Assembly (NCBI GenBank): GCA_043799545.1
Contig: JAZDNO010000022.1
Span: 1 to 56,134 of the forward strand
Direction: 5' to 3'
Length of the DNA: 56,134 nt
Source: Methanobacteriota archaeon
Lineage (GTDB): Archaea > Thermoplasmatota > Thermoplasmata > SG8-5 > DAIRED01
The notes beneath the pieces are model-generated. The model saw only the letters and a program-made list of their open reading frames with translations. It had not been told where the DNA came from and did not search any database. The position numbers and the translations under genes were made by a program. Below are positions 1 through 56,134 of the stretch, piece by piece. Numbering within the stretch: the first letter of the stretch is position 1; every line of letters begins with the position of its first letter.

Positions 1-225
1 CTGGTTTTCATGAACATATTTAGCTATATATCTAAAAATATCCAGACTAACTTCTCTGCTTGTATTTCCAACGACCAATACAGCCCATAACATCTCTGGC
101 AATCGGTCATTTTGCCAAGATGTGGTAGTAATTTTCAATTTGGGATTCAGTAATGGAGGCAATAAAACTTTTTTATTTTGCTTATGGTCTTTGAGCTTAC
201 TTTCCATTTTATTATCTTTTTTCAT
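1..225 (-). CDS. Hypothetical protein, 5' part only (runs off the window start); AT-rich
   Basis: Hand translation from the ATG at 225: MKKDNKWKSKLKDHKENKKVLLPPLLNPKLKITTTSWQNDRLPEMLWAVLVVGN..., open to position 1. Not in the ORF track because no stop lies inside the window. Confidence 0.6.
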   Translation of the reverse strand, partial: MKKDNKMESKLKDHKQNKKVLLPPLLNPKLKITTTSWQNDRLPEMLWAVLVVGNTSREVSLDIFRYIAKYVHENQ

Positions 226-372
226 GTCAATATCCAAACTTTTGGTTATGTAAGATGTTAATGAAAGTATTTTTCTTTATTGCAATGGAATTGAAGACCA
301 TGCATATATTATTTACGTAATTCTCTGCTCACTCCTCGTCATCTGAGAACACGTCTTTGTGCTCGCCCGATG

Positions 373-633
373 TCACTGGTAGATGTTGTCGTGATGGTCG
401 TAATCTAAAATCGACACGACGCCGTTCCGCTCGTCGATTTCGTATAGGATGACGAACGAGCCCACATGAACGCGCCTGCAGCCTTCCAGCGGGTGCCTCA
501 TGGGCTTGAACCGGTATGGGTCTGCCAATATCTCCTGAATCTTGCCGCTGACCCTGCGGAGCTGCTCCCTGTCTTTCTTGGCCAGCTTCTTGAATGCCCG
601 ATCCGCAGTGGGCTTGATATCCAGCTTGTACAT
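373..633 (-). CDS. RelE/ParE-family type II toxin (mRNA interferase)
   Basis: 86 aa with a RelE-like pattern (YKLDIKPTADRAFKKL...RRVHVGSFVILYEID...ILDYDHHDNIY); directly abuts the upstream antitoxin. Confidence 0.85.
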   Translation of the reverse strand: MYKLDIKPTADRAFKKLAKKDREQLRRVSGKIQEILADPYRFKPMRHPLEGCRRVHVGSFVILYEIDERNGVVSILDYDHHDNIYQ

Positions 634-867
634 CTAACTCAGCCCGTATCGGTCGGCGAAGGATTCCACCGGGATGCCCTTCTCCTTTCGAACCATAGCA
701 ATCTTCTTGACATAGTCCGGCCTGAGCTCCGGCTCCATGATTTCCATTTCGAATATCTCGACGACCTTGTCTATCGCCTCGGATTTGTCGTTCAACCCAT
801 ATTGCGCCTTGACGATGTTCAGCACCTGGTTCGTGCGCGTTTCGATGTCCACCATGGCTTTTACCAT
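634..867 (-). CDS. Antitoxin, DUF2683-like
   Basis: MVKAMVDIETRTNQVLNIVKAQYGLNDKSEAI resembles archaeal DUF2683 antitoxins. Start reassigned to ATG 867 (873 also possible). Its stop abuts the toxin start. Confidence 0.7.
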   Translation of the reverse strand: MVKAMVDIETRTNQVLNIVKAQYGLNDKSEAIDKVVEIFEMEIMEPELRPDYVKKIAMVRKEKGIPVESFADRYGLS

Positions 868-982
868 ATACATCACGTTAATACTACATATACGTGGGAT
901 ATATTTAATGATTGCGCTGCAAAGTGCCCTCACATCAGATTATGATAATATGTAACAATGCCCTGGCGACCGTTGGCCAGAC

Positions 983-1159
983 TCACTCCTCGTCGTCCAA
1001 GAAATCCTCGATGTGCTTGCATTTGAGCGTCAGGTACTTGGCGCAGTGCTCGCATTCCTCGTCGTCCTTGTTGGCTTCCAGGTTCTCGTTGAACTCGTAG
1101 CACTCGCGGCAGCAGAACTCATCTTCCTCGTCCTTCTTCTCCTCGCCGAAAATCCCCAT
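983..1159 (-). CDS. Small acidic Cys-rich protein, probable metal binder
   Basis: MGIFGEEKKDEEDEFCCRECYEF...CEHCAKYLTLKCKH; lies just downstream of lonB in the same orientation. Start 1159 chosen (track gives 1177). Confidence 0.55.
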   Translation of the reverse strand: MGIFGEEKKDEEDEFCCRECYEFNENLEANKDDEECEHCAKYLTLKCKHIEDFLDDEE

Positions 1160-1186
1160 CCCGCCCCATCCTTTCATGGGAATCCC

Positions 1187-3184
1187 CTAGTGCGCCGCAG
1201 GGCGCTCTGTGATTACCTTCTGCGGCAGATAGGCTGCGAACTTGTCCAGGAAACCGTCCTTCTTCTTCCCCATGAGAGCATACTTCAGAACCTCGGCGAG
1301 CGTGTCGACCGGGACGACCTCCACCTTGGCGGACCAGCGGTCCTCGAGGAAGACGTCCTGCATGTTGCTCTTCGGAATCAGGACCCTCTTGATGCCCGCC
1401 TGCGCCGCGGCCTCGATTTTGGCGGTGACCGCGCCGACGGGCAGCACTCGCCCGCGCACGCTCAGAGAGCCGGTCATCGCAATTGTCTGGTCGACCTCGA
1501 TGCCCTCTATGGCGCTGACGACCGCCGTCGCGACGGAAATCGAGGCGGAATCGCCCTCAATGCCCTCGCCGGAGCCAACGAACTGGATGTGGATGTCGTG
1601 GTTGGAGACGTCCTCGCCGGTGTACTTCTTGACCAGCGCCGAGACGTTCTGCACTGCCTCCTTCGCTATCTCCCCGAGCCGGCCGGTCGCGATTATCACG
1701 CCGCCGTTCTTCCTCTGGGCCGGGGTGACCTCAGCGACTATCGGCAGGACTATGCCCGAGTACTCGGACATGCCCGTGTCGGCGCCGATTACCGCCAGGC
1801 CGTTGACCATCCCTATGGCCGAACCGACGTTGATGAACGTGCTGTAATCCTTGCTGCGCTCTATGACCCTGTCCGCAATCTGCTGCTCCAGCGGGCGGGC
1901 TATGCGCTTGGCCATAACGACGTGCTCGGCGGAGGTCATGGGCGCGCCGTTCTCCTTGGCTATATCCCCGGCAATCCTGATGAGGCCGCCCAACTCGCGC
2001 AGCCTGAGGGTCAGCTGGCCGCGTCGCCCCGCGCGCCTCTGCGACTCGCGGATTATCTCCCCGACCGCGGTCCTGGTGAAGTGCGGAATCTTCGTGTCCT
2101 TGACGACCTCCTGCGCGACGAACCTAATCATCTTCTGGCGGTTCTCGTGGGTGTCCGCCATCGTCGTCTTCATGTAGATTTCGTATCCGTATCCGCGTAT
2201 CCTGGACCTCAGCGCCGGGTGCATTCCGCCGTGCTGGTGGCCGTCGTCCCTGCGCCCGTAGATGGAATCGAGGTTCCCTGCGGCGACCAGGACGAAGTCG
2301 CACGGAACGGGCTCGCTCTTGACCATCGCCCCCGAGCTCCGCTCGCTCTGCCCGACGACGGAGAATTTCTTCTCCTGGAGGGCCGTGAGGAGCGCCTGCT
2401 GGCTCTCCATCCGGAGCATGTTGATTTCGTCAATGAACAGGATGCCCTTGTTGGCCTTGTGTATCGCGCCGATTTCGACGCGCTCGTGAGCGGGCGTCTC
2501 GAGGCCGCCGCTCTGGAACGGGTCGTGCTTGACATCCCCCAGTAGTGCGCCTGCGTGCGCGCCTGTGGCATCTATGAACGGCGCGCTCTCGTCGAGGGTG
2601 TGCGTGATGAGGAGCTTGGGGACCTGGTTCATGTCCGTGTTCCGCGCCCCGGGCATCCTGGCGAACATGTAGATGAATACGGCGCCGAGGATTCCGAAGA
2701 GAATCCACATCGGGTTCTTCATGCCGTCCATGACGAACATCAGCACCGCGAAGCCGATGACGAGAAAGACTATTGTGAGCATCATCTGGGCTTTCTGGTC
2801 CTTGCGGGCGTTGGCCTCGGCCTTCTGGGCCCCCACGATTTCTTTTCCCTTGCCTGCCGGGACGATTTTGATTTTTGGCTCGTTCGGGTCCTCTGGGTTG
2901 GGGTAGGCAATCACGTCCTGGAGCTCCCCCTTGGGCAGAAAATCCGTCATCGCCCTGGCCAGCATCGACTTGCCCGTGCCCGGCTCCCCTATCAAAACAA
3001 CGTGCCGCTTCTGCTCCGCGGCCTTGCGGATGACGTAGACCGCGTCCTCCTGGCCTATGACCTGGTCGGAGATTAGCTTGGGCACTTTGACGTCGGCCGT
3101 GTTCTCGAACGGCTGTCCTTCTATCCACTCGTCGACGGGCGTGTCGCAGGCCGGTTCCTGGGTGTCCTTCGCATCCATGGGCAT
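1187..3184 (-). CDS. lonB: Archaeal membrane-bound ATP-dependent protease LonB
   Basis: Walker A GEPGTGKS, two TM helices inserted in the AAA domain, Walker B FIDEIN, catalytic Ser (GDSAS) and Lys (VTAKI). Confidence 0.97.
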
Positions 3185-3282
3185 TGTGTGATAGCGCCCC
3201 TATGTTAATAAAGCTTTTTCCTCACTATCACGTTTGATGGCGAAAGTATGAAATATCCATGCGGAATACTGGCCACGAGAAC

Positions 3283-4641
3283 ATGAAGAGAAACATCGTC
3301 GTCTTCGGGATGGGGTACGTCGGAATACCCGCGGCGGCGCTTTTTGCCGACGTGGATGGATTTTCCGTCACGGGCGTGCAGCGCAGGTCCAAGCGCTCGG
3401 GCTGGAAGATAGACTGGCTCAACAAGGGCAAGAACCCAATAGGCGGAGACGAGCCAGGGCTGTCCGAGCTGCTGGCGCGCGTTGTGAAGAAGGGGACGTT
3501 CTGGGTCACAGACAACCTGGACGTGGTCAAGAACGCCGAGGCCATACTCGTAGATGTCCAGACGCCGACGGAGAAGGACCACAAGCCCCGATACGAATCG
3601 CTCCGGGAGGTGAGCGAGCAGGTCGGGAAGCGCATGAGGAAGGGCGCGCTGGTCGTCATAGAGTCGACGGTCGCACCTGGCACGACCGAGAACATCGTGA
3701 AGCCGATTCTCGAAAAGGCGTCAGGGATGAAGGCAGGCAGGGATTTCTATCTCGCCTTCTCGTACGAGCGCGTGATGGTCGGCAGGCTCATCAAGAACAT
3801 CGTGTACTTGCCAAGGATAGTCGGCGGGACAGACAAGAAAAGCACAGAGCGGGCCATGGAGCTCTACGCTCATATAGTCAAGGCGAAGCTCTGCCCCACA
3901 GACGCGCTGACTGCCGAGGTTTCCAAGACCGTCGAGAACACATACCGTGACGTGAACATCGCGTTCTCGAACGAGGTGGCAATCATCTGCGAGAGCCTGG
4001 GCATAGATGCCTACGAGGTGAGGGAGCTTGTGAACACCCTGCCGAACGACCCGTCGAACCCTTCGTCGAACCCAGTCCGAAACATGCACTTCCCCGGCGC
4101 AGGCGTCGGCGGCCACTGCTTGCCCAAGGATTCATGGCTGCTGAAATACGGGCTCGACACGTACGGGAAGCTGCCCTTCCTGCCTAGGGTCATCGTGGAC
4201 TCCAGGGTGATAAACGACTGGATGCCGGTGCATGTGGCTGACTTGGTGGAGGAGGCCCTCAAGGAGCGGAAGCTGAAGCTCAGGGGCGCGAAGGTCGCGA
4301 TACTCGGCCTGGCATTCCTTGAGAACTCGGACGACACGCGCAACACGCCGTCGGCGACGCTCTACCTCGAGCTGAAGAGGCGCGGCGCGAAGCTGGCCAT
4401 GCACGACCCGCTGGTGCGCGAGCACGAGCTGCCTTTCACGGACAAGCTGGACGATGTTCTGAAGGGAGCGGACGCGGTCGTCCTCTCGACCAAGCACAAG
4501 GAGTACGCGAAGATTGACCTGAAGAAGCTTGCGAAGAAGGTGCGCACGCCCGTCATAGTGGACGGGCGCAACCTATGGGACCCGGAGAAGGTCAGGAAGG
4601 CCGGCTTCACCTACCGGGGCGTGGGGAAGGGGAAGAGGTAA
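3283..4641 (+). CDS. UDP-N-acetylhexosamine/nucleotide-sugar 6-dehydrogenase (WbpA/WecC family)
   Basis: Rossmann GMGYVG, IESTVAPGTT, ENTYRDVNIAFSNE, catalytic GGHCLPKD. Start set at MKRNIVV. Confidence 0.92.
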   Translation: MKRNIVVFGMGYVGIPAAALFADVDGFSVTGVQRRSKRSGWKIDWLNKGKNPIGGDEPGLSELLARVVKKGTFWVTDNLDVVKNAEAILVDVQTPTEKDHKPRYESLREVSEQVGKRMRKGALVVIESTVAPGTTENIVKPILEKASGMKAGRDFYLAFSYERVMVGRLIKNIVYLPRIVGGTDKKSTERAMELYAHIVKAKLCPTDALTAEVSKTVENTYRDVNIAFSNEVAIICESLGIDAYEVRELVNTLPNDPSNPSSNPVRNMHFPGAGVGGHCLPKDSWLLKYGLDTYGKLPFLPRVIVDSRVINDWMPVHVADLVEEALKERKLKLRGAKVAILGLAFLENSDDTRNTPSATLYLELKRRGAKLAMHDPLVREHELPFTDKLDDVLKGADAVVLSTKHKEYAKIDLKKLAKKVRTPVIVDGRNLWDPEKVRKAGFTYRGVGKGKR

Positions 4642-4644
4642 CCT

Positions 4645-5013
4645 TCAAGGATATTTCATGCAATGTGGGCAATACCATCTCTGATATAATGGAATCCAGT
4701 CAAGTGGATTATTACATAACGAACACGGCGGATGCGCAGTAACGAATCTCTGCGCTAAAATTTTTTCACCCGCGACCACGGCTTTCGAAGGGTTGTCGGT
4801 TAATTCGATATCGCTCAACTTACTAATATGCCCACATCGGTTGCACACCACCTTTCTTGAGCAGCCAACCGGGAGGACTGGGATGAAGAAAAGAGTGAAT
4901 GCACTCTTGGTCACAACGCCCGTATGCGACCACGGAAGTCCACAAGATGCGCAATGTGCCCCGAATGTGCCAATAGGGAATTTCTTGCTGGAGACACCGA
5001 ATATTACGAACAT
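4645..5013 (-). CDS. Double zinc-ribbon protein
   Basis: CASC...FTLFFIPVLP...CNRC (zinc-ribbon_15-like) plus a C-terminal CSLCNNPLDWIPLYQRWYCPHC motif. Confidence 0.75.
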   Translation of the reverse strand: MFVIFGVSSKKFPIGTFGAHCASCGLPWSHTGVVTKSAFTLFFIPVLPVGCSRKVVCNRCGHISKLSDIELTDNPSKAVVAGEKILAQRFVTAHPPCSLCNNPLDWIPLYQRWYCPHCMKYP

Positions 5014-5021
5014 AGCAGAAA

Positions 5022-6920
5022 TCAGACCTCCCCTTTATTGTCTTCTGATGGAGGGTCTTTCTTCGCAATAAAAACAACAGAAGGACGGCTCAGCAGCCAG
5101 TAAGTCGTCACGATAGCCATCAAAATAATTATGCTGCACATTGAAGCACAGATATTATTCTGAATCCATGCTATGATTCCATACTCCTCACTGGTATGAT
5201 TGTTTGAAGTATCCTGAGCTGTGCTGCCGCTAATAGAGTTGACCTGGATCTCATAGCTCACCACGCCCGTGGGCATTGCCCCTTCAACCGAATAATACTC
5301 ATTATCCAGCACCAGATAATAGTTGTGAGAATTTGCCAACACAGTAGTAAATGTAGTGGTATTTTCAACAGATTGTTCGGCTACAAACCATCTGGTGTGC
5401 TCGTTCTCATAAATGTCTAACTCAGATTCACTCCCGAAAATGTAGAAATCTACATTTCCACCGTATGTTATTGTAATCTGAACATTGACATCTCTCAAGC
5501 CCATGGGAAAATAATAAGTTGCGTGATCTAATCCTTTTAAATCTCTTACTGTTGTCATACTACGATTGACTACATAATAATTGTCGATATTTGCATTTAG
5601 CACCCAAACAATGATTGCATCTGTGTCCCAATTATCATCTATGTCGGTCACGTTTAGAATCACATCATAGAATCCAGGCTTCTGAAATACATAATTCAAC
5701 GAGATATTTTGGGAGATTGTTGTCAAATTTCCCTCATAAACATGCCAAGTATAGTTTGCCACGTCATTATTGTCATACGAATATTCACCGTTAAACGACA
5801 CTGTTTCGTTTGGATAAGCAATAACATCACCGCCAGCATCAGCTATTGGGGGTTCTAAATCAATCACATTCACCTTGAAGTAATCAATATCTATATTCCC
5901 GCCACAGTCGAGTACTGTCAACGATACATTGACTATTCCCCGGCGATCAAATGTAAACTCTGGTGTGAATCCAAATAAAGTAATATTGATAATTACTTGT
6001 TCTTCATAATAATAATTGTAATTCTGGTATTGAAAAAACCAAGTACAATAAAGTATCCCAGTGTTGTCTAAAGATAAATTGCTATTGAAGAAATGCGACC
6101 CATTTAATTGGGCATCACAGTTCCCTCCAGCGTTGGCTGTAGGCGCGATGGAGTCGAAAATCCGAGGGCTAAATAAAATGTGTAAAAAACCCCAAGTTTG
6201 TGGCTCATATGCATCCACTTTATCCGCACTTGGCCAACCAGAATAACCAGATCCTATAGTACAGAACATCAGAGTTTCATTCGATGTAACGTTGATATCC
6301 TCCAAAGTACCTGTGCTCAAGGGCAACCACCATTCGGAATAATAGTATGTTCCATTGATACTTTCCGCATAACCACCATCATTATTCGAACCGTCATCAC
6401 CTGTTGTGGTCCACATTCCGAGTCGAATATTGGAATCGACGAAATCATCGTTATATAAATATTTTCTATCCGCATTAATTCCGTCCAGTATACCATCTGG
6501 CTCGCCATCATCATCTTCAAAAAGTATTTGCCATGTCGAATAATATGGTATGTTAGATGTAAATAAAAAATAGATATTCACTCCATTATGCTTTGCTTTA
6601 ATCGAAATATAACCCCCCGGACAATTACCCCTTGTTTCTTGTGCTTCGTCCCATTTGTCAGCTAAGGTTATTGTGCCATCCAAAACCGGTGTAGTTCCAG
6701 CGTACGCAATGATGCTATTTTTCACTGATGGCTCAACAACAGTATCCGAGTATATGGATTTTTTAGCACCATTTTCCGTGGATTTGGAATTCGCATAAAA
6801 TGACGATGACGGAGACGATATGCAAAACACTATAAGCAATAACCAAATGAGATTTCGTGTTGCGAATGTTTGTCGTCGTTTTTCTACACACATTGCGAAG
6901 GGATATGATTTTTCCGACAT
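5022..6920 (-). CDS. Secreted, membrane-anchored PKD-domain surface protein
   Basis: N-terminal signal, DOMON/CBM9-like segment (PVLDGTITLADKWDEA), two PKD units (PTANAGG, PIADAGGD), C-terminal TM helix; AT-rich. Confidence 0.8.
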   Translation of the reverse strand: MSEKSYPFAMCVEKRRQTFATRNLIWLLLIVFCISSPSSSFYANSKSTENGAKKSIYSDTVVEPSVKNSIIAYAGTTPVLDGTITLADKWDEAQETRGNCPGGYISIKAKHNGVNIYFLFTSNIPYYSTWQILFEDDDGEPDGILDGINADRKYLYNDDFVDSNIRLGMWTTTGDDGSNNDGGYAESINGTYYYSEWWLPLSTGTLEDINVTSNETLMFCTIGSGYSGWPSADKVDAYEPQTWGFLHILFSPRIFDSIAPTANAGGNCDAQLNGSHFFNSNLSLDNTGILYCTWFFQYQNYNYYYEEQVIINITLFGFTPEFTFDRRGIVNVSLTVLDCGGNIDIDYFKVNVIDLEPPIADAGGDVIAYPNETVSFNGEYSYDNNDVANYTWHVYEGNLTTISQNISLNYVFQKPGFYDVILNVTDIDDNWDTDAIIVWVLNANIDNYYVVNRSMTTVRDLKGLDHATYYFPMGLRDVNVQITITYGGNVDFYIFGSESELDIYENEHTRWFVAEQSVENTTTFTTVLANSHNYYLVLDNEYYSVEGAMPTGVVSYEIQVNSISGSTAQDTSNNHTSEEYGIIAWIQNNICASMCSIIILMAIVTTYWLLSRPSVVFIAKKDPPSEDNKGEV

Positions 6921-6946
6921 ATAATAAATCTGTTATTACAAAATAG

Positions 6947-7864
6947 TCAGTCCCCGTACACGTTGAACTCGCTCTTCAAATTGTTGTAGGCCAGCGCGTC
7001 CAGCGTGCTCGGGTCCACCGAAATCAGGAATATCCCGCCGCTGACCGAAGCCACGTCGCGTATCCTCTGGGCGAACTTCAGGATGACTGGGAAGGAGTTG
7101 TTGCTTATGAGAAACTCGATGCCGTGGAGCATCACTATCCCCCCGGTCTCCTTGAGAAAACCGCCTATGGCGCGCGTCAGCTCGTGGTCGTACTGGCTCG
7201 GCTTGATGGACGGCACGTCCCCGGAGCTCTCGCTGGTGGAGAGCCAGACTATCTGGTAGTCGTGGCCGCATACGTCGTCGTACCGCTCCCTGGCCTTCGG
7301 CGGGAATATCCTGCTGATGCACAGGCCAGGCAAGCCGTACTTGACCGCCTTGGCGAAGATGTTGAACGTGGCGGGGGCGTTCTTCACCTCGTCTACGATG
7401 AGGTACGACTCGCCCCGCTCTAGCTTCGGTATGACCAGATCGCTGGAAACCTTCGACACAGGACGCTCCCGCGCCGCGGACGGGTCGCTCTTGGAAAGCT
7501 CGAAGGCGCCGTCCTTCACAGTGGCGACGTGTGGCTCGCCCAGCAGCTCGCCCAGCACCCCTGCGACGTAGCCAGCGCAGAAATGGTCGTCCTCCACGCT
7601 CCTCGCCCCCGACGGCCTGACTACGATTATCCCGCCGGCGCCCTGCTGGACCTCGATGCCGAGTATCCCGTCGGAGATGGCCGCCTGCGCCATCGCCCTC
7701 GGAAGCTCCCCGGGGCTCGCGCGCTGGCCCCGGGTGTTCGTGACGCCGACGATGTTGCCGTACTGATACAGAAGCCAGTCTGCCTCCTCCTTCCCCCCCT
7801 TCTGCTCCTCGAACGACCTCAGCTCCTTTATCGTTTCCGAGTCAACTGAAATCCTGTCACCCAT
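6947..7864 (-). CDS. V4R-like domain fused to DUF835 domain
   Basis: N-terminal LLYQYGNIVG...FCAGYVAGVLGELLG (V4R-like). C-terminal ESYLIV..GLCISR..IVWLS..IVMLHGIEFLISNNSF..ISVDP (DUF835). Overlaps the GTPase gene by 8 nt. Confidence 0.8.
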   Translation of the reverse strand: MGDRISVDSETIKELRSFEEQKGGKEEADWLLYQYGNIVGVTNTRGQRASPGELPRAMAQAAISDGILGIEVQQGAGGIIVVRPSGARSVEDDHFCAGYVAGVLGELLGEPHVATVKDGAFELSKSDPSAARERPVSKVSSDLVIPKLERGESYLIVDEVKNAPATFNIFAKAVKYGLPGLCISRIFPPKARERYDDVCGHDYQIVWLSTSESSGDVPSIKPSQYDHELTRAIGGFLKETGGIVMLHGIEFLISNNSFPVILKFAQRIRDVASVSGGIFLISVDPSTLDALAYNNLKSEFNVYGD

Positions 7865-8510
7865 CGACCGAACCTCCCAACTGATTCACAAGCTCGACGA
7901 AAGCCGCCTCGACGTTCTCCCCGGTCTTGGCGCTCGTGGCGAAGTACGGGAATTTGAGCCCGCGGCTGTTGCGCCCCATACCGGCCCATTTGACCAGGTG
8001 GGCGAGCGACACGGGTTCGAACGACGGCTCGATGCCGTAGAGCTTGACGTAGGCCTCGACGACGCCCCTGTGCCTCTCAAGCATGTGCTCGTGGAACCTG
8101 CCGGGAAGGCTCGACGCCACCTCGACCCCGGCGTCGCGCTCGAAGTCCCTGATGATGTCGTGCTTGTTGCCCAGCACGACCACCGGTATCTCGCCGGTGA
8201 CCTTGAACAGGTCCGCGAGCCAGTTGTCGAGGTTGTCGAAGGTCGTTTTGCGCGTGGAATCGTAGACTAGGAGCGCGCCCGCGGCGCCGCGGTAGTTGGC
8301 CATGTGCAGCTCCGGCCGGGACTTCTGGCCGTAGATGTCCCAAATCATCAGCGTCGTGGGGCCCATGACCTTCTTCTTGACGTTCACGCCGATGGTCGTG
8401 ATGTACTCGTCGCTGAAAGCCCCCTCGACGAATTTGCGAACCAGCGAGGTCTTGCCCACGGCGCCCTCGCCGAGCAAGACCACTTTGAAGCTCTTGGCCT
8501 CCGCCGCCAT
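7857..8510 (-). CDS. Rab-like small GTPase with a long G4-G5 insertion
   Basis: G1 GEGAVGKTS, G2 YITTIGV, G3 WDIYGQ, G4 NKHD, G5 TSAK, plus NYRGA and LVYDST. Start reassigned to ATG 8510 (MAAEAK). Confidence 0.9.
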   Translation of the reverse strand: MAAEAKSFKVVLLGEGAVGKTSLVRKFVEGAFSDEYITTIGVNVKKKVMGPTTLMIWDIYGQKSRPELHMANYRGAAGALLVYDSTRKTTFDNLDNWLADLFKVTGEIPVVVLGNKHDIIRDFERDAGVEVASSLPGRFHEHMLERHRGVVEAYVKLYGIEPSFEPVSLAHLVKWAGMGRNSRGLKFPYFATSAKTGENVEAAFVELVNQLGGSVDG

Positions 8511-8548
8511 AGAACCCGAATCTGTTTGGGGCGATATAAAAGCCTGCC

Positions 8549-9631
8549 TCACTTGCCCTTCACGAACTTCTTGACCAGCCCAGATATCCTCATCGCGTCG
8601 TCCTGAGTCACAGACGGGTGCACCGGTATCGACAAAACTTCCTTGGTCAGCCTCGCCACGACCGGGTTCTTCCCGAAGGTGCAGTTGCCCTTCATTATCT
8701 TCTGGTTGTGCAGAGGCATCGGGTAGTAGACTCGCGAGCCTATCCCCTCCTTTCCGAGCATCTCGGTCAGCTTGTCGCGTCCCCTCTTGACGCGGATGGT
8801 GTACTGATGGTAGACGTGGCGCCCCCACTTGGCCTCTCCGGGGGTCGCGACAATCCCCTCCAGCTCCTCGTTGTACAGCTTGGCCAGCCTGCGCCTGTAC
8901 TCGATGGCCGCAGGCAATTTCTTAAGCTGCTCAATCCCGATGGCCGCGGCTATCTCTGTCATGTGGTAGTTGTACCCCAGCATCGCGTGGGAGTACATCC
9001 CCTCCTGGCCGTGGTTGCGGATTAGATGGCATAGACGGTCCAGCTTCGGGTTGTTGGTAGTTATCATCCCTCCTTCGCCAGTCGTCATGTTCTTTGTCGG
9101 GTAGAAGCTGAAGCATGCTATGTCGCCGATAGAGCCGACCTTCTTGCCCTTGTACTCGGCGCCGTGCGCCTGGCAGGCGTCCTCGACGAGCCAGAGGTCC
9201 TTCTCCCTCGCCAGCTCCTGCAGCGGCTTGAGGTCTACCGGGTGTCCGTAGAGGTGGACCGGGGCGAGCATCTTCGTCTTCTTCGTGACCAGCCCGCGGG
9301 CTGCCGCCGCGTCCATTCCGAAGTAGTCCTCTTCGACGTCCGCCAGCGCCGGGACAGCCCCGATGTGAAGCAGCGGCGTGGCAGAGGCCGCGAACGTCAG
9401 GTCCGGCGTCACGCCCGAGTCGCCGCGTCCCATTCCGACCGCCAGATACGCCGTGTGCAAAGCCTGCGTGCCGTTGCCGACGGCGATGGCGAACTTGGCG
9501 CCTATGTATTCTGCGAAATCGTGCTCGAACTGGGCTACGACCTTGCCCTGCGCCAGCATCCCTGAATCCAAAACCGCCATCACGGCCTTCTTCTCTTCGT
9601 TCCCCAGGATTGGCTTGCCTATCGGTATCAT
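8549..9631 (-). CDS. DegT/DnrJ/EryC1/StrS-family sugar aminotransferase (WbpE-like)
   Basis: PVHLYGHP, VEDACQAHGA, FSFYPTKNMTTGEGG with the PLP lysine. Confidence 0.95.
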   Translation of the reverse strand: MIPIGKPILGNEEKKAVMAVLDSGMLAQGKVVAQFEHDFAEYIGAKFAIAVGNGTQALHTAYLAVGMGRGDSGVTPDLTFAASATPLLHIGAVPALADVEEDYFGMDAAAARGLVTKKTKMLAPVHLYGHPVDLKPLQELAREKDLWLVEDACQAHGAEYKGKKVGSIGDIACFSFYPTKNMTTGEGGMITTNNPKLDRLCHLIRNHGQEGMYSHAMLGYNYHMTEIAAAIGIEQLKKLPAAIEYRRRLAKLYNEELEGIVATPGEAKWGRHVYHQYTIRVKRGRDKLTEMLGKEGIGSRVYYPMPLHNQKIMKGNCTFGKNPVVARLTKEVLSIPVHPSVTQDDAMRISGLVKKFVKGK

Positions 9632-9646
9632 GTCATGGCCTCCGAA

Positions 9647-10267
9647 CTAAAACTTCCTGTGCTCCATCGGGACGACGCCGATTTTTCTCGCCGGGTTGCC
9701 GGCCACTATGGCGTATTCCTCGACGTCCTTGGTGACTATCGAGCCTGAGCCTATGCACGCCTCCTTGCCGATCCTCACGCCGGGCAGAATCGTGCTGTTC
9801 GCGCCTATGCGGACGCCCTTGCACACGTGCGCCCCGACCATCGGGTCCTTCGTGCGCCCCATGTATTTGTCGTTCGTGAAACATACGCGCGGGCCTACGA
9901 AGACGTCGTCCTCTATCTCCATGTTCGTCGGAATGTATACCGCAGTCTGGATGCTGCACCTGTTGCCGATTTTCACGAGGTTCTCGACAACTGTGTTCGT
10001 GCCGATGAGCGAGTTCTCGCCGACCGTTGTGTTCTCGCGCACGAGCGAGTAGTGCCCGGTCTGCGAGCCGTTCCCAAACCTGGTTTTGTTGTAGATGATT
10101 GTGAAATCGCGAATGACGCAGTTGTCGCCTATGTGCGCCCCTTCCAGCTTGTCGAACTCGCCCGAGAGCAAGATGGCCTTGTCGTCCTTGCCCGGGTGGC
10201 CGATGACGGCGCTTGGCCCGATGTACGTTCCCTTGCCTATCTTCGATTTTCCGTAAACTGTCGGCAT
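9647..10267 (-). CDS. Hexapeptide-repeat N-acetyltransferase (WbpD-like)
   Basis: Left-handed beta-helix repeats; [34 protein letters not shown]. Confidence 0.9.
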
Positions 10268-10270
10268 AGT

Positions 10271-11260
10271 TTAACCCCCGAAATCCTTCATCTCCACTTT
10301 CCGCTTCTCGGCCGACGATGCTATCGCGGCCAGCGCAACCTTCATGCTCTCCAGCCCCTCGATCCCGGACACGAGCGGCTCCGACCCACCCTTTATCGCT
10401 GCCAGGAAGTCCATGATTTCGTTCTTGAGCGGCTCCTGCTTCTTCAGTGAGATGTTGCGGATGTCGAATTCTAGGGGAGCGTGGAACAAATCCCCCTGGT
10501 CCAGCGAGACGTATTGAGAGCTCGATATCGTCACGCCCTGGGTCATGTAGTCCAGCTCGACGTAGTTCTTCATGCACGTGAGGGAGAGGCGGCGGACCTT
10601 CATGGGGGTGAGCCAGTTCGTCTGCGAGATGCCGGCCGTGCCGTTCTCGAATTCGATGAGGATGTCTGCATGGTCCTCGAACGGGGCTTCCCCCCGCCTG
10701 CCGCTCAGCGCGTACACGCTCTTCACCGGAGAGCCTGCCAGATAGCGCATCACGTCGATGTCGTGAATTCCCAGATCCAGGACGCAGCCCACGTCTTTTA
10801 TCCGCCCAGGCATGGAGGACACGCGCCTTGACGAGAGTGAGACCAGATCGCCGAAGCGCCCTTCCGCCAGCGCGCTCTTCGCGAAGCCGACGACGGGGTT
10901 GTGGCGCTCTATCATCCCTATTGCCAGGACTACGCCCGCCTTCTCAGCCGCCTTGAGCATCTCCCTGCCGTCCTTGACCGTCGCAGCTATGGGCTTCTCG
11001 CAGAGGACGTGCTTTCCGGCCTCCATGGCCTCGATGACCGTCTGCTTGTGGAACTGAGTTGGCGTTGCGACGACTATCGCATCCACCGATGCATACATGT
11101 CCGAGGGGGTGGCATATCCGCCGACAACGAATCGCGTGGCAATCTCTGTTCTCGCCTTCGTGTCCGGGTCCGCAACGCCTCCGAGCGCCCCCATCTCCGA
11201 CAGCACGCGCGCGTGGTTCCGCCCCATGGAGCCCACGCCGACCACGCCAACCTTCGTCAT
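10271..11260 (-). CDS. Gfo/Idh/MocA oxidoreductase (WbpB-like sugar 3-dehydrogenase)
   Basis: VGVVGVGSMGRNH, EKP motif, DLGIHDID. Start reassigned to MTKVGVVG (11260). Confidence 0.9.
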   Translation of the reverse strand: MTKVGVVGVGSMGRNHARVLSEMGALGGVADPDTKARTEIATRFVVGGYATPSDMYASVDAIVVATPTQFHKQTVIEAMEAGKHVLCEKPIAATVKDGREMLKAAEKAGVVLAIGMIERHNPVVGFAKSALAEGRFGDLVSLSSRRVSSMPGRIKDVGCVLDLGIHDIDVMRYLAGSPVKSVYALSGRRGEAPFEDHADILIEFENGTAGISQTNWLTPMKVRRLSLTCMKNYVELDYMTQGVTISSSQYVSLDQGDLFHAPLEFDIRNISLKKQEPLKNEIMDFLAAIKGGSEPLVSGIEGLESMKVALAAIASSAEKRKVEMKDFGG

Positions 11261-11285
11261 GGGTGGGGGGAGAACCAGGTGATTA

Positions 11286-11310
11286 TTAACCTTTTCTGGG
11301 AAAGGGTTAA
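11286..11310. promoter_or_regulatory. Back-to-back divergent BRE/TATA promoters forming an 11-bp inverted repeat
   Basis: TTAACCTTTTC-TGG-GAAAGGGTTAA (one mismatch) in the 75-bp gap between the sugar operon and the deacetylase. Confidence 0.55.
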
Positions 11311-11335
11311 AGCCTGGCGGAGCATGCCATACCAT

Positions 11336-12343
11336 ATGGGCCTAGTGTTTCACGAGACCTACCTGGCTCAGACCCAGCCCGGAGACCACCCGGAGAGCCC
11401 GGCGAGGACGGCGGCGATTGTGAGGAGGCTCGAAGAGCTCGGAGCCATGGAAACCGCGCTGAAACCGGAGCTGGCGGCAATCGGGGATGTGGCATCCGTC
11501 CACGACCCGTATTACCTGGCCGAGCTGCAGGGGGCCAAAGCGGGGTACATCGACCCGGACACGTATTTGATGCCGGACGGTTACAAGAACGCTCTGAATT
11601 CCGCGGGCGGTGCCCTTCTGGCAGCGAGGCGGTCCTTCTCGGAGAAGAAACCGTACATGGCGCTCCTGAGGCCCCCGGGGCATCACGCCACTCGATGCCA
11701 TAGCATGGGATTCTGCTACATCAACAACGCCGCCGTCGCCGCGAAGGCGCTTCTCCCAGATGCGAAGAGGGTAGCTATCATCGATTACGACGTGCACCAC
11801 GGAAACGGCACGTCGGAAATATTCTACGACGACCCGGACGTGCTTTACATCTCGACTCACCAGTGGGGAATCTATCCAGGCAGTGGACATTTCACAGAGG
11901 TTGGCTCAGGAGAGGGAAAGGGCTACACCGTGAACATCCCGCTGCTGTCGGGCGCCGGGGACGCGACCTTCATGAGCGCGTTCGACGAAGTTATAGAGCC
12001 TGTTGTCACAAGATTCAAACCGGGGGCGGTGCTGGTCAGCCTCGGCGTCGATGCCCATTACAAAGATTTCCTGGCCTCGCTCTCGCTCTCTTCAAAAGGC
12101 TACGTCGAGCTTTGCAGGCGGACGCAGGAGGTCGCAAAGAAGGTCTGTGCCAGCCGCATCGCGTTCCTGCTAGAGGGGGGTTACCATCCTGAAGCGCTTG
12201 CCGAAGTCGTGGCGGGAGTGGTCAAGTCGTTCGACGGGGAGGATACGAAGCTGGCCTACAACCAGGTATCAGACAACGAGTGCGTCGGCTCCTCTGCGAT
12301 TGCCGCAGCCAGGCATACCCATTCAAGCCAGTGGGGAACCTGA
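11336..12343 (+). CDS. Histone deacetylase superfamily (class II-like) Zn-dependent deacetylase
   Basis: RPPGHHA, GFCYINN, DYDVHHGNGT, GVDAH, LEGGY. Start 11336 (or 11324). Confidence 0.95.
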   Translation: MGLVFHETYLAQTQPGDHPESPARTAAIVRRLEELGAMETALKPELAAIGDVASVHDPYYLAELQGAKAGYIDPDTYLMPDGYKNALNSAGGALLAARRSFSEKKPYMALLRPPGHHATRCHSMGFCYINNAAVAAKALLPDAKRVAIIDYDVHHGNGTSEIFYDDPDVLYISTHQWGIYPGSGHFTEVGSGEGKGYTVNIPLLSGAGDATFMSAFDEVIEPVVTRFKPGAVLVSLGVDAHYKDFLASLSLSSKGYVELCRRTQEVAKKVCASRIAFLLEGGYHPEALAEVVAGVVKSFDGEDTKLAYNQVSDNECVGSSAIAAARHTHSSQWGT

Positions 12344-12349
12344 ACCCGT

Positions 12350-13516
12350 TCAACGGCTTTTGCCGATGACCTTTCGCGCGTCGAGCTTGCGCTCCTTGTC
12401 CTTCTTGACCATCTTCTCAAGCACGCTCAGGAGCTCGTCCAGAGCCCTCAGGGCGTCCCAGTCGTTCGCCTTGGCGTAGTACATCTCGTGGTCTGTGGTC
12501 AGGCGGCCGTGCATCGAGTACTTCATCTCGCCACCGGTGTCGTGATGCGTGGTGGCGTGGATGTTGAACACCTTGGGCGTGACCAGGCGGTTGACGCGCG
12601 TCATGGTCTTGAGGATTTGGTCGTACATCAAATCGTAGCACGAGGTGTCCGCCTCCTCGAGACCGGTTATCTGGACGTAGACGCCCTTCTCCTCTCTGAA
12701 GCTGGCCAGCAGCTCTACCAGGTCGTACTGCGTGATTACGCCCTTGATTGTGTCGTTGTCGACGACGACGATGGTCGATATCTTGTTCTTCGCCATCGTG
12801 TCTATAGCCTCGATAATCTTCTTGTCCGAACGTATCTGGATTGCGGGCGACTGCATCGCGTCCCTCACCCTGACGTTGACCATCACGGTCCCGTCTCCGC
12901 GAGGCATGCCGCTGCGCTTGCTCTTGGTCTTCGCGCTCCCCATCATGGACAGGCCGGCCATGTCCTTGATGCCGATGACTCCGGTGAGGCGGCCCTTGCC
13001 GTCGACGACTGGCATAGATTTGACGTCGTACTTCGTCATGGTGACCTTCGCCTGCTCGAGAGGGTCGCTGTCAGTCAGGCAGAAAGGCTCCTTCGTCATT
13101 ATCTCCGCTATCGTGATGGCGCTGAGCTTCTTTATCTTCGGAATCGTGGCCATCAGGTCGTGCCTGGACACTATGCCGGTCAAAGCTCCCTTGGCGTTCA
13201 TCACCGGCAGCGCGCGGTAGCCCGAAGTCAGAAGCGCCTCCGCGACCTCCGTTATCGGCTGGTCCTCCAAGATGCTCGGCGGGAGGGTCATGAGGTTCGA
13301 GACCTTCGTGGTCAATGGGAGGCTCCTGCGCTTGATGAGTGTCTCGTAGCTGACTATGCCGACGGTCTTCTGGCCCCTGCAGACCGGGAGCTCGCTGACG
13401 TCGTGGGCCTTCATCTTTCCGAGGACCTCGGAGAGATTCTCGTCCGGCTCGGTCACCACGAGCTTGCTCGACATCACGTCCCTTGCCTTGACCTCTTCAA
13501 TCTTGAACTGCTTCAT
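12350..13516 (-). CDS. 4xCBS domain protein with a C-terminal HPF/RaiA-like domain; candidate ribosome hibernation factor
   Basis: Two CBS pairs, then about 110 aa (GVYVQITGLEE...KYSMHGRLTTDHEMYYAKANDWDALRALDELLSVLEKMVKKDKE) with an HPF-like beta-alpha-beta-beta-beta-alpha pattern. Confidence 0.8.
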   Translation of the reverse strand: MKQFKIEEVKARDVMSSKLVVTEPDENLSEVLGKMKAHDVSELPVCRGQKTVGIVSYETLIKRRSLPLTTKVSNLMTLPPSILEDQPITEVAEALLTSGYRALPVMNAKGALTGIVSRHDLMATIPKIKKLSAITIAEIMTKEPFCLTDSDPLEQAKVTMTKYDVKSMPVVDGKGRLTGVIGIKDMAGLSMMGSAKTKSKRSGMPRGDGTVMVNVRVRDAMQSPAIQIRSDKKIIEAIDTMAKNKISTIVVVDNDTIKGVITQYDLVELLASFREEKGVYVQITGLEEADTSCYDLMYDQILKTMTRVNRLVTPKVFNIHATTHHDTGGEMKYSMHGRLTTDHEMYYAKANDWDALRALDELLSVLEKMVKKDKERKLDARKVIGKSR

Positions 13517-13590
13517 TGCATTCCCTTTCCTCGTACACCGGCATAGTCAAGCCGGCGCGGTGCAACCCAATACGGCTGCCCCTTTTAAAA

Positions 13591-14058
13591 CTATTGCGGC
13601 CTGGAAAGCCGCTTTTGCATCTCAAGCGCGTCCGAGGGGCGCCCGCCCGTACCGGGATAATACCCCTCGACGACCATCGTTTCAGTATATCCAGCCTTGC
13701 GATAGAGCGATATCGCCCCAAGGTTCGTGAGGCGCACCTCGAGCGAGATGGATTCGCAACCGACCTTGGCAGCGGCCTCGTCGGCGGCCTCCAGCAGCGC
13801 CGACCCGATGCCGCTGCCGCGGAACTCGCGGGCTACGTCGATTGTGAGCAAACGGGCCGTCGAGTCCGAGAATTGAAGTAGCGCGAACCCCCCTAAAACA
13901 CAGCCGCATTCAGCCACGAGCGCGGCCACGTCCCCGCGCTTCACCAGCGCTCCGAGCTGCCTCCTGGAAAGACCCTCAGGGCCGGGGAAGCATTCCCTCT
14001 CCATCCGCGCCACAGCGTCCAGGTCTTCATGCCTGAACGGGCGAATTCTTGGCCTCAT
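13591..14058 (-). CDS. RimI/Ard1-like GNAT N-acetyltransferase
   Basis: IDVAREFRGSGIGSALL, SLEVRLTNLGAISLYRKAGY, GYY. Confidence 0.9.
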   Translation of the reverse strand: MRPRIRPFRHEDLDAVARMERECFPGPEGLSRRQLGALVKRGDVAALVAECGCVLGGFALLQFSDSTARLLTIDVAREFRGSGIGSALLEAADEAAAKVGCESISLEVRLTNLGAISLYRKAGYTETMVVEGYYPGTGGRPSDALEMQKRLSRPQ

Positions 14059-14590
14059 TGTCGAGCCTCTCGAGGACCTTCGCCGCCTTCTCCTTGAAGC
14101 CGTCCACGGTCGCGTCGTTGACTATGACCAGGTCCGCGCTGGCGAAAGCGTTGCCGAGCCCCCACCCCAACTCGCGCTTGTCCCTCTTGCGGAACTCGTC
14201 GATGCTCTTCGGGTCGTCGCCCCGCCCCCTGTGCGAGAGCCTGTCGAACCTCGTTCTCTCTGGCGCGAAGACAGCCACGAGGAGAAGCCTCTGACCGAAG
14301 ACCTGCCTGAAGCGCTCGACCTCGTCCAGGCTGCGCGTGCCGTCTATTACGCACTTGTCCCCCTTGACCCGTTCCAGCGTGCGCTCCGCCCATACTGTGG
14401 GGCCATGCTGCTCCCGCTCGCTCGCGGCCAGGCCGCCTATCGACTGGTCGTCGGTCGGGAGGTCGCGCTTCTTGGCCTCGTCGCGGACGACGTCGCCCAT
14501 CCTCACAACTGTGTAGCCTTTTGCCGCCGATGCGCTGACGAACTCCTCCTTTCCGGAGCCTGGCATTCCGACTACGACGATGACTGACAT
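14027..14590 (-). CDS. Archaeal dephospho-CoA kinase-like P-loop kinase (UPF0200)
   Basis: VVGMPGSGKE, MGDVVRDEA, RGRGDDP, RDKRELGWGLG. Start at MSVIVVVG. Confidence 0.85.
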   Translation of the reverse strand: MSVIVVVGMPGSGKEEFVSASAAKGYTVVRMGDVVRDEAKKRDLPTDDQSIGGLAASEREQHGPTVWAERTLERVKGDKCVIDGTRSLDEVERFRQVFGQRLLLVAVFAPERTRFDRLSHRGRGDDPKSIDEFRKRDKRELGWGLGNAFASADLVIVNDATVDGFKEKAAKVLERLDNEAKNSPVQA

Positions 14591-14734
14591 TGCATGGGGA
14601 CAGTGCATTTTGTGTATCTAAAACTAATGGAACGGGTAGTACCCCGAATTAGCCTCCTTTTTACATTTCAAGGTGCCAGTCATTCATCCCGCATTTTGAG
14701 GCTATATTGCTCGGTCCTAGTGGGGTTTCCCGGA

Positions 14735-17700
14735 TCACCCGCTGCCTATTTCGATATCAATGGTTTCTCGGGCCATCGCTCCGCCATTGTCAGTAATTGT
14801 CAAGGTGACTGTGTAGGTTGATGGCCCGGCGAATGTGTGCGCCACGATTGCACCTTCAGCGGCGGTGCCATCTCCGAAGTCCCAAACATACGAAGCGATT
14901 GCGCCATCACGGTCATAGGATTCCGATGCGTCAAAGAAGAACTGGTAGTTGTTCAAGGCCACGCCGTCCAAGTATGATGTGCTCAACGTGATTTCCTGGT
15001 AATATCCGCATAGAGTGTTGAATTCTTTAAAGAATGAAAGGGTATCGTCTCCAGAGGTGAACTTCAGCCACGTTGGATTCTCGCCAGGATGATTGGCCGA
15101 ATATTTCAGAATGACCGAATAGCTGCGTCCAAGGTACTTGTTCAGGACCATCGTTTGTGTGTCTGGGGCTCCGGTGCCTCGCGTCACCGACATCTGTCGG
15201 ATGAGTTCGCCATCTTCGTAGATTTCAACTGTAACCGTGTTACCCTTTCGACCCGCGATTTTGACCGAAACGAATACCTCTTGGTACACACCGATTTGTT
15301 GCACTGGTGGCCTATTGGGGATTTCAACGACTCTCGTCAGGGATGTAGTCAATCCATTCTCAAACACGATTGTGAGGTTCACTGTGTAGCTCCCGGATTC
15401 CGTGAACGGAAATTCATGCAATCCAGTATCATGCTGAGTTATGACCGTTCCGTTCCCAAAGTCCCATATGAGGGTTTCGGGTTGTATCAAGCCCTCTCTG
15501 CTGATGTGTGGAGCGCAATATACAGTCGTGCTGTTCTCGTAAAATTCCTTGATTGTCGCGTCCAAATCGACGATTCTTTCTTGGATTAAGCCATCCGCTG
15601 CATTGAAATCGAAATGCATCGTGCGGGAGCGCGTTCCCGATTCTATGGTCACATCGACAGTATTTGCACCCGTGCCAGAATTTTCATACCTCAACACCAT
15701 GAGCATGCCATATCCGACCGGATTGCGAAGCGTCAGAGATTTGCTCTCTGGCTCTCCGCCACTTAAGGTGACATCCCCAATTATTTTCGATGCGTTGCCT
15801 TGAGTGGCGATGAAATATATCTCGACGGCGTTGTTTTCCGCTCCGCTCACGGTCGCGGTCGCGTCGATTTGTTGGATAATCTCGATATCGTCAATCTTCA
15901 CATATCGCTGGATAATGGTATAATATCCCTTCGTGTACAATATTATGTCACGGTATTCCGTCTCCGGCGCCTCGTATGGAAATTCGAGGTCCACATATTC
16001 CCCGCAGTTCAGTTCCACATACGTTTCATCGCCGTATGCCAGCTCATCCATCACGTCGCCGTCAACCGAATGCACAGCGGAGGTCAGCACACATGTTGTA
16101 TCAATAAAATCACCGCCCTCCGATTGGTCCAGACCGACGAAGTCGACTTGGTGGTGCGCCCTCCACGAGATATTCACATGCAGATAATCGGTCGATGCCT
16201 GTAGGAAAGAAGTCAAATCAAAGACATCGATGCTCCACAATTCCCTTGGTATGATGGAACCGACCTGAATCCAATCCCCATCGGCATTTAAAATTCGGAT
16301 TTCTATCGGACCGTATAGCGGTTCGATGGCGTCCCAAGGAAGATAGTCGTAAGTGCATTTCAAATCGGACCTGAGTATTAGTTTTGCTGGCTTGCCGTAA
16401 TCGCAAGCGAATTTCACAACCAAACAATCATCCTTGTACCCATCATAATATTCATCGCCCATTGCCCCGACGACATTCGTGAGGTTCGCGTTGTTTTTAT
16501 CAAGACAGGAAAGCGGGGGAACGGGGTCTCCGTAGATGACTATATAGCCTTCCGGGGTCACGCCGACATTGAAATCGCCATCGTGGTCTATTGTGATGAG
16601 TTCGGCGTTGTCTATGTAAGATATCTCAAACAATTCCCCCTCCATTATTCGGAATTTGTATTTGTCCCCGACCGGAACCGGAGATTTTTGCAGGACGTAT
16701 GCATCGTCTATCATCGAACTCTGTTTGCTGAAATCTTCGGAATTCGTGAGCAGGCTGTTGTCCGGTTCGTAATTCGTGCCGTTCCATACCCAAACGTAAG
16801 GGCAGGATGGAGGCCACACCTTGTTATGTACCAATACTCCACCTGCGAAATAGTTATGGTTGTTCTCGACTTCCAGATTGTAGACAACGGCAGTCTTTTC
16901 GATGACCTCTCTCGATAAAACAGGAACATCCCCATCAATCCCGATCAAGGTATCTCCAATGGTGATATTTTCAGCGTTCTTAATCAAGTTTTGTGTGTAT
17001 ATCGGGTGGTTTCCAGTGACTTCGAGACCATTGATTTTCAAATATGAATCAACTGTGTGGTTCGATGTGTATATCACGGTGTCCGTTTCTATCTCTCCGG
17101 TTCGTTCGTTGTACGACAATATCCGGTCCCCTTGCGCTATGTTCTCGATATTCGCCTCACCGTTCGGGGTCGACACTTTGGTCCCGCCGACGAAACAGTA
17201 ACCCGGCGGTGGCGCCGACCATGGGACTTGATCCGTGGCGAAGGTTACCGTAAGGGAATCCGTGTGTTTGCCCGTAGAATCTACCGCTCTGACAAAGAGC
17301 GTGAAAACATTGCTTGAAGGTAGACCGCCTACGGCTTCGAACGGGTCTGTTGTGGTTTGCAATAAATTACTGCTGCCCGAATAGACCCAATAAATTTGGT
17401 AAACAACTGGCGATACATCGATTGATGCGGTCCATTCCAACCAAACACTGGTCACACTTGGATTAACAGTATGAATGATGGGAGCTGTGGGATTTTCCGT
17501 ATCGATTTGGATTTTATAGGTTCCAATCGGATAGGTGTTAGTATTCGTGTGTTTAAAGGATACATGGAGGTACCATAATCCTTCTTGAACATTAGTTAGA
17601 CCAATTGTTGTTGTGGCTGGGGAGTCGACCGTAGTTGTGCCAGCGGCGAGTGGGTCGGGGAGGTTGCTTGGATTGCTGTCGTGGTTTAAAACATAATAAA

Positions 17701-17830
17701 GTTTCGCCACACTCGATAATGATGGACCGGCCCAAGTAACCACAGGATTGACATCCGTATACCATTCTTCTTGATTTGGGTGTGTCGATGAGGTCAATGA
17801 CGTTAAAACAATAGTATCCTGTACTTGCAC
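14735..17830 (-). CDS. C-terminal part of a giant surface protein (FN3, Hint, uncharacterised beta-domain, PKD); probably continuous with the upstream subtilase via a frameshift
   Basis: No signal peptide and a GTG start in the middle of a repeat unit. The same frame extends upstream as TVICQVNDRCGNLVQVQDTIVL. Ends with a PKD domain (FFDASESYDRDGAIASYVWDFGDG). Confidence 0.85.
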   Translation of the reverse strand: MQVQDTIVLTSLTSSTHPNQEEWYTDVNPVVTWAGPSLSSVAKLYYVLNHDSNPSNLPDPLAAGTTTVDSPATTTIGLTNVQEGLWYLHVSFKHTNTNTYPIGTYKIQIDTENPTAPIIHTVNPSVTSVWLEWTASIDVSPVVYQIYWVYSGSSNLLQTTTDPFEAVGGLPSSNVFTLFVRAVDSTGKHTDSLTVTFATDQVPWSAPPPGYCFVGGTKVSTPNGEANIENIAQGDRILSYNERTGEIETDTVIYTSNHTVDSYLKINGLEVTGNHPIYTQNLIKNAENITIGDTLIGIDGDVPVLSREVIEKTAVVYNLEVENNHNYFAGGVLVHNKVWPPSCPYVWVWNGTNYEPDNSLLTNSEDFSKQSSMIDDAYVLQKSPVPVGDKYKFRIMEGELFEISYIDNAELITIDHDGDFNVGVTPEGYIVIYGDPVPPLSCLDKNNANLTNVVGAMGDEYYDGYKDDCLVVKFACDYGKPAKLILRSDLKCTYDYLPWDAIEPLYGPIEIRILNADGDWIQVGSIIPRELWSIDVFDLTSFLQASTDYLHVNISWRAHHQVDFVGLDQSEGGDFIDTTCVLTSAVHSVDGDVMDELAYGDETYVELNCGEYVDLEFPYEAPETEYRDIILYTKGYYTIIQRYVKIDDIEIIQQIDATATVSGAENNAVEIYFIATQGNASKIIGDVTLSGGEPESKSLTLRNPVGYGMLMVLRYENSGTGANTVDVTIESGTRSRTMHFDFNAADGLIQERIVDLDATIKEFYENSTTVYCAPHISREGLIQPETLIWDFGNGTVITQHDTGLHEFPFTESGSYTVNLTIVFENGLTTSLTRVVEIPNRPPVQQIGVYQEVFVSVKIAGRKGNTVTVEIYEDGELIRQMSVTRGTGAPDTQTMVLNKYLGRSYSVILKYSANHPGENPTWLKFTSGDDTLSFFKEFNTLCGYYQEITLSTSYLDGVALNNYQFFFDASESYDRDGAIASYVWDFGDGTAAEGAIVAHTFAGPSTYTVTLTITDNGGAMARETIDIEIGSG
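16823..17197 (-). other. Hint (intein-like/BIL) domain, 125 aa
   Basis: Block A CFVGGTKV, block B VTGNHPIY, block F/G VYNLEVENNHNYFAGGVLVHN followed by Lys; no endonuclease domain. Confidence 0.9.
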
Positions 17831-17862
17831 TAGATTTCCACAACGATCATTTACTTGGCATA

Positions 17863-20800
17863 TTACTGTTTTGTTCCCACGACGGGCGAGAGAATCCAGT
17901 TTTTTATTATTATTTGACCTGAAGGATAGTTATAAAAATTGACCCAATCAGACCAACCAATGCCATCCGAGCAGTATCGGAAAGCCCATAGGCCTATGCC
18001 AGAATCAGATGCTGACAAAGTCAAGGTCACACTTTGGCTGGGGGTGTATTCGGCTCCGTCATTGATATATGCTGATGCAGTGGGCGGAGTCATGTCTAAA
18101 ACAATCGTATCGCTTGATGTAGCAACATATCCGTTATAATCCAACACCTGATAATAAACTATCTTAGTCCCGGAGCCAGCGGTCAATATCCATGCTTTTG
18201 TTAGGGATGGGTTCTCCCAGAGCTCGGTGTCCCACGTTCCATCATTTGAATATCTCGCTAACCAGACGCCTGCACCAGTACTCTTGTATGTGAGTGATAA
18301 AGATACTGAGGTTGTTGCAGTATACTCGTTATAGTTATTGATAATTATTGAGCAAGAAAGAGGTATGGTATCGATCCAGAAAGGACCGATATGATATGCG
18401 TTTCCGTTCCAATTACCAGCGTTATCTTTAGTTCTTATATGAAAATATATATTATTTCCGTCAGCTTGCGCGGGACTAGTGGTGCTTGTTACTGTTGAAG
18501 CTATGTCTACGGTTGTATCTGGAATGGTAGTCGCGCTGGTTGACCATTGTGTCGAATAACCAGCCACTCCGCTCCCTCCTGCATCAGAGGCTCCCGACCA
18601 GCTAACGTCTATCGTGTTGTCGCTTGACCATGCGTTCACTGGTGGGTTTGATGTATAACTTGTGGGGTTCGTAGGAGCTACAGTGTCGATTTTAAATGGT
18701 CCTACATGATAAGCTCCTGGATTCCAATTGCCAGCATTATCTCTTGTTCTAATATGCAGGTACCAGTTTGTGCCATCGCTTAGTGCATTACTCGTGGTAC
18801 TAGTCCCTCCAGTATCAGAAGTGGCATCTGGAATTGTTGACGGATTAGTTGACCATTCGATTGAATATCCATAAACCCCACTATCTGCGTCTGATGCTCC
18901 AGACCAGCTTATTAAAATAGTGTTGTCGTTTGACCATGTGTTTATAGATCGATCTGAGCTGTAACTTGTGGGATTTATGGGCGATACTGCATCTAGTGGT
19001 ATCGCTCTACTCCATATTACATTGGACGAAGAAACCCCCCAATTACTCGACGCAACTTCAATCCAGATTTTATATTTATGATTCGGATATATGTCTTGGT
19101 TAAAAGTAAATGTTTTGGTATTTATATCTGAGATAATTGTTCCAGATTGAGGCAAGATATATGGATTGCCATATGTATCCCTTCCTTCGCCCCAGATTCG
19201 GTAATATACGAAATCGTTAGCATTATTGTTATACTTAGTCCATGTAACCTTGACCGAAGAGGTGGCTCTCACATTCGGCGGATTCAAAATAACTTCACCT
19301 GGATTATAACTGTCAATGAAATTTAAACAAGACTGTGCGTTAACTTGACCATAACCTGTATAACGATCCCAGCCATCAATAGCAATTTCTTGTCCAGAAG
19401 CATATATTAGATCGGTTGCGGTGACATTTATTATCGCTCTTACTTCAGCATTTGTTAATGAAGGTCTATATGACCAAATCAATGCAGCTACTCCGGCAAC
19501 AAGGGGTGCTGCAGCGGATGTGCCACTATATGGAATATAATTGTTGTTTGCAATTGTGCCGACAATCGATGTACCAGGAGCCATTACATCAAGTCTTGGA
19601 CCATAGTTGCTACCGCATCCTTCTATCCAGTCCGTAGGCGTAGCTCTCATATCAGCTGTGGTTGTTGCTCCTACGGCGATTACAGAGTCATAACTCGCCG
19701 GAACATAACTCTTACCATTATTTGTTAATCCAATTCCCCCATCTTCGTTGTTCCCACTCGCAGCAATAACCAGACAACCATTATTCCAAGCATCTACCAG
19801 TAATGAGTTAAATGTTGGGGAGATGTCATACCACCCAAAACTCATGCTGATTATATTTGCGTTATCCTTTACATATCTCAAAGATTGCCATAGCGCAACC
19901 GATGATACTGCGGGTGGCATATCCAGGCCATTAGTTCCACTACCACCACCTCCGAGTCTAATCGCCATTAATTTGCAATTGGCTACTCCTGAGATTCCAA
20001 TATTATTATTTATTCTAGCACCAACAATCCCTGCACAATATGTTCCGTGATACTCACCAACATACTCATCCATGGGGCCGTTAATTCCAGTATATTCATA
20101 TTGTTCATTATTACCAGTTATTGGATTTACTCTTGTCGAAGAGTCTATAAAGTCAAAACCATAATAATCATCAACATAACCATTATTATCATCATCAATA
20201 TTATTTGTTGATTTATTTTCTCCATTCGTATCTAATACTTTTTCTCCAGGATTATTCCACATATTGGATGTTAAATCTTCGTGGGTATAATCAATACCAC
20301 TGTCCATAATCGCGACAACTACTTGTTCATTACCTCTGGTTTTATCCCAGGCTTCTGGTACATTGATGCGCTTTAATCCCCACTGGTCTGTTGAGTATCT
20401 AGGATCATTAGGTATAAAATGATAATCCAAAACGACCATTCGATCGGATTCAACCAATTCGACTGAGGCATGTTTAGTAATTTTATCAATGAAAATATTC
20501 AATTTAATATATTTATCGTGTTGGTTCAAAGTCGAATTGCATACTTTAAATATAATTATACACGAATCGTTCCAGATATCAAATATTGTGGTGTTTAACG
20601 CATTAGCTAGTAAATTTATATTTTCTGGCATAGTATAAAATTTAACAAGAACTAATCCTGTTAAATTCCAACTTTCTGAATTCGCAATAGTCGTAGATCT
20701 TGTTAAATTGGTGGATTGATTCTCTCCATTTAAATCGGTTTGAATGGTTCGATAATACACGGGGAAAATTTCATCGGTTTTTAATTTCGCAAATCCATTG

Positions 20801-20874
20801 ATTGAAAACAAAGTAGCTATTAACGAGAAAGTTATTGTAACACATACACATCGCCTTAGAAACTTATTAGGCAT
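17863..20874 (-). CDS. S8 subtilase (thermitase-like) with FN3 and repeated Ig-like modules; N-terminal part of a frameshifted giant gene
   Basis: Signal peptide; triad VAIMDSGID / HGTYCAG / GTSAAAP; oxyanion-hole ASGN. Ends abruptly at ...VVGTKQ* in the middle of a repeat. Confidence 0.92.
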   Translation of the reverse strand: MPNKFLRRCVCVTITFSLIATLFSINGFAKLKTDEIFPVYYRTIQTDLNGENQSTNLTRSTTIANSESWNLTGLVLVKFYTMPENINLLANALNTTIFDIWNDSCIIIFKVCNSTLNQHDKYIKLNIFIDKITKHASVELVESDRMVVLDYHFIPNDPRYSTDQWGLKRINVPEAWDKTRGNEQVVVAIMDSGIDYTHEDLTSNMWNNPGEKVLDTNGENKSTNNIDDDNNGYVDDYYGFDFIDSSTRVNPITGNNEQYEYTGINGPMDEYVGEYHGTYCAGIVGARINNNIGISGVANCKLMAIRLGGGGSGTNGLDMPPAVSSVALWQSLRYVKDNANIISMSFGWYDISPTFNSLLVDAWNNGCLVIAASGNNEDGGIGLTNNGKSYVPASYDSVIAVGATTTADMRATPTDWIEGCGSNYGPRLDVMAPGTSIVGTIANNNYIPYSGTSAAAPLVAGVAALIWSYRPSLTNAEVRAIINVTATDLIYASGQEIAIDGWDRYTGYGQVNAQSCLNFIDSYNPGEVILNPPNVRATSSVKVTWTKYNNNANDFVYYRIWGEGRDTYGNPYILPQSGTIISDINTKTFTFNQDIYPNHKYKIWIEVASSNWGVSSSNVIWSRAIPLDAVSPINPTSYSSDRSINTWSNDNTILISWSGASDADSGVYGYSIEWSTNPSTIPDATSDTGGTSTTSNALSDGTNWYLHIRTRDNAGNWNPGAYHVGPFKIDTVAPTNPTSYTSNPPVNAWSSDNTIDVSWSGASDAGGSGVAGYSTQWSTSATTIPDTTVDIASTVTSTTSPAQADGNNIYFHIRTKDNAGNWNGNAYHIGPFWIDTIPLSCSIIINNYNEYTATTSVSLSLTYKSTGAGVWLARYSNDGTWDTELWENPSLTKAWILTAGSGTKIVYYQVLDYNGYVATSSDTIVLDMTPPTASAYINDGAEYTPSQSVTLTLSASDSGIGLWAFRYCSDGIGWSDWVNFYNYPSGQIIIKNWILSPVVGTKQ
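17929..18985 (-). repeat. Intragenic protein-level repeats: two ~105-aa and two ~95-aa modules
   Basis: D..P.NPTSY.S....N.WS.DNTI..SWSGASDA..SG..GYS..WST...TIPD...HIRT.DNAGNWN..AYH.GPF.IDT occurs twice, followed by S..IN....YT....V.L.L....G......YS.DG..W modules. Boundaries are approximate. Confidence 0.7.
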
Positions 20875-22639
20875 TTTTTCTCCTCCTTATTTTATAGAGT
20901 ATAATTATTAAAGGAGATAAACACAACAACGTAAATATGAATCCCCACCAGAGAATGATATTATTGCCAAACCATCCATAACCATCAATCTCTGATTGAA
21001 CAACAGTTATATCTGAATCGATATAGAAACCATTTGTATAGTATGTTCTAACCTTGAAATATTTTACATCAGTGACTGATAAATTTGTTATACTAAAGGT
21101 CGTTTGGTTTTTATCCAATATTGTAAATATTGTGTTCTTGTTAAACTGATTATCAAGTGAGAAGTAGATTTCATATTTTAGAAAATCTGGAGCAGTACTT
21201 CCTGACCAAGAGATGTTATATGCCGGTAAGGGTATTGTACTAAAAGACACATCGACCGAAGCAGCAATTGGGAGTTGAAAAAATGAAACGAAGATGCTAC
21301 TTGTACTATTATTTCGATAATCATCCCACGCGACATATAAAATATTTGAGAATTGATCTAATCCAATCGAAGAATACCCATTCGACCCATACCAGATATC
21401 ATTTGTCGGCGCATCATTCACGCGATTGTCGCCATTCCAATTATAACCACGATCTGGTGAATAGGATAAATAAATGGAATCGCCATTCCAAGAATCATCT
21501 CTTCCGGACCATGTTATAAGCGGATTCCCATTTCTGTCAACTGCGAGCCTGACTTGAGCTGTATCCCCATAAAGACGAGTAGCTTTTTCCATCAGGTCAG
21601 TTTCTATTTGGACATTTGAGCTAGACTTGGTAGTATCTTCTGAAGGTCGCCATGGACAAGAATAATTTTTATTAATTAGCTTTGGTGCCGTCCATGTAGT
21701 ACTATGATCATCTGACATTGAAAGAAAAATACCATCCTTTCTTGTTTCATTAATCGGCACACCGTCTCCTTCCCATGCAACAAAAATACGATTTCCCCAA
21801 CAGGCTATAGCCGGAGTATAGACATTACCGCCTCCAGTATAATTAGGTCCATATACTTCTACACTTTTAGTCCAATGCTCACCGTTGTCAATAGATTTGT
21901 GTATAATTATATGTGCAAAATTATATGAATAAGTTATATAAAGTACTCCTGAATCAGATAAGACCATTGATGGATATTTACCGAAATCATACGGTAAGGA
22001 TGCATTTTTATCATTGATAATCTTTTCCACCCAAGAGGTCCCTCCATTATTTGATCTCGAAAAAATTACATTCGTACGAGGAATCTGAGGGTCGCTCCAG
22101 TTAAAGCTCAGCCATACAGCAAATATCGTGTTTGTATTAGCACATACTATCGTCGGTTCGGTTTGTGCTTCGCCCCCATTACTGTTGATAATCACTGGGG
22201 TACTCCAAGTATCTCCTTCATCTGTACTCTTTACCAGGCAGATATCTGGATTTCCTAATTTATCGGTAGTCCAAGCTACATATACGGTATTATCAGTTAC
22301 ATATATCGTTGTACGCTGAGACGTATTGTACGAACATCCCATATCCCCGTTGATTTTTACACTCGTGCCGAACGTTAACCCATTGTCCGTTGATTTTGAA
22401 TAATAAATGTCACATGAATTAATTTGGCTTCTTGAATCGTACCAGGTCGCATGGACAACACCGTTTTTCCCAACAGCTAGAGCCGGGTGATTCTGGTTTG
22501 AAGTAATGGCTGTTTCGTTAGATAAAAGTAAATTATCACTAAATGGTATATCCGCATGAACTAATGGTAGAATTGTTGTTAAAAGAGCAAATGTTACAAT
22601 GAGGGTAATACGACATCTGTTGAATTTTATTAAATACAT
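20867..22639 (-). CDS. BNR/Asp-box (sialidase-like) beta-propeller surface protein with FN3 and C-terminal TM
   Basis: Six Asp-boxes (SKSTDNGLTF, KSTDEGDTW, SRSNNGGTSW, KSIDNGEHW, SMSDDHSTTW, SYSPDRGYNW). Overlaps the subtilase gene by 8 nt; very AT-rich. Confidence 0.85.
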   Translation of the reverse strand: MYLIKFNRCRITLIVTFALLTTILPLVHADIPFSDNLLLSNETAITSNQNHPALAVGKNGVVHATWYDSRSQINSCDIYYSKSTDNGLTFGTSVKINGDMGCSYNTSQRTTIYVTDNTVYVAWTTDKLGNPDICLVKSTDEGDTWSTPVIINSNGGEAQTEPTIVCANTNTIFAVWLSFNWSDPQIPRTNVIFSRSNNGGTSWVEKIINDKNASLPYDFGKYPSMVLSDSGVLYITYSYNFAHIIIHKSIDNGEHWTKSVEVYGPNYTGGGNVYTPAIACWGNRIFVAWEGDGVPINETRKDGIFLSMSDDHSTTWTAPKLINKNYSCPWRPSEDTTKSSSNVQIETDLMEKATRLYGDTAQVRLAVDRNGNPLITWSGRDDSWNGDSIYLSYSPDRGYNWNGDNRVNDAPTNDIWYGSNGYSSIGLDQFSNILYVAWDDYRNNSTSSIFVSFFQLPIAASVDVSFSTIPLPAYNISWSGSTAPDFLKYEIYFSLDNQFNKNTIFTILDKNQTTFSITNLSVTDVKYFKVRTYYTNGFYIDSDITVVQSEIDGYGWFGNNIILWWGFIFTLLCLSPLIIILYKIRRRKNA

Positions 22640-22946
22640 TTTTTCCCTCCAGTATATATATAATTTATATTAACTTTCATATATAACGGTATGTCTCGCC
22701 AAACAGCCCACCGTAAACGCTTCTTCGAAATGAGACCACAATCTATGACGAAAACGCGCCACCCCAAGTGACAAACCAAATTCACCTACCTCACATGCTT
22801 AGGATGGAATCAGTACCTTAAATAGATGCCGGTTTCGCCTCGAACATCCGGCTCGTTATTCTCGCCATGCCTACCGGCCACGCAGGCACTCACGTTTATT
22901 TCACAAAATAGAAAGGGAATAAAGGATTTACTGTTGATGCGTCGTC

Positions 22947-23132
22947 TCACTTCTTCTTGCTGTACCATATCGCCGCGGCCAGCCCGCCGACCATCGCCGC
23001 GATGCCCACCACGACCATGGCCTTGGTTATCAACATCGTCGGGTCGTCCATGTCCGCGTACGCCGTCCCGTCTGTCAGGCTGTACTTGACAACGACCGGC
23101 ACCATCAGCACCGCGATGAGGTTGATGACCTT
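22947..23132 (-). pseudogene. hppA: 3' remnant of a membrane-bound ion-translocating pyrophosphatase
   Basis: Hand translation: KVINLIAVLMVPVVVKYSLTDG...AMVVVGIAAMVGGLAAAIWYSKKK*, resembling the last two TM helices of H+-PPases. No upstream start and an in-frame TAG shortly before. Confidence 0.55.
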
Positions 23133-23190
23133 CCCTATCGAATTGGGACATTTGCGCAGGTTTAACTATCCCCACAGGCATCGCCGAGCG

Positions 23191-24303
23191 ATGTCGAATA
23201 AGCTCCGAAACGGCTCGCTGGTGTCCGGCGAACTGCCGAAAGGGTGCGCACTCTGCGCGCGCGGGTCGAAGCTCGTACTGCTGGTCACTGGCCTCTGCCC
23301 GGCCTCGTGCTACTACTGCCCGCTCTCGGACGCGAAATCCGACAGGGACGTGGCGTTCGCTGACGAGATGCCTGTGAGGCGATGGTCGGACATTCTCCGG
23401 GAGGCCGAGGCGATTGGCGCGGAGGGGGCCGGCATCACCGGGGGCGACCCGCTCGTCGTCATGCGCAGGACCTCCCGATACGTCAGCGCTCTCAAGCGCA
23501 AATTCGGCCAGGATTTCCACATCCACCTCTACACCGCCGACACGGATGCGGGCAAGGTCAGGGCGCTGGTCCGCGCCGGCCTGGACGAAATCAGGTTCCA
23601 CCCGCCAGTCGGCGCCTGGAATAAGTTCGGCAGGAGCGGATACCCCGCGGCGATAAAGACGGCTGCGAAAGATGGCGCAGTCGTGGGGGTGGAAGTCCCG
23701 GCGATACCTGGCTCGCCGCTCGCTGAGCTTCTCGAAGCGCTGGAAAGCACCGAAATCGATTTCGCCAACCTCAACGAATTGGAGTTCTCCGAGACCAACT
23801 GGCGCGAGCTGAAGGCGCACGGCTTCGCCGTCAAGGACGACGTCCACAGCGGGGTGCTGGGCTCGGAGGAATCGGCGGCTGGGCTGGTGCGGAAATGGAA
23901 GGGACCGTTCGCGCTCCACTACTGCTCGGCGTCGTTCAAGGACGGCGTCCAGCTGAGGAACAGATTGCTCAGGAGGGCGGAGCGCACCGCGCGCCCGAGC
24001 GATTTGCAGACGGGCGAGGGGACGTTGCTGAAAGGCGTTGTGGAGACAAGGACGCCATCTAAAACGAGAACGACGCTGGCGAGGCGCTTCCAGATACCCC
24101 CCGAGCTGATTCGGGTCGACCGCCACAAACGCACAGTGGAGGTCGCTCCGTGGATTCTCGAAGAGATTGCGGGAGAGCTGGACTTGCCGTGCTACATCGT
24201 CGAGGAGTACCCGACGGCGGACAGGCTGGAGGTCGAGAGGAGGCCTCTCAACAAGGCGAAACCGGGCCGGCGGAGGAACCCTCGGAGGCGGGAGCTTGAC
24301 TGA
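23191..24303 (+). CDS. Radical SAM protein (archaeal COG2108-like)
   Basis: LPKGCALCARGSKLVLLVTGLCPASCYYCPLS, ITGGDP, LDEIRFHP, NLNELEFSETN. Start reassigned to MSNKLRNG. Confidence 0.9.
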   Translation: MSNKLRNGSLVSGELPKGCALCARGSKLVLLVTGLCPASCYYCPLSDAKSDRDVAFADEMPVRRWSDILREAEAIGAEGAGITGGDPLVVMRRTSRYVSALKRKFGQDFHIHLYTADTDAGKVRALVRAGLDEIRFHPPVGAWNKFGRSGYPAAIKTAAKDGAVVGVEVPAIPGSPLAELLEALESTEIDFANLNELEFSETNWRELKAHGFAVKDDVHSGVLGSEESAAGLVRKWKGPFALHYCSASFKDGVQLRNRLLRRAERTARPSDLQTGEGTLLKGVVETRTPSKTRTTLARRFQIPPELIRVDRHKRTVEVAPWILEEIAGELDLPCYIVEEYPTADRLEVERRPLNKAKPGRRRNPRRRELD

Positions 24304-24304
24304 G

Positions 24305-24883
24305 ATGAAGCCGGCCCTCGCGAAGTTCGGGCCCTACCTGGCAATCCTCGGAAGTGTCTCCTTCTCCATCCTCTGGCCGCTCGCCGCGCTCATCACCGGC
24401 GACTGGGTGCTGGGCCGGGACACTCTTTCCGAGCTGGGGGGCAAAGACAACGCGGCGGCACCGGTGTTCAGCGCGGGCTGCGCGCTGGCCGGCGCCTGCC
24501 TGCTCGCCTTCGCGCTCTCCCTCCGCCACGAGGTCATCGCCGCAAAGAGGGCTACGCCCATCATCGGCTTCGCCGCAATCGGGCTCGTGATGGTCGGAGT
24601 CTGGAACATCACGATGAGCCCTTTCCACATGATAGCCACGGTCTGGTTCTTCGCGTCCGTCGCGATCGGCCTGTCGGTGCTGGCTTACGACTTCCTGCGG
24701 GCGAAGGTCATGCGGGCGAGCGCGGTCGCGGCGGTCGTCGGGATTGCGGCGACGTTCGTTTCCGCCGCGGTGGCGACTGTGCCGTTCACGGAGGCGGTGG
24801 CTGTTGGCGCGGTGATAGTCTGGGGGGCTGTCGCTGGAACGGAGTTGCTGATTCTCTTAGAAACGGGCCATCAAGGAGGATAA
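24305..24883 (+). CDS. DUF998-like multi-pass membrane protein
   Basis: Hydrophobic helices; TLSELGG, FHMIATVWFF. ATG lies 1 nt after the radical SAM stop. Confidence 0.75.
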   Translation: MKPALAKFGPYLAILGSVSFSILWPLAALITGDWVLGRDTLSELGGKDNAAAPVFSAGCALAGACLLAFALSLRHEVIAAKRATPIIGFAAIGLVMVGVWNITMSPFHMIATVWFFASVAIGLSVLAYDFLRAKVMRASAVAAVVGIAATFVSAAVATVPFTEAVAVGAVIVWGAVAGTELLILLETGHQGG

Positions 24884-24965
24884 ACAGGCTCCCGGACTCA
24901 CCACCACATTCAACGGGGGAAAAGTACATTATCTCCGAGCCCCATCCTAAGCGCGGTGGCCTCAG

Positions 24966-25235
24966 ATGGACAAAATAGAGGTCTTCTTGCGTGTGGCGTT
25001 GATGGGGTTCTCGCTTCTGCTCTTCGCGGTGAGCGCAATCTCGTACTCCAGGGTGAAGAACAACAGGCTGCTCTTCATTTCGCTGGCCTTCGCGGCGTTC
25101 TTCGTGAAGGGACTCGTCCTGAGCCTGGCGATTTTCGCAGAGAATGTCGATAAGACATTCTCGGCGAGTGTGCAGGTCATAGCCCTGGACTTCCTGATAC
25201 TGGCCCTCATCTACCTGGGGATAGCGAAGCGGTGA
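24966..25235 (+). CDS. Small three-TM membrane protein preceding a wHTH regulator
   Basis: 89 aa, three hydrophobic segments, SYSRVKNNRLLFISLAFAAFFVKG. Confidence 0.75.
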   Translation: MDKIEVFLRVALMGFSLLLFAVSAISYSRVKNNRLLFISLAFAAFFVKGLVLSLAIFAENVDKTFSASVQVIALDFLILALIYLGIAKR

Positions 25236-25248
25236 CGCGGGGGAAAGG

Positions 25249-25770
25249 ATGGGTGAAGAGGCGCTCGAGCTGGAGAACAGGCGGAGGATTTACCGCCTCG
25301 TTTCCAAGTTTCCCGGAATACATTTGAGGGACATCCAGAAGCGCCTCGAACTATCGATGGGCGTTCTCGAGTACCACCTCAACTACATGGAGAAGGAGCA
25401 GATTCTCTCCGCCGAGTCAGACGGGTACAGGAAGAGCTACTTCGTCCGCGCGGACATACAGCATGGCGACAAGGCGACGCTGGCGCTGCTGCGGCAGGAA
25501 GCGCCGAGGCGCATCGTCATGCTTATCCTCCTGAAGGAAAAGGCGACGTTCAAGGACATACTTGACGAGACAAAGACTTCCAAATCGACCCTCTCGTTCC
25601 ACATGAAGAAGCTGACTGAATCAGGCCTTGTCACCTCCGAGCGCATCGGAAGGGAGCTGGCCTATGTCGTCAAGGACCCGGATGCGACCGCCAAGCTCAT
25701 CGTCACTTACAAAGAGAGCTTCCTCGACAGCGTGGTGGACAGGTTCGTAGATGCGTGGCTGGAGATATGA
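25249..25770 (+). CDS. Double winged-helix transcriptional regulator (ArsR-like, COG3398-type)
   Basis: RRRIYRLVSKFPGIHLRDIQKRLELSMGVLEYHL and a second HTH TFKDILDETKTSKSTLSFHMKKL. Confidence 0.85.
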   Translation: MGEEALELENRRRIYRLVSKFPGIHLRDIQKRLELSMGVLEYHLNYMEKEQILSAESDGYRKSYFVRADIQHGDKATLALLRQEAPRRIVMLILLKEKATFKDILDETKTSKSTLSFHMKKLTESGLVTSERIGRELAYVVKDPDATAKLIVTYKESFLDSVVDRFVDAWLEI

Positions 25771-25809
25771 TTAACGCGACGCTTCGACCGCACATGGCCC
25801 GAGATACCT

Positions 25810-26289
25810 TTACTTCTTGAACAGGTGCTCGTAATCGCCGTCGTACAGGTTGCGCTGGAACTCGCGCGGGTCCTTTCCCTCGATGGTCACGCCCATCGAG
25901 ACGCATGTGCCGCTGACCTCGACCATCCGCTCGCGGAGCGTCTTGCCAAGGAGCGAGTCCTTCTTCATCTCCGATATCTTCTGTATCTGGGCGACCTTGA
26001 GGTTTCCGACCTTGCTAGTCGACGTCGCACCGGAGCCCTTCTCAATTTTAAGCTCCTTGATTATGAGAGCGCTCGTCGGCGGCGTACCCACCGTTATCTC
26101 GTGCTTCTTCGTCTTGGAGTCTATGACGAGCTTGACTGGAACCTTCATCCCGTCGAACGCCTTCGTCTTCTCGTTAATCTCCTTGACAATCAGGACCACG
26201 TTCACGCCCAGAGGGCCCAGCGCCGGTCCGATCGGCGGACCCGCCGTCGCCTTCCCCCCGTCCACCAGCAATTCCAGAGTTTCCGCCAT
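25810..26289 (-). CDS. rpl11: 50S ribosomal protein L11
   Basis: GGKATAGPPIGPALGPLGVN, PPTSALI, GTCVSMGVTIEG. Confidence 0.98.
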   Translation of the reverse strand: MAETLELLVDGGKATAGPPIGPALGPLGVNVVLIVKEINEKTKAFDGMKVPVKLVIDSKTKKHEITVGTPPTSALIIKELKIEKGSGATSTSKVGNLKVAQIQKISEMKKDSLLGKTLRERMVEVSGTCVSMGVTIEGKDPREFQRNLYDGDYEHLFKK

Positions 26290-26293
26290 GGTA

Positions 26294-27256
26294 TCACTTA
26301 TCCTTCTCCAACAGCCTCACGCTGTCCCCCCGGACCGTCACCGGCATCGGGACCAGCGCCTCGAACAGTTCGACAGTTATCTCTTCCTTGGTCTCGTCAA
26401 TCTTGCGCACCCTGGCCTTCTCGCCCTTGAACGGCCCCGAGACTAGCTCGATTATGTCGCCCTCGACGATTCCTGTTATTACGGGCTTCGGTGCGAGGTA
26501 TGTGGCTATGTCCGCCAGAGTGGCCTCGCCCTTGACCAGGCCGTGCGCCTTGCGAACGCTTTTTATCGCCTCGACCAGGCGGTCTGTGTTCATGGCCTCT
26601 ATGACCAGATATCCGCGCAGGTTGTGCGGGTTCATAATCGTGAGAACTCCGACTGGCAGGCCCCTCGTGCAGAGCGATTCCGCGACCGTCCGCTCCTGGC
26701 CTATCTGAGTCTTGACGAAGAGAATCGACTGTTTCGCAGTCGTCTTGAGCGTGACTGTGTCGGAATGGGCGGGGTCCGACACGGATGCCGCGGTCATGAC
26801 GAGCCTTACTGTGTCGGCGTAGCTGGCCCCCCTCGGGGCGGTGACGTTGACCGAGAGCTTCCTGCTCTTGCCGACCTCCAGGCCGTAATCCCTGGACATC
26901 TGCTTCGTGTGCGTGACTTCCCACGAGCCTTTTGTCTCGCCGTCCGCAATCTCTATCGTCCACTCGGCGGCGCCCCCCTCGGGGGTGTATATGATGTTGA
27001 GGCTGAGCCGGATGTCGTCCTTCCTGTTCCCGCGGTTCTCGAGCACGACATCGTAGCTGGTCGTGACCCCGGTGGTTATCGCTCGCTCGGTCTCAAGGCA
27101 CGACAGCTTCGGGCCCCAGAGCGCAGGCTCCGGCTTCGGAGCCTCGGCAGCAGAGCCTTCAGGCGCCACGGCTGCGGGCGCCAGCGGAGCGGCCGGCTTG
27201 GGGGCTTCCTTCTTTTCCTGAATTCCGTCCAGCAGGGATATCTCGTCTTGTGTCAT
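26294..27256 (-). CDS. spt5: Transcription elongation factor Spt5/NusG with a 175-aa N-terminal extension
   Basis: NGN domain (VKTQIGQE..LRGYLVIEA) and KOW (GDIIELVSGPFKGEKARV); canonical position between secE and rpl11. Confidence 0.93.
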   Translation of the reverse strand: MTQDEISLLDGIQEKKEAPKPAAPLAPAAVAPEGSAAEAPKPEPALWGPKLSCLETERAITTGVTTSYDVVLENRGNRKDDIRLSLNIIYTPEGGAAEWTIEIADGETKGSWEVTHTKQMSRDYGLEVGKSRKLSVNVTAPRGASYADTVRLVMTAASVSDPAHSDTVTLKTTAKQSILFVKTQIGQERTVAESLCTRGLPVGVLTIMNPHNLRGYLVIEAMNTDRLVEAIKSVRKAHGLVKGEATLADIATYLAPKPVITGIVEGDIIELVSGPFKGEKARVRKIDETKEEITVELFEALVPMPVTVRGDSVRLLEKDK

Positions 27257-27262
27257 TTCAAA

Positions 27263-27499
27263 TCAACCGAAAACCTTTGTCAGCCATCCTGGCACTTGCG
27301 TGAACATGAGGTAGACAGTGAAGCCCAGCGCGCCTATCAGTATCAGCCCGATGCTGGTTATCTGGAGAACCTTGACGTATTCGTCGTTCGTCGGCTTGCG
27401 GGCCATCTTCAGGACCCTTCCGTACTCTCCCTTGCCTATGTGCTTTACGCGGCTCTCGATTTTCTTCTGTAGTTCCAGCGAATTGTTGACTATGTCCAT
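27263..27499 (-). CDS. secE: Preprotein translocase SecE/Sec61-gamma
   Basis: YGRVLKMARKPTNDEY followed by a TM helix; conserved synteny. Confidence 0.93.
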   Translation of the reverse strand: MDIVNNSLELQKKIESRVKHIGKGEYGRVLKMARKPTNDEYVKVLQITSIGLILIGALGFTVYLMFTQVPGWLTKVFG

Positions 27500-27514
27500 G
27501 AATATCAGCCGCCC

Positions 27515-28624
27515 TCAGCGTATAAGGTCCATCCCCATTTCCTTGCCCTTGCGGGCGTCTTCCTTTCCGAATATCTGCTTCGATTTGACGCCAGTGATGA
27601 CGACCATGACCTTCATCTTGCCTTCCAGCTCCGGCTCGACCGCGGCGCCCCATATGATGCGCGCGTTCGGGCTTATCCGGTTCTGTATGAGCTCGGCGGC
27701 CCTCTCGGCCTCCGAAACTGACATGTCCGGGCCGCCGTGCACGTTGATGAGCGCACCTGTCGCGCCGCTGATGTCCACCTCGATGAGCGGCGAGTTGATG
27801 GCCTCGTTGACCGCATCCTCAGCGCGGTTCTCGTTCTCGCCCTCGCCGAGGCCGATGATTGCGACGCCTCCGCCCTTCATTATGGTCTTCAGGTCGTTGA
27901 AGTCCAGGTTAACGAGCCCGGGCTTCGTGATGACCTCCGTGAGGCCTTTGATGGACCTTACGAGGACTTCGTCCGCGAGCTTGAATGCGCTCTCGATGGA
28001 AAGCCTAGGAGCTATCTCCAGGAGCTTGTCGTTCGGGATGACGATGACCGTGTCCGCGACCGCCCGCAGCCTCTCTAGGCCATATTGGGCGTTCTCCATC
28101 CGGACAGTGCCCTCGGCCCTGAACGGTGAGGTGCATATCGCGATTGTTAAAGCTCCCGACTCTTTGGCCATCTGCGCCACCACCGGTGCGGAGCCCGTTC
28201 CTGTTCCGCCGCCTAGGCCGCATGTGATGAAGACTATGTCCGCGCCCTGCGTGAGCGCCTTTAACTCGTCCTCCGCCTCCCTCGCGGCCTGCTCTCCGAC
28301 TTGGGGCAACGCTCCCGCCCCCAGACCCCTGGTCGACCTTCGGCCGAGCAGAAGCTTGTGAGGAGAATGTATCTTGAGAAGGTGCTGCGCGTCGGTGTTG
28401 CACGCGTAGAGCTCGGCGCCCATTATGCCAGCTCCTACGAGGCGGTCGATGGTGTTGCAGCCGCCTCCGCCGCATCCCACAATCTTTATGTTGGTCTTCA
28501 AGCCCGCCAGCACGCGCTCAAGCTCCTCGTCGTCGGAGTTGACGTTGCCTGGCTGCCTGACCATCTGCGGTGGGGCGGTCTCGTGTAGAGAGCGCGACAA
28601 CACTTCCTTGACAATCGAACTCAT
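27515..28624 (-). CDS. ftsZ: Cell division protein FtsZ (copy adjacent to secE)
   Basis: GCGGGGCN, NTDAQHL, CGLGGGTGTG, T7 loop NLDFND. Confidence 0.97.
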   Translation of the reverse strand: MSSIVKEVLSRSLHETAPPQMVRQPGNVNSDDEELERVLAGLKTNIKIVGCGGGGCNTIDRLVGAGIMGAELYACNTDAQHLLKIHSPHKLLLGRRSTRGLGAGALPQVGEQAAREAEDELKALTQGADIVFITCGLGGGTGTGSAPVVAQMAKESGALTIAICTSPFRAEGTVRMENAQYGLERLRAVADTVIVIPNDKLLEIAPRLSIESAFKLADEVLVRSIKGLTEVITKPGLVNLDFNDLKTIMKGGGVAIIGLGEGENENRAEDAVNEAINSPLIEVDISGATGALINVHGGPDMSVSEAERAAELIQNRISPNARIIWGAAVEPELEGKMKVMVVITGVKSKQIFGKEDARKGKEMGMDLIR

Positions 28625-28636
28625 TCAATCACCTTA

Positions 28637-28679
28637 CGGTTCGGAATGACGCTCAGAGGATTACAAACTGAGGCATTCC
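28637..28679. promoter_or_regulatory. Upstream motif and imperfect inverted repeat in the ftsZ leader
   Basis: CGGTTCGGAATGACGC (28637-28652); GGAATG/CATTCC and CTCAG/CTGAG arms. Confidence 0.4.
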
Positions 28680-28742
28680 ATTCACCTTAACATCACTTTT
28701 ATTATTTAAGGTTTGGGTAAGTGCACCGCAGCGTTCCAGGCT

Positions 28743-29867
28743 TCACTTGACGACCGGGATGTGGGGCTCCTGACGGCGGCCCTGCTCGTGCATCATGAAA
28801 GTCTCGTTGACGCCCGTGACGACTATCATGACCTGGATGCGGCGCTCTATTGTCTGGTCCACGACCGTGCCCCATATTATCCTCGCCTGCGGCCCGATCC
28901 TGCTCTGCACCAGCGTCACAGCTTCCTGGGCCTGCTCGATGGTCATGTCCGGCCCTCCGGTGACGTTCACCACGACCCCTTTCGCCCCAGATATGTCTAC
29001 GTCCAGCATCGGCGAAGCGAGCGCATGTTCCGTCGCCTCCTTAGCCCTCGTGTCCGCCGGGCCGTCCGAGCCCCCTATGCCTATGACCGCGAAGCCGCCG
29101 CTTTTCATTATCGTGCGCAGGTCGTTGAAGTCCAGGTTTATCAAACCGGGTTTGGTTAGAATCTCGCTGAGGCTTCTGATGGAGGTGGCGAGTATCTCGT
29201 CTGCCACCTTGAACGCCTGGTTGAGCGGGAGCCTGGGAACCAGCTCCAGCAGCCGGTTGTTGGGAACCAGGATGACCGTGTCCGCGCTCTTCTTGAGCTT
29301 CTCCATCCCCCAAACGGCGTTCTCCATCCTCATCTTCCCCTCTCCCTTGAAGGGCAGGGTCGCCACCGCCACGGTCAGCGCGCCCGAGGAGCGGGCGACG
29401 TCGCAGAAGAAAGCCGCCGAGCCCGTACCGGTCCCGCCGCCGAGGCCGCATGTCACGAAAGCCAGGTCCGTGTTCTCCATCGCGCTCTTGATGGATTCCT
29501 CCGCCTCCAGGGTGGCCTGCTCCCCGAGCTTCGGCAGCGCGCCGGCGCCGAGGCCGCGCGTCGTCTTCTTTCCGAGCAGGATCTTCTTGGGGACGTTTAT
29601 CATGTGCAGGTGCTGCGCGTCGGTGTTGGCCGCGATGAACTCGACCCCCTGGACGCCCATGTCGACCAGCCTGGCGACCGTGTTGGACCCGCCGCCCCCG
29701 CAGCCCACGACCTTTATCTTGGTCCGCAGCTGCGACAGCATCGCCTCGAGTTCGTTGTCCGTTCCCGAGTCCTCGCTCCCGGCGATTGCCGGAACCTTCG
29801 AGTAATCCCTCGCGGAGGGCACGGCCGCTCTTTCCCTGGCAAGCGCAGAATCCACTATGGACTTCAT
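28743..29867 (-). CDS. ftsZ: Cell division protein FtsZ (second tandem copy)
   Basis: GCGGGGSN, NTDAQHL, CGLGGGTGTG, NLDFND. Start at MKSIV, preceded by a GGTGG SD-like motif. Confidence 0.96.
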   Translation of the reverse strand: MKSIVDSALARERAAVPSARDYSKVPAIAGSEDSGTDNELEAMLSQLRTKIKVVGCGGGGSNTVARLVDMGVQGVEFIAANTDAQHLHMINVPKKILLGKKTTRGLGAGALPKLGEQATLEAEESIKSAMENTDLAFVTCGLGGGTGTGSAAFFCDVARSSGALTVAVATLPFKGEGKMRMENAVWGMEKLKKSADTVILVPNNRLLELVPRLPLNQAFKVADEILATSIRSLSEILTKPGLINLDFNDLRTIMKSGGFAVIGIGGSDGPADTRAKEATEHALASPMLDVDISGAKGVVVNVTGGPDMTIEQAQEAVTLVQSRIGPQARIIWGTVVDQTIERRIQVMIVVTGVNETFMMHEQGRRQEPHIPVVK

Positions 29868-29891
29868 CCAAACCACCATCCGACATGAAGT

Positions 29892-29945
29892 GCGTCAGCG
29901 CATCCCATATCCGGTTGGGAATTGACGCGGAGCCATATAAGGTTT
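29892..29945 (-). promoter_or_regulatory. Promoter of the ftsZ cluster with a GCGTCA...TGACGC inverted repeat
   Basis: Minus-strand AAACCTTATAT (BRE-TATA-like) at about 29935-29945; inverted repeat 29892-29928 containing CGGTTGGGAATTGACGC. Confidence 0.5.
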
Positions 29946-29974
29946 AGCCTGCTCCCGCCGCCGCGGATTTCACA

Positions 29975-30661
29975 TCAACGGGCGCGAGTGTTTATGTAAA
30001 CAATCGGGTCCGCCGCCCCGGCCCCCGCGAACCCTTTTAGCCGCAGCCTGCATGAATCGCACTTTCCGCAGGCCTCCTTCCCCCCCTCGTAGCAGCTCCA
30101 GGTCATGTGCATCGGCGCGCCCAGCTTTATCCCCAGCTTGACGATTTCCCCCTTGTTCATCGTCTGTAGCGGTGCAACTATCTGCATGCCAGCGCCTTCG
30201 ACCCCCTCCTTTGTTCCAAGGTTGGCCGCCACGCCGAACGCCTCGATGAACTCCGGCCTGCAGTCAGGGTAGCCGCTGTAGTCGACTGAGTTGGCGCCGA
30301 TGTAAACCTTCGCCGCGCCCACCTTCTCCGCGTACGAAACAGCCAGGGCGAGAAAAACCAGGTTGCGCGCCGGGACGTAGGTGATTGGTATGCCGGGCTT
30401 GACCCCGGATTTGGGGACCCGCAGCTCCCCGTCCGTGAGCGCCGAACCGCCGATTTTCGCCATATCCACCCGAATGACCAGGTGCTCCTTCGCGCCAATG
30501 GCTTTTGCGACCTTCTTCGCGCTCCCGAGCTCCCTTTTGTGCCGCTGGCCGTAGTCTATCGTCAATGCGAAAATATCCAGGCCCTCTCTCTTCGCAACGC
30601 ATGCGGAGACTGTAGAATCGAGCCCGCCCGACAGGAGGACTACAGCTTTTTCACGGCCCAC
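29975..30661 (-). CDS. queC: 7-cyano-7-deazaguanine synthase
   Basis: LLSGGLDS, YGQRH, TYVPARN, GYPDCRPEF, TWSCY..ACGKCDSC. GTG start at 30661. Confidence 0.97.
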   Translation of the reverse strand: MGREKAVVLLSGGLDSTVSACVAKREGLDIFALTIDYGQRHKRELGSAKKVAKAIGAKEHLVIRVDMAKIGGSALTDGELRVPKSGVKPGIPITYVPARNLVFLALAVSYAEKVGAAKVYIGANSVDYSGYPDCRPEFIEAFGVAANLGTKEGVEGAGMQIVAPLQTMNKGEIVKLGIKLGAPMHMTWSCYEGGKEACGKCDSCRLRLKGFAGAGAADPIVYINTRAR

Positions 30662-31113
30662 GCGCCCTGCCCCCTGCTCTCGTCCACCCCTATCTCCACG
30701 CGCTTGACGCTCTTGGGGAGCTTCGCGAGCTTGAGGAATTTCTTCAGCGCGTATGCGGCCAGCTCCTCTGCCGATGGAACCGTGATGTCGAGCAGAACAA
30801 CGTCGTCCTTGGGGAAGCTGTATCGCTTTCCTCCCGCGCTGACCTGGAGGTTCTCGTCGTCGGCGGTGACCTCGACCGCCGGGCCACCCGTCGGCACCAG
30901 GACCCGGTGGTCCATCTCCTCGGCGAGCTGGCGCAGCACCTTCTTGATGCTCAGGAAATCGACGACCATGCCGTCGTCGCCTATGTCGCCTTCGACGATT
31001 GCATGGATTGCGTAGACGTGGCCGTGGAGCCTGCCGCACTTGTCGTGGCTGGGTATGAAGTGCGCCGCGGAGAACGTTATCCCTGCGAACCACCCGTCGA
31101 CCTCGATCCTCAT
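30640..31113 (-). CDS. queD: 6-carboxy-5,6,7,8-tetrahydropterin synthase
   Basis: FSAAHF..KCGRLHGH, VVDF, DHRVL, SAEELA. Start at MRIEVDG. Confidence 0.92.
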   Translation of the reverse strand: MRIEVDGWFAGITFSAAHFIPSHDKCGRLHGHVYAIHAIVEGDIGDDGMVVDFLSIKKVLRQLAEEMDHRVLVPTGGPAVEVTADDENLQVSAGGKRYSFPKDDVVLLDITVPSAEELAAYALKKFLKLAKLPKSVKRVEIGVDESRGQGAWAVKKL

Positions 31114-31291
31114 TGTGCTGTTATCGGCAACAGGGCTAATAAGCGTTTCTGAACAGGGATGGGTTCTACGAATTGGTGCGCATTTCGCAACCGTTCTGCG
31201 AAATGCCAGTGGGAGGGCGGGTGGGGGAGGTGGAGGCTCGCTTGTCTTGGCAATGGAAAGGATTATGGCCTCACAGGAGAATCCCTGCCCC

Positions 31292-31441
31292 ATGAAGAGG
31301 GACGGAAAGAAGAGGACCCTCGTCTGCCCCCAGTGCGGAAGCGCAGACCTCTATTACGAGAACGCGATGATAACCGGATACAAGTACCACTGCAAGGCCT
31401 GCGACTATATCGGAGCGCTGGTGCTGGAAAAGCGAGAATGA
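31292..31441 (+). CDS. Small zinc-ribbon protein
   Basis: CPQCGSADLYYENAMITGYKYHCKACDYIG. Start at 31292 or 31265. Confidence 0.7.
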   Translation: MKRDGKKRTLVCPQCGSADLYYENAMITGYKYHCKACDYIGALVLEKRE

Positions 31442-31488
31442 AAAACTGCAGATTTAACTATCCGTCGTTATCACCGAATGGATAATCA

Positions 31489-32724
31489 TTATCCGAACAT
31501 CGCGCCGGTGGAATTTGCGCGTGCAATGTGGTCCTTCAGCACCTTCTCGATGGCCTTGTCGAAGTCCGCCTCGATGACATTGTCGCGCCCGCCGCGGATT
31601 GCGAACATTCCAGCCTCCGTGCAGATGGCGCGGATGTCCGCGCCAGAGCAGCCGTCGCATTTGCCCGCCACGACTCGCACGCGGATCTCTGGGGCGAAGT
31701 TCATGCGCCTCATGTGAATCTTGAATATCTCCACGCGTGCCTCAGCGTCAGGCCTTCCGATGGTGATGATTCTGTCGAAGCGCCCTGGCCTCAGCAGCGC
31801 GTCGTCGAGGATGTCCGGGCGGTTCGTCGCGCCGATGAGCTTCACGTTGCCGAGCGGGTTGAATCCGTCCATCTCCGCCAGGAGCTGCATCAGGGTGCGC
31901 TGTACTTCCCTGTCGCCGGACGTTGCGATTTCGAGCCTCTTCGCCCCGACCGAGTCTATCTCGTCGATGAAGACTATGCTGGGAGATTTCTCCCTCGCCA
32001 TGTCGAACAGCTCGCGCACGAGCCTCGCACCTTCGCCGATGTATTTTTGGACCAATTCCGAACCGACGAACCGGATGAACGTGGCGTTGGTCTGGTGGGC
32101 CACCGCCTTGGCCAGCAAAGTCTTTCCCGTCCCCGGCGGCCCTACCAGCAAAACGCCCCTCGGCGGGTCTATGCCGACCTTCATGTAAACCTCTGGCCTG
32201 AGGAGCGGGTCTTCGACCGATTCGCGGATTTCGCGTATCTGCTCGGCGAGGCCTCCGATGTCATCGTACGAAACATCCGGTTTCTCTATGAGCTCGCCGC
32301 CGCAGACCAATGGGTCGAGGGACGGAGGAAGGACTCCCATGACCGAAAGCGTCTGCTTGTTGAGCGCCACCCTCGCCCCGATGACGAGGCTCTCCTTGGT
32401 CACGTACTCGGCCAGGTTGACGATGAAGTCCGGTCCTGTCGTGCTCTTGACCACGACCCTGCCGTCCCCGAAGATGTCCTTGACCGTACCGATGATTAGA
32501 GGCGGGGCCTTCATCCGTTCCAGCTCGAACCTTAGACGCTGAATCTCCTTCTGCATCCGGATGATCTCGCTCTGGAGGTAGCGTTTTTCACCTTCCCCGC
32601 GCCGCATCTCCTCCAGGAGCTGGGCGTTCCTCTCCTCGATAATCGCGATGCGCTCCTGCAGGGCCTTGGATTCGTCCAGCTGAGGCACTGCAAAATCGGT
32701 CGCTGGCGTTTCCCCTTCTGACAT
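31489..32724 (-). CDS. pan: Proteasome-activating nucleotidase
   Basis: Coiled coil, PP motif plus OB domain, GPPGTGKT, IDEID, REVQRTLMQLLAEMDGF. Confidence 0.96.
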   Translation of the reverse strand: MSEGETPATDFAVPQLDESKALQERIAIIEERNAQLLEEMRRGEGEKRYLQSEIIRMQKEIQRLRFELERMKAPPLIIGTVKDIFGDGRVVVKSTTGPDFIVNLAEYVTKESLVIGARVALNKQTLSVMGVLPPSLDPLVCGGELIEKPDVSYDDIGGLAEQIREIRESVEDPLLRPEVYMKVGIDPPRGVLLVGPPGTGKTLLAKAVAHQTNATFIRFVGSELVQKYIGEGARLVRELFDMAREKSPSIVFIDEIDSVGAKRLEIATSGDREVQRTLMQLLAEMDGFNPLGNVKLIGATNRPDILDDALLRPGRFDRIITIGRPDAEARVEIFKIHMRRMNFAPEIRVRVVAGKCDGCSGADIRAICTEAGMFAIRGGRDNVIEADFDKAIEKVLKDHIARANSTGAMFG

Positions 32725-32792
32725 TATCCGCTCCTTTCGTCAACTATATATCCCAAACACCGTATTTATGGTTTGCTCCGAGGTTGGACAAC

Positions 32793-33296
32793 ATGCTGTG
32801 CGAATTATGCGGAAAGGAATATCCCACGCTGCGCTCCACGAAGATAGAGGGAAGCGTGCTCATGGTTTGCGGGGCGTGCTCCAGGTTCGGGGAAGGAGTC
32901 CAGATTCAGCAGCGACCCTCGGCGGACGGCATGTCGGTCGCTCCGGTGGCAGAGCGCCTGGCCATGCGGGAGAAGCGCATGCAGGAGAAGGACATCTACG
33001 TCACCGCGGGCGAGGAGATGCTGGTCGACGAATTCCACGTTCGAATCCGCAGGAAGCGCGAATCCCTCGGTCTCAGCCAGGAGGACCTAGCGAAGAAGCT
33101 CAACGAGCGCAAGTCGATAATCCAAAAGATCGAGGCGGGCGACATGACCCCGGACGACAAGCTCGCCAAGAAGCTGGAGGGTGCGCTCGGGATAAAGCTC
33201 AAGGAGAAAGTGGCCCCTCTTGGCGTAAGCCAGGTGAAGAAGGGCGAGAGCAAGGGGATGACCCTCGGTGACCTCATCAAATACGAGAAGGAATAA
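32793..33296 (+). CDS. mbf1: Archaeal multiprotein bridging factor aMBF1
   Basis: N-terminal CELCG...CGAC Zn ribbon, cro-like HTH (SQEDLAKKLNERKSIIQKIE), C-terminal TLGD. Confidence 0.93.
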   Translation: MLCELCGKEYPTLRSTKIEGSVLMVCGACSRFGEGVQIQQRPSADGMSVAPVAERLAMREKRMQEKDIYVTAGEEMLVDEFHVRIRRKRESLGLSQEDLAKKLNERKSIIQKIEAGDMTPDDKLAKKLEGALGIKLKEKVAPLGVSQVKKGESKGMTLGDLIKYEKE

Positions 33297-33933
33297 GCTC
33301 TGCGTCGCAATTCTGACATCGTTTGTCCTCCTTTCCATTTTCAGCTCTGCCGTAAACGCGGCGTCGCCGACGGCCACGCACGTCTATCCAGAACCCGCAA
33401 AGACTGGGGAACCAATCGCGATAAACGTGACCATCGACCCTCACAACACGGTTCCCACATCCGTGGTCGCGTACTGGTGGACGAGCCTTTCCGAAACCAG
33501 GAGCCAGGCGATTCTCGCCAACGGTTCGGCGCAGCCGCAAAACTGGAAAGGCCAGATTCCCGCGCAGCCGAATCCGTGCGAAGTCCATTATTTCATCCAG
33601 ATTGACTACCTGTACTACAACGACAACATCGGGGCGCAATCCACGGACACCATCTATCTTCCAACCACTGGCAACTACCTCGTCAGCGTCAAGGGGGACC
33701 TTTTCGGCAACCTCTCCCCCCTGAGCGTCGGAATCGGAATTTCCCTGATGATTCTCGCCGTGGGAGTCATCCTCTACGCCCAGAGGCTCGTGGCCAGGAT
33801 TGCCACCAGGCAGGATGAAACAGCCACGGCAAGAAAAGAGAAGGCCGAGCCAGGGGACGGTGAGACAGACGGAACAGTCGAGAAGCAGGTGGAAGCTGAG
33901 GGCAGCTCTAAAGGCGCTCCGCCATCTTCTTGA
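33268..33933 (+). CDS. Secreted/membrane-anchored protein with one Ig-like domain
   Basis: Signal-like N-terminus, beta-rich core (WKGQIPAQ..VHYFIQ), C-terminal TM and charged tail. Start uncertain; overlaps mbf1. Confidence 0.7.
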   Translation: MTSSNTRRNKLCVAILTSFVLLSIFSSAVNAASPTATHVYPEPAKTGEPIAINVTIDPHNTVPTSVVAYWWTSLSETRSQAILANGSAQPQNWKGQIPAQPNPCEVHYFIQIDYLYYNDNIGAQSTDTIYLPTTGNYLVSVKGDLFGNLSPLSVGIGISLMILAVGVILYAQRLVARIATRQDETATARKEKAEPGDGETDGTVEKQVEAEGSSKGAPPSS

Positions 33934-34834
33934 TAGAGTCCATGTCAGCGTAATAATTTTCGCGCGGAGTCGAGCCTTCCTTGCGGGCCAGGTTCCTCGA
34001 CACCAGCGCCTGCAGGGTGTTCCTTGAGGACGCCTCGTTCAGCCCGGCGACGTGGGACAGGTCGTAGACCGTCGTGCCCTCGCGCTCGAACAACAGCATG
34101 AACGCGTTCGCCACCTGCTGGGGGAGCTTCTCGGCGGCGTAAACCCTGTCGAACGCAAGGCAGTCCAGCGGAGCGCGGAATACCCGCCCCTTCGGGGGCA
34201 GCTTCGAGGCCCGGAAGTCCTGCACGAGGCAGTTGTCCAGCAAGTCGACGGAGAAAGCAAACCTCGCCTCCTGCGTGTAGGCGCAGAGCCTCGCGCGGAA
34301 AGGCACGATGCCGCCGGAGGCCGCCTGGGCGTGGAGCTCGTCGAAGGGCATCAGCCTCGACTCGTAGGCGATGTCGCCTCCGGCGTTCGAGCGTGCCGTG
34401 TGTGCTTTGATGGATTCGGGAACGTGGAAATGGGTGAATTGCCCCATCACCATCCCCCTCGACTTCTTGAACCGCTCGTTGAAATTCCACTTCTCGAACG
34501 AGTACGGATCGTAATGAAAATGCTCTATCCAACCCATACCCTTCCTGCCCACCATTATCGACTTGGTCGGAGTGTCGTAATCCCAGTTCTCCGAGAGGTC
34601 GGGGTGGTAGAACCCGAGCATCATGTCCGCGCCGGGCTCGTTCGCGCACATCGCATCAAGGACGGATTTGAATGTATTGTCGCCGACCTTGACGAACATG
34701 TCCGCAAGCGGTTTCCTCGGTAGCAGCCTGTGCGCCAGCGCCGCAGAGCGGAGCTTCTTCCTCGCGAAATCGTCCACCGAGCCTTCGGAGGCGAGGGACA
34801 GCAATTTTTCCAGAATTTCGAACTGCTCTTCCAT
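33908..34834 (-). CDS. Hypothetical protein with a probable C-terminal winged helix
   Basis: 308 aa with host-like codon usage; C-terminal TTVYDLSHVAGLNEASSRNTLQALVSRNLARKEG. Confidence 0.7.
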   Translation of the reverse strand: MEEQFEILEKLLSLASEGSVDDFARKKLRSAALAHRLLPRKPLADMFVKVGDNTFKSVLDAMCANEPGADMMLGFYHPDLSENWDYDTPTKSIMVGRKGMGWIEHFHYDPYSFEKWNFNERFKKSRGMVMGQFTHFHVPESIKAHTARSNAGGDIAYESRLMPFDELHAQAASGGIVPFRARLCAYTQEARFAFSVDLLDNCLVQDFRASKLPPKGRVFRAPLDCLAFDRVYAAEKLPQQVANAFMLLFEREGTTVYDLSHVAGLNEASSRNTLQALVSRNLARKEGSTPRENYYADMDSIKKMAERL

Positions 34835-34948
34835 CGAAACCGATGACAGCGACGCGGCTAATATACGTTTCGTTCTTGTTTCAATGACGTAACGGGCTTA
34901 CCAAATGTATAAATCCCAGCCCTTCCATCGCCGCGCAAGGGCGATAGC

Positions 34949-36832
34949 ATGAAGGTACTGTACATCCACGCTGACCACATGGAATACGAGGTTAAGAAAG
35001 AGACGAAATTAGCTGAGAAGCTGGCGGAGGGCCACCCGAAGGGCCACCGCATGGAGGACGTGCTCGTCGTCTTCACCAGCGTGGAGAAGGCGGACGAGGC
35101 GGCGCAGGATGCTATCGTGGAGAACGCCTGCAAGGACATTGCGGATGTCTGCCAGAAAATTAACACGAAGCGCGTGATGCTGTACCCGTACGCCCACCTC
35201 AGCCCCACGCTGGCGTCCAAGGAGCCAGCAATCGAGATTCTCAAGAAACTTGAGGCGCGACTGAAGGGAGAAGGCCTCGAAATCCACCGCTCGCCGTTCG
35301 GCTGGTACAAGGCATTCGACCTGAAGTGCAAGGGCCACCCGCTTTCGGAGCTTTCGAGGGAGATAAAGGCGGAGGGCGGGGAGAAAGAGGTCGTCTCCAA
35401 GGCCGTCGAAGCGGAAAAGAAAAACGTGTCGACATGGTCCATACTGGACGCCTCGGGCAACCTGCATCAGCTGAAGCTTGACGACAACACTGTCAAGGGT
35501 TTCGATTTCGGCGCTAACAAGGGCCTGCGCGCGTTCTGCCAGTACGAGATGGCCAAGTCCCGCGCCTCGGGTAAGGAGCCGCCGCACGTGGACCTCATGA
35601 AGCGCCTGGAGCTCGTCGATTACGAACCCGGCTCGGACCCCGGTAACCTCAGGTACTACCCCAAGGGCCGCCTCATGAAGTCCCTGCTGGAGCAGTACGT
35701 GACGCAAAGGGTCAAGGAGACCGGAGGCATGGAAATCGAGACCCCCATCATGTACGACTTCGAGCACCCTTCGCTCAAGAGCTACATGCACAGGTTCCCG
35801 GCCAGGCAGTATACCATCCAGACTCCGGACAAGCGCGTCTTCCTCCGCTTCGCCGCGTGCTTCGGCCAGTTCCTGATGATGCACGACGCGCAGCTCTCGT
35901 ATCGCAGCCTCCCGGCCAGGGTCTACGAGCTGACCCGATACTCGTTCCGGGTTGAGCAGCGCGGCGAGCTGGCTGGACTTCGGAGGCTCAGGGCGTTCAC
36001 GATGCCAGACTGCCACTCGTTCTGCGCGGACATCGAGATGGCTAAATCGGAGCTGGTCTCGCGCTTCGATCTGTCAAAGGACATTCTGACCGGATGCGGC
36101 CTCGACGTGCCGGAGGATCTGGAGTTCGCCATGCGCGTCACGAGGAAGTTCTACGAGGAGAACAAGGAGTTCATGGTCGGCCTGGTCAAGCGCTGGGGGA
36201 AGCCCGCGCTCGTTGAGATGTGGGAGGACCAGTTCTTCTACTTCATCTTCAAGTACGAGTGGAACTTCGTGGACACGTTGGAGAAGGCGAGCGCCCTCAA
36301 CACTGACCAGATTGACACCGAGAACGCGGAGCGCTACGGAATAACCTACGTCGGGGCGGACGGCCAGAAGCACTTCCCGTATATCCTGCACCAGAGCCCG
36401 TCGGGCGCAATCGAGCGCGTGATTTACGCCATGCTGGAAAAGGCGCACATGAAGGGCCAGAAAGGTGAGAAGCCCTCGTTCCCGATGTGGCTGGCGCCGA
36501 CGCAGGTCAGGCTCATCCCCGTCTCGGGGCAGTTCACGCAGGACTGCGTGGAAATCGCGCAGAAGCTGGGTTGCAGGGCCGATGTTGACGACCGCGAGGA
36601 CACTGTCGGGAAGAAGATTCGCGAGGCCGAACGGGAATGGGTTCCAATCATAATCGTCTTTGGCGACAAGGAGAAGGCAAGCGGCACGCTCAACGCGCGA
36701 CTGCGCGACGGCTCGGGGAAAGAATTCACGGTCGACTCCCTGGCAGACCATATAAAGGAATTGACGAAAGGCTACCCATACTCAGGGCTCGCCCTGCCCA
36801 TGCTTCTGGGAAAGCGTTTCGCATTCAGGTGA
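34949..36832 (+). CDS. thrS: Archaeal-type threonine--tRNA ligase with N-terminal editing domain
   Basis: MKVLYIHAD..LYPYAHLS..PFGWYKAF editing domain; LRFAACFG, RLRAFTMPDCH, HQSPSGAIER; C-terminal anticodon-binding domain. Confidence 0.97.
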   Translation: MKVLYIHADHMEYEVKKETKLAEKLAEGHPKGHRMEDVLVVFTSVEKADEAAQDAIVENACKDIADVCQKINTKRVMLYPYAHLSPTLASKEPAIEILKKLEARLKGEGLEIHRSPFGWYKAFDLKCKGHPLSELSREIKAEGGEKEVVSKAVEAEKKNVSTWSILDASGNLHQLKLDDNTVKGFDFGANKGLRAFCQYEMAKSRASGKEPPHVDLMKRLELVDYEPGSDPGNLRYYPKGRLMKSLLEQYVTQRVKETGGMEIETPIMYDFEHPSLKSYMHRFPARQYTIQTPDKRVFLRFAACFGQFLMMHDAQLSYRSLPARVYELTRYSFRVEQRGELAGLRRLRAFTMPDCHSFCADIEMAKSELVSRFDLSKDILTGCGLDVPEDLEFAMRVTRKFYEENKEFMVGLVKRWGKPALVEMWEDQFFYFIFKYEWNFVDTLEKASALNTDQIDTENAERYGITYVGADGQKHFPYILHQSPSGAIERVIYAMLEKAHMKGQKGEKPSFPMWLAPTQVRLIPVSGQFTQDCVEIAQKLGCRADVDDREDTVGKKIREAEREWVPIIIVFGDKEKASGTLNARLRDGSGKEFTVDSLADHIKELTKGYPYSGLALPMLLGKRFAFR

Positions 36833-36839
36833 GCTTTCT

Positions 36840-38558
36840 TTGAGCAAAAGCAATTCTCGCGCTCCGGCCCGGCTCCTGAAGGCGCAGGGCTTGGACCGGG
36901 AGTTCGACGGAAAAAGGGTGCTGCAGGACGCGAACTTCTTCATCGACTCGGGGGAGAAGGTCGGGATAATCGGCGCGAACGGCTCGGGAAAGACCACTTT
37001 CCTAAGGATACTCGCCGGAGACGTCGAGCCGGACGCTGGCACAATTGAAATGAAAAACGGTGTCTCGGTCGCGGAGATGAGCCAGCATTTCTCAATCGAC
37101 CCCTCGACCCCGGTTTCAGAGGCGCTCGCCTGTGCGGACAGCCTCTTCCTCCTGCCGGAAATGCAGCCGAGGCGCGAGGTCGTGCGGCTCGACGGCGAGA
37201 CCTGGCGCAAGCTCGCGGACAGGCTCGATGTTACAGTTGAGATGCAGCGGAGGACAGTGGCGGAACTCAGCGGGGGGGAGCGGACAAAGGTCGCGCTCGT
37301 CAGGGCGCTGGCGTCGGCCCGGAATTCAGACTTAGTGCTTCTGGACGAGCCCACGAGCCACCTGGACATACCGACGATGGAATGGCTGGAGAGGGCGGTA
37401 TCGGGGTTGAGGTGCGCCGCCTTGGTAGTATCTCACGACAGGTATTTCCTGGACAGGACGGTGACCAGAATCGTCGAACTGGCAGATGGGCATCTCACCA
37501 GCCACATCGGCAACTACACCGCCTACGCCATTCGGAAAGAAGCGGCCAGGCGGGAGATGGAAGCCAGGCATAGAAAGCAGCAGGCAGAGATTGAGCGCAT
37601 CGAGACCTCCATCACCGAGATGCGCAGGCGGTGGGCCTACGACCCAGGCAGGTACAGGATGAAGGAGAAGGCACTGGAGAGGATGGAGCTTGTGGACTCC
37701 CCGCAAGAGTCCAAGGGTCCGGCAGGCATGGACTTCGCGCACAGTGCCAAGACGGGGCGGGAGATGGCCGTCTTCGACCGCGTGAGCTTCTCGCGGGACG
37801 ACCGTAAGGTACTTGAAAACATATCGTTCACAATCGAGAACGGCGAGAAGGTCGGCCTCATCGGTTCGAACGGCTCTGGAAAGAGCACCATGGCCAAGCT
37901 CCTCACCCTGAGGCTGGAGCCGGACGAGGGGCGCGTGAACCTTGTCGGCAAGACGATTCCCGGCTACTTCGCCCAGGAGCACGAGGGCCTGGACCATGAT
38001 TCGACCGCGCTGGAGGAGTTAGGGCGCACCCACCCCGAGATGCAGGACTCCACTATAACGGGGCTGCTGGCAATGATGGGGCTCGGCAAGGAGGCCGCGA
38101 GGAAGACCGTGAGCCAGCTCAGCGGAGGCGAGAGGGCGAAACTCGCTCTGCTGAAGCTCGTTCTGTCGCCGTCGAACCTGCTGGTGCTCGACGAGCCGAC
38201 GAACTATCTCGACTCCGCGTCCCGCGAGGCCGTGGAGGAGGCGCTCCTGGCATACGAGGGGGCGATCCTGCTGGTCACCCACGACCGGTACCTGCTCGAC
38301 AAGGTCGCGTCGCGGATTTTCGCCCTCGACGGCGGGTGTCTGGACAGCTTCCCCGGCAATTATTCCGCTTACCGCGGAAGGCGCAGGGTCGGGCTTGGAA
38401 AGGGCGGCAGGAACGCGTACGTCGTCGTGAAGAACTACACTGACTGGTCGACGAGGAAGAAATACAAAATCGGCCAGGTGCTGGAGCTCACCCCGGACCA
38501 GGAGGACGCGCAGAAGTGGGCGATTGAGAACAAGGCGATAGTGCCGAAAGAGGAATGA
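36840..38558 (+). CDS. ABC-F family translation-associated ATPase
   Basis: Two ABC domains (GANGSGKT/LSGGE/LLDEPT and GSNGSGKS/LSGGE/LDEPTN), helical linker, no TM segments. TTG start. Confidence 0.93.
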   Translation: MSKSNSRAPARLLKAQGLDREFDGKRVLQDANFFIDSGEKVGIIGANGSGKTTFLRILAGDVEPDAGTIEMKNGVSVAEMSQHFSIDPSTPVSEALACADSLFLLPEMQPRREVVRLDGETWRKLADRLDVTVEMQRRTVAELSGGERTKVALVRALASARNSDLVLLDEPTSHLDIPTMEWLERAVSGLRCAALVVSHDRYFLDRTVTRIVELADGHLTSHIGNYTAYAIRKEAARREMEARHRKQQAEIERIETSITEMRRRWAYDPGRYRMKEKALERMELVDSPQESKGPAGMDFAHSAKTGREMAVFDRVSFSRDDRKVLENISFTIENGEKVGLIGSNGSGKSTMAKLLTLRLEPDEGRVNLVGKTIPGYFAQEHEGLDHDSTALEELGRTHPEMQDSTITGLLAMMGLGKEAARKTVSQLSGGERAKLALLKLVLSPSNLLVLDEPTNYLDSASREAVEEALLAYEGAILLVTHDRYLLDKVASRIFALDGGCLDSFPGNYSAYRGRRRVGLGKGGRNAYVVVKNYTDWSTRKKYKIGQVLELTPDQEDAQKWAIENKAIVPKEE

Positions 38559-38559
38559 A

Positions 38560-38694
38560 TTATCCGCCCATCTTCTTGGCCATCTCGTCCGCCCATGCCT
38601 TGACATCTTCGGGAGGCGTGGGCTGCAGCTGGTCGCCATATCGTCCATTGCACACCGCACCGCCCACGAAGGTGGCCTTCGGCCGGCTGCGCAT
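38560..38694 (-). pseudogene. Possible 3' remnant of a flavodoxin-like gene (44 aa)
   Basis: MRSRPKATFVGGAVCNGRYGDQLQPTPPEDVKAWADEMAKKMGG*; host-like codons, an in-frame TAA four codons upstream, and a flavodoxin-like final helix (VKAWADE). Confidence 0.3.
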
Positions 38695-38759
38695 CACCCT
38701 GTTGACTTAATTCTCCAGCGCCAAGGGCCTCTCCGCAGGATCACTCTGGAATGGATGTT

Positions 38760-40775
38760 TTACAGCATATAGGCATCCTTCTCGTAGCTTTCTAGCCTTC
38801 TCGTCATAATCACGAAGGCGTTGCTTTCTCCGCCCGGCATGTCGGCGACGTTGACCCCGATGGGATAATCGAAGGCGAGCGACAGCAGTCCCGCGACGAA
38901 CCCAGACCAGTAATTTCGACCCGTCGGAGGGTTTCGCAGCGCGATGACTGCACTACGGGCATCGACGTCAATCTCGCGAATCTCCGCCATGGGTGCGTTC
39001 CAACCGTAGAGATCGAAGCACCTTTCCAAGAATCCCCGCGCGGTGCCAGCGTACTCGGCTCTCAATCCGCTGAAATCCCGTATGGCGGCCTTCCAACCGC
39101 TGTCGTACAGAATACCCGAAGTGCGCTCCGGCCCTATCTCGTCCATGAGCGATTCCGCCACCTCGTTCACATGCCGGATTTGGATCTCCAGCTGCCTGCC
39201 TGCCATCTTTCGCTCCGATGTCTCGCGCTTCAGCGACGATGTCATGTGATTGAACGAGCGGGCCAGGTCGGCAAGCTCGTCCTCTCCATCAGCGGACACG
39301 GCGACATCGAGGTCGCCGTCCTTGACCAATTTCGTCGCGCGTGTCATCTCCGTCACGGGGCGGGATATGCTCCTCGTGAACGAGAACGCGACGGCTACCC
39401 CCACTAGTACGAATGCCACCAGGGACATCGCAAGCCATGCCAGCAAGTTGTCGGCTTCGCGGGAAATCGCCCCGGAAACGTCCTGTGACAGCTGCATCAC
39501 CTCGGACTCCGGGACTTCGACGGCGAGGCTCCAGCCGGTTTCGTTGATGGGGCAATATGCGACGTAGGTCGTCGTATTATCCAGGTCAATCCGTCCCACT
39601 CCCCGCGAACCAGTCATCATCGACCGCACTGTCTCATTCATGTCCGAATCGCCGGCCGAGATATGCTTCCCGAGCATTCCGCTGTCAGGGTGGGCGATAA
39701 TGTTTCCCTGCTCGTCTACGACGAATGCGAAACCGGTCTGCTTGACTGTCAGATTCTCGATGCGCATCGAAAGCGTCGTGAGGTCTATCCAGATGTGCAC
39801 CGCTCCCACCATCTTGTTCGTTTGCGATATGGGCTCGAGCGGCGACGGGCATACGGGAACGGAGCATGTCATTCTCAAGCTCAGCTCAGTTCCGTTTATG
39901 ACCCCCTCCCTGGACCATTGCGGCCCGAAACCGCTGGACCGGATGTCCCGGCTCTTGGGACAGTAATAGGTGTTGTGGAACGGGGACGTCGTCAAGTATG
40001 GTATCTTCGAATATAGGACCGTGGTCGAGAGAGTGGAATTCCCCCAGTAATCCAATCGCGCTTTGTCGTAGTATCGATGATTGTCGCTCATGCGCCTTAC
40101 GCTCTCCGAAGCGAGGTAAAGGGTACCCAGGGATTTCTTTGCATCGTCGGTCAAAATACCGTAGGCGAACTCGTGCAGCAGGAACTGGCCGCATGCGCCG
40201 GTCTTGCTCTTCAGCTTGACCAGTTGATGAACGCCCATCAGCTGGCTCCAAATAGTGACGTTCATCTTCGCAGCCATCGGGTCGGTGGCGGGAAGGGTCG
40301 AATAGGTGCCGTTCGATATCGCACTCAAGGCCAGATTCAGGTTTGTCCGGTTTCGGGTGTCGCATATCGCCTGTAGAGCGTCGTAGAGCGGGTCGTTTAC
40401 CGAGCCGTTCAGGATTCCCAAAATCTTGCTCCGGTTAGCTGAGTTTTTCCAATCCGAGTAACCGAAGTTGGCGTACAGACCGCCATCGAACGTGGCGTTG
40501 CCGTACACGTTGGTCTCGAATGCGCGATACGCGTCCGCTGCCAGACCCGCCGCGTCTTCAACAGCCTCGACGCAGAAGGAGTCGAATTTCTGAGCTTCGT
40601 ATTCCACTATGCCAGTCAGTTCAGCCTCGGACACCCGAGCCAGCTCAGTTCTGGTCATCGTGCCTGTCGATTGCTTCGCTTCTTGCATGGTGGCGATTCC
40701 AAGATACCCAACGCAACCGGACGATATCAATACGAGGGTTATGAATCCAACAAGCAACTTTTGGCTCAGCTTCAT
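38760..40775 (-). CDS. Membrane sensor: TM, large extracellular Cache region, TM, HAMP, V4R-like domain
   Basis: MKLSQKLLVGF TM; GFAFVVDEQGNIIAHPD...YCPINETGWSLAV (dCache); TRSISRPVTEMT..DELADLARSFNHMT (HAMP); ILYDSGWKAA..YWSGFVAGLLSLAF (V4R-like). Confidence 0.85.
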   Translation of the reverse strand: MKLSQKLLVGFITLVLISSGCVGYLGIATMQEAKQSTGTMTRTELARVSEAELTGIVEYEAQKFDSFCVEAVEDAAGLAADAYRAFETNVYGNATFDGGLYANFGYSDWKNSANRSKILGILNGSVNDPLYDALQAICDTRNRTNLNLALSAISNGTYSTLPATDPMAAKMNVTIWSQLMGVHQLVKLKSKTGACGQFLLHEFAYGILTDDAKKSLGTLYLASESVRRMSDNHRYYDKARLDYWGNSTLSTTVLYSKIPYLTTSPFHNTYYCPKSRDIRSSGFGPQWSREGVINGTELSLRMTCSVPVCPSPLEPISQTNKMVGAVHIWIDLTTLSMRIENLTVKQTGFAFVVDEQGNIIAHPDSGMLGKHISAGDSDMNETVRSMMTGSRGVGRIDLDNTTTYVAYCPINETGWSLAVEVPESEVMQLSQDVSGAISREADNLLAWLAMSLVAFVLVGVAVAFSFTRSISRPVTEMTRATKLVKDGDLDVAVSADGEDELADLARSFNHMTSSLKRETSERKMAGRQLEIQIRHVNEVAESLMDEIGPERTSGILYDSGWKAAIRDFSGLRAEYAGTARGFLERCFDLYGWNAPMAEIREIDVDARSAVIALRNPPTGRNYWSGFVAGLLSLAFDYPIGVNVADMPGGESNAFVIMTRRLESYEKDAYML

Positions 40776-41058
40776 TCCAATACCCCGTCTCGCCCCACTC
40801 TGCGTTCGTCGCCCGTCGCTATCCTAGCCATATCGTGAGCTTTTTGTGGCATCTTGCACCATCCATAATTGGATTTCAAGCGTCGATACCGATTGTTTCG
40901 CTATAAACAGTCGTTTCTAGTTATCGTGGATGATATTGGACATGTTGGCCTAGAACAGGATGATGACCCAAGAACGAGCATTACCTGCCGGGCAACGGTC
41001 TATTTATTTGCACCCCCGCGCGGAAAAGTATTCAATACTGCCCGCCCATCCCCGTATC

Positions 41059-41652
41059 GTGCCCGACAGGGTCAAGGTCTCGATGAGCGCGCCGCCGTTC
41101 CCGTGCCCGGTGGTGCTGGTGAGCGCCTGCGCGGACGGCAAGGACAGCATCATCACGCTGGCCTGGGCCGGGATGGTCTCCTCCGAGCCCATGACTGTCG
41201 GAGTGGGCATACGGCCGTCGCGCTTCACCTACGAATTGATAATGAAGAGCGGCGAGTTCGCCGTCAACGTTCCGGAGGCGAGGCTCATCGAGGCCGTGGA
41301 CGCGTGCGGCACGGCATCCGGGCGGGACATGGACAAGTTCGAAAAGTTCGGCCTGACCAGGCTCCAGGCGACATCGATCAGCGCACCAGTGATAGCGGAA
41401 TGCCCGGTGGCGCTCGAATGCAAGCTCAAGGGCACTTTCAACCTTGGGACGCACAATTTATTCCTCGGCGAGGTGGTCGCAATCACCGCCGACAAGGGAT
41501 TCCTTGACGAGAAAGGCCACCTGCACCTCGAAAAGCTGGACCCCCTTGCTTATATCGGCGGCAAGTATCGCACACTCGGAGCGCGCGTCGGCGTCTACGG
41601 GCAGGAAGGCAAGAAGTTGACTTCAAGTAACAATGAGCAGGCACAACAGTAA
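41059..41652 (+). CDS. Flavin reductase-like FMN-binding protein
   Basis: PCPVVLVS, ITLAW, RPSRFTYELIMKSGEFAVNVP, ECPVALEC, GTHNLFLGEV. Start at GTG 41059 or ATG 41083. Confidence 0.9.
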   Translation: MPDRVKVSMSAPPFPCPVVLVSACADGKDSIITLAWAGMVSSEPMTVGVGIRPSRFTYELIMKSGEFAVNVPEARLIEAVDACGTASGRDMDKFEKFGLTRLQATSISAPVIAECPVALECKLKGTFNLGTHNLFLGEVVAITADKGFLDEKGHLHLEKLDPLAYIGGKYRTLGARVGVYGQEGKKLTSSNNEQAQQ

Positions 41653-41693
41653 TATGCGTGTTTAGCTTACTCGGAACGATAAGAGGCGATGCC

Positions 41694-44030
41694 ATGGATT
41701 ACTGCCCCAAATGCGGAACCGCCAGGACCGCGAAGGTTTGCGCCCACTGCGGACACGCATTCGTCGATGCCGGAACATACCAGCCGCAGCAGACGTACGG
41801 AGGCGCGGCTCCAGCCGGCTATCCCACCCAGCAGTATCAGCCCGCCCCCTATCAATCCCAGCAGCCGCCTTACCCGCCTTCCCAACCGCAGGAGCCCGCG
41901 TATCAACCTTACCAGGCGCCTCCGGCATACCAGTATCCGCAGCCGCCATCTCCGGGGCAATACCCGCCCCCGCCGGGACAGGGCTATCCGCCGATGCCAC
42001 TGCCGAGCCCCAAAACTGGGTCGGGCAAGACCATACTCGTCGTTTTGGTAGTCGTCATCGTGGTGATAGCCGCAATAGCCGCCGCAATAATGTTCATGGC
42101 CGTGGTCGGCCCGTTCGCAAGTGCAAAGGAGATTCACGACGGCGAGTCTATCACCGGGACGATCGCCGGCTCCGGCTCTGATGACCTGTACAAGATAAAA
42201 CTTCAGCCGGGAGACGTAATATCAGCCAAACTCAGCGGCGACGGCGGAACGGATTTCGATCTGTATGCCTATGAAAACGTCCTGTTCTGGGACGAATACA
42301 TCATAACCGGAAGCGCAAACGAAACCAGCTCCGAGGCCCTGAACGTCGTGGCCTGGAAGAGCGATTTCTACATCCTCGACGTATTCTCGTACGTCGGCGG
42401 AGGGGACTACACGCTGAAGGTGGACATAGTGGACTCGGTTAGCCTGGACGACGGGGACAATTCCATGTCGGAAGCCACCACCATTGACAGCGGCAATCAC
42501 GTGACTGGCGGGCTTAACGAATACTACGACACGGACGATTACTACGAGATTTACGTGAGCTCCGGCCAGATACTGCATGCGCACCTTGAGGTTCCAGTCC
42601 AGGTGAACACGGACTTTGACCTGTACATTTACGACTCTTCCGGAAAGCAGGTTGGAGTTTCCGATGCGGCATACGGTAACGAGGAGTTGAGCATCTACGC
42701 GTCTTCGTCGGGGCAATATTTCGTGAACGCTTGCGCTTACGACGGCATAGGCTCTTACACGCTGTCCGTCGACATGCAGACTGGCACAGATGCGGATTCG
42801 AACAACGATCTGAGCACGGCCCAGGGCATCGTGGACGGCGGGGAAATCAGCTCTGCCATCAACGAGTACAACGACGTCGACGATTACTACGTCATCTATG
42901 TGGCGGCCGGACAGCAAATCACCGCCACCATGACCGGCTCTGCCAACGCAGATTTTGACCTGTACCTGTACGACGACAGCGGGGACATCGTCGCGAGTTC
43001 GAAGGAATACACGTCCTCCGAGACCATCGTCTACACAGCACCGACCAGCGGCGATTACTATGTGAACCCCAGCGCGTACGATGGCTTCGGAACGTATGCG
43101 CTCATCGTCAGCCTGGGCGCCGGGGGCTCGTCCCTCAATGCCAACGCCGGTTACGACAGGACGGTCGGAGTCGGCCAGGCTGTGACGTTCGACGGGGGCG
43201 GCTCCACCGGGTCAATATCCGATTACAGCTGGGACTTCGACGACGGCTCGATTGGCACTGGCTCCAGCGTCACCCATTCCTACAACTCGACCGGAACCTA
43301 CACCGTGACTTTGACAGTCACCGGCGGTTCGGGAACGGACGCGGATACCGTCTCAATCACGGTCCGGGACGCAGGGTCGATGCCAAACAAGTACGCCGTG
43401 GTCGTGGGAATATCGGACTATCAGAGCGACGGGAACGACCTCCAATTCTGCGACGAGGACGCCGAAAGCTGGGCATCCTACCTTGAGTCGCAGGGGTACA
43501 CCGTCCATATCCTGATTGATTCGCAAGCATCGAGGGACGACATTCTGGATGAGATAAGCTGGCTCGAAGGCCAGGAGGAGACGGGGGACTATGTCGCCTT
43601 CGTTTACTCGGGCCACGGGAGCACCTCGGACCGCACCAGGTCGTCGTACATCTGCCCTTGGAACGACGAGGAGCAGGGGTTCATGATATCCGACGCGGAA
43701 CTGGGAGCCGCATTCGAGAATTTCGACAGCCAGCATATCTTCGTCTTCTTCGATTCCTGCTTCAGCGGTGGGATGGACAGCGTCGCAGGCGCAGGAAGGT
43801 ACATCAGCCAGACCGCCGGAGCCGACGAGGTCGGCCTGGACGCCTCGAAGTTCGAGCACGGGATGTGGACGTACTGGTTCCTGGAATATTCCGTGAAGGA
43901 AAGCGGCTACGCCGACCTCACCCAGGCGTACGACGTGGCCGCTCCGAGAGCCGTGGCCGAAGCCGCGGAGGGCGGCACATCCATGCACCCCGAGGAGGAG
44001 TGGGAGGGGAGCGGGGCGTTCTATCTGTAG
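41694..44030 (+). CDS. Type II membrane protein: Zn ribbon, Pro/Gln/Tyr-rich linker, TM, 3 PPC-like domains, PKD, caspase-family (C14) protease
   Basis: CPKC..CAHC; one TM; DFDLY repeats; PKD WDFDDG; KYAVVVGISDY, YSGHG (His 43614-43616), FDSCFSGG (Cys 43758-43760). Confidence 0.9.
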   Translation: MDYCPKCGTARTAKVCAHCGHAFVDAGTYQPQQTYGGAAPAGYPTQQYQPAPYQSQQPPYPPSQPQEPAYQPYQAPPAYQYPQPPSPGQYPPPPGQGYPPMPLPSPKTGSGKTILVVLVVVIVVIAAIAAAIMFMAVVGPFASAKEIHDGESITGTIAGSGSDDLYKIKLQPGDVISAKLSGDGGTDFDLYAYENVLFWDEYIITGSANETSSEALNVVAWKSDFYILDVFSYVGGGDYTLKVDIVDSVSLDDGDNSMSEATTIDSGNHVTGGLNEYYDTDDYYEIYVSSGQILHAHLEVPVQVNTDFDLYIYDSSGKQVGVSDAAYGNEELSIYASSSGQYFVNACAYDGIGSYTLSVDMQTGTDADSNNDLSTAQGIVDGGEISSAINEYNDVDDYYVIYVAAGQQITATMTGSANADFDLYLYDDSGDIVASSKEYTSSETIVYTAPTSGDYYVNPSAYDGFGTYALIVSLGAGGSSLNANAGYDRTVGVGQAVTFDGGGSTGSISDYSWDFDDGSIGTGSSVTHSYNSTGTYTVTLTVTGGSGTDADTVSITVRDAGSMPNKYAVVVGISDYQSDGNDLQFCDEDAESWASYLESQGYTVHILIDSQASRDDILDEISWLEGQEETGDYVAFVYSGHGSTSDRTRSSYICPWNDEEQGFMISDAELGAAFENFDSQHIFVFFDSCFSGGMDSVAGAGRYISQTAGADEVGLDASKFEHGMWTYWFLEYSVKESGYADLTQAYDVAAPRAVAEAAEGGTSMHPEEEWEGSGAFYL

Positions 44031-44053
44031 TCCGGCGTAGTGCTGGTTGCCCG

Positions 44054-44587
44054 TCACTCCTTCAGCGCGCCCTCCATGACTAGCAGCTCGCGCTTTCGCC
44101 TCTTGCCGGACTCAGAGGGGCCGCCATAGCCAGTCATCGAACCGTCCTTGCCTACAACCCTATGGCACGGCACGATAATCGGTATTGGATTGTTGTGGAT
44201 GGCTTGACCAGCCGCCCTGCAACCTCTCGGGCTGTCCGCGTGCTCGGCCATCCAGCCGTACGTGCGCGTCTTTCCATAGGGGATTTTCAGCATCAGCTTC
44301 CAAATCCGCTTCTGGAAATCGGTGCCGACCACGAAATCGATTGACAGGTCGAACTCCTTGCGCTTCCCCGCGTGGTACTCGTCGAGCTGGCGCCTGACCT
44401 TCTCGAATCGGTCGGGGTCCTCGACGAGGACGCAATCGTAATTTTTCTCGACCCGCCTCCGCAGCTCCGGGCTGTCGGGCCAGTGGAGCTTGCATATGCC
44501 CTTCTCTGTCGCAGCGACGAAGGTCTTCCCCTCGCCGGATGGAATTACCGCAAACCAGATTGTCCGTTTCTTTGCAGATTTGATCAA
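44054..44587 (-). CDS. ogt: Methylated-DNA--protein-cysteine methyltransferase
   Basis: GTDFQKRIW..IPYGKTRTYG..RAAG..NPIPIIVPCHRVV. TTG start preceded by GAGGGG. Confidence 0.95.
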   Translation of the reverse strand: MIKSAKKRTIWFAVIPSGEGKTFVAATEKGICKLHWPDSPELRRRVEKNYDCVLVEDPDRFEKVRRQLDEYHAGKRKEFDLSIDFVVGTDFQKRIWKLMLKIPYGKTRTYGWMAEHADSPRGCRAAGQAIHNNPIPIIVPCHRVVGKDGSMTGYGGPSESGKRRKRELLVMEGALKE

Positions 44588-44632
44588 AACTATCCCCTCG
44601 CTCGCGCCGAGGCATGAGTCTGTGCGCTTTTA

Positions 44633-45343
44633 TCATTTGCGCCGGGGTGGCCGAAAGTGGCTCTCTCCCAAAGGCGTGGAACGCCAAACGGTTCGATGGG
44701 TCGCGGTGAACTCGTCCAGCTCTTTGTGCCATTCGTCAGGCTCGAAGGTTTTCTTTATGGTATCCTCTCCGAACAGAAGGTCCACCAGGTAGCGCGGTTT
44801 CTTCCCGCCTATGAAGACAGATTTCGCGCACGATACACAATAGACCACCACATCTTCGACAGGCATCTCCGACGCCCTCTTCCGCATTATTTCTTTGACC
44901 GCTTCCACAGGGATTTTCCCCCATCCGCTGTCGCCGCAGCACGTGCTTTTCAAACCCGAATTCTTGGGTTCGACCAGCACGATGTTCATCCTCCCCAGCA
45001 GTGTTCTCACTGCCCGGTGCACCCTGACTTCCGTCCGCGTCGGGCAGGCGTCGATTATCGACACCGTATTTCCACCATAGTCAGGAAAGTCGAAAGAATC
45101 GCTTGCCGACAAAACCTCCCACAGCGAAATCGTGGACGAGCCTTCACGCTCACGGTACCGCTTATCGCATCCAGGACACACGTTTATGACCTGGGCCCCG
45201 GGCTCGATCTCGGGCTCGTTCATGCAGCACAGGTCCAGCATCTCCATATCGCCCAGGTTTTTACATAAAAGCTCATGCACCTTCTTCGCCAGCGCGGGCT
45301 TATAGATGAGGAGGGCGCAGCCGGGAGCGAAGAGGCGTTTCAT
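44633..45343 (-). CDS. Cys-rich (CCG-like) Fe-S-binding protein
   Basis: FAPGCA, CC, CPGC, DACP, TCCG, YCVSC pattern. Confidence 0.8.
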   Translation of the reverse strand: MKRLFAPGCALLIYKPALAKKVHELLCKNLGDMEMLDLCCMNEPEIEPGAQVINVCPGCDKRYREREGSSTISLWEVLSASDSFDFPDYGGNTVSIIDACPTRTEVRVHRAVRTLLGRMNIVLVEPKNSGLKSTCCGDSGWGKIPVEAVKEIMRKRASEMPVEDVVVYCVSCAKSVFIGGKKPRYLVDLLFGEDTIKKTFEPDEWHKELDEFTATHRTVWRSTPLGESHFRPPRRK

Positions 45344-45386
45344 ATGTCAATGCGAAGCGAATCGAAGGTATAAAAATTACCGCTTA

Positions 45387-45410
45387 TTCCACCGGTGGAA
45401 ACCTTAATAT
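45387..45410 (+). promoter_or_regulatory. BRE/TATA-like promoter with an overlapping perfect 14-bp palindrome
   Basis: TTCCACCGGTGGAA (45387-45400) overlaps AAACCTTAATAT (45399-45410), about 37 nt upstream of the tRNA 5' fragment. Confidence 0.55.
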
Positions 45411-45446
45411 CATAATCCAGTTTTACCCTTTCTAGCGGTATGCAAT

Positions 45447-45467
45447 GCCACTGTAGCTCAGCTGGTG
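45447..45467 (+). repeat. Duplicated 5' end of tRNA-Thr (21 nt)
   Basis: GCCACTGTAGCTCAGCTGGTG is identical to 45574-45594. Confidence 0.9.
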
Positions 45468-45573
45468 CATTAGACGAGTTGCGCTCGTCTATGCCTCGCT
45501 GAACCACAACGCATTTGTCCTGGTTCAGCTTCGGGAGTATGCTCGAATAAAATCCATTCATAAGCAACAAAAC

Positions 45574-45646
45574 GCCACTGTAGCTCAGCTGGTGGAGCAG
45601 CTGATTCGTAATCAGCAGGTCGAGGGTTCAAATCCCTTCAGTGGCT
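45574..45646 (+). tRNA. tRNA-Thr (anticodon CGU), no intron, CCA not encoded
   Basis: Acceptor GCCACTG/CAGTGGC, anticodon stem GCTGA/TCAGC with loop TTCGTAA, T-loop GTTCAAATC, discriminator U. Confidence 0.97.
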
Positions 45647-45756
45647 CTATAAATTTTCTATTACTTTCATCAATATGGGATTTGAACTAAGACCACCAGA
45701 GGGGACCGATTGTGCTGCTAACCCACTGGTCGTCGGTTCAAATCCCTTCAGTGGCT
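45639..45756 (+). repeat. tRNA-derived module, copy 1
   Basis: CAGTGGCT, 30 nt, GGGATTTGAACTAAGACCACCA (45677-45698), loop, then GGTTCAAATCCCTTCAGTGGCT (45735-45756, identical to the tRNA 3' 22 nt). Hairpin spans 45677-45746. Confidence 0.9.
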
Positions 45757-45798
45757 TAATATTTTTAGCTCTAAATAGCCCATGCCGCAGGAGCATTC

Positions 45799-45915
45799 CA
45801 GTGGCTCTATTTATTATTATAATCTAGCTATGAATCGGGAATTGAACTTGGACCAACGCATGGGACGTAATTTGCTTTTTTCCAAGTGTTGGTCGGTTCA
45901 ATCCCCCCAGTGGCT
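45799..45915 (+). repeat. tRNA-derived module, copy 2 (diverged, pairing retained)
   Basis: CAGTGGCT (45799-45806), 30 nt, GGGAATTGAACTTGGACCAACGC, loop, GTGTTGGTCGGTTCAATCCCCCCAGTGGCT. Hairpin spans 45837-45906. Confidence 0.85.
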
Positions 45916-45932
45916 TACGCATCCCCTTAGTG

Positions 45933-47003
45933 TTATTCTTCGTGTTCGTGCCTGTGGTGGGTGTCCGGCGCGTGCGGGTGGGCGTGCTCGACCGCTTCGT
46001 GCTCGTGGGGATGAGAGTGCGCACCTTCCACGGGTTTCTCGTGTGCGTGGTCGTGATGTTCGTCGTCGTGGACGTGCCTGTGCTCGTGCGTCTCCGATGT
46101 GTGGACGTGTGGGTGCGCGTGCGCCTCCCTGAAAAGGAGGACCGCTCCGACGACCATCAGTGGGACGGACACCATGAAGCCCACGGTCAGTGAATCGTGG
46201 AAGATTGCCAGGCCAATCGCCGCACCCACAAACGGAGCTGTGCCGAAGAGCGCCCCGGTCCGCGCGGCACCCATGTCCCGCAACGCCCGGATGTATAGCG
46301 CGATGCTCAGCCCGTAGCAGACGAATCCCACGAGCATCGCGGCGAACGCTGTCGTCATCGCGGGGAAATCCCTGCCTATGATAAAGGCCAGGGCGATGCT
46401 GAACAGCCCGGCGCCCACCCCCTTGATTGCGACGATGGATATTGGGTCCCTCGCGGAGACGTTGCGCGTGAAGTTATTGTCCAGCCCCCATAGTAAGCAT
46501 GCCGCGAGGATTGCTAAAATCCCAGGCGAAATACCCCATCCGCTCGCTGCGTTAACCGACAAGACGACGCTGCCAGCAGTCACGAGGAAGAGTGCCAGCC
46601 AGATCCCCCGCCCAACAGCTTCTTTGAACATCAGCCTCGCGACTATGACCGTCCCGACGGCTTCGAAATTCAAAAGCAACGCCGCCGTCGAAGCAGGTGT
46701 GGTCCCGAGCCCGAACATGAGGATTATTGGTGCCGCTATGCCGCCCACGACCAGCGCGGACATAAGCCAAGGCAAATCCGCCTTTCTCAACGGCGCCTCG
46801 GAGCTGGCCCTCCCCATGGCCGTCTGGGTCGCCTTCGCAAGCGCCATCCCGAGCCCGCTGCCCAGATAAAGTAGCCCCGCGAGCATCACCGGGTCTACTG
46901 TGTCCAGCATGACCTTCGCCAGTGGAGCGCTCGCGCCGAACAGCACCGCCGCTCCCAACCCCATCAGAATCGCTAAATTCCGTTGATGCGTATTCCACGT
47001 CAT
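45933..47003 (-). CDS. DMT/EamA transporter with a His-rich C-terminal tail
   Basis: About 10 TM helices (ASTAALLLNFE, WGLDNN, GAARTGALF); tail HAHPHVH...HHRHEHEE. Confidence 0.92.
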   Translation of the reverse strand: MTWNTHQRNLAILMGLGAAVLFGASAPLAKVMLDTVDPVMLAGLLYLGSGLGMALAKATQTAMGRASSEAPLRKADLPWLMSALVVGGIAAPIILMFGLGTTPASTAALLLNFEAVGTVIVARLMFKEAVGRGIWLALFLVTAGSVVLSVNAASGWGISPGILAILAACLLWGLDNNFTRNVSARDPISIVAIKGVGAGLFSIALAFIIGRDFPAMTTAFAAMLVGFVCYGLSIALYIRALRDMGAARTGALFGTAPFVGAAIGLAIFHDSLTVGFMVSVPLMVVGAVLLFREAHAHPHVHTSETHEHRHVHDDEHHDHAHEKPVEGAHSHPHEHEAVEHAHPHAPDTHHRHEHEE

Positions 47004-47143
47004 CTATAACAACAATACATTTAGTTTATAAATATTACCTTTTCAAGAACTTGTCCTTTTCTCAGTGCTATTTCTTCTTGAGCAGCCAACGGCAGCCCTA
47101 ATCGCCTTAAATTTATAATAAGTCCCCATCACATAGCAGGCGG

Positions 47144-47260
47144 ATGACAATTGAAAATGAAATAAATTTTTCCAATGTGAATAGATTTTACGCTAAATTT
47201 CGCAGAAAATTACCTTATAAAAGATACTGGCTCGATTTTAGCAGCCTTTCAGTGGCTTAA
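47144..47260 (+). pseudogene. Possible truncated 5' gene fragment (38 aa) ending at the CAGTGGCT core
   Basis: TATA-like TTTATAAT and GGCGG upstream of ATG 47144; MTIENEINFSNVNRFYAKFRRKLPYKRYWLDFSSLSVA*, with TAA immediately after the core. Confidence 0.3.
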
Positions 47261-47309
47261 TAAATTTTTCATAGCTTTCGTCAACCTGGGATTTGAACTA
47301 AGACCACCA
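47250..47309 (+). repeat. tRNA-derived module, copy 3 (left half only)
   Basis: CAGTGGCT (47250-47257), 30 nt, GGGATTTGAACTAAGACCACCA (47288-47309, identical to 45677-45698); no right arm follows. Confidence 0.9.
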
Positions 47310-47385
47310 CATGGTGCCAAATCGTTTAATCGTTGCGGGGTAAAATCAAATGAAAGGTTTTGAGTTTGTAGTCCCAACAGCGAGA

Positions 47386-48321
47386 TTAGTTGCTCACCAC
47401 GTCTATGACGTTGCCGGTGTGTGCGTCTACGAAGACCACCGACTCGGCCATCAATGCGCTGTCTATCGACACTATGTGGTTCGGGTTCGTGATTACCTGC
47501 AGCACGTTTCCGCTTCCCGGCCCCCACCTCTCGACTTCGACTACGATAGCACCCGAGTACGACGTCGACGCGTAGATGTCCGTGATGTCGATGTGGTACC
47601 CAGAGGTCGGGCAGAGGCCCATGAAGGCCATCAGCACGGTCTCGGTTCCGAAGGGTATTGCCGGGGGAACTCCTCCTTCATGCGCGTCCCAGAACATGTC
47701 CCATCCTTCCCACGTGCTCACGGTTTCATAGTGCCCGACCCGCGGGCCCCATACATCGTAATCGTCCTTGTAACCGCTGTATGTCGAGGCCTCGTCATAG
47801 ATCGGAGTGATGGTTGTGTCCCAGTAGTACGGGTTCTGCTGGATCTTCTCCGAGAATATCAGAGCGACGAGGGTCTCCATCTGGTCTGTGAGCCCCTCGG
47901 CCTGAGCGTCGTCAATTATCCAGTCTTTGATGCCGGGCATCACTTCGAAAATCGCGTCCAGAGCGGCTTCATAGCGAGGGGTCTGGTACAGCCTGAGGTT
48001 CCTATACGCCTCGTACGTTTTCTCGCATATGACGGCCTTGTAGTCCGGCATTTCAAAGACCTCAATCGATGTAGCCACCGCCATGTCGTGGGCGTTCAAA
48101 GCATATTCCCACGCGGGGGCGCTCGGAAGGGTCGGCTCCGGTATCGGGACTGGATTCCCCGGCCCAGCCGGCGCAGTCGGGATGGAGCCGTTGTCTCCTG
48201 CCTCTTTCGTTACCTGCCCGCTTCCCGCCGTAACGATTGCCGGCATGGCCGCGGACATTGCCATGATGGCAACGCACACTATCGCACCTATTACTAATCC
48301 TATTTTTTTCATGTTACTCAT
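47386..48321 (-). CDS. Secreted protein with a PrcB C-terminal-like domain
   Basis: Signal MKKIGLVIGAIVCVAIMAM; C-terminal LMAFMGLCPTSGYHIDITDI...VLQVITNPNHIVSI. Start at 48321 or 48312. Confidence 0.7.
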   Translation of the reverse strand: MSNMKKIGLVIGAIVCVAIMAMSAAMPAIVTAGSGQVTKEAGDNGSIPTAPAGPGNPVPIPEPTLPSAPAWEYALNAHDMAVATSIEVFEMPDYKAVICEKTYEAYRNLRLYQTPRYEAALDAIFEVMPGIKDWIIDDAQAEGLTDQMETLVALIFSEKIQQNPYYWDTTITPIYDEASTYSGYKDDYDVWGPRVGHYETVSTWEGWDMFWDAHEGGVPPAIPFGTETVLMAFMGLCPTSGYHIDITDIYASTSYSGAIVVEVERWGPGSGNVLQVITNPNHIVSIDSALMAESVVFVDAHTGNVIDVVSN

Positions 48322-48611
48322 CTTCTTTCGGGTATTTGATGTCATAGCGCTCCGCAGCGCTCGTCGTTTACAAAGCCAACTCACATGATAACTGATGTGC
48401 CAGAGCAATCCCTACTCACACCACCTCCCCCGAAGGCATATTTCAGCCCCGTGGTGAAATGGCGATTATCATATTTAAGATTTATGTCATACCACCCATA
48501 AATGTTACGCTCCTAGTCTGCACAAAATTATTGACATGTGCACATCGAATTTTATCGGGCATTTTCCAACGGAAAATTCGTAATTTTTCCGAGTTGCCTG
48601 CACCGCGCTGC

Positions 48612-49862
48612 TCAATGGTGCTCTTTCTTCGGGAACTTTATCTTCGAGCGCTTCAAAGCTTCAACCGCAGGTAAATTCTTGCCTGCCAGATAGTTGATGA
48701 GGGCGCCACCGCCAGTCGAGATGTGGTTTACCTTTCCCTCAAGGTGGAGCTGCTCCGCGACTGCGGACGTGTGGCCCCCGCCTATGACCGTGTAAGCGTC
48801 GGACTCGGATATCGCCTTGAATATCTCCAGCGTCCCGAAGGCGAACTGCTCTATCTCGAAGACGCCCGCAGGTCCGTTGAGGCAAATCGTCCGCGCCTTC
48901 TCTATCTCATCTATGTAGCTGACCACGGTGTCTATCCCGAGGTCCATTATCTGATGCTGCGACGGAAGCTGGTCGAATGTGACGTCTATGCGCTCCCCGT
49001 TGTCGTTGACTGCAACGTCGGTCGGAACTAGTATCTTCTCTCCGTATGTGGCCAGCAGGCCCTTCCCGGCCTCAACCAGCTTCCTCCAATCCTCCACCTC
49101 CTTCTCGAGGAAGTCCACGGAAGGCTTGCCGACGTCGTAGCCCTTGGCCAGCAGGAAGATGTTCGCCACGACCCCCGTGGTCATTATCTTGTCCGCGATC
49201 CCCTTCTGCAGCATGTTGGTCATCACGTCGATGGAATCGTCCACCTTCGCCCCGCCGAGTATCGCCAGCGTCGGGCGGTCCGCTCCGTGGATGACCTTCC
49301 CCAACGAGACCAGCTCCTTCTGCATGATCCTTCCCGCGGCCGACGGCAGGACTTCGCAGAACCCCACGATTGTTGGCTGGTTCCTGTGCGCCGCCGCGAA
49401 GGCGTCGTTGACGAAATAGTCGGAGGCGGGGGCGAGGTTCCGTATGATGTGGCTCTTGACCTGGACCTTGACGTCCTTGTCCTTCAGCGCAACGTCCTCG
49501 GCGAAGAACCTGGTGTTCTCCAGAAGCAGGACGTCGCCGTTCTCCAGCGCCTTCATCGCGCCGAGTGCCCGCCGGTCGAAGAGGCTGTCGCAATACACCA
49601 CGTTCTTCCCCAATATCGAGGATAGGCGCCTCGCGTGCTTGTCGAGGGGGGTGAAGTCGCTCTTGCCCGGCTTGCTCTGGTGCGCCAGTATCACGACCTT
49701 GGCGTGCGAGAGCGCCTTGATTGTCTCCGCGTGCTGGCGCATCCGGCTGTCGTCCAGAAGATCCCCGGTCGAGGGGTCTATGGGGGAGTTTATGTCCAAC
49801 CTTAGAAGCACCCTCTTTCCCGTCAGGTCGAAATCGTCCAGCGTGTAGAAATCCAAGCCCAT
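48612..49862 (-). CDS. pgk: Phosphoglycerate kinase
   Basis: RLDINSP, LAHQS, LLENTRF, VNDAFAAAHR, ILGGAKV, NGPAGVFE, GGGHT, HISTGGGA. Confidence 0.98.
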   Translation of the reverse strand: MGLDFYTLDDFDLTGKRVLLRLDINSPIDPSTGDLLDDSRMRQHAETIKALSHAKVVILAHQSKPGKSDFTPLDKHARRLSSILGKNVVYCDSLFDRRALGAMKALENGDVLLLENTRFFAEDVALKDKDVKVQVKSHIIRNLAPASDYFVNDAFAAAHRNQPTIVGFCEVLPSAAGRIMQKELVSLGKVIHGADRPTLAILGGAKVDDSIDVMTNMLQKGIADKIMTTGVVANIFLLAKGYDVGKPSVDFLEKEVEDWRKLVEAGKGLLATYGEKILVPTDVAVNDNGERIDVTFDQLPSQHQIMDLGIDTVVSYIDEIEKARTICLNGPAGVFEIEQFAFGTLEIFKAISESDAYTVIGGGHTSAVAEQLHLEGKVNHISTGGGALINYLAGKNLPAVEALKRSKIKFPKKEHH

Positions 49863-50041
49863 GTAAGCCCATCCCCGAACCTGCTTTCGGGTAATTATTA
49901 CTTTCTGTCTTTCCCTCGTCCGCCCCGTCGTGAAAACGGTGGAATAATGGCCTTTCCTTTTTCAAACGTCCGCCAAGCCAACCCCCCCTCCGGCGAAAGG
50001 CTTATCCTTCCTGCCTGCAATCCCCGGGCGAGGTGGCCAAA

Positions 50042-51292
50042 ATGGGCAAGACAATCGTCGAGAAGATAATCAAGAGCCATGCGGATGAGGAAGTCGCAGC
50101 CGGGAAGATTGTTTGGCTGAAGATAGACGTTCGCTCGGCAAGGGACTTCGGCGGCGCCAACGTCGTCAAGGCCTTCAACCAGCATTATCCCGGCGACAAG
50201 GTCAACGATTCGTCGAAGACCGTGTTCACCTTCGACTGCAACGTGCCGGCCAACACCATCGCCTACGCGAGCAACCAGCACCTGTGCAGGAAGTTCGCCC
50301 GGGGCCAAGGCATCAAGGTCTACGACTGCAACTCCGGGATCGGGTCGCACGTCGCCATCGAGAGCGGTCTGGCGGTCCCGGGTTCGACCATGGTTGGAAC
50401 GGACTCGCACCTGAACATACTCGGAGCCGTCGGCGCCTTCGGCCAGGGGATGGGGGACCAGGACATAGCCTTCGTCTTCAAGGCTGGCAAGACCTGGTTC
50501 GAAGTGCCCGAGACTATGAAAATCAACATCACGGGGAAGCTGCCCGCGGGCTGCACCGCGAAGGACTTGACGCTGAAGGTCTGCGGCACGCTGACCTCAA
50601 AAGGAGCGCTGGGCATGGCCATGGAGTTCTATGGCGAGGCCATCGACTCGCTCGACCTGGCCGGCAGGATAACGCTTGCTTCGATGGCGACCGAGATGGG
50701 CGCCATCGCCGGGCTGATACCGCCGAGCGAGGAGATTCTAAAACACAGCGAGAAGGCTTCGGGCCGAAAAATCGAAGGGGTTTACGCCGACCCCGATGCG
50801 AAATATGTGAAGGAGGTAGCAATAGACATCTCCAGCCTTAAACCGCAGATTGCAAAGCCCCCGAAGCCGGATGCGGTCGTGGACGTGGAGAGCGTCAAGG
50901 ATGTCGCCGTCGATTCGGTCTTCATAGGCTCATGCACGAACGGCACCTACGAAGACCTTGCCGGAGTGGCCAAGCTGCTCACGGGCAAGACGATAAAGAA
51001 TGGGGTGCTGGCGAGCGTCGTGCCAGCGACGATGGAAGGATACAAGCGCCTTCTGAAGGAGGGGCACATCCAGACCTTCGTCGACGCCGGCTTCCTCGTT
51101 TCGAACCCGGGCTGCGGCGGCTGCGCCTCCGGTCAAATCGGCATGACGGGAAAGGACGAGGTCCAGGTCTCAACGTCGAACCGCAACTTCGCTGGAAAGC
51201 AGGGCGACGGCTTCACATACCTGGCGTCTCCAGAAACGGCTGCCGCGTCTGCGGTGCTTGGAAGGATAGGGACATGGTCGGAGGTGAAGTGA
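50042..51292 (+). CDS. Aconitase-family (IPM isomerase/homoaconitase) large subunit
   Basis: GTDSH, FIGSCTNG, NPGCGGC, STSNRNF (three Fe-S cysteines). Confidence 0.93.
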   Translation: MGKTIVEKIIKSHADEEVAAGKIVWLKIDVRSARDFGGANVVKAFNQHYPGDKVNDSSKTVFTFDCNVPANTIAYASNQHLCRKFARGQGIKVYDCNSGIGSHVAIESGLAVPGSTMVGTDSHLNILGAVGAFGQGMGDQDIAFVFKAGKTWFEVPETMKINITGKLPAGCTAKDLTLKVCGTLTSKGALGMAMEFYGEAIDSLDLAGRITLASMATEMGAIAGLIPPSEEILKHSEKASGRKIEGVYADPDAKYVKEVAIDISSLKPQIAKPPKPDAVVDVESVKDVAVDSVFIGSCTNGTYEDLAGVAKLLTGKTIKNGVLASVVPATMEGYKRLLKEGHIQTFVDAGFLVSNPGCGGCASGQIGMTGKDEVQVSTSNRNFAGKQGDGFTYLASPETAAASAVLGRIGTWSEVK

Positions 51293-51807
51293 TGCAGACG
51301 AAGTTCGAGGGCCGCATTTGGCTAATCCAGCGCGACGGAAAGCTCATAGACGACATAGACACGGACATGATATTCCACAACAGCCACCTTGCGATAACGG
51401 ACATCAGGCTCATGGGCCAGCACTCGTTCGGCAACCTCAAGGGCTACGAGAGCTTCGCGAAGGAGGCGAGGCCCGGAGACATAGTCGCGGTGGGGCAGAA
51501 CTTCGGCTCCGGTTCGTCGCGCCAGCAGGCGATAGACTGCTTCAAGTCGCTCGGAATAGGAGCGATTCTTGCCAAGTCGATAGGGGCGATATCGAAGCGC
51601 AACGCCATCAACTCCGGCTTCCCGATATTCACGTACGAGACGCTGGATAATTCTGGGGTCAAAACGGGCGACACGGTGGCCGTGGACATCGTGTCCCTGA
51701 CGATTACACACAACGGCAAGGTGATTGGCAAGTTAAATCCAGTCTCGAAGGTCCAGATGGACATACTGGAAGCGGGGGACGTGTTCGAGTATGCGAAGAG
51801 GCTGTGA
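51292..51807 (+). CDS. Aconitase-family small subunit
   Basis: DDIDTDMI, GQNFGSGSSRQQA, RNAINSGFP; TGATG overlap with the large subunit. Confidence 0.92.
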   Translation: MQTKFEGRIWLIQRDGKLIDDIDTDMIFHNSHLAITDIRLMGQHSFGNLKGYESFAKEARPGDIVAVGQNFGSGSSRQQAIDCFKSLGIGAILAKSIGAISKRNAINSGFPIFTYETLDNSGVKTGDTVAVDIVSLTITHNGKVIGKLNPVSKVQMDILEAGDVFEYAKRL

Positions 51808-51810
51808 GGC

Positions 51811-52215
51811 TCAATCGCACTCCCTGAGGAAATCGCCAGCCGCGATTATCTTGATGCCCTTGTAGCTGCCCATCTTCAACAGGTGGTGATCTCCTGTGAC
51901 TATGAAATCGGCCTTGCCTTCGACAGCGCACTCCAGAATTCGATTGTCGTCGGGGTCCTCTTTAATCTCGGCGATTTTGTGTTTTGGCTCGACCAACACT
52001 GCGGTCTCAAGGTGAATTTCGATGAATTTAGTGATGTTCTCCCGTGGAAATCCAGAAAACTTCCCTCGCGCCACTACGGCCAGGAACTCAGCGAGTATGT
52101 CGTCACTCAACAACAGGTCAACCTCGGGGTTCTGCGTCGCGAGTAGGGCTCACCGCTCGTTTCCCTCCCACCAGAGTGCCGAGACTAGCACGTTCGTATC
52201 CAGGACGGCCCTCAT
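51811..52215 (-). pseudogene. PIN-domain (VapC-like) toxin with a premature TGA at codon 22
   Basis: Hand translation from ATG 52215: MRAVLDTNVLVSALWWEGNER*ALLATQNPEVDLLLSDDILAEF..DPDDNRILECAVEGKADFIVTGDHHLL; TGA at 52150-52152. Confidence 0.85.
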
Positions 52216-52487
52216 TTGGCCTGCCTCTTGGCCTTCCTGACCTCCACTATGGCGCGCTCGACGTCCTCCTTCGTAATCCCCTTCTCGTCGGCATATTTCT
52301 CGGAAAGCTCCAATAGGTCCAGCAGCTCCTTCCTGCGCGACGTCTTGCGTATGCGCCTCAGTACGATTTCCTCACCTTCGCTGATGACCAGGAAGCGGTC
52401 GGCTGGCTCTATGCCCATGGTCTCGCGTATCTCCGCTGGAATGACGATTTGTCCGTTGCGCGACATCTTCGCTATGCCCATGCCCAT
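52212..52487 (-). CDS. AbrB/MazE/SpoVT-family antitoxin
   Basis: KMSRNGQIVIPAEIRETMGIEPADRF; ATGA overlap with the PIN gene. Confidence 0.9.
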   Translation of the reverse strand: MGMGIAKMSRNGQIVIPAEIRETMGIEPADRFLVISEGEEIVLRRIRKTSRRKELLDLLELSEKYADEKGITKEDVERAIVEVRKAKRQAK

Positions 52488-52564
52488 GTTATCACCGAGG
52501 CCTACAAAGTTTTTTAGAGATAAAATACTTTTTATTCACAGATCGAGCCTTATCAGTTAATTTT

Positions 52565-53143
52565 TCAATAGTTATCAAGTTTATAGTCTTTATTTATTCG
52601 TTTGTCCGCCATAAATAGAATACGGTCAGACTTGTCAAATGGTATTTGTAATATTTGGCATACCTCTGTTAGATCAATTAAAAATTTTAAATATAGTTCA
52701 ATTTGCATATTCAAATTCTTGTCGTTGACATATTGTGGCAGTTTGAGTTTTTTATCTGGATAGATTATTCGATATACTCTCTGGTCAATAATCTGATATA
52801 CATTTTTATTCCTAAATCTCAAAATTGTTGAAGCCGTTGGAAGCCCAATTCCTTTAATTTTTAGAAGTGCATATAGAATATTGATTGTCTTGCCCTTGTC
52901 AAGCTTTTTTGAATTGCCATCTATACTGTTAATAATGTTTAGAGTGTCATTATCAATGCAAGCGTAACGATTTACTTTCCATAGAACTATTTCATTTATT
53001 ATATTTTGGTCAAATGCTGCTATTTGCTTATCAAGACGCGCAGTCAAGTTCGCTTGATAATCATAGTCGTAGTCTGCTGGTAAAATTTGAAAGTCCTTAT
53101 CAAATACTGTTCTGTGTGCCATGATTTTACCTACGTACCCCAA
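52565..53143 (-). CDS. Helix-hairpin-helix DNA glycosylase-like protein (AT-rich insert)
   Basis: LLKIKGIGLPTASTILRF (HhH) followed by YQIIDQRVYR (Asp in an HhH-GPD-like position). Confidence 0.65.
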   Translation of the reverse strand: MGYVGKIMAHRTVFDKDFQILPADYDYDYQANLTARLDKQIAAFDQNIINEIVLWKVNRYACIDNDTLNIINSIDGNSKKLDKGKTINILYALLKIKGIGLPTASTILRFRNKNVYQIIDQRVYRIIYPDKKLKLPQYVNDKNLNMQIELYLKFLIDLTEVCQILQIPFDKSDRILFMADKRINKDYKLDNY

Positions 53144-53245
53144 TAAATCCCTATATCGTGATTACACTTGATAATTGTATCGAACAAGCAGATGCATCAA
53201 TTCTATCATTTTTAACCTCATCACACTACCAGGACTCAACTCCCG

Positions 53246-53494
53246 CTATTCCGGCTTCGTCCCAACCTCGATTATCTCGAACTCGACCAAATCCATCCAG
53301 TTGTCCGTCCACCTCTTGAATAGGGCGGGTTCGTCCGTCTCCATCATCTGGAAGCACCTGTCCCCATCCTTCTCTAGCCAGCTCTCGACGTAGCGCAGCC
53401 CGTCGGGGAGCATCCTTCCGCGCGAGCGGAACCTCTCGTAGATTTTATCTTTGCAGCCTGGCTTGAAGGTCTCGACGACCATATAGCGCGCCAT
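53246..53494 (-). CDS. DUF3303-like protein
   Basis: YMVVETF..IYERF..GRMLPDGLRYVESW..RCFQMME..WMDLVEFEIIEV. Confidence 0.8.
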   Translation of the reverse strand: MARYMVVETFKPGCKDKIYERFRSRGRMLPDGLRYVESWLEKDGDRCFQMMETDEPALFKRWTDNWMDLVEFEIIEVGTKPE

Positions 53495-53530
53495 CGTGTA
53501 TCCCTATTACCTAATCCATTCGAGGTATTA

Positions 53531-54271
53531 TCACAGCTCTATAAGTCGGTTGCCATCGCGACAATATATATTTTCGTGCTTGTATCCGTACCGCTCCCTG
53601 GGTCGCGCTATGTGCGGCTCGAATGTGAAAAGGGGCCAATCGCCTATTATTTCCCGATTCTCTTCGTCGAACCATCGACGCTCTCCGATTGCCTTTTCAA
53701 TCGTATGCCCGAGGTTCCGGTTGAAATCCAGGTTCCGGTAACCGCCCGTCTGGACTTCCGCCTCCACGCGAGCGAACGCATCCGACACGGATTCGCCGGG
53801 ACGGAATCTTTCCGCGAAACGTGAATGCAAACGTTTCTCAAATGCCAGCCCGTCCAACCATCCTTGGACGCGCGCATCGTCGGATGTCGTTTCGCTCTCG
53901 CTGAGAGCCTTGCCGCCTTCGATTACAAGCGTCCGCGCGTAATCCCCCCAGAAATCGCCAATGCGCGGGCTGAGGTCCACCGTCACCAAGTCGGTTTCCT
54001 TGAGCGTGTAGTCTGAAGGGATGTACTCTTTGCCAGACATCGATAACACCGAACGCTCCCCGGCGAGCACGAAACCCCCCACGCCGTGATACCAGAATCC
54101 TTCCGCGCTGTTTTGGAACATGTATTCCTCAGCGACGGTGCGCACGCCCTTCTCGCTCATACCGGCTCGGACGACCCTGCGCAGATAATTCATTGTGCGC
54201 TTAGCCAGGGATTGAACCTTACGATACTCGCTCAGATGTTCCAACTTCCCATGCGGTAATGACATTACCAT
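53531..54271 (-). CDS. M24-family metallopeptidase
   Basis: VDLSP..WGDYART, NLGH, FTFEPH, YKHEN metal-ligand pattern. Confidence 0.8.
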   Translation of the reverse strand: MVMSLPHGKLEHLSEYRKVQSLAKRTMNYLRRVVRAGMSEKGVRTVAEEYMFQNSAEGFWYHGVGGFVLAGERSVLSMSGKEYIPSDYTLKETDLVTVDLSPRIGDFWGDYARTLVIEGGKALSESETTSDDARVQGWLDGLAFEKRLHSRFAERFRPGESVSDAFARVEAEVQTGGYRNLDFNRNLGHTIEKAIGERRWFDEENREIIGDWPLFTFEPHIARPRERYGYKHENIYCRDGNRLIEL

Positions 54272-54292
54272 ACGATATGTCGATACTCGGCG

Positions 54293-55906
54293 TTAATGTT
54301 TGTGCTCCGCATAAGCCAGCGCCGCCTTCACTAATCCGTAATGCACCGCAGAGGGCTTCAGCGGCCTTGACTTGAACTCGGGGTGGAACTGCGTCCCCAC
54401 GAAGTACGGGTGGCCGTCGAGTTCGGCGACCTCCATCCTGCGCCCGTCCTCCGAGCGGCCCGTGTAGTGCAGGCCAGCGCGCTCTATCTGCTCGATGTAC
54501 TGCGGATTGATCTCATATCGGTGCCTGTGGCGCTCGGATATTTCGGTCGCACCGTTGTAGAGCTCCGAGACCTTGCTTCCCTTAACAAGGACGGCCTTGT
54601 GGCCGCCCAGGCGCATCGTCGCCCCCATGTCAGTGACATCCTTCTGCTCGGGCAGCAGGTCGACGACCGGATGCCTCGTCCTCGGGTTGAACTCCGTGCT
54701 GTTCGCATCTTCCATGCAAAGGACCGTCCTGCAGAATTCAATCGTCGCCAGCTGGAATCCGAGGCAAACGCCGAGGAACGGAATCTTCTTCTCCCGCGCT
54801 ATCCCCGCGGCCTTTATCTTCCCCTCTATCCCCCTGTCACCGAAGCCACCCGGGATTAGGATGCCGTCGGCCTTCTCTAGAACGTCGATTCCGTGGCCCT
54901 TCTCAAGCTCCTCGCTCTCGACCCAGGTCAGCTCGACCTTCGCGCCTAGCGCCGCCCCCGCGTGCTGGAAGGCCTCGATGTGGCTGATGTATGAGTCGGC
55001 CAGATGGGTGTACTTGCCCACGATTGCGATGTGCACCTTCTTCTTCGCGGACAGGATGGAATTCACGAAAGTCTCCCAGCCTGCGAGGTCCTTAGGACCC
55101 TCCGGCAACCCAAGGCGCTTGAGTATGTAGTTCGCCAATCCTTGCTCCTCCAGCAGGAGTGGCACAAGATAAATCGACTTGGCGTCCGGCGCGCTCACCA
55201 CGGCTTCCAGAGGCACGTCGCAGAAAAGTGAAATCTTGCGCTTGATGTCGTATTCGAGCGGCCGCGTTCCCCTTGCCACGATTGCATCGGGGATTATCCC
55301 CATCTCCCTCAGCTTGCTCACGGAGTGCTGGGTAGGCTTCGTCTTCTGCTCGCCCACGACGCTCATTACCGGAACGAGCGTCGTATGCACGAAAACGCAG
55401 AACGCCTCGCCTCCGACCTCCCGGCGCAGCTGCCTCACTGCTTCGAGGAAGGGCATGGATTCTATGTCGCCGACAGTGCCGCCGAGCTCGACCAGAACGA
55501 CATCGGCGCCGGACTCCTTGCCCACGTCCAGTATCGTCTGTTTAATCTCGTTCGTCACGTGCGGGATTATCTGGACAGTTTTACCGAGGTAGTCGCCACG
55601 GCGCTCCTTCTCTATGACCGCGCGGTAGGCTTTACCGGTGGTGATGTTGTGGATGCTCGCGAGGCTGACATCTAAAAACCGCTCGTAGTTGCCCAGGTCC
55701 AGGTCGACCTCGCCCCCGTCGTCCAGAACGAAAACCTCGCCGTGCTGGAACGGGTTCATGGTACCAGCATCGCAGTTGAGGTAGGGGTCAATCTTTATTG
55801 CCGTAACCTTGAGGCCGCGCGCCCTCAGCAGAACGCCAATGGACGAAACGGTGATTCCCTTGCCAAGCCCAGACAAAACCCCGCCCGTCACCACAACGAA
55901 TTTCAT
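54293..55906 (-). CDS. pyrG: CTP synthase
   Basis: [57 protein letters not shown]. Confidence 0.98.
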
Positions 55907-56015
55907 GCTTTCACGGGAGTCGATGAATACGTGGGTTGGAGATAAAACCTCCGGTCATTGGCGGAGGGACATACCGCTTTTAGAAACATATGGAAAACGG
56001 AAAAGTAAAGGATTT

Positions 56016-56036
56016 CGGGGCCGCATCGCGGCCCCG
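56016..56036 (-). terminator. GC-rich hairpin followed by a T-rich tract on the minus strand
   Basis: CGGGGCCGC-ATC-GCGGCCCCG perfect 9-bp stem, 18 nt after the stop of the partial upstream gene. Confidence 0.6.
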
Positions 56037-56054
56037 CATCTAACGGTGTTTTCC

Positions 56055-56134
56055 CTAGTAGCCCTTAGTCCAGGTGCCGTCCGTGGTGACCTTCACCCAG
56101 TAGGCTTTGTCCGGCGCCATCAGGTTCGCGTCTA
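56055..56134 (-). CDS. C-terminal end of a probable surface protein (partial)
   Basis: Hand translation: DANLMAPDKAYWVKVTTDGTWTKGY*; runs in from the window end. Confidence 0.5.
   Translation of the reverse strand, partial: DANLMAPDKAYWVKVTTDGTWTKGY

Follow-up and report, generated by a model that had tools for sequence, protein, structure and literature searches.

A Rab-like GTPase gene coupled to a V4R-DUF835 gene in Thermoplasmatota: a probable archaeal signalling pair

In the MglA-MglB system, a small Ras-superfamily GTPase is encoded beside, and co-inherited with, one dedicated non-enzymatic partner, an operon-encoded Roadblock/LC7 GAP/GEF. V4R domains are known from the sensory part (XylR_N plus V4R) of XylR, DmpR and PoxR, where they bind small molecules. 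A protein of the Bet3/V4R fold is associated with a Rab-like GTPase in the TRAPP core (Bet3/TRAPPC3 with Rab1/Ypt1) and in the combination of Asgard TRAPPC3 with Thor-Rab (3cue, 7yh2, 7ezb); in TRAPP, longin subunits supply most of the Rab-binding/GEF surface, and in Asgard MK-D1 the genes for TRAPPC3, longin and Roadblock proteins are reported to be generally not in one operon with those for the GTPases (PMC10933270). DUF835, finally, is listed as an inactivated KaiC ('iKaiC') output domain of archaeal response regulators of the REC-DUF835 type (PMC5847659). A wider question is how regulators became attached to small GTPases before there were eukaryotes. In Asgard archaea, partners are hard to assign, because the GTPase genes are reported to be generally non-operonic in this sense (PMC10933270).

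The locus described here lies in a window of 56,134 nucleotides (the whole stretch of DNA that was analysed) from a member of the Thermoplasmatota. As in MglA-MglB, a small GTPase is encoded beside one dedicated partner, but this partner consists of a V4R/Bet3 fold and a dead KaiC domain. Unlike in MK-D1, the linkage is operonic (PMC10933270), and the partner can be assigned directly from the genome, because the two genes are translated together and inherited together, and some genomes have no other such pair. We consider it fairly probable that the locus is a dedicated two-gene switch module, made of a Rab-like GTPase and a V4R-DUF835 adaptor or regulator. The first gene would supply the GTP/GDP switch, and the overlap of its stop codon with the start codon of the partner gene would keep the synthesis of the two proteins in step. 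Of the two parts of this putative adaptor or regulator, the V4R/Bet3-fold N-domain would face the GTPase, while the DUF835 C-domain would be the output, connecting the switch with other machinery by oligomerisation or docking. The anatomy of the genes, the folds, the motifs, the conserved adjacency and the co-divergence are shown directly; that the proteins bind each other, which domain touches the GTPase and in which direction the signal runs are what we infer. A complex prediction (GTPase and partner alignments with GTP and Mg) scored 0.00, which is below the mark; being run without controls, it gives no verdict either way. A literature search found, in the library that it covered, no paper linking V4R or DUF835 to small GTPases through genome context. 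The two proteins are small and soluble, hence accessible at the bench, and the locus bears on the role of the DUF835 'dead KaiC' domain, which is widespread yet unstudied.

The coupled genes and the GTPase

The features of the locus are collected in Table 1. A preliminary description of this DNA had noticed two open reading frames with an 8-nt overlap, and both frames and the overlap are indeed there.

Table 1. Features of the GTPase-partner locus, with positions in the window
Feature	Position	Strand	Description	Basis
TATA-like box, TTTTATAT	8534..8541	minus	centre ~27 nt upstream of the GTPase ATG	direct reading
Rab-like small GTPase gene	7857..8510	minus	217 aa	Pfam Ras match
Helical insert region between G4 and G5	7947..8156	minus	~residues 119-188 of the GTPase	AF2 model
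Shine-Dalgarno-like GGAGGT	7872..7877 (GGAGG 7873-7877)	minus	within the 3' end of the GTPase gene, 7 nt ahead of the partner ATG	
GTPase stop/partner start overlap, ATGGGTGA	7857..7864	minus	8 nt; translational coupling	direct sequence reading
Partner gene	6947..7864	minus	305 aa; V4R-fold N-domain and DUF835 C-domain	
Diverged V4R/Bet3-fold N-domain	7481..7864	minus	partner residues 1-128; without the canonical Cys triad	VIA-align and hhalign
DUF835, inactive KaiC/RecA-like ('iKaiC') fold	6947..7444	minus	partner residues 141-305 plus stop	Pfam and VIA-align

The overlap is not a matter of chance, since 16 of 17 related pairs overlap by at least 4 nt (13 of them by exactly 4 nt, 3 by more) and the remaining pair is separated by a gap of 2 nt. 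Overlaps of 4 or 8 nt thus recur at related loci. The choice of start codon for the partner is supported by its orthologues, which begin with the same residues, MGD or MGN. The TATA-like box falls within the 38-nt gap between the DegT gene and the GTPase gene, which suggests that the pair may have a promoter of its own and an mRNA with a short leader or none.

The product of the first gene is a member of the Ras superfamily. It matches the Pfam Ras model (PF00071) at 1.7e-34 with 119.1 bits, against a cut-off of 21.6, and contains the motifs G1 (GEGAVGKT, residue 14), G3 (DIYGQ, 58), G4 (NKHD, 115) and G5 (SAK, 193); G1, G3 (DxxGQ), G4 and G5 are intact in 60/60 relatives. With all catalytic motifs in place, the protein therefore probably cycles between GTP and GDP states. 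NCBIfam recognises a generic small_GTP domain in it, nothing more specific, and returns no match for the partner. Its best PDB sequence matches are Rab21 (2e-26) and a Thorarchaeota Rab (2.3e-26), and the top Foldseek matches are all Rabs (Rab25, Rab4, Rab43, Rab8). In a comparison by eye with the five RabF motifs, the protein shows IGV, YRGA and LVYD.T; its RabF3 region, KSRPELH, which follows DxxGQ, diverges. As for a C-terminal prenylatable cysteine motif, no Cys occurs among the last 6 residues in 60/60 family members. The MglA family is distinguished by an adjacent Roadblock/MglB gene and an atypical G3; here the partner is a V4R-like-DUF835 protein and the G3 is canonical. Because of this DxxGQ and the Rab-like best matches, we place the GTPase on the 'Rup'/Rab-like side, not in the MglA family (PMC4316618).

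The GTPase departs from Ras and Rab proteins in the region between G4 and G5, where they have one helix (alpha4) and the AF2 model (pLDDT 85.4) has four, at residues 117-127, 136-146, 148-158 and 169-177, a block with pLDDT 82-96. The net gain is about 45 residues. G4 and G5 are 70-78 residues apart in insert-type GTPases versus 27-30 in relatives without the insert, and F139, H147, P162, F164, V167 and W175 of the insert are conserved in 60 relatives.

The two domains of the partner

The N-terminal domain had been described from the outset as V4R/Bet3-like, and this is borne out, even though the Pfam V4R model (PF02830) gives no match at E<=10 in the partner or its 10 closest relatives, and BLASTP yields no alignment between the domain and the V4R paralogues of its own genome. 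VIA-align matches it to PoxR (5fru) with Z 12.3 (126 residues, 2.6 A), to MJ1460 (2oso) with 10.6, to Bet3/TRAPPC3 with 10.9 (3cue_B, which is Bet3 within the TRAPP-Ypt1 complex; 121 residues), 10.6 (7b6d_F) and 10.3 (2cfh_A, the Bet3-TPC6B comparison), and to Thor TRAPPC3 (7yh2_A) with 10.7. Against Pfam-positive V4R domains, hhalign gives a probability of 97.4% (E 1.1e-11, 109 columns); the best match of the domain profile among PDB sequences is PoxR, over its full length, with E 0.012; and the structure neighbours in the ESM Atlas are V4R clusters (TM 0.77-0.81). On fold, profiles and neighbours alike, it is a diverged V4R domain. Its subfamily has a motif of its own, DD-x-F-C/I/L-AGY. The cysteine triad C-x-F-x2-G-Y ... 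E-x2-C ... C, invariant in the canonical V4R set (A5), is absent from 17/17 insert-type pairs, this locus included.

The resemblance to PoxR raises the possibility, in our opinion an unlikely one, of a ligand-gated switch, with a small molecule as the ligand of the V4R domain; the signal would pass to the GTPase by way of DUF835, or the V4R domain would gate one of the effectors of the GTPase. Indeed, the phenol-binding sensor domain of PoxR is the closest match in both fold and profile, in Foldseek the partner aligns over its whole length to DmpR, which shares its overall layout (a V4R sensor followed by a P-loop-type domain), and in the canonical relatives the Cys triad is retained and the Pfam models V4R and XylR_N give matches. 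However, all 17 insert-type pairs have lost the three canonical cysteines and with them the site that bound a metal or ligand in the ancestor, although another pocket may exist. The partner differs from XylR, DmpR and PoxR in having no AAA+ or DNA-binding output and in being paired with a GTPase. Because the Cys site, for zinc or a ligand, was lost and the helical insert of the GTPase was gained, which sets this lineage apart, we read the V4R domain as a protein-binding module and not as a small-molecule sensor.

The same fold invites a comparison with TRAPP, and the preliminary description had spoken of a possible proto-Rab/TRAPP-type module. Taken literally, this would mean that GDP release from the GTPase is catalysed directly by the V4R/Bet3-fold domain, which might act as a dimer, so that the pair would correspond, in minimal archaeal form, to TRAPP and its Rab. 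We find this doubtful. The Bet3 and Thor TRAPPC3 alignments given above agree with it, as do the Rabs (Thor-Rab among them) that are the best sequence and fold matches of the GTPase, and V4R-fold genes are the constant neighbour of such GTPases. Nevertheless, the domain resembles PoxR, a bacterial sensor, at least as strongly: since PoxR scores 1.4 to 2.0 Z units above Bet3/TRAPPC3, the domain is not specifically Bet3-like. Moreover, Pfam finds no longin or Roadblock domain in the six neighbouring genes that were scanned at this locus, and the host belongs to the Thermoplasmatota, not to Asgard archaea. The label is therefore not supported, and the TRAPP reading of the pair is a fold analogy only. 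Unlike in TRAPP, the V4R domain here is fused to DUF835.

A bolder version of this comparison would have the partnership of a Bet3/V4R-fold protein with a Rab-like GTPase as an old archaeal invention, present outside Asgard as a minimal co-translated module. The V4R-fold domain would then directly bind and regulate the GTPase, either by exchange or by stabilisation of one nucleotide state, and the dead-KaiC domain would couple the switch to KaiC-type hubs. We regard this as a rather improbable proposal. If it were true, the eukaryotic TRAPP-Rab relation would descend from, or parallel, an archaeal module, and the pair would offer a minimal model in which that relation can be studied by experiment.

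The C-terminal domain matches DUF835 (PF05763) over partner residues 166-300, with 1.7e-21 and 76.8 bits against a cut-off of 33.1. Its VIA-align scores (FlaH 4yds Z 15.3, PH0284 2dr3 13.3, RecA 12.6, KaiC 12.3) confirm, together with Pfam, the earlier assignment of a degenerate RecA/KaiC-type fold. While the fold is that of archaeal KaiC-like proteins and FlaH/ArlH, the partner differs from them in its lack of a Walker A motif; since [AG]x4GK[ST] is absent from 11/11 family members, the domain is a pseudo-ATPase. In REC-DUF835 proteins, which have the same fold, the input is a receiver domain, whereas here it would be the V4R-fold domain with the GTPase. DUF835 is not specific to GTPases, because in this same genome it is fused to many unrelated domains, such as isoleucyl-tRNA synthetase, a DnaA-like ATPase, PAS and TPR.

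Inheritance of the pair

That the pairing is conserved, as had been supposed, is supported from both sides. The insert-type GTPase lies directly upstream of the partner at 17 of the 19 related loci with upstream DNA, gene order is kept in 17/17 subfamily pairs, and about 25 of 31 V4R-containing DUF835 matches across the phylum adjoin a Ras-like gene. From the side of the GTPase, we took a 400-genome sample of the phylum and its best 30 GTPase loci, one per genome: 13 adjoin a V4R+DUF835 gene and 7 a 149-aa V4R-fold-only gene (20/30 together), and the other 10 have no V4R or DUF835 neighbour. There is an additional Ras-Ras-V4R-only locus in the genome under study. Because V4R-only genes adjoin GTPases at those 7 loci and at this one, it is V4R, not DUF835, that is the constant neighbour.

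The GTPase and partner trees share one bipartition (support 99/97 and 100/99) and agree in their sub-clades; the two proteins have co-diverged, and both trees look vertically inherited. Together, the related loci, the phylum sample and the trees yielded at least 26 natural pairs. Since the pair appears to be inherited as a unit across the Thermoplasmatota, it is probably an archaeal signalling pair. Hence, the earlier wording 'uncharacterised archaeal signalling pair' is a fair description of a coupled and conserved pair, and only its 'TRAPP-type' part has to be reduced to an analogy of fold.

One could argue that the two genes are functionally independent, being co-transcribed and adjacent through shared regulation or inheritance without any interaction. 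DUF835 is, after all, a promiscuous module, and some GTPase loci have no V4R neighbour, among them that of one second copy of the insert-type GTPase (G096:C87, locus L056), around which neither a V4R nor a DUF835 gene occurs within 1.5 kb. In our opinion this is quite improbable, given that the stop/start overlap and the gene order are so widely kept, that the pair persists while its flanks change from one related locus to another, that the paired GTPase is the only Ras-family match in two genomes (G389 and G230), and that the trees are congruent.

An anti-virus or conflict system, with the small GTPase as switch and V4R as sensor, is extremely improbable: for bacteria there are proposals of V4R-effector and small-GTPase conflict systems (bioRxiv 10.64898/2026.10.19.760177), but we set a defence role aside because PADLOC found no match for the GTPase, the partner or the two downstream genes, and in addition the pair is without an effector domain, four genomes have it within a conserved housekeeping context (PAC2, arginine decarboxylase), and its trees look vertical.

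At the present locus, the six neighbouring genes encode, according to Pfam, a UDP-sugar dehydrogenase, a Zn-ribbon protein, a PKD surface protein, DegT, a hexapeptide transferase and an oxidoreductase. Apart from the pair itself, clustering of conserved neighbours brings up only a loosely recurring surface protein, which we did not count as part of the module. We also considered the long, 1047-aa forms of V4R-like-DUF835 proteins as a Rosetta stone and dropped the idea, since they contain zinc ribbons and unassigned sequence and nothing else.

Returning to the switch module that we favour, its nearest relatives are the canonical Ras-(Ras)-V4R-DUF835 loci of Thermoplasmatota, which have the same module type, gene order and coupling. 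In the canonical loci, the V4R domain is Pfam-positive and has the Cys triad, and the GTPases, of which there are often two, lack the insert; the locus described here, by contrast, has one GTPase, with the insert, and a V4R domain without the cysteines, and in both trees it belongs to a clade of its own. Insert gain and cysteine loss fall on one and the same branch; therefore, their perfect co-occurrence counts as one event and not as repeated co-evolution. The natural contrast between loci with and without the insert, and with and without the cysteines, lends itself to interface mapping. One of the canonical loci is a paralogue in the same genome (G000:C2:114662-116983), and its DUF835 half is 36% identical to that of the partner.

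Conservation of the gene pair

The two genes lie on contig C6 of a 2.06 Mb genome (31 contigs, 94% complete) whose relatives are Thermoplasmatota MAGs. The preliminary description of their positions and overlap is correct as written: both minus-strand ORFs and the shared ATGGGTGA are present (see the table). A GGAGG can be read 7 nt 5' of the partner ATG, and the TTTTATAT box, judged from sequence, suggests that the pair may have its own promoter. A longer, GTG-started GTPase frame, reaching back to 8828, was rejected; part of it lies within the upstream DegT gene, and orthologue starts do not support it.

The pairing itself is conserved at three levels, namely within the subfamily and across the phylum from both the partner side and the GTPase side. 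Scanning GTDB species genomes for the window's subfamily gave 20 loci, 19 of them with upstream DNA, and 17 of these 19 have an insert-type GTPase gene (with extra residues between G4 and G5) immediately 5' on the same strand. The two genes overlap by 4 nt in 13 pairs and by more in three (8 nt in L086 and the window, 17 nt, on the longest ORF, in L094), and are 2 nt apart in one; outside the window the starts are longest-ORF starts, and some overlaps (e.g. 17, 26, 142 nt) are probably overestimated. The remaining two loci encode long forms of 1047 aa and adjoin a different Ras gene. In both, a cysteine-less V4R-like domain and DUF835 are followed by about 750 aa with zinc ribbons, and the neighbour is an opposite-strand 'long' Ras gene of 270-280 aa, with no overlapping GTPase gene.

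From the partner side, a Ras-like gene stands beside about 25 of the 31 V4R-containing DUF835 matches in 400 sampled genomes, in at least 15 GTDB families, a count read from coordinates in which related genomes are not independent samples. From the GTPase side, we considered the best 30 loci, one per genome, with neighbours within 1.5 kb: a V4R+DUF835 gene is adjacent in 13, a 149-aa V4R-fold-only gene in 7, and neither occurs within that distance in 10. The 149-aa protein matches A2, our broader N-domain alignment of GTPase-linked proteins (1e-15 to 1e-22), and not Pfam V4R; together with the GTPase it makes up the smallest version of the pair. At the family f30 loci (L064-L066, L070-L072, L074; genomes of 1.1-1.4 Mb) it begins 14-17 nt after the GTPase. 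Genomes G389 and G230 have no Ras-family match other than the paired GTPase. Maximum-likelihood trees of 26 GTPases and 26 partners share both their split (99/97 and 100/99) and their sub-clades; hence the two genes diverged together.

Features of the pair, its surroundings and related loci (own genome: G000)
Feature	Location	Strand	Remark
GTPase gene P0001	8510 to 7857	minus	217-aa product
Partner gene P0002	7864 to 6947	minus	305-aa product
Overlap ATGGGTGA	7857-7864	minus	common to GTPase stop and partner start
TTTTATAT box	~27 nt 5' of GTPase ATG, within 38-nt gap after DegT	minus	sequence
PKD-domain surface protein	window 5022-6920	minus	632 aa; begins 26 nt past partner gene
Nucleotide-sugar modification set	window 8549-11335; 3259-4641	minus; plus	
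Three large consecutive ORFs	window 14735-22639	minus	1031, 1003, 590 aa
Canonical paralogous locus, own genome	C2		Ras-Ras-V4R+DUF835
Canonical paralogous locus, own genome	C28		Ras-Ras-V4R
tRNA synthetase-DUF835 (L105)	G000:C12:21475-26394	minus	1639 aa
DnaA-like AAA ATPase-DUF835 (L106)	G000:C24:80932-83130		
PAS plus HTH-DUF835 (L109)	C24:32449-33945		
TPR arrays-DUF835 (L110 and L111)	C18:133501-136593		two tandem genes
Multi-TM protein-DUF835 (L107)	C11:6244-8157		
Long forms	L087:1772-4915; L102:6001-9147		
TPR-Ras fusions, other Thermoplasmatota	L068:1012-2019; L076:1369-2376		335 aa

The GTPase and the two domains of its partner

The GTPase matches Pfam Ras at 1.7e-34; its top PDB sequence matches are Rab21 and a Thorarchaeota Rab, and its AF2 model (pLDDT 85.4) finds Rab25, Rab4, Rab43, Rab8 and Thor-Rab as best fold matches. 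It shares with 60/60 aligned relatives an intact G1, G3 (DIYGQ, including the catalytic Gln), G4 and G5, and a C-terminal cysteine is absent from all of them. The protein is Rab-like, yet it is no Rab in the eukaryotic sense. From NKHD (residue 115) to SAK (residue 193) there are 78 residues, against 27-30 in insert-less relatives; AF2 models the stretch confidently as four helices in place of the single one of Ras and Rab proteins, and several insert residues are conserved family-wide. About 85 metagenome clusters hold similar insert-type GTPases of 205-227 aa, some labelled 'Rab family GTPase' by NCBI, and their named source organisms are all Thermoplasmatota except two ('Euryarchaeota archaeon', 'Nanoarchaeota archaeon').

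Partner residues 1-128 match nothing in Pfam, and BLAST aligns them to no V4R paralogue. The suggestion that this domain is V4R-like was nevertheless right, since four lines place it in the V4R superfamily. In structural alignments of the domain, Z is 12.3 for the phenol sensor PoxR (126 residues, 2.6 A), 10.9 for Bet3 of the TRAPP-Ypt1 complex, 10.7 for Thor TRAPPC3, 10.6 for MJ1460, a V4R protein, and 10.1 for BcsD. The A2 profile, 6/9 of whose members match Pfam V4R and XylR_N, retrieves PoxR at full length (E 0.012). By hhalign the window's subfamily (A4) matches Pfam-positive V4R domains (A5) over 109 columns (97.4% probability, E 1.1e-11). Finally, the structure neighbours of the domain in the ESM Atlas are clusters of V4R proteins. 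Three cysteines, invariant in the canonical V4R set, are missing in the window's subfamily.

Pfam DUF835 covers residues 166-300. For residues 141-305 of the AF2 model (pLDDT 83.5), structural alignment and Foldseek lead to FlaH/ArlH (Z 15.3), PH0284 (Z 13.3), RecA and KaiC. Because no member of the partner family has a Walker A motif, this domain is a pseudo-ATPase, which is consistent with the label 'iKaiC' for DUF835 (PMC5847659).

The own genome has 15 DUF835 matches and 11 Ras-family matches, and its DUF835 is fused, among others, to isoleucyl-tRNA synthetase, a DnaA-like ATPase, PAS-HTH and TPR. In L105 the synthetase, of class I, is complete and of isoleucyl type (tRNA-synt_1, Anticodon_1, DUF5915), and is joined to HHH and TPR, with DUF835 at the C-terminal end. 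Many genomes of the class have open frames of about 1390-1465 aa that end in DUF835, and this type of housekeeping-enzyme fusion looks widespread. Given the TPR-Ras fusions elsewhere and the DUF835-TPR proteins here, TPR, DUF835, V4R and Ras form a recurring domain network.

A possible switch and its adaptor

The V4R-fold domain would be the GTPase-facing part of the partner, and DUF835 a general docking or oligomerising output, because V4R accompanies GTPases with or without DUF835, while DUF835 is fused to unrelated domains. In our opinion, such a general model of a dedicated switch plus adaptor is somewhat the better bet. Loss of the cysteine site, together with the new helical surface on the GTPase, favours a protein-protein role of the V4R domain in this lineage over small-molecule sensing, and ligand gating, despite the PoxR-like fold, seems to us unlikely. 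In the trees both changes arose once, on the same branch; hence this argument is suggestive only. The partner may act as a GEF, a GAP, a GDI-like factor or an effector; that it is a true TRAPP-like GEF seems to us as unlikely as ligand gating, the alignment to Bet3 notwithstanding.

In their logic, the nearest described systems are MglA-MglB and other prokaryotic GTPase-partner operons. In a 2015 survey no conserved neighbours of the archaeal Rup GTPases were found (PMC4316618); Surkont and Pereira-Leal, who did not analyse neighbours, reported that a Thermoplasmatales archaeon and Aciduliprofundum each have a single Rab-like gene (PMC4915359); Podar et al. connected V4R with Bet3, not with GTPases (PMC2253512); and in Tran et al. 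the GTPase genes of Asgard MK-D1 are generally outside operons with Roadblock, longin and TRAPPC3 genes (PMC10933270). Our literature search found no paper on the V4R-DUF835/GTPase pair. What the present locus contributes is an insert-bearing, cysteine-less lineage and congruent trees.

Flanking genes

The flanks of the pair vary by lineage. In four genomes they include PAC2 and arginine decarboxylase; the order PAC2, GTPase, V4R+DUF835 is seen in L049, L050, L052 and L054 (G389, G230, G314, G305; three GTDB families), followed in G389 by a pyruvoyl arginine decarboxylase and a zinc-ribbon protein, and in G314 and G305 by size-matched ORFs. In the window the flanks are glycan-modification genes and the PKD surface protein. 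The latter carries a signal/TM segment at its N-terminus and a TM anchor at its C-terminus, plus a tail of about 22 aa, and GC is lower (48-51%) where its gene sits. In 12/20 related loci the pair is next to a large beta-propeller (PQQ_2/BamB-like) surface protein; Pfam scans of four such proteins showed PKD or fn3 domains in each as well. A surface-protein neighbour may be due to chance in surface-protein-rich genomes, or may reflect a receptor link.

The nucleotide-sugar set (DegT aminotransferase, hexapeptide acetyltransferase, Gfo/Idh/MocA oxidoreductase, UDP-sugar dehydrogenase) looks like a diacetamido-sugar pathway serving surface glycans. Across the three large consecutive ORFs GC is 34-47%, against about 60% elsewhere, and the first of them resembles the beta-propeller surface proteins adjoining the pair in other genomes.

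Follow-up and report, generated by a model that had tools for sequence, protein, structure and literature searches.

A tRNA-Thr(CGT) gene as a probable site of serial insertion in an uncultivated archaeon, and the hairpin units beside its tRNA genes

Why is the 3' end of a tRNA gene repeated, always in the same direction, along 1.7 kb of an archaeal genome, and how did the DNA between the repeats come to lie there? The locus (45574–47309) belongs to a window of 56,134 nt, the entire contig C6 of a metagenome bin from an uncultivated archaeon (2.06 Mb in 31 contigs, 58% GC, 94% complete). The only tRNA called in the window by ARAGORN and Rfam was tRNA-Thr(CGT), and its last 8 nt, CAGTGGCT, are the repeated core. 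The five copies that an earlier sequence-only reading had placed at 45639, 45749, 45799, 45908 and 47250 were found again, all on the plus strand. In shuffled windows the mean was 1.32 copies, with five copies reached in 1 of 100 shuffles, and the whole genome (2.06 Mb, both strands) holds 37. Five copies on one strand within 1.7 kb are far above chance, about 0.015 being expected by our own estimate. The parts of the array and its surroundings are as follows.

45447–45467, plus strand: exact copy of the first 21 nt of tRNA-Thr, behind the original promoter (0 mismatches, period 127 nt)
45468–45573, plus strand: upstream insert of two hairpins and an AT-rich promoter-like stretch (fold z −3.2)
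45574–45646/7, plus strand: intact tRNA-Thr(CGT) (ARAGORN; Rfam, 69.9 bits), 99% identical to the orthologue in genome G001
45647–45756, plus strand: hairpin module 1, made of a 30-nt T-rich spacer, a 70-nt hairpin (45677–45746) and the 3'-end copy TTCAGTGGCT (45747–45756)
45757–47249, no strand assigned: integrase-less "beta" element, with perfect 10-nt TTCAGTGGCT repeats at 45747–45756 and 47248–47257
45797–45915, plus strand, within the beta element: degenerate core TCCAGTGGCT, 30-nt spacer and module 2 (GGT type), ending in CCCAGTGGCT
45933–47003, minus strand: DMT/EamA transporter gene with a His-rich C-terminal tail (Pfam EamA, 9e-26)
47004–47183: AT-rich promoter region belonging to the DMT gene
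47250–47317, plus strand: distal core CAGTGGCT, 30-nt spacer and left hairpin arm only (GGGATTTGAACTAAGACCACCACATGGTGC), with the third T-arm copy at 47288–47317
47386–48408, minus strand: gene for a PrcB_C-domain protein (Pfam PrcB_C, 4.9e-10) in lower-GC DNA (GC 0.49–0.53)

At three of the cores (45639, 45799 and 47250), an inverted T-arm copy stands behind a spacer of exactly 30 nt, as had been noticed from the sequence alone, and the pattern CAGTGGCT-N30-GGGAWTTGAAC occurs only these three times in the whole genome. When the gap was relaxed to 20–40 nt, the genome pattern search gave two extra matches only, which are the remaining tRNA-Thr genes:

C10, 121699–121772, complement: tRNA-Thr(TGT)
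C31, 54815–54887: tRNA-Thr(GGT)

At both, the layout is that of the window locus apart from a spacer of 28–29 nt, and the range at other loci and genomes is 27–30 nt; the geometry that had been called fixed is therefore exact in the three window copies but not beyond them. The folds of the first two hairpins (45677–45746 and 45837–45905; DNA fold z −3.8 and −2.8, respectively) were confirmed, the inverted T-arm pairing in both with a direct T-arm copy downstream and a new copy of the tRNA 3' end following each hairpin, and the segments of 50 bp (45757–45806) and 1.34 kb (45916–47257) do terminate in the core. A right arm matching the third T-arm copy was searched for and was not found. Module 1 is homologous to modules on C10 and on contig C91 of G001. 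The left arm of module 2, GGGAATTGAAC, fits the TTCAATT T-loop of the tRNA-Thr(GGT) on C31 and not the local TTCAAAT, and the internal cores TCCAGTGGCT and CCCAGTGGCT are both degenerate.

Two relatives bear on the history of the locus: G001, of the same genus (orthologous proteins 69–91% identical), and G002, of another family in the same order. On contig C96 of G001, a CCG-domain gene, tRNA-Thr(CGT), about 200 nt and PGK follow one another, with the same neighbours as in the window. Because the G001 gene lies directly between these neighbours, the approximately 2.9 kb that are extra downstream in the window genome, comprising the modules, the DMT gene and the PrcB_C gene, were inserted here, and G001 provides the empty site; its 200 nt 3' of the tRNA hold a different hairpin unit. 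Upstream, the window genome has 127 extra nt, namely the 21-nt 5' copy and the structured insert, which is not at the orthologous G001 locus; there, the same promoter is directly upstream of the tRNA. This insert is 81% identical to an element 5' of tRNA-Thr(TGT) on C10, and in three genomes a related insert precedes tRNA-Asn. Gene conversion with the TGT locus as ectopic donor was rejected as the source of both flanks, since the tRNA body is CGT-type and so are the copies on either side of it. An RNA-mediated origin from mature tRNA fragments was rejected too, because CCA is missing from the 3' copies wherever the gene itself has none.

In G002, contig C19 carries two genuine tRNA-Thr cores (AATCCCTCCAGTGGCT) 6.8 kb apart, with no tRNA on the first 17 kb of the contig. 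To the right of core 1 is TCATATTTTTAGCGCTAAAT, which matches window positions 45757–45776, and the 65 nt to the left of core 2 hold the palindrome TTTAGCGCTAAA and, after it, AAAAGATACTGGCTC; these 65 nt, with the core, spacer and left arm, match 47184–47317. Within the window genome, the left-end type (45757–45776) and the right-end type (47184–47249) each occur nowhere else. As both ends are homologous and each is unique here, 45757–47249 is a single element of the same family as the 6.8-kb element of G002 (element Y), flanked, as is usual for a tRNA-targeting integrative element, by direct repeats of the 3' end of an intact tRNA. Element Y carries a 1142-aa ORF and a STAND NTPase. The cargo therefore differs between genomes, the array being absent from G001 and the same ends enclosing other genes in G002. 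Downstream of each of the two tRNA-Thr genes of G002 is a left end of the beta type, nearly the same at both. The block of core, spacer and left arm that follows the element is common to the two families, which a simple attB flank does not predict.

The DMT gene was found in 6 of 41 relatives, never adjoining a tRNA or a module there, and it occupies different tRNA-free loci in G001, G002, G005 and G018. It is 78% identical to the G001 copy, which sits at another locus and whose stop codon abuts a 335-nt GC-rich non-coding element. The same 335-nt element is on C28 of the window genome without the DMT gene, from which it follows that the gene has relocated within the genus. Rfam gave no match to this element, and an exact-protein look-up of the DMT product returned no record. 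The PrcB_C gene is extra relative to G001, and nothing in 40 relatives matched it. The motif ACTGGCT stands at 47226–47232, some 20 nt ahead of the distal core, in the same arrangement as at the distal end of an integrase island at tRNA-Trp, and CTGGCT lies 3' of the tRNA at all three integrase-bearing islands of the genome.

As the sequence-only reading had stated, there is no integrase in the 56-kb window; the four PF00589 genes of the genome are elsewhere, on C10, C12 and C25. The beta element thus has no integrase gene of its own, and neither does element Y. The integrase of G002 C19 (PF00589; 2330–3277) is encoded by the neighbouring element, on the left side of core 1; that element also has ThiF- and JAB-like genes. 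Because element Y is also integrase-less and adjoins an integrase-bearing element, catalysis in trans, as had been proposed, is plausible. No homologue of the G002 C19 integrase was found in the 94%-complete assembly, which counts against serial integration, and mobility at the present day is no more than a possibility. A casposon identity (Cas1-family casposase, TIRs, 14–15 bp target duplication) was ruled out, as the genome has no PF01867 (Cas1) match. A TnpB/omega-RNA system was also discarded, with no OrfB_IS605 match and no convincing match to the TnpB zinc ribbon.

We regard the array, with a probability of roughly 0.6, as an integration hot spot formed by serial site-specific insertion at the regenerating 3' end of tRNA-Thr(CGT). 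This reading is built on four observations, namely the same-strand repeats, the DNA that is extra compared with G001, element ends homologous to those of a G002 element with other cargo, and the integrase beside that G002 element; which insertion came first, which recombinase acted and where it crossed over are what we infer from them. Small elements would insert by site-specific recombination within the last 8–13 nt of the tRNA gene, each insertion rebuilding the tRNA end and leaving a copy at the far side, so that insertions could stack. The stack would comprise three or more sorts of unit: a hairpin module of the type also found 3' of tRNA-Thr(TGT); the 1.49-kb integrase-less element (45757–47249) with the DMT gene and its promoter, in which the GGT-type module 2 would be a passenger; and an older unit, probably reduced to core, spacer and left arm, followed by the lower-GC PrcB_C gene. 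The 1.49-kb element was most likely moved by a tyrosine integrase that a related element provided in trans. Features of the locus that count against serial integration include the GGT-type module inside the beta element, which needs an extra event, the lack of an element end in the stretch at the left junction of the DMT gene (45916–45932), and the block of core, spacer and left arm that both families have after the element.

The process is of a known kind, serial integration with satellites served in trans, and is not an integron. Tandem elements at tRNA or tmRNA genes, of which the Dehalococcoides ssrA islands are reportedly an example, resemble the array in inserting at the 3' end, in rebuilding that end, in the direct repeats between units, in having the newer units nearest the tRNA, in decayed or integrase-less remnants and in a cargo that varies between related genomes. 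They differ in that the units here are tiny (50–110 nt, and 1.5 kb), in that the locus has no integrase and the assembly none of this family, and in that most units here are geneless hairpins with an inverted T-arm copy. In archaea, elements with tyrosine recombinases target tRNA 3' ends and form arrays by re-use of the site (Krupovic et al. 2019; PMC6563490), and in the tycheposon islands of Prochlorococcus newcomers push older units outward while partial tRNAs remain (Hackl et al., bioRxiv 10.1101/2020.12.28.424599). IMEX elements, such as the CTX phage at dif, are likewise integrase-less and insert serially at a regenerated site, some of them being proposed to use a folded hairpin as a site, but the target here is a tRNA end and not dif, with no sign of Xer. 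Repeated site-specific capture of cargo at a regenerating tRNA site thus stands as far as G001, without the array, and G002, with the same ends and other cargo, can speak for it, while the integron-like system attached to it does not. The genome comparisons agree better with the alternative that had been offered beside it, a nest of collapsed tandem islands.

The hairpin modules are not peculiar to the tRNA-Thr array. Inverted copies of a tRNA's own 3' region (exact, at least 9 nt of its last 30 nt, starting 17–37 nt downstream) were present after 19 of the 40 tRNAs of the genome, against 6% in a non-cognate control. A direct copy of the 3' end within 400 nt was counted for 20 of 40, and a copy of the 5' end upstream for 12 of 40; the same hairpin units were seen, for example, at tRNA-Tyr and tRNA-Ser. 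That hairpin units lie beside about half of the tRNA genes is unusual. Their hairpins pair imperfectly and contain asymmetric internal loops; the outer arms (...GAAC / GTTC...) are conserved and the interiors vary, and the stems stay paired through compensatory changes in 4 of 23 pairs. Many units contain an inner hairpin, GAGGAC...GTCCGAA, referred to here as the foot, which in this genome occurs only 29–200 nt after tRNAs and on the tRNA strand; among 401 genomes of the class, it occurs as a hairpin in two families of the order only. In seven units the foot lies 28–31 nt after the tRNA end, with the spacer making up for inverted arms of anywhere between 7 and 14 nt, and in five units it lies 38–43 nt after that end. 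The right end of the units repeats the local tRNA end. By our reading of the sequence, GAGGAC/GTCCGAA is off the K-turn consensus, and a K-turn was dismissed. Rfam searches of the window region and of 13 other module loci returned tRNA and no further family.

The integrase islands of the genome have no inverted T-arm, and that integrase family consequently does not account for the hairpin modules, which are the bulk of the array. The tRNA-Trp gene is the site of a classical integrase island of 20.6 kb, which has displaced an older array (core, spacer, arm, hairpin, core, spacer, arm) to its far end. The last pieces of an array are often core, spacer and arm, with native DNA beyond them. At tRNA-Arg and tRNA-Gln, foreign DNA after the trailing spacer-plus-arm units was considered and rejected; the GC content there is native, and these units therefore abut ordinary chromosome. 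Within the genus, two of the three orthologous tRNA-Thr loci do not agree in module type; every tRNA-Thr gene of G000, G001, G002 and G005 has some module, of varying type. The hairpin units may be relics of integrase arms; alternatively, they may be hairpin elements whose movement depends on a Y1 (HUH) transposase-like gene:

C25, 29957–30301: Y1 (HUH) transposase-like gene, single copy, with the HUH motif and catalytic Tyr intact

The Y1 HUH transposase on which IS200/IS605-derived PATEs or a RAYT-REP pair would depend is thus present in the genome. Of 22 genomes of the order, 16 have the gene, all seven high-quality genomes among them, and its identities track phylogeny (88% within the genus, 54–65% beyond). 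Within the genus a hairpin and a tRNA-Leu pseudo-copy come after it, and it adjoins tRNA-Leu(gag). The flanks of the IS200 copy on C25 hold no hairpin closely similar to the modules, and one hairpin framed by GAGG...GAA. The Y1 gene and hairpin units resemble the bacterial RAYT/REPIN arrangement; the link is circumstantial. Like REP/REPIN-RAYT systems and IS200/IS605 PATEs, the units are short geneless hairpins accompanied by a conserved single-copy Y1 gene, with an apparently fixed distance from end to foot and, 5' of the foot, a stretch that can pair with the flank; unlike them, they are tied to tRNA 3' ends and have tRNA-specific arms of 7–16 nt instead of a 4-nt guide. It is possible, and we suggest it tentatively, that the gene-less units are undescribed miniature elements of this order that target tRNA ends, with the inverted T-arm acting as a guide at a set distance from the conserved foot, and that they are moved by Y1 or used as folded recombination sites; such units may stack and trap genes.

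Four other explanations of the array were weighed. It is unlikely that the hairpin modules, and through them the array, are non-autonomous PATE/REPIN-like elements moved as single strands by the Y1 gene, the inverted T-arm pairing with the tRNA 3' region as a guide and setting the cut at the tRNA end, and genes being taken along when two units move together. The intact, widely conserved single-copy Y1 gene and the hairpin with the tRNA-Leu pseudo-copy behind it agree with such movement, as do the confinement of the foot to the tRNA strand shortly after tRNAs, its constancy at 28–31 nt while the arm varies, and the foreign-type pieces at the locus (GGT-type and Phe-type). The inverted arm is also directly 5' of the foot, the position of the guide sequences of IS200/IS605 elements such as IS608. 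The connection of Y1 with the modules is circumstantial, however, and a copy-out element does not predict a right-end copy that always matches the local tRNA. The 38–43 nt class, one helical turn longer, hints at recognition of double-stranded DNA, the searches found no TnpB, and the ends of the DMT element are not hairpins and match an integrase-associated element. We think it rather improbable that the modules are functional host elements (terminator or processing structures, tRNA-mimic small RNAs or decoy landing sites) selected beside tRNA genes and homogenised by gene conversion, with the array arising by local duplication and rearrangement. Their presence at about half of the tRNA genes and at every tRNA-Thr gene of the four genomes fits a host function, together with the compensatory pairing, the G-T pairs on the tRNA strand, and a spacer with the T-run of the tRNA terminator and, about 25–30 nt before the hairpin start, a TATA-like motif. 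Against it are the differing module types at orthologous tRNA-Thr loci, the foreign-type modules, the lack of an Rfam family, the restriction of the GAGGAC-type hairpin to two families among the 401 class genomes, and the element ends in common with G002, which a host function leaves unexplained.

A true integron analogue, in which the hairpins would be folded single-strand sites (attC-like or like the attP of CTX) and a dedicated recombinase would capture cassettes at a tRNA-derived primary site, is very unlikely. As in integrons and CALINs, an array of imperfect hairpins lacks a nearby integrase, genes lie between the sites, and recombination in trans has been proposed; the asymmetric loops, conserved arms and variable interiors are also suggestive, and both cargo genes have the same orientation, each followed by a whole or half hairpin on its own strand. 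Here, however, there is no IntI and no attI within the 56 kb, and the hairpins are copies of tRNA ends. In place of one ORF and one attC hairpin per cassette, hairpins without an ORF occur at about 20 tRNAs, and the array has two genes only. The single clear cassette has its own promoter and ends that are not hairpins, the PF00589 genes are all elsewhere, and classical integration accounts for the cargo; the integron-like cassettes of the sequence-only reading were accordingly abandoned in favour of serial integration. An assembly artefact, in which similar tRNA-Thr loci or strain variants were chained through short repeats, is the least probable of all and hardly credible: the genome is a metagenome bin and the contigs of relatives often break inside such modules (C149 and C76 of G005; metagenome locus L141), but identical stretches within the array do not exceed 22 nt, below the usual assembly words, and three of its junction types occur independently in other genomic contexts (the layout of module 1 on C10 and in G001, and the core with the beta left end, and the beta right end with core, spacer and arm, in G002).

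The gene-bearing part of the locus, an ordinary but useful annotation, shows a small archaeal genome gaining and relocating accessory genes (a metal-type DMT transporter and a PrcB-like protein). The probable route is a tRNA-anchored landing pad for integrase-less elements that share their ends with the defence-gene islands of a related family. The hairpin units pose the more interesting question. Were they mobile elements that find their target by base pairing with the tRNA gene, they would represent programmable insertion elements of a new class, directed to tRNAs, and also a first archaeal counterpart of RAYT/REPIN systems; as host structures, they would hint at a new step in tRNA gene expression or at protection of tRNA genes against integration. 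In a pattern scan of metagenomes, nearly all of the 80 matches listed were chance, and among them L141 alone had the same tRNA-Thr, spacer and arm, at a contig end. The 50-bp segment of the array also carries the first 10 nt of the tRNA-Phe arm, which for a 10-mer is possibly a chance match.

Behind the intron-containing tRNA-Trp gene of the genome that holds the window (G000) lies an island of 20.6 kb, in which the integrase adjoins the tRNA and an IS200-type Y1 gene is found in the interior. On its far side the tRNA end recurs in two copies, accompanied by a hairpin unit. In a genome from another family of the order (G002), two elements stand in tandem at tRNA-Thr cores, and their cargo is defence-like: one holds an integrase gene alongside ThiF-like and JAB-like genes, and the other an ORF of 1142 aa belonging to no known family, together with a STAND NTPase with TPR repeats. 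In a further relative (G005), the D-loop of tRNA-Thr(CGT) is interrupted by 30 nt of inserted sequence resembling an intron in a non-canonical position, and the tRNA is followed on its 3' side by tandem 146-nt units extending to the contig end.

G000 C12:53839-74695, island behind tRNA-Trp
G002 C19:1-10666, two tandem elements at tRNA-Thr cores (loci L209 and L207)
G005 C149:200-300, tRNA-Thr(CGT) with D-loop insert (locus L071)

A Y1 (HUH) transposase-like gene is single-copy and conserved throughout the order (16 of the 22 genomes), with identities between genomes that track phylogeny and with both the HUH motif and the catalytic Tyr intact. The gene looks domesticated and, in this respect, RAYT-like. 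In this genus a hairpin comes after it, together with a pseudo-copy of tRNA-Leu and with tRNA-Leu(gag).

G000 C25:29957-30301, Y1 transposase-like gene (locus L062:1459-1914)

In the same-genus genome (G001), the stop codon of the DMT transporter gene adjoins a GC-rich non-coding stretch of 335 nt, whose identity between G000 and G001 (91%) is above that of the neighbouring genes. The Rfam search of this stretch gave no match; a third, partial copy is present at G000 C31:31681-31750.

G000 C28:1035-1370 and G001 C172:687-1021, GC-rich stretch (locus L054)

Within the window, a gene for a PrcB_C-domain protein (340 aa) lies in DNA of lower GC, and no match to the protein was found in 40 related genomes. 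Positions 5000-7000 and 15000-23000, with a GC content of 32-48% against a background of 58-62%, are likely foreign DNA.

Window 47386-48408, PrcB_C-domain protein gene

An exact copy of the gene's own first 21-22 nt stands 5' of tRNA-Thr and tRNA-Asn genes, followed by two conserved hairpins (of the GACGAG-YTGCG-CTCGTC and GCTGA...TCAGC types, respectively) and a new promoter-like AT stretch. Genome by genome, the copy varies along with the tRNA sequence.

Window 45447-45573, upstream insert with tRNA 5' copy
G000 C26:2930-3072, the same
G014 C37:13545-13687, the same, in another relative
G008 C78:5287-5428, the same, in another relative

Sites of the form ...GCTCATCCCCAAGTGACGGTTCC... occur in G000 (C28:7390 and 12334, C20:24567 and C25:32955), and the T-loop-like GTTCGAATCC stands before one of these four.

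Follow-up and report, generated by a model that had tools for sequence, protein, structure and literature searches.

Fold-back modules with copies of tRNA ends behind tRNA-Thr(CGT) and at other tRNA genes of a Thermoplasmata archaeon

The window, that is, the whole 56,134-nt stretch of archaeal DNA that was analyzed, carries a tRNA-Thr(CGT) gene that is followed by two hairpin units, an EamA-family transporter gene, a truncated third unit and repeated copies of the tRNA 3′ end (Table 1). Below, G000 is the genome under study, G001 a relative from the same genus, and C numbers are contigs. ARAGORN and Rfam call a cloverleaf at 45574–45647 alone, and by that test the hairpin units are neither tRNA genes nor tRNA pseudogenes. 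A copy of the tRNA 3′ end (..CAGTGGCT) stands after each hairpin and is succeeded by AT-rich DNA; additional copies lie at 45799–45806 and 47250–47257, so that the copies behind the tRNA end at 45756, 45806, 45915 and 47257. The last of them is followed by a linker and by the truncated third unit. The segment at 45752–45791 aligns to the trailer of tRNA-Phe (C10:129583), including an exact 10-mer. The C-terminal tail of the EamA transporter is histidine-rich. A PrcB_C-domain gene, which does not encode a recombinase, lies beyond the truncated third unit, and no recombinase was found within 42–49.5 kb of the window. Upstream of the tRNA, positions 41658–44030 (plus strand) encode a large secreted-type protein with PPC, PKD and caspase (Peptidase_C14) domains.

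The DNA 5′ of the tRNA gene contains a 127-nt insertion, which a duplication of 21–24 nt from the tRNA 5′ end delimits; at its left edge, nucleotides 1–21 of the tRNA recur (45447–45467). Homologues of the two-hairpin cassette inside this insertion are found upstream of tRNA-Thr(TGT) on C10 and of tRNA-Asn on C26, and another lies inside a downstream module of tRNA-Gln(CTG). A promoter-like AT box is present upstream of the outer tRNA 5′ copy (insertion at 45444–45594), so tRNA-Thr(CGT) would receive a long structured leader.

Table 1. Features at the tRNA-Thr(CGT) locus; positions are those of the window.
Position	Strand	Feature	Basis
45444–45467	+	Copy of the leader end and tRNA-Thr nt 1–21; left edge of the 127-nt upstream insertion	Repeat D5, 96% identical to 45571–45594
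45468–45537	+	Two-hairpin cassette CAT-hairpin-TGCCTCG-hairpin-CTTCGGGAG, within the upstream insertion	Fold z −3.6
45574–45647	+	tRNA-Thr(CGT) gene	ARAGORN; Rfam RF00005, 69.9 bits
45648–45676	+	T-rich linker A, with TTTT, probable tRNA terminator	Sequence; related linker at 47258–47287
45677–45746	+	Hairpin unit 1 (type B); left arm 45677–45687 antisense of T-loop and T-stem 3′ strand	Folds, repeats, homologues
45735–45756	+	Copy of the tRNA-Thr 3′ end in sense orientation, GGTTCAAATCCCTTCAGTGGCT; overlaps with the right arm of unit 1	Direct repeats D2, D3
45752–45791	+	tRNA-Phe-type trailer and antisense arm ATGCCGCAGG (45782–45791) in the Thr locus	Local alignment
45794–45806	+	Short third copy of the Thr 3′ end, CATTCCAGTGGCT	Direct repeat D4
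45807–45836	+	AT-rich linker B	Sequence
45837–45906	+	Hairpin unit 2 (type B, tRNA-Thr(GGT) lineage)	85% identity with the tRNA-Thr(GGT) unit on C31
45895–45915	+	Decayed sense copy of a Thr 3′ end, GGTTCAATCCCCCCAGTGGCT	Direct repeat D3
45933–47003	−	EamA-family transporter gene, between tRNA-end copies	Pfam PF00892, 9e-26
47250–47309	+	Fourth copy of the Thr 3′ end, CAGTGGCT, with linker and left half of a third type-B unit (47288–47309)	Sequence

The two complete units are both 70 nt long. The initial annotation had described them as hairpins of different sequence that share the same pairing and bulge position and contain an antisense T-arm, and had proposed that they be folded and that a covariance model be built from homologues. 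The description stands. As RNA, unit 1 has a minimum free energy (MFE) of −32.5 kcal/mol (z −4.7) and unit 2 one of −31.7 kcal/mol (z −5.2), and none of 200 shuffles was as stable in either case; as single-stranded DNA the values are −16.6 (z −4.7) and −14.8 (z −3.4), with both units folding equally well on either strand. The bulge, located at a common position, measures 2 nt and is accompanied by mismatches. The units are direct repeats, 160 nt apart and 70% identical. The left arm of unit 1, GGGATTTGAAC, is a perfect complement of 45626–45636 in the tRNA (T-loop and 3′ strand of the T-stem) and, equally, of its own right arm (45736–45746). The left arm of unit 2 complements the T-loop of the GGT isoacceptor and not that of the neighbouring tRNA-Thr(CGT). 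The 11-mer GGGAWTTGAAC occurs five times in the window against an expectation of 0.01. Across tRNA positions 36–73, unit 1 matches the tRNA in its right arm at 79% identity, with the T stem broken.

Selection on structure, also suggested at the outset, is supported within a set of five type-B homologues, in which 4 of 23 pairs have changed on both sides, 96% of cells are paired, and loops vary while stems are kept. Seven compensatory cells were counted in this set versus 3.5 in shuffles, a value reached by 3 of 500 shuffles. The pairing thus appears to be selected or otherwise maintained, as judged from compensatory changes and from stable stems set against variable loops. The type-B covariance model matches in G000 and G001 only among 22 genomes of the order searched, and the lack of matches outside the genus makes a large-scale covariation test of both hairpins impossible.

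The T-loop and T-stem contain a perfect 11-nt complement of the left arm, and the trailer had been proposed to act as an RNA switch, in which the arm competes with the T arm of the tRNA in mutually exclusive folds and controls maturation. The arms do follow changes in the tRNA (see below), which would suit such a device. However, the MFE and centroid structures of the read-through transcript 45574–45770 preserve the T arm, and the left arm is engaged by the right arm of the same unit. The tRNA and the unit are separated by a T-run, which is the usual stop signal in archaea; the modules would be transcribed only by read-through past the T-run of the tRNA. In addition, G001 has an identical tRNA without these units behind it. 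We therefore do not favour a switch, which we regard as very improbable.

All three tRNA-Thr isoacceptors of the assembly have such units. When every tRNA was scanned, the same arrangement emerged behind most of them. A T-rich linker leads to a stretch that is exactly antisense to the 3′ region of the tRNA concerned, then come one or more hairpins, and the module often closes with a sense copy of the tRNA 3′ end and a T-run. About 45 tRNAs of G000 and G001 have an exact antisense arm of 8–16 nt. The loop between the arm in the tRNA and the antisense arm is 23–24 nt long in some 30 of these 45, whichever part of the 3′ region is mirrored; the units of tRNA-Thr(CGT) and tRNA-Thr(TGT) are outliers in this respect (39–40 nt). 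Stem positions are Watson-Crick in 1267 of 1316 cases, leaving 49 exceptions. The commonest core, type A, consists of two hairpins. Hairpin 1 is conserved, its loop included, and has a bulge of 4 nt; hairpin 2 is variable in sequence and always paired. Type B is the core of the tRNA-Thr units. Relatives also contain minimal 48-nt palindromes that form acceptor-stem-like minihelices (loci L017, L022 and L033). Mirror-image modules are located upstream of some tRNAs. They combine a sense copy of the tRNA 5′ end with a hairpin, followed by an antisense copy and by sequence duplicated from the leader, or even from the promoter. Linkers end in purine-rich, A-rich motifs (GCAAA and ATAGA among them), none of which is constant, and modules are bracketed by tRNA-end repeats.

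The outline of type-A hairpin 1 (e.g. G000 C31:11410–11460), with a helix, a bulge of 3–4 nt, a 4-bp helix, 2–3 nt, a short helix and a loop, resembles the bulge-helix-bulge motif that is cut by the archaeal splicing endonuclease.

A literature search found no description of such archaeal modules, which apparently constitute a large and undescribed family of small gene-less elements that copy tRNA ends. Units 1 and 2 are best explained as tandem diverged copies of a genus-specific form (type B) within this lineage-wide class of non-coding modules.

Arms and cores behave differently in evolution. Between species, arms change complementarily with the 3′ region of their tRNA, as observed for tRNA-Thr(GGT), tRNA-Ile, tRNA-Tyr, tRNA-Leu(TAA) and tRNA-Gln(CTG). 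Cores do not follow the locus: those at orthologous positions are 53–70% identical, while the closest cores at different tRNAs are 75–84% identical and have unrelated arms. Cores are exchanged among loci while arms match the local tRNA. The type-A hairpin-1 model detects 16 copies in G000 and 23 in G001, and has no match in 119 other genomes of the class. Judging from the reach of the two models, the core families are young, and they are dispersed. Pieces are also found at foreign addresses, such as the GGT-type unit and the Phe-type arm inside the CGT locus. In G001 only, a rubredoxin gene has at its 3′ end a T-loop-like 8–11-mer that is followed by a type-B-like module. Elsewhere, away from any tRNA, there are type-A units that have sense arms of their own.

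The module at the rubredoxin-like gene (locus L090, G001:C40, 1500–1620, minus strand) follows GGTTCAAATCC at the very end of the gene. The G000 orthologue has a different end without a module, and synteny breaks there.

The direct, inverted, direct order of the tRNA-end copies, the perfection of the arms and the presence of tandem arrays would be expected if modules were by-products of template switching during replication of heavily transcribed tRNA genes, later multiplied by unequal crossing-over and devoid of mobility. This scheme conflicts with related cores at many tRNAs with unrelated arms and with the Phe-type arm inside the Thr locus. Moreover, snap-back junctions should be palindromic; palindromic linkers were looked for in the sequence as a signature of snap-back, and were not seen. 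Template switching is accordingly given a slim chance as the source of the modules.

In G001, the syntenic locus has an identical tRNA-Thr(CGT), lacks the upstream insertion, and carries one type-A module directly followed by pgk; G000 thus has both hairpin units, EamA, the truncated unit and the PrcB_C-domain gene in addition. The EamA orthologues in G001 and G005 adjoin DNA that is found on contig C28 in G000, indicating that the EamA gene was relocated to the tRNA-Thr locus in G000. This neighbouring DNA is a GC-rich structured non-coding region (C28:1035–1374 in G000). At many other tRNA loci, whole modules differ between G000 and G001, either upstream or downstream of the tRNA. At tRNA-Thr(GGT), the antisense arm and the terminal end copy are common to both genomes, while the core is type B in G000 and type A in G001. 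Modules turn over fast between related species. No close pair of filled and empty sites defines the exact boundaries of a module.

Evidence bearing on whether the modules act as RNA or as DNA is mixed. Type-A hairpin 1 contains 30 compensatory cells versus 8.8 in shuffles, a value that none of 500 shuffles reached, and its unpaired bases are conserved. Its wobble pairs, read on the tRNA-sense strand, are 26 G:T versus 3 A:C, with 17 of the 26 contributed by one pair. Over all stems the counts are 22 G:T versus 14 A:C and in type-A hairpin 2 they are 3 versus 4; arms and hairpin 2 have no wobble bias, and wobble counts overall are mixed. A crude strand test, in which the 220 nt downstream of 89 tRNAs were folded on both strands, gave no asymmetry (594 versus 578 G:U). 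Rfam searches of 44800–46500 and seven related loci matched the tRNA alone, with RtT RNA (RF00391) unmatched at E-values up to 10. The units are also dispensable between congeners, which speaks against an RNA role.

One proposal is that modules are functional RNAs co-transcribed with the tRNA: they would act as fail-safe terminators, or RNase P, RNase Z or the CCA-adding enzyme would recognize them as decoys or processing signals. The T-run after every tRNA-end copy, the 48-nt minihelices, the retention of type-B stems with variable loops, and the covariation, conserved loop bases and sense-strand G:U pairs of type-A hairpin 1 are all compatible with it. Against it, a T-run separates the tRNA from the module, congeners with the same tRNA have other modules or none, cores are genus-specific, and modules also occur upstream of tRNAs and at sites unrelated to tRNAs; arms and type-A hairpin 2 lack a G:U preference, and no Rfam family matches. 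On balance, we consider a co-transcribed functional RNA unlikely, though with a real chance of being correct.

The initial annotation had alternatively raised a folded single-stranded DNA recombination substrate of the attC type. That part of the suggestion which concerns recombining single strands fits the fast turnover, but the analogy with attC fails. Although the hairpins contain mismatches as well as the 2-nt bulge and, as single-stranded DNA, fold on either strand, the arms derive from the tRNA: ..ATTTGAAC and GTTCAAAT.. are the T-loop and its complement, with a C at an R position of the attC core sites (RYYYAAC ... GTTRRRY). The host is an archaeon, by its tRNA features probably one of the Thermoplasmatota, and the best match to the integron integrase model TIGR02249 scores 95.9 bits against a cut-off of 265 bits. 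There is no cassette array either, the sole flanked gene being EamA, on the opposite strand and with 240 nt of its own upstream DNA. The idea that the units are attC sites recombined by an IntI integrase is effectively refuted.

Reverse transcriptase and TnpB were likewise without a match above cut-off in the genome, which makes retro-copying and OMEGA-type guides unlikely. Three tyrosine integrases (PF00589), encoded on other contigs, adjoin tRNAs, and far att junctions were found for two of these elements, pairing tRNA-Glu(TTC) with C22:~699 and tRNA-Val(GAC) with C28:~16002. These real junctions contain 13–14 nt cores and arm motifs of the TTAGCCAG type (TTAGCCAG/CTGGCTAA), and they lack a hairpin module. 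Beyond one of the two junctions there is an old type-A unit.

The two elements occupy G000 C10:218939–219700 with C22:~630–720 (Glu) and C25:2600–3404 with C28:~15985–16015 (Val), and their arm motifs are repeats of CTGGCT/AGCCAG. The Glu element shares 92% identity between G000 and G001; this far exceeds the genome average and suggests that the element spread recently. Separately, type-A hairpin 2 was considered as a pair of integrase-binding sites and rejected, as its stem sequence varies freely with compensation.

With three integrases next to tRNA genes, tRNA flanks acting as insertion hot spots, and direct repeats of the tRNA 3′ end bracketing inserts such as the EamA gene, the modules might be scars or miniature derivatives of tyrosine-integrase elements that accreted att sites in tRNA-Thr by repeated integration, with the hairpin as part of an attP arm. 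Yet the flanked DNA contains no integrase, EamA being the only gene between the copies, and the architecture of the real att junctions is not shared. Integration also does not account for an inverted arm at fixed spacing, for modules upstream of tRNAs, for their near-universal presence at tRNAs or for the exchange of cores with resident arms. An origin as integrase scars is thus distinctly improbable.

Of the 22 genomes of the order, 16 have a Y1 (HUH) transposase gene (PF01797), as do seven of seven good ones, mostly as a single copy; G000 has three matches. The protein is 52–63% identical across families and belongs to the IS200 class (NF033573, 110–113 bits; the RAYT model stays below cut-off). 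A frequent neighbour of the Y1 gene is a class II tRNA-like gene that comes with a hairpin and a partial copy of a tRNA. At clade level, the Y1 gene co-occurs with T-loop palindromes (16 of 22 versus 22 of 99 genomes), an association that rests mainly on two clades. The hairpins at the ends of the Y1 gene itself occur once in the genome and are not module hairpins, and family f6 has the Y1 gene without the T-loop palindrome pattern. Since the association is confounded by relatedness and contradicted by f6, and since the protein is of the IS200 class and has end hairpins unlike those of the modules, this conserved transposase is a weak lead as candidate enzyme.

The Y1 units are found at G000 C25:29957–30582 and C24:88554–88640 and at loci L071, L096 and L119, with the Y1 gene (C25:29957–30301 in G000) followed by the hairpin, the partial tRNA copy and the class II tRNA-like gene. 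This last gene, an unusual one of 86–90 nt, is called by ARAGORN as Leu(GAG) or ‘Phe(GAA)’, and in one copy position 33 is a C. In four families the far end is marked by a motif, ..CAAGCCTCGTCTGTAAGGGCGGGGTATA, and the whole may be an insertion sequence carrying a tRNA-like gene.

A Y1 transposase retained by the host, or another enzyme that cuts and joins, would be needed if the hairpin cores were mobile single-stranded DNA cassettes whose insertion is set by pairing between the arm, at the 5′ foot of the hairpin, and a target about 24 nt upstream, namely the tRNA 3′ end, the arm being re-templated from each target or corrected to it. We regard such cassettes as quite unlikely. If they did exist, they would represent a class of programmable, self-addressed elements with guides of 8–16 nt.

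What we propose instead, with roughly equal chances of being right or wrong, is that the modules are selfish or near-neutral DNA that duplicates and recombines at tRNA ends and does not regulate tRNA-Thr. Modules multiply in tandem, differ between congeners and appear at the loci of other tRNAs. In each module, a T-rich linker and an inverted copy of the tRNA 3′ region precede the hairpin core, behind which the 3′ end is usually copied once more in direct orientation together with its T-run. Spread may proceed by recombination or gene conversion via the common tRNA-end sequence, perhaps with modules as folded single strands, and the arms may be kept perfect by templated correction between close inverted and direct repeats together with selection against damage to the tRNA. 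At the tRNA-Thr(CGT) locus, successive events would have stacked unit 1, a chimeric Phe/Thr fragment, unit 2 of the GGT type, the EamA gene and an older truncated unit. The covariation, conserved unpaired bases and G:T excess of type-A hairpin 1 would also suit a functional RNA or a single strand bound by protein. The spacing of 23–24 nt is unexplained by simple recombination, and the persistence of the architecture across the order and parts of the class could mean a benefit to the host.

The annotation of tRNA genes is confused by the partial copies that the modules generate; modules also mark hot spots of relocation (the EamA transporter being an example) and break metagenome assemblies. 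If they are mobile or self-copying and invariably match the adjacent tRNA in part of their sequence, they would represent a new way in which small parasites, or elements tamed by the host, address safe sites in a genome. The 23–24 nt geometry and the target-matched arms offer a handle for biochemical tests. New here are the 23–24 nt rule, the finding that core similarity and arm identity disagree, the Phe- and GGT-type pieces foreign to the locus, the comparison with real att junctions and the Y1-transposase lead.

Among described systems, the tRNA-linked repeats of E. coli, att-site accretion and REPIN-like miniature elements come closest; each fits in part and none fully. The E. coli case reportedly concerns 178-bp repeats at tyrT and the RtT RNA (RF00391), and is said to go back to work by Egan and Landy in 1978, Rossi et al. 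in 1981 and Bösl and Kersten in 1991. Like the modules, these repeats are tandem non-coding units of unclear function directly behind a tRNA, and every unit closes with the last ~19 nt of the tRNA repeated, similar to the 3′-end copies seen here. Unlike them, the modules occur at most tRNAs and also upstream, have an inverted copy at a fixed distance, form long hairpins and share cores between loci; the RtT covariance model has no match at the modules.

In att accretion, as known for archaeal integrases of the SSV and pNOB8 types, tRNA ends are repeated and each older copy comes to lie farther out. Inserted DNA is bracketed by direct repeats of the tRNA 3′ end in both cases, whereas the modules have no integrase, involve inserts of as little as ~110 nt, contain an inverted arm and a hairpin, and differ in their junctions.

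REPINs, built from REP sequences and associated with RAYT transposases, are short, gene-less hairpin repeats that are lineage-specific and present in tens of copies (PMC3116915, PMC3333891, PMC5581495). The modules likewise are gene-less, form hairpins and evolve within genomes, and a single-copy Y1 gene accompanies them in seven of seven good genomes. REPINs do not copy their target, however, whereas the modules do; the Y1 protein here is of the IS200 type and not a RAYT, and its hairpins are single rather than dispersed. In one survey, the IS200-type subclass was the only one observed in Archaea (PMC6006769). A further comparison is with the ends of IS200/IS605 elements, which transpose as single-stranded DNA by peel-and-paste, and with miniature derivatives of these elements. 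A Y1 transposase is available in trans, and the layout of the modules recalls the arrangement of cleavage site and guide at IS608-type ends. In both, a linker separates a target-like sequence from its complement, which sits at the 5′ foot of a subterminal hairpin, and the other end has a second hairpin (PMC6006769). The known guides of IS200/IS605 elements are ~4 nt long, compared to 8–16 nt in the modules, those elements make no target duplication, and no cleavage motif could be defined at the modules. Should the modules prove to be mobile or self-copying, they would be an archaeal counterpart of the unexplained tRNA-linked repeats of E. coli.
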